Source: Craspedostauros australis (Eukaryota). Taken from it: a stretch of 20,000 nt of DNA. Below, piece after piece: positions 1 to 20,000 of the stretch. Location of the stretch: positions 45,962-65,961 of the forward strand of contig JALAGF010005407.1 in assembly GCA_030167865.1 (NCBI GenBank), in the 5' to 3' direction. Both the position numbers and the translations under genes were made by a program. Positions within the stretch are counted from its first letter, which is position 1. Every line of letters begins with the position of its first letter. The notes under the pieces are model-generated. The model was not told where the DNA came from and did no database searches. It saw nothing but the letters and a program-made list of their open reading frames with translations.

Positions 1-2
1 AC

Positions 3-894
3 TGGGAGGCCAGCATCTTTTACTCCTGGATGATGCAGATCTTCCTCAGCGAACGGCTGGGCGTTCCGGTCACGGTGGGCCTCGACGGTGATGTCAAGAA
101 CTCGTTCTACTCGCCGGCCAACACCTTGGAGTACTCTAGCGAAACGTACTCCTTCCCAGCCATGGAGGTTGCGAATCAAATCCACGATTGCCGTCTCCTA
201 TCGAAAGGCACCGCCAACAGCGACCCCGTCATACGAGACCTCATCCAGAAGACATCCGGTCCTGACCACTGCCTCCATGTCATGCCAGAGGTGTGGGGAG
301 GCGTGGCGAAGCAAGTGCAGCTCGCGGTGCGGCAGGGAATCATCGATCCGGTCGAAGGCAATGGGCAGGTTGGCAAGGTCAGCTGGTACATCCCGACGCA
401 CACGGCCGAAACCTACCCAGACTTCACCTCCTACCATGGGCTGACGGAAGGTCCGCTCGGATTCGCGGAGGCCGTCCAGGGCACCGACTCCAAAAGGCAG
501 GAGCTGGCCTCCATCTTCAAACGCCCCACGACGTGGAAGGACTACTGCGCCGACGTATCGCCCAGCAATTGCGCGGAGCCTGACCTCGTGGCGCAACGTG
601 CCCCCGACGAAGACGAAGGCGGGCGGTACTTCCTGGAATCCGCCTTCACGGGACACTTCCGAGCAACCGACGACAACAACTGCACCCTCTCCGACAAATG
701 CACGGGTCACATCGCAGCTCCGCCATGCTCCTGGACATCCTTCATCGATGCCCAGCTGTACTGGAACAACGTCCCGCTTTCCTCCAACGGCGAGGAGCCA
801 AATGGCTCCTACACCTACGGTCAGATGGTCGATATCTGGAAGGCGGCCAACGCCACCAAATCGCATGTCATGATGTGGTGGTGGACACCGGAGG
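3..894 (+). CDS. Class C (GABA-B-like) GPCR, first visible exon: Cys-containing extracellular domain; gene probably starts upstream of the window
   Basis: Frame is open from position 3 (WEASIFYSWMMQIFLSE...) to ...MWWWTPE-G, followed by a canonical G|GTAAGT donor at 895. After the donor the sequence turns AT-richer and repetitive. Confidence 0.85.
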
Positions 895-1202
895 GTAAGT
901 CCATCGCGTCTTCGCGCGCGTGCTTGTTTGTTGCTTACTTGGCATCATGCGTTGCAATGCAATGCAATGCAATGCAATGCAACAGCACTAATACACATGC
1001 TGATCTGATCGCTTCGCGGAAGCCCCGTTGTTGTACTGTCGTGTTCAACTGTAAAAATGCCGCACAAGTTCTTCCTCGTTCTTGCTCACATCCACCACTC
1101 CTGCCAACCAATGCTGATATCCCAACAATCTGTTCTGCCCGAATGTTTCAAACCCCCAACTATACCTGTCACCGAATTTTGACAAACCACAACCACCTAC
1201 AG
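895..1202 (+). other. Spliceosomal intron (308 bp, phase 1)
   Basis: GTAAGT at 895 and CTACAG acceptor ending at 1202. Splicing joins G+CT (Ala) and gives WWWTPE-ALVETFRGTGFGFQQILLPDATATCK, in frame with the 1250..2806 ORF. Confidence 0.85.
953..982. repeat. (TGCAA)6 pentanucleotide microsatellite inside the intron
   Basis: tgcaatgcaatgcaatgcaatgcaatgcaa read directly. Confidence 0.95.
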
Positions 1203-2806
1203 CTCTGGTCGAGACCTTCCGTGGCACCGGCTTTGGATTTCAGCAGATCTTGCTCCCCGACGCAACAGCAACGTGCAAACGAGCTCGCGTGACGCCTGGT
1301 GAACGCTGCTCGTCAGACGAAGTGGAACGTCGCGGGACCATCGAGGGGTCTTGCGATTCCGAGGCACACGCATTGCAAAAGGCCATCGCCACAACGTTGG
1401 GCATCCGCACGCTGGCGACGCCCGTGGCAGACAGGTCGCCGGCCTACGAGTTCTTGCGCAGCTTCAGGATTGACAATCTGGACATGAACGAGATTTTGCA
1501 CAACTGGATCGTCTTGCAGCAAGACCAGTACGGGCACGATGCTCGCCAGGCAGTCTGCGACTGGATTGTGGATAATCTGGAGACTCTGGACGACTTCATC
1601 CCGCTGGGATACCCTCGCGAATTGTCGCTGGAATCCACGTATGACCAAGGATACCTCGTCGCCGCACAAGTGATTGGCGGCGTTGCTGCTGCCTGCGTCG
1701 TTGCCATGGGCACGTTTATCTTCTACCGCCGACACACGCGGGTGATGGTGTTCGCGCAGGTCAACTTCATCCTGCTGCTGATCGCAGGACTATTCCTGGT
1801 GACAATCGCGGCCATCGTGTACGTCGTGGAACCGTCATCGTCCATCTGCATCGGTAGAGAATGGTTGGTCGCAGTCGGATACACGCTCGCGCTTGTCCCC
1901 CTGGTCGTCAAGTTCGCCGCGCTCAACCAGGTCGTCCAGTCCGCGCGGAAGATGAAACGAGTCAGGATTTCGGCGAAGGCCATGTTCTGCAGAGTCGCTG
2001 TGTTGGTAACGATCGTCATGATCTACCTCACGGTGTGGACCATCATGGATACACCGAGAAAGGTCGAGGAGCGCGAGCTTGTGGAGGAGGGCGGCGCGCA
2101 AGTTGTGTCCTCCCTGAAATGTGGATCCAACTCGTGGTTGTGGGAAGGACTCGCCTTGGGATGGCAAGGCTTCCTACTCCTCATGGCGACAGTGCTGGCG
2201 GTGCAAACGCGCAGCGTGCAGCAAGAATTCAACGAGTCGCGGTCGCTGGGAACCTTGGTGTACTCCCACTTCATGTTCATGGTCCTGCGGATCATGGTGA
2301 ACTTGCTGGAAAATCAGGGCACCATCGAGCCGAACGTAAGCTCCGCCACGATATCCTTCCTCCTGAGTTTCGACGTACTCTTTGCCATGTGCATCTACCT
2401 GGCTCCGAAGGTCATGGAAGCGCACAAGAAGCCAGAACCGTACCGACGGAAAGGGTCTTCATCCACGCCTCAAACGAACGCCAACAATGGAAACACACAC
2501 GGCTCTCGCCATTTCCGCCCATCAGGCGGGGAACGCCTCCGCGGCACTCTGCAAACATCGACCCACAAGAAGAAAGCTAAGTTTTCCAGTTGCTCGAGCA
2601 CGCCAGGGCGACAGCAGGAATCACCGAACAAGGCGCAGACGTTCGAACCCTTCCACCAGAGCAAGCATAGCGGAGAAGATTCTGCATCCGATCCCAGCAC
2701 AGAGGACCGCTTCGGGTCATCACTGGATGACGTAGTGGTCGGCGCGACAACGTCAACCGCCAAAATCGACGCCACAGCCTACAACATCCCACCGCCGACG
2801 GTGTAA
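1203..2806 (+). CDS. Class C (GABA-B-like) GPCR, last exon: end of ectodomain, 7TM domain, disordered C-tail (visible spliced product >=831 aa)
   Basis: Seven hydrophobic segments with class C-type hallmarks: RRHTRVMVFAQVNF after TM1, CIGREWLVAVGYTL...LVVK in TM3, WTIMDTP, Cys in ECL2, FNESRSLG before TM6, YLAPK at the end of TM7. Confidence 0.85.
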
Positions 2807-3198
2807 TGGGTATCGTGCGAGTACCATGCTACTCGTGCGATCGTACCAAACATCGATCGACCATTCCAGGATGCTGGTGTCACGAATAGACACAATGCCG
2901 GCCGGAACAGCCCCCTGGAACGCATGAACCATGTACAATGCGCAACAGCATGTCAGAACGCGCTTGCGTCACGTTTCTACGACTCGTACGAGTCCAAACA
3001 GTACAGAGCAAAGAGTAATCGTAAAGAACCATTGCATATCATCATTGTATCCGTGCCATGTGTCTATATATGCTACCGCACCCCTGCGCCATACTCGTAT
3101 TCGTATCCGTGCTCGTGCTCTATTCGAGAATCCAGAGCATTGCCAGCGTTCACCTAGGCGCTGGGGATCTCAAATTCTGCTTTTAATACTCTCTGGTA

Positions 3199-6100
3199 CT
3201 ACCAAGAATAGATCGAAGCATCATACCCACGGCGATGTTCCGAAGTGTCGTGACGAGAAGCGGGTTGTGCTGCGTCAGGAGTTTGGCCGCAACCATCAGT
3301 AGTATCGCTGGCGATACTGTTTCCTCTCATGCCAATACTACTCGTCGAGGTGCTGCAGTCGTCGCTCTTCTCACTGATTTCGATGCTCGCAGTAGCTTGA
3401 CTGACGAAAGTGACGAGCGTGGGTTGCCGCGGCTGATTTGGGGTAGGCAATCCCGGGCCTCCTATTGGTTCCGGGAAGCTGCATTCTCCTTCTTTCTGAC
3501 TTGGCGCAGCGATGCTTGCGCACGATTGTTCTTGCGATGAATCACGCTGTTTCTTGACGTCCTCGGCTGAAGGCTCTTCATCGAGATCATCCATGAGGAT
3601 CGGGCTGTCATGACCCGTTGCCTCCACACAGATGGTGGGAGTGATCCAGCCACTTTGATCGTTTGGTGCAGGAAGTCCATCGTCCGAATCACCAGTCACC
3701 GCTGGTGGTTTCATGCTCAGACGAATTTCTTCGCTGACCCTGTCTCCATGATCCGCACAAGTTTCGATGTTTTGGTCAGCACCAGCATCGATGTCATCAT
3801 TAGTACCATCATTCTCGCTGGCATCAACGTTGCTTCGTCCTGCATTGCCATTCGCAAAAAACACAGCAGCATCACCGTGTGCATGGCCATCTTCACTTCC
3901 GCAATTCGTGTTGCCCTTATCACCGTCATGAGCGCTGCCGATGTTGGTGCGACTTGAATGCGCACCTCTGCCACTGACGTCGTCGCTGCCGCCACTGCCA
4001 CCGCCACAATCGCTGCTCCTGCTGATTCCACCGACGGATGTGCTCTGGGAGAAATGATCGACCCCCGACGCTTGCGCAAGATAGTCTTCGCGCTCCGAAG
4101 TAGTAGTTACGCCATGCTCCATCGTCGCATCCGCGCAGTCTTCGTTATCGCCCGAGACCAGATCAATCATCTCTGGATCAGCCTTGTGATCTTTCGCCTT
4201 GTCCGAGTCTTGTGAACGCGTCTGTCGCATGACGCCTCTCAGCTGACATCTGCGGTTGCGCTCAAACCATGTTACCGGCGGCGGTTCTTGGACACCAGCG
4301 GAGGCTTCGACAAGAGATGATGCAGCACTGCTGTCATCGTCATCGCCATCATCACCGTCGTGGTCATGTTCATCAATATTATTGCCGCTGCCGTCGTGTT
4401 CGTGCGCGGAGAAGGCATAAGCACAGTAGTATGGTTCCTCCGAGTTGATGTCCCCACCTTCGTCACTGCAGCAGTCGACAGCGTCGCGGTAGGTCTCTGA
4501 ATCCCACGGAGAGTCTACGGCAATAGCTTGCTGCAGTTCCTTTTCATCTGACATTTGTGCATCATGCAACGTTTCCAGTTGGGCTTGAGGCGGTGGCGCA
4601 GCTGTCGATGTCCGACGGACAGCCGTCTTTCGAGCTCTTATCAGCGATCGGGGGTTAATGCTTGAAGCTCTTCGTGCGGAAGGCGCCTTCGATCGACTGC
4701 GCTTTCTCATTCTTTCGCGACCACCTGCGGTTGAGCGACGCCGAGAGGCTCTGGCAGATCCCGGGTTGGCACTTTTCCGCTTTTGGAGACGTTTTGGCCT
4801 GGCCGCCTCTTTGATTTTCAATGCCTCGGTGCCACCGTGAAAGAACCGATACAGGCCCCTCCTATTGACAGCTTTGTTCAAGAGCTCGGTTGGGAGATGG
4901 ATCAATTTCCCATGCTTGGGAAAGTCCAATGCGTGCGCGTAGGCATCAGCCAGCAACCCTCTCTCCTCCTCGTCGAACGCGAAGTGAATCCCCTTGCCAG
5001 TTGCACGGCTGTGGAGCATCCCGATCAGGCTCTGAATGTCCAAAGATTCAGCCATGTCAGCGATCTTCTGTTGGGTTTCATGAAACCAATTGTCCGACTT
5101 CGAGTCCTGCTTTGCGCCCGCACCCTCCATCGTGTTTGCGGTAGGTGCTGCTGCCGTGTCCGCAGCGGATTTCGCCAGCTTGGCTTCCTTGATCAGCACC
5201 TCGTCCCAGCACACCCAGTACCTGTCACCGTCGAGATCGCCGGAGGCGATGAGGGAGGGAAGTGGAGGTTCGCCATCTCGCGGCAAAGCAAAGTATATCT
5301 TCCCAACTGGTTGTGCCTGCAAGAAATTCCAATTCTCTACCGTCATGGTATCTGGTCTCTCCACGAGATGTTCCAAAACGCGTGCATGCTCCACCTTCAA
5401 GAAGGGTGCTCGCGTGACGAAGATCTTGGTGGTTTTGGGCCGGTCATTGCGCTGTCTCCAAATGTTGGCAATCCCCGTGACGTAGATGTGATCGAAAGGG
5501 ATTTGGCCCCCGGTCGAGTCCGAGACGCCAATCAGAGACTGGTCGTGGAGACGTTCTGTTGACCCTATGCGTCTCTTCTCAAAGTAGCGCTTGCATTCAT
5601 CCTCCGGGACCCCGAGCTTTCGCATGAAGGCTTCGTGGGAGAAAGAAGGCTTGTGATGCATCATGAGCTTGTCGATGCAGCTGTCTGGAAGTGTCTCGCC
5701 GTTGATCAGTTTTTGTACTGAGATATTATTTGCCGACGGGATGAAGCCAGTTTTTGTTATCACCATGACTCCAACGTCTTCGCCATAGGCCGTCTTTAGT
5801 GGATTTGGCGAGGGGCCGACCTTCATTTGCGTTGGATCCAGCTGGATGGGAGTGTTGCGGAAGACCGATGACTTGGTGGAGTACCAGTGCCGCCCTGATC
5901 CCTCGCTCGTGACATCGAGCATGCCTTTGAAGATTCCCTTGGAGGGGACGAAGAGCCGAACCTGAATGGCTGTGATGCCGAGCGCAACGGCCTTTGTCAT
6001 CCCCATCTTGAGAAACCAAGTCACTAGGTACTCCTGATCTATGGTGCCAGCACCGTCGTTGCCGTCACCTTCGTTCGCCACGTCGCAATCAGCGGCTGGG

Positions 6101-7425
6101 AAAAACAGGAAGGCTGGGTTGCGCTTTGTGCTACCAAAGAAGTGAGGTTCGGAGCTGAAGAGCTCGAGTCGGTCGATCCTCTTACGAACTGATATGCCCC
6201 TGAAGTCTGCGATTGATTGGAAGAAATGATCGATGTGGCTGCACGGTGGCATATTCGGCCCCCTCGTTTGGACGTAGAAGTAGTCCATGGAGCTCTTTAT
6301 TTCGGTGAAGCCATGTGTGCCTGGGGCGCGTCCTTGCTTCCGCTTGTGCGCGCGCCTTGCGATCAGTTCAAACGTCGATGTCTTCGACTCGTCCATGAGC
6401 TCGATGGGTGCTTTCTCGTGTGCCTCTTTTGCACTGATTGTTTTGGTGATTGTCAACAGCCGTTTCCCAAAGATGAACGAAAGGATGCAGGATGGCACGT
6501 TGACTTGTGCGGATGAGATGGTGATCTTCTTCACCTCGTGCGTGGAATTCATTTGGACGCCAGGTATTGCGAGTGTGTTGTTTGTAGTACTCGGTGCGGA
6601 CTTCGTGGTGGGGCTGGCACGAGAACCATCGAATTGGAATGCTTGGGCCCTGTCGTCGTCGTACAACCATGAGAGTGCCATGTCGTTCTTGGGTGAAACA
6701 TGCGTCTTGGGTCTGGGGCTGCCACGGGCAACGGCCTCCTTGGCTCTTTGGGCTCTCGAGCCTCCAGCTCTCTCGTATGTTTCTCGTGTTCGATCGTTCT
6801 GCGCAGCTGCTGCCTCGCTGCCCCCGCCGTGCCGATGAAGACCATGATTATCGATAAGATCATTGTTGTCGTCCTCGTCCTCGTGACTCCTGGAGGGGTT
6901 GACCAACGGGAGACCATCCGCGGACTCGCACAAGTATTGCGGAGTCGGTTCGGCATCATCGAAAAGGCTTGGGGGAAGTCTGTATCCCAGCAGCTTCCCA
7001 TTTCGACTTCGATGTTCGACCAATGCGAATGGCCCATGTCGACAAAGATCGTCCATGCCCAGCGTGAATGGCTCCACTTCCATACCTGCTTTGCGGGCCG
7101 GGTGCACCAGTGCTGCATAAAGATTGTCTTGCGGGTCCTCCCACACAGGAGAGTAGGTCGCGGTAGTCTCAGCGCCAGTGATGTGACCCGCCCGATCCTT
7201 GCCCGCCAACTCCCACAGCCAGGAGCTGTCATCTGATGGATCCATCTGCACAGCAACTGACCAGTCGTTGCTCTTGAATGTTCGCCTCAGTTGGGCAGTT
7301 GATCCTAATCCACCATTTTCGCCGCCTCCGTTGCTGTGGCAGCTGGAGTCGGGTTCATGGGGATAGACGATGTATGCAGGCAGCTTTGCGAGTCCACGGG
7401 GATCCGGATGTTGGCACAACGGCAT
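3199..7425 (-). CDS. Cellular (eukaryotic RNAi-type) RNA-dependent RNA polymerase, ~1408 aa from the first ATG
   Basis: Ordered RDR motifs: IADF...RLELFSS, NDGAGTI, IQVR...KGML, LIGVSDSTG, VTRAP, IYF...PLPSLIASGDLDGDRYWVCWD (DLDGD at 5224-5238), ALDFPKHG. The ORF-track start at 7566 is GTG; the first ATG is 7425. Confidence 0.9.
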   Translation of the reverse strand: MPLCQHPDPRGLAKLPAYIVYPHEPDSSCHSNGGGENGGLGSTAQLRRTFKSNDWSVAVQMDPSDDSSWLWELAGKDRAGHITGAETTATYSPVWEDPQDNLYAALVHPARKAGMEVEPFTLGMDDLCRHGPFALVEHRSRNGKLLGYRLPPSLFDDAEPTPQYLCESADGLPLVNPSRSHEDEDDNNDLIDNHGLHRHGGGSEAAAAQNDRTRETYERAGGSRAQRAKEAVARGSPRPKTHVSPKNDMALSWLYDDDRAQAFQFDGSRASPTTKSAPSTTNNTLAIPGVQMNSTHEVKKITISSAQVNVPSCILSFIFGKRLLTITKTISAKEAHEKAPIELMDESKTSTFELIARRAHKRKQGRAPGTHGFTEIKSSMDYFYVQTRGPNMPPCSHIDHFFQSIADFRGISVRKRIDRLELFSSEPHFFGSTKRNPAFLFFPAADCDVANEGDGNDGAGTIDQEYLVTWFLKMGMTKAVALGITAIQVRLFVPSKGIFKGMLDVTSEGSGRHWYSTKSSVFRNTPIQLDPTQMKVGPSPNPLKTAYGEDVGVMVITKTGFIPSANNISVQKLINGETLPDSCIDKLMMHHKPSFSHEAFMRKLGVPEDECKRYFEKRRIGSTERLHDQSLIGVSDSTGGQIPFDHIYVTGIANIWRQRNDRPKTTKIFVTRAPFLKVEHARVLEHLVERPDTMTVENWNFLQAQPVGKIYFALPRDGEPPLPSLIASGDLDGDRYWVCWDEVLIKEAKLAKSAADTAAAPTANTMEGAGAKQDSKSDNWFHETQQKIADMAESLDIQSLIGMLHSRATGKGIHFAFDEEERGLLADAYAHALDFPKHGKLIHLPTELLNKAVNRRGLYRFFHGGTEALKIKEAARPKRLQKRKSANPGSARASRRRSTAGGRERMRKRSRSKAPSARRASSINPRSLIRARKTAVRRTSTAAPPPQAQLETLHDAQMSDEKELQQAIAVDSPWDSETYRDAVDCCSDEGGDINSEEPYYCAYAFSAHEHDGSGNNIDEHDHDGDDGDDDDSSAASSLVEASAGVQEPPPVTWFERNRRCQLRGVMRQTRSQDSDKAKDHKADPEMIDLVSGDNEDCADATMEHGVTTTSEREDYLAQASGVDHFSQSTSVGGISRSSDCGGGSGGSDDVSGRGAHSSRTNIGSAHDGDKGNTNCGSEDGHAHGDAAVFFANGNAGRSNVDASENDGTNDDIDAGADQNIETCADHGDRVSEEIRLSMKPPAVTGDSDDGLPAPNDQSGWITPTICVEATGHDSPILMDDLDEEPSAEDVKKQRDSSQEQSCASIAAPSQKEGECSFPEPIGGPGLPTPNQPRQPTLVTFVSQATASIEISEKSDDCSTSTSSIGMRGNSIASDTTDGCGQTPDAAQPASRHDTSEHRRGYDASIYSW

Positions 7426-8074
7426 GATGGATTGTTGCCGCAGCGTCCGCAGTGACGACCGACGACAGTGACGACCGACGACGAGTAGCTCGTATGTGTG
7501 GAGTACAGGGGTCCACCTGATTGCGAAAGGGACGATGGAGGTCCCCAACAAGCGCCCTCCAGCCACTCAACCTGAACCTGAATCTGAACTGGCAGATGCG
7601 GTCGTTGTCGCCGCGAAGGTGTTTGCGCACTGATACCTCGTAAGTCTGTTATTATACCGAGACGGCAAAATCGGCTTGCATCGGCAATGCGTGCTGTTGG
7701 GGAGTGGAGGACAGTAGATATAGTAGTACGACGATGGTACCTGCTGATACTCGTGCCTGTATGCTACGGCGTGTTGAGGGGCGAGACAGCATGCGCAAGT
7801 GTAGTCGTGGGGTTTTGTGGTGCCACCTGATGTGTTCTGCGGGCGTGGACTCGATCCAGAATCTGGGAGATCCTTTTCCTTCTGGGCACACAACAAGAGG
7901 AGGGAGCATCTTCCGCCGTGCCGAAAAAGACACGAAAGAGAGTTCACGCTGTTTCTTGGTCGTGCGGGACTGTGGCTCGAACGGTCTGCACGCCGTCTGC
8001 CTAAGTCCTAGAGAAGTGTGGAGGAGAGAAGATTCTCCGGAGATGCTCCAGAGGCTAAGAACAGGACACTTTCC

Positions 8075-8094
8075 AGAGAGAGAGAGAGAGAGAG
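8075..8094. repeat. (AG)10 microsatellite, intergenic
   Basis: agagagagagagagagagag read directly. Confidence 0.95.
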
Positions 8095-8358
8095 GGGTTC
8101 TTGATGCATGGTATCCCTCTGTCTACCACACAGAAAGCAGAAAGGTTGGGAGAAGATGTTACTAATGTTGGGCTGTTGGCCTGCATGGATGCGTGGTGCT
8201 TGGATTCAATTGCCAAAAACAACCCACATGACCCTCCAAGCCCCTAGGCATGAAGGAGAAATGGGAGCCGGAACCACTCCACGAGTAAACAGGACCACCA
8301 GTTCTATGCTAATACGAGTATATTCAGCATAATGCAATAGATTATTCTGTGCTCCACT

Positions 8359-11300
8359 TCATTTCGGCATCATGGTTGGTTGTTGGGAGCCAAGGTTGCT
8401 GATGCCGCCAACCGTGCCGCTCGCACGTCGGTGCTGCATCTCAGCCGAAGTACGTCGGTGCCGCGAGTCCCGTAGCTCTCGCTCGTTTACCTTATGGATG
8501 AATGCGGCATTCTCATCCAGCAGCTTGGCCCGTCGCTCCAACGACTTTATCCGCGCCGCCTCCTTCTTGGTCTTGTACCGCAAGTACGCACCGGAAATCG
8601 TGTTGATGGATTTTTCCAACTTCTTTTGTAAGCGAATGTACTTCATTTGCTCGCGAACATCGGCTCCGCTCACCGGTGATGCCGTCGTCGCGATGCGCAT
8701 GATGCTGTGGGTGCGGTCCATGCGGTACGTCCAGACCCCGAAGGAGATGATGGCGAAGAACTGCTGCACCCTCTTTCCCATCTGATGGAACATCACGATC
8801 ATGGCGACGAATCGTTGCATCGACGCGATCCGGGTTTCGTACAGTTCCTGCGCAAAGTGCTGGCTCTTGGCGACGGAGAAGTCGACTTCCTCCTGCGCCT
8901 TGGAGGAATTCAACCTGCGGAGGTTGAAACCAAAGTACCTCTCCACGCTGGCTTCGATTTGGATGACGCCGTTCTGGTCCTTGTTGCTTGCCGGCAACAC
9001 GAGCGCCGTATCTCCGATGTTATTCTTCGTGAGGAGGTCCACCATCTGATTGTACGTGATGCGACCTATACCGTCGGTGTCGGCTTCGTGAAAGTAACCC
9101 AACAGGCGCTGCTTAGAGATTTTGATGTTCATGTGTCTTGGCAGCACCAGCAAGTCCTGTTCGGTCAGGTATCCGTTGCCTTGGCTGTCGAGCGTGTTGA
9201 AGAGCTTCTGCAACCGATCGGAGTACTTTGTCTTCTCAATCGACCGATCGATCACGAATTGGACGTCCAGGTCATGGTTGTCAGGTGCGGGTTGGTTGTT
9301 CTCGAACATCACCGAGGATTCGTGCATCGACGAAAAACGGAAGACCTGTCTCATGGATCGTAACGTCCCACCAGCCGAGTTTCCAAGAACCAGCGAAGAC
9401 CTGCGTGGCGTCTGCTGCCCGGGAGGCATGGAGGCTGAGGATCGCTGCGATGCTCGCTTGTTGGATTGACCTTCGAAGTTGCTGTAAGCGCCCAGGAAGG
9501 CAACGGCCGAACGGTTCTTCATGACGCTGGGATGGATGCTGCTGTTCAATTCGCCATCGTCGGCAGCGGATTGCGAGGAGCCATTTCGCAAGGGCCTGAA
9601 TTGTTTTCCAAATATGCTGGATTTGCGTTTGGACGTCGAATTGGATGCATCCGTCATGATACTCGTCGAACTGCGCTTGGTCTTGGAATTCATGTCGTCA
9701 TCCGATCCGGAAACACTGCGTTCGCTGTGACTGCGAACGTCAGACTCCAGCAACATCCGCTCGCACAGGAACAACGGGCGACGGCGCTTCAAGAATACGG
9801 CGGCCTTGGTCAAAGGCAGCTTGAATGGATTGTGACCGATCGTGATGCTCTCGCAGGTTCCTCCCCAGCTCTGGATGCTGCTGGCTTGGTTGACGGCCAA
9901 GCATGTAGACGCCTCCGCCGTCGACAATGCGGACAGCCTACCGTCCGGACGCCCGCAGATCACGAGCGCGCCGCGCACAACCCGATGTGTGTGACGGTGG
10001 ACCAAGTGATCGGTGGCATTGCCACTCAGGACGTTGAGACCGGCGATACTGTACGAGCAGGCGAAGATCTTGCTGAGGAAAGCCTCTGCGGATTGTGCCA
10101 CCCACGGAATGTCGCCGATCACGACGGTACGGCCGACCATGCGGTGCAAAAGATTGCGGCCTTGGAACAACCGAACCAGCGTGACGTTGATTTGGGGCAA
10201 CCAAAAGTAGATGGCAGCATCGATCAATCGGATCAGGTAAATGAAGTCGCTGGAGGCATCCAGCCCAGCTCCGAAGGCAATGGCCGACACGATCGGATAT
10301 CCAGAGACGACGGTTGCAAAGACGTAGATGAAGCTCAGGATGTAGGCACGGGCGTTCTCAAGGATATGTTCGGCCCACAAGTTGCCTGCGCTGCGGAGAA
10401 TGTCGTCGATGCCATCCTCGCCTTCCACCTTGATGCTGTTTCCGTATTCGTTGATACCGATGATGTCAGCCAAGGCCGAGATATTCAGCTGATTGCACCG
10501 CTCCAGAATTTGCAGATCTTGCTCCGTCATGGTGGCTCCCGTAATGCGTCGGTATCGTTCTTCGCTCAGAATCACCGCACTCAAGTATTCCAACAGGTTG
10601 GTGAGCAGCTGATGCGTTGCAACGACCGAGATCGAACTCGGCTCAGCCGGGCGCATCCCAACCTCAGTGGTGAAGATGCGGTGCTTTAGGGCGCTTTCGA
10701 TGTTGATCCCATATGAGCTATCCATGCCCCGAAGCTGCTTGCCGATTTGGGTGTCCCATTCGGACGTGACAACGAAGAGGTTGTCGGTGGATCCCTGCAG
10801 CAGGTTGGAGCAGTTGAGCGGAGCGAAGGTGCCACCGCTCTGGCTGACGATGATGATGATGGTATCGCTCAGATCCTGTGTCTGCGGAGCGTACGGAAAT
10901 CCAAATGCCGGGATGGCGATCTCCTGACCGAATAATCCTAGAAGTTTGTTGCTGCTCGTTGCTTGGATCTTGAGCTTGGGGAAGGCCTTTTGGAGGTCGG
11001 ATCCGAACTGCTCAGCCAACCACAGCGACACCTCGCACCCTGTCAGCAGAATATCGATGGAATCGGAGGATCGGCCTTCGAGCTTTGCCTTCAGGCGACG
11101 GCGCAAGCAGCTCGAGAGGTTGTAGGCAGCCAGCCGGTTTAGGCTCGTGCTGGCCTTGGTAGCTTTGAACTCGTCTTGGATCTTGCTGCACACCGCGGGT
11201 ATCTCGTTGATGTCTTCGAGGATGGGATCGTCGCTATCGTCCTTCAGCGGCCTGATCAGCGCATTGCGAGACAGCGACGTCATGCGATGGAACAGCTGCA

Positions 11301-13434
11301 CCAACGTGTTGGCCTGCCCAACGCTCTTGTCAAGACGGAACGTGATGAGCTTCACGTCGCCGTTCATCATTTCGTGCGCTGCCAGGTTACGGTTTGGCAA
11401 CGAAAGGAGGGCGTTGGTTGGCATTCTGGATCGTGGCGTGTTGGGAGGCACGTTGATCTCACGCTGCGCGTTTGGATCAGGCCGTGAACTCCAGTCCAGC
11501 AGCACGATCTCGCCACCGAGATCATCAAGATCAAGCCGGAGGGAATCCAAGTCGACGTCCCGTCGCGAAGCCTCGAGGTTGCGATCACCCGGTAGCTCCG
11601 TGTTGAGGCCAGATTTGACGGCAGCTTGCTCCGAGCCGAAGCAGATGAGTCCCTTCGACGGATAGAACGCAATGGACATGCTCTGTCCCTGTGCTGCAAT
11701 GCACACCTGCCTTCGAGCATCCAGCGATGACGAGATGACCAGGCCGAAGGATCCCTTAGCATTGGTGAGGAAGCTCTTGGTGGTGAAGAAGAGGTCGTTG
11801 TCGAAAAAGGCATTGACCGTCGCCCTGCAAAAGTCTGTCAGAGTGGCGATCGTGGTGAAATCGTCGCCTTTGCCAGTTTCCATGAGCGAGGTCTGCTGGT
11901 AGTGGTTGCTGTCCGCTTCGACGAATCCGAGAAGGATACTGAGCGCGGCATCATTTTCCTTGACAGCCACACACAACGTTTGTGCCAAATCGTTGCGGCC
12001 CATTGTGGTATCCAAGTTCATCATGATATCGTCATTGGTGACGTATTCTTTCAACGATGTCTCGAAGATGTCTCCCACCTGTTCGAAGAAAGCATAGTCG
12101 GGAAACACGAAGGATGGCGAATCGGTGATGGTACTGTTCGCAAGTCCCAGCGCCAGCGCGTAGCGTGCTGATAGGCCGAAGCAGCCCTGGGTACGCAGGA
12201 CGTCCACCATCCCGGCTACGGCACAGGAATCGACTGTCGATGGCATGGGAGCTCCTGTCACCTTCTGAAGCCAGGTTTGGACGACGTCCAGATCGTAGCT
12301 GACCCCGTTGACGGCGTAAAAGTCAAAGTCGCCATTGTGGGTGATGTAGTTCTCTACACGACGGTTGGTCACGGGCCCTTGTTTTGCGTAGACAGCCACC
12401 GCCTTGCTTGTGTCGTAAACACGACGGAGGGTCGGTGGGGTCCAGATGTGCGGGTGGGTGCCGTCCAAGGTGGAGATTGAGGTAGTCGCAAATCGGGTGT
12501 GCCCCGACATGATGGGAACGAAACCGGAATTGGGGAAGCGACCGGATTTACCGAGGATGTCCTTATCAACTTTGGCCCGCACCAGCTTGCTGAGGTTCGT
12601 TCGTTTCTTGTTGACCACACGGCAGCGGATACCGACGAGGTCGCTGGGTGCCTTCTGCGCATTGCTCTTGCCATTTTCGTCGGGGTAGTACGTTACGACA
12701 CCGCCGGATTGTGCACCTCGCATCATGGTGACACGCACCATGCGTTCAAGCACTTCCATGGCGGCTTCACCGTTGTTGTGCGCAAGCCAGTTGTGGTGCA
12801 GCAGGATGACGCCGAAGTTGCCACAGAACAGTGGTAGTGCTGCTTGTGCTGAGAATTCATCCGGTTCGGAGACAAGCGGGAGAAGCGGCCGGAATCCCAT
12901 CAAATCCGTTGAAATGGCTTCCATCGCCACGATCGCAGCGGAGTACACCATTGGATTGGTCATGACGATGGAATCAGCGAAGGTCATGTTGGAAGACGCA
13001 TCGCAGCACGAAGTCTTGCAGCGGCTACTGGCCTTGGATGCAGTCCGCGCAACATGAAGCAAGAGCGAGATGAATAGCATGGCGCTGATGATCCATCCCG
13101 CATGGCGACTCTCGCGCATGCCTCCTTCGCTGAGGAAGGCCGGCACGTTGACTTGGCGTTGGATGATGAAATGGAAGAGGAGATGACAAATTGATCCGCC
13201 ATTGGCTTCCACAATTCCGTTCCAGGCCGCAGACGCATCGAGACCTGAGCCTTCGGATGGGGCGTACCCCCCATCATAGTCTGTAGTCGTGGCAGCAGAT
13301 GCGATGGCCACCACGACATGCGAAGCCTCGTGCAAGGCTCCGAAGAGGAGGTACCAGCCCAGGAGCTGACGCATCGGCTTTGCCGCTGTGCTCAGTGGTG
13401 TCGACATCATCGATTTCGCCATTGGTGCTGTCAT
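8359..13434 (-). CDS. GlmS-like multidomain protein (~1691 aa): HExxH membrane N-domain, class II glutamine amidotransferase, SIS domain, TM hairpin, EF-hand pair
   Basis: GATase-II motifs CGNFG (12811-12825), MMRGAQSGG, GHTRFAT (12484-12504), THPH, THNGDFD (HNG 12331-12339), VDS. SIS motifs LLTGCEVSLW and IIVSQSGGT (10828-10845). EF-hand-like loops DSQGNGYLTEQD and DTDGIGRITYNQ. The ORF-track start is TTG; the first ATG is 13434. Confidence 0.85.
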   Translation of the reverse strand: MTAPMAKSMMSTPLSTAAKPMRQLLGWYLLFGALHEASHVVVAIASAATTTDYDGGYAPSEGSGLDASAAWNGIVEANGGSICHLLFHFIIQRQVNVPAFLSEGGMRESRHAGWIISAMLFISLLLHVARTASKASSRCKTSCCDASSNMTFADSIVMTNPMVYSAAIVAMEAISTDLMGFRPLLPLVSEPDEFSAQAALPLFCGNFGVILLHHNWLAHNNGEAAMEVLERMVRVTMMRGAQSGGVVTYYPDENGKSNAQKAPSDLVGIRCRVVNKKRTNLSKLVRAKVDKDILGKSGRFPNSGFVPIMSGHTRFATTSISTLDGTHPHIWTPPTLRRVYDTSKAVAVYAKQGPVTNRRVENYITHNGDFDFYAVNGVSYDLDVVQTWLQKVTGAPMPSTVDSCAVAGMVDVLRTQGCFGLSARYALALGLANSTITDSPSFVFPDYAFFEQVGDIFETSLKEYVTNDDIMMNLDTTMGRNDLAQTLCVAVKENDAALSILLGFVEADSNHYQQTSLMETGKGDDFTTIATLTDFCRATVNAFFDNDLFFTTKSFLTNAKGSFGLVISSSLDARRQVCIAAQGQSMSIAFYPSKGLICFGSEQAAVKSGLNTELPGDRNLEASRRDVDLDSLRLDLDDLGGEIVLLDWSSRPDPNAQREINVPPNTPRSRMPTNALLSLPNRNLAAHEMMNGDVKLITFRLDKSVGQANTLVQLFHRMTSLSRNALIRPLKDDSDDPILEDINEIPAVCSKIQDEFKATKASTSLNRLAAYNLSSCLRRRLKAKLEGRSSDSIDILLTGCEVSLWLAEQFGSDLQKAFPKLKIQATSSNKLLGLFGQEIAIPAFGFPYAPQTQDLSDTIIIIVSQSGGTFAPLNCSNLLQGSTDNLFVVTSEWDTQIGKQLRGMDSSYGINIESALKHRIFTTEVGMRPAEPSSISVVATHQLLTNLLEYLSAVILSEERYRRITGATMTEQDLQILERCNQLNISALADIIGINEYGNSIKVEGEDGIDDILRSAGNLWAEHILENARAYILSFIYVFATVVSGYPIVSAIAFGAGLDASSDFIYLIRLIDAAIYFWLPQINVTLVRLFQGRNLLHRMVGRTVVIGDIPWVAQSAEAFLSKIFACSYSIAGLNVLSGNATDHLVHRHTHRVVRGALVICGRPDGRLSALSTAEASTCLAVNQASSIQSWGGTCESITIGHNPFKLPLTKAAVFLKRRRPLFLCERMLLESDVRSHSERSVSGSDDDMNSKTKRSSTSIMTDASNSTSKRKSSIFGKQFRPLRNGSSQSAADDGELNSSIHPSVMKNRSAVAFLGAYSNFEGQSNKRASQRSSASMPPGQQTPRRSSLVLGNSAGGTLRSMRQVFRFSSMHESSVMFENNQPAPDNHDLDVQFVIDRSIEKTKYSDRLQKLFNTLDSQGNGYLTEQDLLVLPRHMNIKISKQRLLGYFHEADTDGIGRITYNQMVDLLTKNNIGDTALVLPASNKDQNGVIQIEASVERYFGFNLRRLNSSKAQEEVDFSVAKSQHFAQELYETRIASMQRFVAMIVMFHQMGKRVQQFFAIISFGVWTYRMDRTHSIMRIATTASPVSGADVREQMKYIRLQKKLEKSINTISGAYLRYKTKKEAARIKSLERRAKLLDENAAFIHKVNERELRDSRHRRTSAEMQHRRASGTVGGISNLGSQQPTMMPK

Positions 13435-13642
13435 TGGTGATGCCTTGATGGGTGGCGCTGATTGCGTATTGCTACTCGTATAGTACGAGTACAATAGAAA
13501 TGCTCACAGGCAGACGAGGTAGTGAGGTGGTGAAGAGCCTTGCCCTGAGCTGGTGATGGCTGTACGTGCATGTGCGGATTATGATGACATTGAAAGAGGT
13601 GACGAAAGGGAAGCGAGTTGGTTCAGTTTGGTTGAGGTTGCG

Positions 13643-13696
13643 TTGCATTGCATTGCATCGCCTGCTCGTGCTCGTAGTTTGGTTTGGTTTGGTTTG
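13643..13696. repeat. (TTGCA)3 and (GTTTG)4 short tandem repeats upstream of the GlmS-like gene
   Basis: ttgcattgcattgca at 13643-13657; gtttggtttggtttggtttg at ~13677-13696. Confidence 0.85.
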
Positions 13697-14291
13697 TGGC
13701 AAGTGGGGAGAGATGCGGGAGACCCAGGCGCGAAGAATGAGACAAACGAGACCAACACAGCAGAAGATGGGCAGATTTGTGTTGGCGGCAGTGTCCTCTT
13801 GCGTCACTCTTGGCTTAATTCATGGCAAAGACGCGCCTCCAGACCCGTTCCATCGGGAAAATACTTTCTCCGAACCGTCGTACGAACATACTAGTAGTCG
13901 CTGGTATTTACGACTATCACATGGCAGTAAGTTGAGAGGTAAGTTGCGCAGGAAGCTTACGTTTCAGCACTGAGAGTGAAGACGAAGTACGCATGCACGT
14001 GCGCACCAGACAACCTGCCCGTAAGTATTATGATGGCACTCCTCTAGTCGTACGATCAAACAGTCCAATCGATCTTCGGCTGTCTATTTTGGCGCATTCC
14101 CTCATCTTTCTCCCTTGTGTAAACGTAAACCCTGGACGTCTTGGGATGATTCCTCGCCCATCTTCCCTGCTGCCTTGTCAACTTCCAATTGTTGTGTAGC
14201 CCCGCATAGGTACTTGCTTGTTCCATACAACTAAACTATTCCTCCTCCGATGGAGTAAACCAGGTCAACTGCTCTGCACACATGCTCTGCT

Positions 14292-15866
14292 CTACATGTC
14301 GTTATCGATACGAACAGAATTGGAATCTCTGTTCTTCTTGCTTTGGCAATCACAAAACTCTCCAGACTCCTCCAAGGTCAATCGAGGAGTGAACGCTTCA
14401 TGCAGTCTATCGTTCTCCACATCGACAGCCTCCTCAATCAAGACGAGGGCCTTGATGTCAAAAGACCTCCGCGGAATTCCATCCGGTGGTTGGAGCGGAA
14501 GAGTTGAATGTGATCGTCCAGGATTCGGACTTGGCTGATTGGCGCTCTCTTGCGGAATTGCATACGGAATTCTCTCAAGACCTATCAGGGCCGAATGCCG
14601 AAGGTCAGACGGCATATCGGTTCGTCGATCGAACTGCTTGAAGATCAGGCATTCGTTTGATTGCATGGAAGGGAACGTGTACCATCGACTTCTTTGCATG
14701 CAAGGTCTACGGGGGAAGCAGCAGCTATTGCCAGTGCCTTCTTCTTCTTCTTCTCCCACCCATTCACGCATACCGTCAATGCTGTTGCCAATGCTGTTCC
14801 TGTCCCATCTTCTCTGTTGCGGATATCTCGTCGCCAGTATCCCCAGCGGCGACCTTGCATCATGCACAGGCACCAACGGTCGCCAAATATTCAACAGCAC
14901 AAACCGAAGATTCTCATCGCGTATTTGTTGCTGTGCTCGTTTCGGGCAAAAGTCTGGATGTAATGTTCCAAGGTTGCAACCACCATCTCCTTGGCCATCA
15001 AGATTGGTTCTCTCATGGCTGTCGCTGCTGTAGCTCACACCGACGCCGTCATCGATTGGCACCTGATTCTTGTGTACCAAGTTGAGGATCCCATCCAACC
15101 CAAACGCACCCGCATCAATGTCGATATGCACGTTCGTTGCGACGGACGCCGTCGACGGTTCGTTTTGCCGTGCGGCGCGTTGGCTTCCAATCGTCTCCTC
15201 TTCTCCGCGAATCATCGGGTGCCAAAACACAACGCTGCGTAGCCTCCGTCCACCACCTTCGGGGGCACCACCGTTCAGTGCTTGCGGAATTACGACATCC
15301 CTTAATTCCTTCAAGTACTTGTTGCCCACATCGTTCAGGTCTGTGTAATCGACAGTCGCATCGGTGCTGACATTGGAGATTCCAAAACCATTGGTTTCCA
15401 AGCTGGCTGGGTACTCGATTCGCTGTTGCGAGACCACACCCTTGTCATCAACGTCTTCGATGAAGCCTGCGCGAGCATCGTAGATCGGTTCCGACGCCTT
15501 CGCGTTCCGTGATGGGCCAAAATAGTCATGGATCCCGTAATGCGCATCAACGTATTCTGCCGCCGCAGAATAGTCCACCTGCGCCATGCCGTATGGTCGA
15601 TCCGCCGGCAGCGATGACGACGACGACACGGTCTCGCTTGCAGAATGTGAGTGTGGGTGTGATTGAGAGTGCATCGGGAGAAATCCATCTCTAGAAGGCA
15701 CACGACATTGGGACGGCCTGGTACTTCGCAGAGCCTTCCCATTCAGACGGTGGTGCTGAAAGGCTTCCACTCCACCGACCAGTGCGATGTTGCCGCGTTC
15801 GATGCGACTGCGAGAAACGGTGCCGCGGTCAGTCGCTCTCGTCCACATCGATTGACAAAGATGCAT
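14292..15866 (-). CDS. CmcJ/AsaB/NvfI (GA4-desaturase-like) family Fe(II)/2-oxoglutarate-dependent oxygenase; N-terminus uncertain
   Basis: Motifs in family order: IYDAR, SLETNGF, VHID (HxD 15120-15128), LLNIWRPL...SPLG, RWYTFPSMQSNECLIFKQFD, RHSAL (distal His 14595-14597), RRSFDIKALV (RxS). Confidence 0.8.
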   Translation of the reverse strand: MHLCQSMWTRATDRGTVSRSRIERGNIALVGGVEAFQHHRLNGKALRSTRPSQCRVPSRDGFLPMHSQSHPHSHSASETVSSSSSLPADRPYGMAQVDYSAAAEYVDAHYGIHDYFGPSRNAKASEPIYDARAGFIEDVDDKGVVSQQRIEYPASLETNGFGISNVSTDATVDYTDLNDVGNKYLKELRDVVIPQALNGGAPEGGGRRLRSVVFWHPMIRGEEETIGSQRAARQNEPSTASVATNVHIDIDAGAFGLDGILNLVHKNQVPIDDGVGVSYSSDSHERTNLDGQGDGGCNLGTLHPDFCPKRAQQQIRDENLRFVLLNIWRPLVPVHDARSPLGILATRYPQQRRWDRNSIGNSIDGMREWVGEEEEEGTGNSCCFPRRPCMQRSRWYTFPSMQSNECLIFKQFDRRTDMPSDLRHSALIGLERIPYAIPQESANQPSPNPGRSHSTLPLQPPDGIPRRSFDIKALVLIEEAVDVENDRLHEAFTPRLTLEESGEFCDCQSKKNRDSNSVRIDNDM

Positions 15867-15891
15867 GGACGCAGCAATAGCGCAGCATCTG

Positions 15892-16130
15892 TGTTATCAT
15901 GAATTAGTCCAGCTGATCGATACGACACCAAACCCGAACCAGCACGCCGCTGCGTCAGCAACGCCACGATTAGGAGCGCTCGCGACGCACGCAACATTTA
16001 GCGAACTTGACGCACAGTCAAGACCACAGTAGAATAAGCTCACAATCCCATGGGACCTTCCATGGGCCCTCTCAATGGGCACAACACAACTTTAGCACAC
16101 ACACACTCAGACGCACACTTGCCCGTAGCA
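15892..16130 (+). repeat. Putative 5' LTR (TGTTAT...GTAGCA, ~239 bp)
   Basis: Ends in CA 4 nt before the PBS. TGTTAT at 15892 is an imperfect inverted match to GTAGCA. The second LTR is not in the window, so the start is unconfirmed. Confidence 0.45.
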
Positions 16131-16134
16131 ATTA

Positions 16135-16145
16135 GGTTATGAGCC
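16135..16145 (+). promoter_or_regulatory. Primer binding site GGTTATGAGCC, complementary to the anticodon arm of initiator tRNA-Met (half-tRNA priming)
   Basis: Reverse complement GGCTCATAACC contains the CAT anticodon loop. This is the same PBS type as Drosophila copia and yeast Ty5. It lies between a CA terminus and gag. Confidence 0.85.
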
Positions 16146-16327
16146 TGGACCGCAGGCACTGCTTGTTCGTCACCCGCCGCACCACACGGTGCTAAATGCA
16201 CCATGGCGAACGCGCTCCATCACAGCGATGCCGCGTGTTGATGCGCATTGCTGACAACGACCAAAACACAAACAAAACTCTCACCGTCGCAATCATCCAA
16301 CACAAACAACAAAACAACGCAAAGCTC

Positions 16328-18346
16328 ATGGACCCGCATCGTCAACAAACAACGAACTCAACCTCCTCCAGTGACACAGACAACTCCGACGCGCCTTCGC
16401 TAGCAGAAGAGCCCGAGGTCGCACTCTCCGAGACCGCAGCCGACGCTCCTGTCCCTCCTCTCGGACGACAACAACAACAAGCGGAGACCGCAGCCGACGC
16501 ACTCGTCCCTCCTCTCCAGCCACCTGAACAAGTCGAGACCGCAGCCGACATCACTGTCCCTCCTCTCGCACAACAACAACCTGAGACCGCAACACCTGCC
16601 TCTCTTCATCAACAACCTGCAGCGACTGAGACCGCTCAAGCAGCCTCTTCTCCTGCACCTCAAGAGACAGCACAGGACCCAGGCGGACGCGCCTCTCCTT
16701 CTGTTTCAACAACAACAACAACAACACGAGCTGCACAGGACACCAGCACACAGGCAGCTGGCGTCTTCGCACAGCAACCACAACTTCCGCGTGACAGAAC
16801 TCCTCTTCGGACAGAACCGGAACTTCTTCCGGCAGAAGGCGATATTCTGGACTTAACCTTGGACACTTTTGAATCCCAAGCCCTTGAGGAACTCCAGTCA
16901 GCCCTCGCAGATCCTGGCAACATTCGTCCTGGCATTCTTGCTGACACAAATCTCACTGTCGAAATTCCTGCTGACGTCACTGACACAGTAACCGGTGAAA
17001 CCGCCATTCCAACTGTTCGCGCGACCCACGTTTCGGCCTCATCCACGACTCGACCAAGGATGTCACGTTTCAGCGCGGACCCCGATGATGCGGCCACCCG
17101 AGCCAACAACCGTATCCTCATTACCAAGGAAGAACGCGCTGCACTCGAAGGCAAGGACCGCACCAAGGTCAGAGAACAAGCCGTTGAGCCTCTCGAGCCG
17201 CTCTTTGTGATGGTGAACCAAACCACTGCCATCAATGACAACAAGTTCCTCGAAAAGAACTATGACTTCGCCCGACTCAAGGAAAACCTCCGCAATCGAC
17301 TCAAGATGTACTCAATGTACGAGCCATTCCAAATCATTCCATCCACTCGGAACGAGGCCGGGGATCTTGACTTCGATCGAAGCGCCGCAGACGATACCTT
17401 CATTGATCTGCTGGACAACGCATTCACGCTCGACCAAGACGTTGTACTCCGTTCTACCGAGATCTACGCTCTCTTTGGTGGGAAAGTCAATCAGCAGAAC
17501 CTCCAATGGTCGCTTGAGCTTATCCTTTCCTCTTGTGACGACTCTCTCATCGAAGCCATTGCTGCTCGCATGCAACAGATCCCGGAGGAGCTCCGCACAG
17601 GACCAATGGCCTACTACTTTATGGAATGCATCGCCGCAAGGACAACATCTGAAACTGCTCGAGCCATCACGAACAAGATCGCTCAGTTCCGGATGACCAA
17701 CATCAAAAGCCAAAACATCGAAACATTCTGCCAGATCATGAGAGCAGCCATTCATCGAATCAAAGCCTCACCACTTGGGATTCCAGCCGACATGAACGAC
17801 ATGCTCTTGAAGGTCATCAGGACCTGCACAAACAAACCCTTCGTCGATTACTTCAACATGCGTGAAGCTGCACTCGACGCAACTGGCAATGACCCTTTCA
17901 CTTGGGAGCAAATCCTCGAAATGGCTCTGAAGAAGTACACCAGCCTCATNNNNNNNNNNNNNNNNNNNNNNNNNNNNNNNNNNNNNNNNNNNNNNNNNNN
18001 NNNNNNNNNNNNNNNNNNNNNNNNNNNNNNNNNNNNNNNNNNNNNNNNNNNNNNNNNNNNNNNNNNNNNNGGAGGTCAGCCCATCGACTACACGCCTCCA
18101 AAGCAGGGCGAGGCACACGAGCGCATCACCCACGGCAAGACTGAATACTGGTGTGACCATGAAACCTGCAAACGATGGGGCAACCATCCAACCAACGGAC
18201 ACGACGACTTCGTCTCTCGCCAACGCAACCGTCGCGGCCGAGGCAGAAAGGGATCCTCAAACAACTCCAACAAGCAAGCGGAACCAAAGGGCAACGACGA
18301 CGAAACTCGCAAGCTTTTGAGATTCTCGGAACAAGAGGGTTTTTAA
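16328..18346 (+). CDS. gag: Gag (interrupted by a 121-N gap at 17950-18070)
   Basis: Long ORF after the PBS: low-complexity N-terminus, helical capsid-like middle, C-terminal YWCDHETCKRWGNHPTNGH knuckle and basic RNRRGRGRK patch. ATG 16328 is chosen over 16196; the start is uncertain. Confidence 0.8.
   Translation: MDPHRQQTTNSTSSSDTDNSDAPSLAEEPEVALSETAADAPVPPLGRQQQQAETAADALVPPLQPPEQVETAADITVPPLAQQQPETATPASLHQQPAATETAQAASSPAPQETAQDPGGRASPSVSTTTTTTRAAQDTSTQAAGVFAQQPQLPRDRTPLRTEPELLPAEGDILDLTLDTFESQALEELQSALADPGNIRPGILADTNLTVEIPADVTDTVTGETAIPTVRATHVSASSTTRPRMSRFSADPDDAATRANNRILITKEERAALEGKDRTKVREQAVEPLEPLFVMVNQTTAINDNKFLEKNYDFARLKENLRNRLKMYSMYEPFQIIPSTRNEAGDLDFDRSAADDTFIDLLDNAFTLDQDVVLRSTEIYALFGGKVNQQNLQWSLELILSSCDDSLIEAIAARMQQIPEELRTGPMAYYFMECIAARTTSETARAITNKIAQFRMTNIKSQNIETFCQIMRAAIHRIKASPLGIPADMNDMLLKVIRTCTNKPFVDYFNMREAALDATGNDPFTWEQILEMALKKYTSLXXXXXXXXXXXXXXXXXXXXXXXXXXXXXXXXXXXXXXXXXGGQPIDYTPPKQGEAHERITHGKTEYWCDHETCKRWGNHPTNGHDDFVSRQRNRRGRGRKGSSNNSNKQAEPKGNDDETRKLLRFSEQEGF
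16430..16663 (+). repeat. Degenerate in-frame tandem repeat in gag (ETAADxxVPPLxQQQ)
   Basis: Units begin GAGACCGC at 16430, 16484, 16535, 16583 and 16628 (lengths 54, 51, 48, 45, 36 nt). Confidence 0.9.
18337..18343 (+). promoter_or_regulatory. -1 ribosomal frameshift slippery heptamer G_GGT_TTT
   Basis: X_XXY_YYZ in the gag frame immediately before the gag TAA. The pol ORF is in the -1 frame (GGG TTT TTA AAG). Confidence 0.75.
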
Positions 18347-20000
18347 AGGCAGCTTTCATTGTCGTAAGTCCGATCCTGCTATTCCCGTCTCTCCTCTGGC
18401 ACCTGCTCGCATCCACATTCACAACATACGTCCTGGCATTGTCTGCCAACTGTCACCAAACCTTCAACCACGTCAACATCATGCGCGGACGCAAGAACTA
18501 CCGAGTCTGTCGCTCCAAAGCACCACCGACCATATTCGCCTCTACCCAACGTATGAGGATGGGCTTCTGGAGTCGTCTCTTCCTTCTATCCGCTGTGATG
18601 ATCCCATCGACGACGCTATTCTTCCTCTCAACTCTCACTACCGATCGCTGGAAACACCCACAACGCATTTACAACAAACACCAGCCTCTCGACTATGATC
18701 AACTGCTCTTTGGCGATGGATGGAACGACGAGCACGCACGCAAGAACGACCCGCTATCAGCTCGCTTCCTTCATCTCTCCGGATTCCATGATGAGTTTGA
18801 CTCATTCATGATGAACCGACGCATTGTCGCAGATGCTCAACAACGCGCAATGTCTCTACCTCCGTCTCAACCAAAGCACTGCTTTTCGATCACTCCATCT
18901 TTCTTCACCCTTCAGTCAGATAAACTTCGATCACAGGTGCAAGCCGTCTCCTATCTGGCCTCCACTGCCTATGAAGCATCCAAAGCACCGAACTTTATGG
19001 ACGTTCTCGTCTCCCGTCACTACCATACTCCCAGTCTCACCAACAAACGCGCCATGTGTCCCATTATCCTCGACACTGGGTGCTCATTCTCCATGACATA
19101 TCGAAAGGAGGATTTCATAACGGGACCACATCTCGGTAACTTCGGGGACATCCAAACAGCAAGCGGCAAACTTCAAATCTCTGGCATAGGCACTGTCCAA
19201 TGGCAAGTGCTATCCCTGAATGGAAACATCGCACCTGTCCGAACCAGAGCACATTACGTGGAGGAAGCACACATCCGCCTCTTCTCTCCGCAAGCCTACG
19301 CTCAATACCACAGCATCAAGACCGATCGCCAACCCTATTACGGAGACACGGAATCCTTCTCATTCGAGTTGGAGGATGGCAGCGTAATGAACTGTCCTAT
19401 CCATCCATTCACGAATATTNNNNNNNNNNNNNNNNNNNNNNNNNNNNNNNNNNNNNNNNNNNNNNNNNNGACATCCAAACAGCAAGCGGCAAACTTCAAA
19501 TCTCTGGCATAGGCACTGTCCAATGGCAAGTGCTATCCCTGAATGGAAACATCGCACCTGTCCGAACCAGAGCACATTACGTGGAGGAAGCACACATCCG
19601 CCTCTTCTCTCCGCAAGCCTACGCTCAATACCACAGCATCAAGACCGATCGCCAACCNNNNNNNNNNNNNNNNNNNNNNNNNNNNNNNNNGTTGGAGGAT
19701 GGCAGCGTAATGAACTGTCCTATCCATCCATTCACGAATATTCCGACCGCATTGGCGCGCGATCCTCAACACCAACTCGCAGACAAACCGGATGCAATAC
19801 CCTGCCGATGCAAGTCTCACACTTGTTTTGAGTGCCAAATCACCCACGCTCTTCCATCCGTTCTCTCACCTGCAAACGAGAACCTCACCGCAAATCAGAA
19901 ACAGCTGCTACTGGACCATCAACGCTTCGGACATCTCGGAATGGATCATGTGAAACAACTTTATCGACTTACACGCAGAGTAAGACGTCTCTCCGGACCT
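18337..20000 (+). CDS. pol: Pol polyprotein, N-terminal part (transframe region, aspartic protease, start of integrase); frame broken only by gaps and the duplication
   Basis: PIILDTGCSFSMT (DTG 19072-19080), ISGIGTVQW, AHYVEEAHIRLFSPQ. After the gaps: ENLTANQKQLLLDHQRFGHLGMDHVKQL (HQRFGH 19917-19934). Open to the window end. Confidence 0.85.
19147..19742 (+). repeat. 273-bp direct duplication (19147-19419 / 19470-19742) flanking a 50-N gap; probable assembly overlap artefact
   Basis: The sequences match at a constant offset of 323 on both sides of the internal 33-N gap. Confidence 0.9.

Follow-up and report, generated by a model that had tools for sequence, protein, structure and literature searches.

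The gene described here, read on the minus strand of the window (the whole stretch of 20,000 nucleotides of Craspedostauros australis DNA that was analysed), raises the question of how a glutamine amidotransferase could work with its nucleophile buried inside the chain. In class II (Ntn) glutamine amidotransferases the catalytic cysteine is normally the very first residue of the enzyme; in the primary product of this gene it is residue 204. Since the Ntn cysteine must be residue 1 and this one is internal, the protein is probably cut to become active. The answer put forward in the following paragraphs is that the residues in front of the cysteine may form a membrane protease domain that takes part in the cut.

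The coding sequence is a single intron-free gene for a protein of 1691 residues (Table 1). The uninterrupted open reading frame comprises 8359..13494 on the minus strand, with the first ATG at 13434, and homologues of 1000-1800 residues can be aligned over the entire length of the window protein. Counted from the methionine of this first ATG, the HEASH, RHAGW, Asp and CGNFG motifs lie exactly where the first-pass annotation of this DNA had placed them, and its statement that no methionine immediately precedes the cysteine (LPLF-C) is also correct, the closest one upstream being 24 residues away. The interpretation given in the annotation further requires that the leader is more than a mere targeting peptide and that splicing does not bring a methionine next to the cysteine. 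Both points agree with the continuity of the frame in the window and with transcriptome ORFs classed as complete (e.g. P0004), which carry HExxH and CGNFG together. On the same grounds a fusion artefact of the gene model, a Met-Cys start made by splicing and a plain targeting peptide upstream of the cysteine were rejected.

Table 1. Positions, in window coordinates, of the gene and of the features assigned to its product.
Feature	Positions	Strand	Basis or remark
Whole coding sequence	8359..13434	(-)	1691 aa from first ATG, stop codon included; no intron required
N-terminal M50/S2P-like membrane domain, residues 1-180	12895..13434	(-)	AlphaFold model, fold matches, Pfam signals in relatives
HEASH (H35, E36, H39), putative zinc ligands and catalytic base	13318..13332	(-)	Conservation; low-significance alignment to RseP
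R93 and strand 94-98 (QVNVP), candidate counterpart of the membrane-reentrant beta-loop of S2Ps	13141..13158	(-)	R93 in 264/279
RHAGWIIS motif, residues 110-117, start of second long helix	13084..13107	(-)	Conservation
EAISTD (E172...D177), candidate third zinc ligand, C-terminal end of third long helix	12904..12921	(-)	Conservation
Variable linker, residues 178-203, ending in hydrophobic P3-P1 (here P-L-F)	12826..12903	(-)	Asp-Cys spacing, residues at P1 and P2, model
CGNFG, Ntn-type catalytic Cys204 and start of first amidotransferase strand	12811..12825	(-)	Conservation, model
Class II glutamine-amidotransferase-like domain, residues ~204-650	11485..12825	(-)	Foldseek; motifs RGAQSGG, GHTRFATTS, HNGD, VDS
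SIS-like isomerase region, residues ~763-1203	9826..11148	(-)	Foldseek; SQSGGT at 10828-10845
EF-hand pair, loops 9154-9189 and 9046-9081	9010..9252	(-)	Pfam EF-hand_7 E 3.5e-9; PDB calmodulin matches
Conserved C-terminal hydrophobic hairpin and RMDRTHSIMRIATTASPVSGADVR motif	8653..8814	(-)	Near-invariant columns in 47 and 44 sequences

The model of the enzyme body showed a mean pLDDT of 76.9, with the first strand at residues 2-8 and values below 50 in the final ~100 residues. Foldseek matched it to GlmS (2j6h_A, E 2e-11, 805 columns), human GFAT-1 (6r4f_B, E 7e-11), PurF (6ott_A, E 1e-5) and the isolated glutaminase domain of GlmS (1xff_B, E 7e-5), NagB-II/SIS structures being also among the matches. 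The body model and these matches uphold the proposed class II (Ntn) amidotransferase, joined to SIS domains as in GlmS/GFAT, with the cysteine (codon 12823-12825) at the start of the first strand. Within CGNFG, the C, the N and both G residues were found in all 279 homologues and the F in 277 of them. The R, N-G, D and R-G residues of the glutaminase motifs GHTRFAT, HNGD, VDS and RGAQSGG were invariant in 47 sequences; we take them to be the arginine of HTRW/FAT, the Asn-Gly oxyanion hole, the aspartate for the alpha-amino group and the Arg-Gly loop of the glutamine site. Both hhalign and hmmsearch aligned GHTRFAT on AHTRWAT of GlmS, and the other GlmS equivalences were assigned by eye on the E. 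coli sequence. Sequence similarity is low: hhalign of the body alignment (A3) against E. coli GlmS paired the right motifs at a probability of only 1-2%, hmmsearch behaving alike, and the window protein and its parts gave no GATase_2/6/7 or SIS match above the Pfam cut-off. Relatives matched these families only below threshold, GATase_6 at E 0.049 (P0148) and SIS at E 0.0032 (P0221). In searches of PDB sequences neither the body as a single sequence nor the A3 profile gave any match, and the search with alignment A2 was swamped by EF-hand proteins. A hydrophobic helix was located by hydropathy inside the SIS-like region (10261-10347).

In the model of the N-terminal domain HEASH (residues 35-39) lies within the first of the long helices (14-49, 103-141 and 152-178), the first two of which are separated by two short helices and a strand. 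In the 279 homologues that span the whole domain H35 was kept in 278, E36 and H39 in all, G113, W114 and S117 of the RHAGW motif region (RHAGW being residues 110-114, 13093-13107) in 264, 261 and 276, respectively, and D177 (12904-12906) in all; position 172 is always acidic (E 217/279, D 62/279). The residues around the invariant H, E, H and D vary, the mean column identity being 26%. Since the homologues were gathered by profiles containing these positions, some ascertainment bias is present in the counts; as judged from the 279 sequences, the conservation of the H, E, H, S, D and C residues nevertheless is far beyond chance. The constancy of H, E, H and D required by the first-pass annotation was thus observed, and so was its order of motifs, HEASH, RHAGWxxS and ExxxTD following each other in residues 1-180 with D177 27 residues before the cysteine. 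The domain would bind zinc through HEASH and the aspartate.

The AlphaFold model of this domain has a mean pLDDT of 81.5. A fold search of 48,161 chains placed site-2 proteases (S2Ps) at ranks 1, 2, 4 and 5, which makes them four of the six chains with Z of at least 5: M. jannaschii S2P (3b4r_B, Z 6.1, rmsd 5.2, 129 residues aligned), SpoIVFB (8vjl_A, Z 5.6) and RseP orthologue chains (7w6z_A, Z 5.5; 9j83_A, Z 5.2). Over the four matches 114-129 residues were aligned at Z 6.1-5.2, and H35 falls on the HExxH of each, as judged from the start offsets of the aligned ranges. The scores are low in absolute terms (Z ~5-6, rmsd 4-5 A), and rank 3 is an unrelated NOX2 chain. The structural comparison of the leader with M50 peptidases was therefore favourable in part: the fold search was led by S2Ps, but Foldseek of the model against the PDB gave nothing at E <= 0.001. 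Look-alikes in the ESM Atlas had scores of 0.80 or less and were uninformative.

The N-terminal domain of the window protein itself has no M50 match in Pfam even at E <= 10. Sub-threshold signals of Peptidase_M50 were found in 3 of 32 relatives and in 11 of 141 representatives, a further representative matching M50B; M50/M50B is the sole recurrent Pfam signal of the domain (12/141), any other family occurring at most twice. The Peptidase_M50 matches cover profile positions 2-106 and beyond. Two divergent relatives, P0288 (26.2 bits) and P0291 (26.6 bits), exceed the Pfam cut-off of 26 bits for PF13398 (Peptidase_M50B) over ~120 residues, and P0289 reaches 25.0 bits. A profile search of PDB sequences with the N-domain alignment found no S2P, only pilin and porcupine at chance level; hhalign against E. 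coli RseP set HEASH on HEFGH at a probability of just 1-2%, as did hmmsearch at low significance. These data support a relationship of the N-terminal domain to the site-2/M50 peptidases. Both assignments, M50/S2P-like in front and GlmS/GFAT-like behind, can be regarded as very likely, and the N-terminal domain is probably catalytically active.

The two sets of catalytic residues occur strictly together. A profile search of 1.84 billion proteins gave 415 matches, the best 150 of which represent the fused family; among these best 150, HExxH followed by CGNFG was present in 130 of the 141 new members. The cysteine was within the first 14 residues in none of 313 relatives, and the N-terminal domain was missing in just two, whose gene models both begin in the linker. 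The prediction that HExxH accompanies only an internal cysteine was borne out in that no homologue (0/313) has an MCG-type start. The reading of the locus as a buried Ntn cysteine preceded by an S2P-like domain is thus supported, and so is its status as an architecture conserved among diatoms, pelagophytes and dinoflagellates and present in a green alga. Diatom genera with homologues include Thalassiosira, Cylindrotheca, Pseudo-nitzschia and Seminavis.

Between the aspartate and the cysteine there are 14-53 residues (median 22, n=274 proteins), variable in length and sequence except that P3-P1 are conserved as hydrophobic. At P1 the residue is F in 136 proteins, Y in 53, L in 44 and M in 1, and at P2 it is F in 154 and L in 65 (n=274); the consensus of the region reads T-F-F | C-G-N-F-G. 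The N-domain model contains two strands in all, at 94-98 and, with low confidence (pLDDT 54-63), at 199-203, the five residues before the cysteine. Because there are just these two, they would pair with each other, and the model suggests that the segment before the cysteine lies against the loop that follows the HExxH helix. According to a passage in PMC11486902, S2Ps hold their substrates by beta-sheet augmentation of a reentrant loop; a passage in PMC10024687 places the cut of RseA by RseP at Ala108|Cys109. The cysteine of the window protein opens a core strand of the amidotransferase, where an active site embedded in the membrane could hardly gain access to it after folding of the body, an observation that speaks against a cut by the protease domain. 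A prediction of the complex of residues 1-180, residues 181-670 and Zn, in which the family alignments were not used, had a score of 0.00.

The proposed EF-hands were confirmed by Pfam (E 3.5e-9, residues 1426-1487), and NCBIfam, searched with the whole protein, showed nothing beyond a match in this region. The C-terminal transmembrane hairpin of the annotation stands as a conserved element, but its mean Kyte-Doolittle value is below 1.5. The charge bias of the loops suggests a non-cytosolic location for the body of the enzyme as well as for the catalytic face, which is odd for such an enzyme.

It is tempting to regard the product as a single-chain membrane pro-enzyme, composed of an M50/S2P-like domain, a linker of 14-53 residues and a GlmS/GFAT-like amidotransferase-isomerase. 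The attached N-terminal domain would block the nucleophile Cys204, and glutaminase activity would need a cut exactly before it. The hydrophobic stretch ahead of the cysteine would be added as an extra strand to the beta-loop after the HExxH helix, in the manner of S2P substrates, and the fused protease domain would make the cut or be needed for it, acting either within one molecule or on a neighbour. The later hydrophobic segments would keep the enzyme bound to the membrane, and the EF-hands may confer Ca2+ control. This explanation as a whole was given a probability of about 0.42. That the protease domain is the agent that frees Cys1 is plausible, at somewhat less than even odds. It is doubtful that everything applies in full, i.e. 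that the S2P module is at once anchor, pro-region and activating protease of its own chain and cuts at the conserved hydrophobic|Cys junction, with the EF-hands making either the activation or the enzyme dependent on Ca2+.

An autoproteolytic release would seem rather unlikely. Here Cys204 would liberate itself by an N-to-S acyl shift, its thiol attacking the peptide bond in front of it. The M50-like domain would then be a pro-region, discarded or retained, which may cleave another membrane substrate, trim the linker or serve as an anchor. Self-removal of propeptides is established for class II amidotransferases (B. subtilis PurF) and for Ntn hydrolases, and as Ntn enzymes remove their own propeptides a separate protease is unnecessary. 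That the cysteine begins the first core strand of the Ntn fold corresponds to the geometry of self-processing, and the linker, as expected on this explanation, is variable save for its last three residues. Left unexplained, however, is the constant attachment of the HExxH...D domain with its invariant catalytic residues, for which no member with the two parts separated occurs among the best 150 of the 415 matches. Moreover P1 is often small in self-processing Ntn precursors, whereas it is bulky (F/Y/L) in 233 of the 274 proteins.

Quite improbable is an arrangement with no cleavage at all, the blocked GlmS-like body being a sensor of glutamine or sugar phosphate (and Ca2+) that regulates an intramembrane protease with other substrates, as CBS or PDZ domains do in other S2Ps. 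Soluble regulatory domains are indeed common in S2Ps (CBS in SpoIVFB, PDZ in RseP, as given in a passage of PMC11486902), and the body is too far from GlmS for a Pfam GATase or SIS match above the cut-off. However, all residues of glutaminase chemistry are invariant, the cysteine and CGNFG included, which goes beyond the needs of ligand binding, and the hydrophobic P3-P1 would require another explanation. The N-terminal domain could also do no more than anchor the protein in the membrane or target it, with HExxH as a relic and a resemblance to S2Ps that is simply the generic look of a small helical bundle; the low absolute Z and the NOX2 chain in third place agree with this, helical models often reaching such values by chance. 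It is nonetheless very improbable, given that H, E, H and D are invariant among variable neighbours (26% mean identity) in ~279 sequences from several algal phyla, that one small family supplies four of the six best chains, and that the Pfam M50/M50B signals of relatives are independent of the fold search.

Compared with site-2 proteases (MEROPS M50; M. jannaschii S2P, SpoIVFB, RseP; PF02163; PF13398), the N-terminal domain has in common an HExxH in a membrane helix followed by a short beta element, a second helix with a small-residue motif (here RHAGW) and an invariant aspartate on the next helix. It differs in having three long helices only and in its aspartate motif, which reads TDL at a helix end, the S2P counterpart being the LDG of (N)xxPxxxLDG; it is fused to a large enzyme and lacks PDZ or CBS domains, the window sequence is below every Pfam threshold, and the loop charge bias suggests an orientation opposite to that of bacterial S2Ps. 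A functional parallel of the preferred pro-enzyme reading is SpoIVFB, which removes a hydrophobic N-terminal pro-sequence from a soluble protein and so activates it, without a change of membrane side; this substrate, pro-sigma-K, is described in a passage of PMC11486902 as bound in the form of an added beta-strand beside the HExxH. SpoIVFB and pro-sigma-K are, in contrast, separate gene products, the pro-sequence having 21 residues, whereas in the present protein the presumed protease would act as pro-region to its own substrate and the cleavage is a prediction.

With GlmS/GFAT, which consists of a class II amidotransferase and two SIS domains, the body shares the fold over ~800 aligned columns and motifs of the CGIVG, RGYDSAG, HTRWATHG, HNG, DTE and SQSGET types. 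Unlike GlmS/GFAT, from which it is set apart by an identity of ~10-13% with no Pfam or PDB sequence match, it has the cysteine internal at 204, large inserts, hydrophobic segments, EF-hands and a conserved C-terminal module. A leader ahead of the catalytic cysteine is also known from PurF (B. subtilis and vertebrates) and glutamate synthase, in which its removal is needed before the alpha-amino group is free; those leaders have ~11-40 residues, possess neither a fold nor a catalytic motif in their own right, and their removal is regarded as autocatalytic.

The two halves of the protein belong to textbook enzyme classes, and no description of an S2P-like/amidotransferase fusion was found in the literature searched. 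If the protease half frees the catalytic cysteine, this would be a new route to an Ntn enzyme and the first intramembrane metalloprotease with its own polypeptide as dedicated substrate; as a rare case of an intramembrane protease and its substrate known from sequence alone, it would offer a clean system for studying substrate recognition by S2Ps. Strongly constrained, the family is conserved in coral symbionts and in the major groups of marine phytoplankton, and as a probably regulated glutamine-dependent enzyme (predicted) it is of interest for the metabolism of nitrogen and amino sugars (chitin, glycans). Should the proposal be true, diatoms, pelagophytes, dinoflagellates and some green algae would have in common a nitrogen/amino-sugar step gated by proteolysis and calcium.

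The gene is carried by one frame (table), and the positions at which the first-pass annotation had placed HEASH, RHAGW, the Asp and the Cys of CGNFG were all correct on recomputation. The linker between the protease-like domain and the Cys shows no intron-like interruption in this gene. With GPCR-like, RdRP-like and copia-type sequences as its neighbours, the gene lies in nuclear DNA of a eukaryote.

Features of the window and of the gene under study (residues counted from the first-ATG Met)
Feature	Position	Strand	Remarks
Class C GPCR-like ORF, seven-helix domain	1250-2806	+	Pfam 7tm_3, E 4.8e-36
Cellular RNA-dependent RNA polymerase-like ORF, 1455 aa	3199-7566	-	Pfam RdRP, E 3.4e-18
Single unbroken frame of the gene	8359-13494	-	1711 codons; first ATG at 13434, giving a 1691-aa protein
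C-terminal hydrophobic hairpin and following RMDRTHSIMRIATTASPVSGADVR	8653-8814	-	among the most conserved parts family-wide; no Pfam family matched
Hydrophobic segment, residues 1030-1058	10261-10347	-	Kyte-Doolittle 1.81, the most hydrophobic of the protein
C204 of CGNFG	12823-12825	-	27 residues past D177, after L-P-L-F
D177	12904-12906	-	
RHAGW, residues 110-114	13093-13107	-	
HEASH, residues 35-39	13318-13332	-	
Probable copia-type element	16000-20000		GC skew strongly negative, G+C below rest of window
ORF with retrotransposon Pol beta-barrel domain (copia-type Pol fragment)	18175-19512	+	Pfam Pol_BBD, E 3.2e-6

The N-terminal domain (residues 1-180) of the window protein itself gave no Pfam match even at E <= 10. 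Its AlphaFold model, built on a profile of 32 sequences (mean column identity 26%), had a mean pLDDT of 81.5 and a pTM of 0.78, and consisted of three long helices (14-49, 103-141 and 152-178), the first and second of which are joined through two short helices and a strand. Foldseek returned no match for this model. When 48,161 chains were searched exhaustively with VIA-align, six reached Z >= 5, four of them site-2 proteases (S2P): that of M. jannaschii (Z 6.1, rmsd 5.2 Å over 129 aligned residues), SpoIVFB (Z 5.6) and two RseP orthologues (Z 5.5 and 5.2); an unrelated NOX2 chain ranked third (Z 5.5). A Z of 5-6 is modest for helical bundles; what counts is that a single small family dominates the head of the ranking. 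Peptidase_M50 was the only Pfam family recurring among the members (3 of 32 and 11 of 141, plus Peptidase_M50B in one), always below the cut-off and mostly over profile positions 2-106. A word-indexed profile search of proteins of 69-364 aa gave 47 matches, and the eight inspected, the most divergent included, all carried the family motifs. Two divergent members, P0288 (26.2 bits) and P0291 (26.6 bits), exceed the Peptidase_M50B cut-off of 26 over about 120 residues, and P0289 scores 25.0 bits. The motifs occur in the order HExxH, (R)HxGW..S, E...TD. The fold ranking and the M50/M50B signals in relatives thus support the S2P-like reading first made from the sequence; we assign the domain to the M50/S2P superfamily, as a diverged member with a putative His-His-Asp metal site.

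A search with residues 1-700 of the translated frame (P0001) matched 175 proteins, and with the 120 listed the query forms a set of 121. CGNFG is present in 116, the remaining five being models whose start lies past the Cys, and HExxH lies upstream of it in 102. Among the 14 CGNFG proteins without HExxH, 11 are models beginning within or past the domain, one has HELLGH, and in P0075 and P0100 an unrelated N-terminal sequence replaces the HExxH helix. When the N-domain profile was run against 1.84 billion representative proteins, 415 matches were obtained at E <= 0.001 (266 at E <= 1e-10). The best 150 of these included 141 new proteins, 130 of which have HExxH followed by CGNFG; the exceptions have CGNVG or CGNLG (two), YELYH (one) or end soon past the Asp motif (eight). 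Of 342 proteins aligned to the profile, 323 gave a match, with full coverage of the domain in 279. In these E36, H39, D177, C204, G205, N206 and an acidic residue at 172 are invariant, while H35 is kept in 278 and S117 in 276, figures somewhat favoured by ascertainment, because the queries that gathered the sets contain the motifs. Even so, in the alignments the invariant motif positions contrast plainly with their variable surroundings. The H, E, H and D on which the earlier claim depended are therefore conserved. Moreover, no homologue of the MCG type was found: in none of 313 proteins having the Cys motif does the Cys fall among the first 14 residues, and the N-domain is absent in only two, both models starting in the linker.

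The best relatives, among the matches listed for residues 1-700 of P0001, are diatom proteins, so that the source is probably a diatom or an alga related to diatoms. By source names the family occurs in Thalassiosira, Pseudo-nitzschia, Cylindrotheca, Seminavis, Epithemia and Mayamaea, and outside diatoms in a pelagophyte, the green alga Pycnococcus, and Symbiodiniaceae and other dinoflagellates. Two members from Epithemia clementina, P0048 and P0084, are encoded on a single 885-kb contig, and their locus tags (ACA910_009849 and ACA910_009847) differ by two, which suggests local duplication. Eight short models (P0230, P0232, P0240, P0251, P0256, P0259, P0260, P0262) acquire unrelated tails a few residues past TDL, several starting Q-V or E-V; such tails resemble read-through into a linker intron that some lineages would have.

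The body following the Cys was not identified by sequence-based methods. A model (mean pLDDT 76.9) of the 1000 residues that begin with the Cys matched in Foldseek E. coli GlmS (E 2e-11, 805 columns), human GFAT-1 (E 7e-11), PurF (E about 1e-5) and the isolated GlmS glutaminase domain (E 7e-5), and the first strand of the GlmS-like fold opens with the Cys. RGAQSGG, GHTRFATTS, HNGD, VDS and SQSGGT have their counterparts among the motifs of the E. coli GlmS gene; one was also aligned by hhalign, and the key residues of these motifs do not vary across 47 sequences. These matches and residues bear out the assignment as an Ntn amidotransferase. The enzyme looks catalytically intact, yet residue 204, its nucleophile, is buried within the chain. 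The segment 1030-1058 separates the two halves of the SIS-like region and may be an insertion into the isomerase domain that forms a membrane hairpin.

Class II amidotransferases work with a Cys1 whose alpha-amino group is free, so that glutaminase function requires a cut exactly before the Cys. The fused protease domain is a candidate agent of the cut: the two domains were never seen apart, both sets of catalytic residues are kept, and hydrophobic residues are retained at the three positions preceding the Cys. In 274 proteins P1 is F (136), Y (53) or L (44), with a single Met; P2 is F (154) or L (65), and T, V or I stands at P3 in 180. The N-domain model has two strands only, 94-98, directly past the conserved R93, and 199-203, the last five residues before the Cys; for lack of other strands they must pair with each other, although the latter is modelled at a pLDDT of only 54-63. 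The bond that human S2P cleaves in SREBP-2 lies between Leu and Cys. The pre-Cys strand would pair with 94-98 as in beta-sheet augmentation of the S2P reentrant loop, much as the substrate strand does in SpoIVFB, where pro-sigma-K is held beside HExxH in this way (PMC11486902). RseP cleaves RseA at Ala108|Cys109 (PMC10024687).

Three points count against cutting by the protease domain. The scissile bond lies at the start of a core strand of the folded body, poorly reachable by a membrane-embedded site. Ntn enzymes are able to remove their own leaders. The N-tail carries a net positive charge in 148 of 275 proteins, as does loop 2 in 182 of 279, and that of loop 1 is negative in 176 of 279; with this bias the enzyme body and the catalytic face would both lie on the non-cytosolic side, which is puzzling. 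A self-activating zymogen, as first proposed, is the best single explanation, with a probability of roughly 0.4; autoproteolysis freeing Cys204 is less probable, and a sensor-protease that stays uncleaved less probable still.

No description of this architecture was found in the literature searched, subscription journals and database annotations lying outside its reach. The fusion of an S2P-like domain with an amidotransferase is relevant both to intramembrane proteolysis and to algal metabolism.
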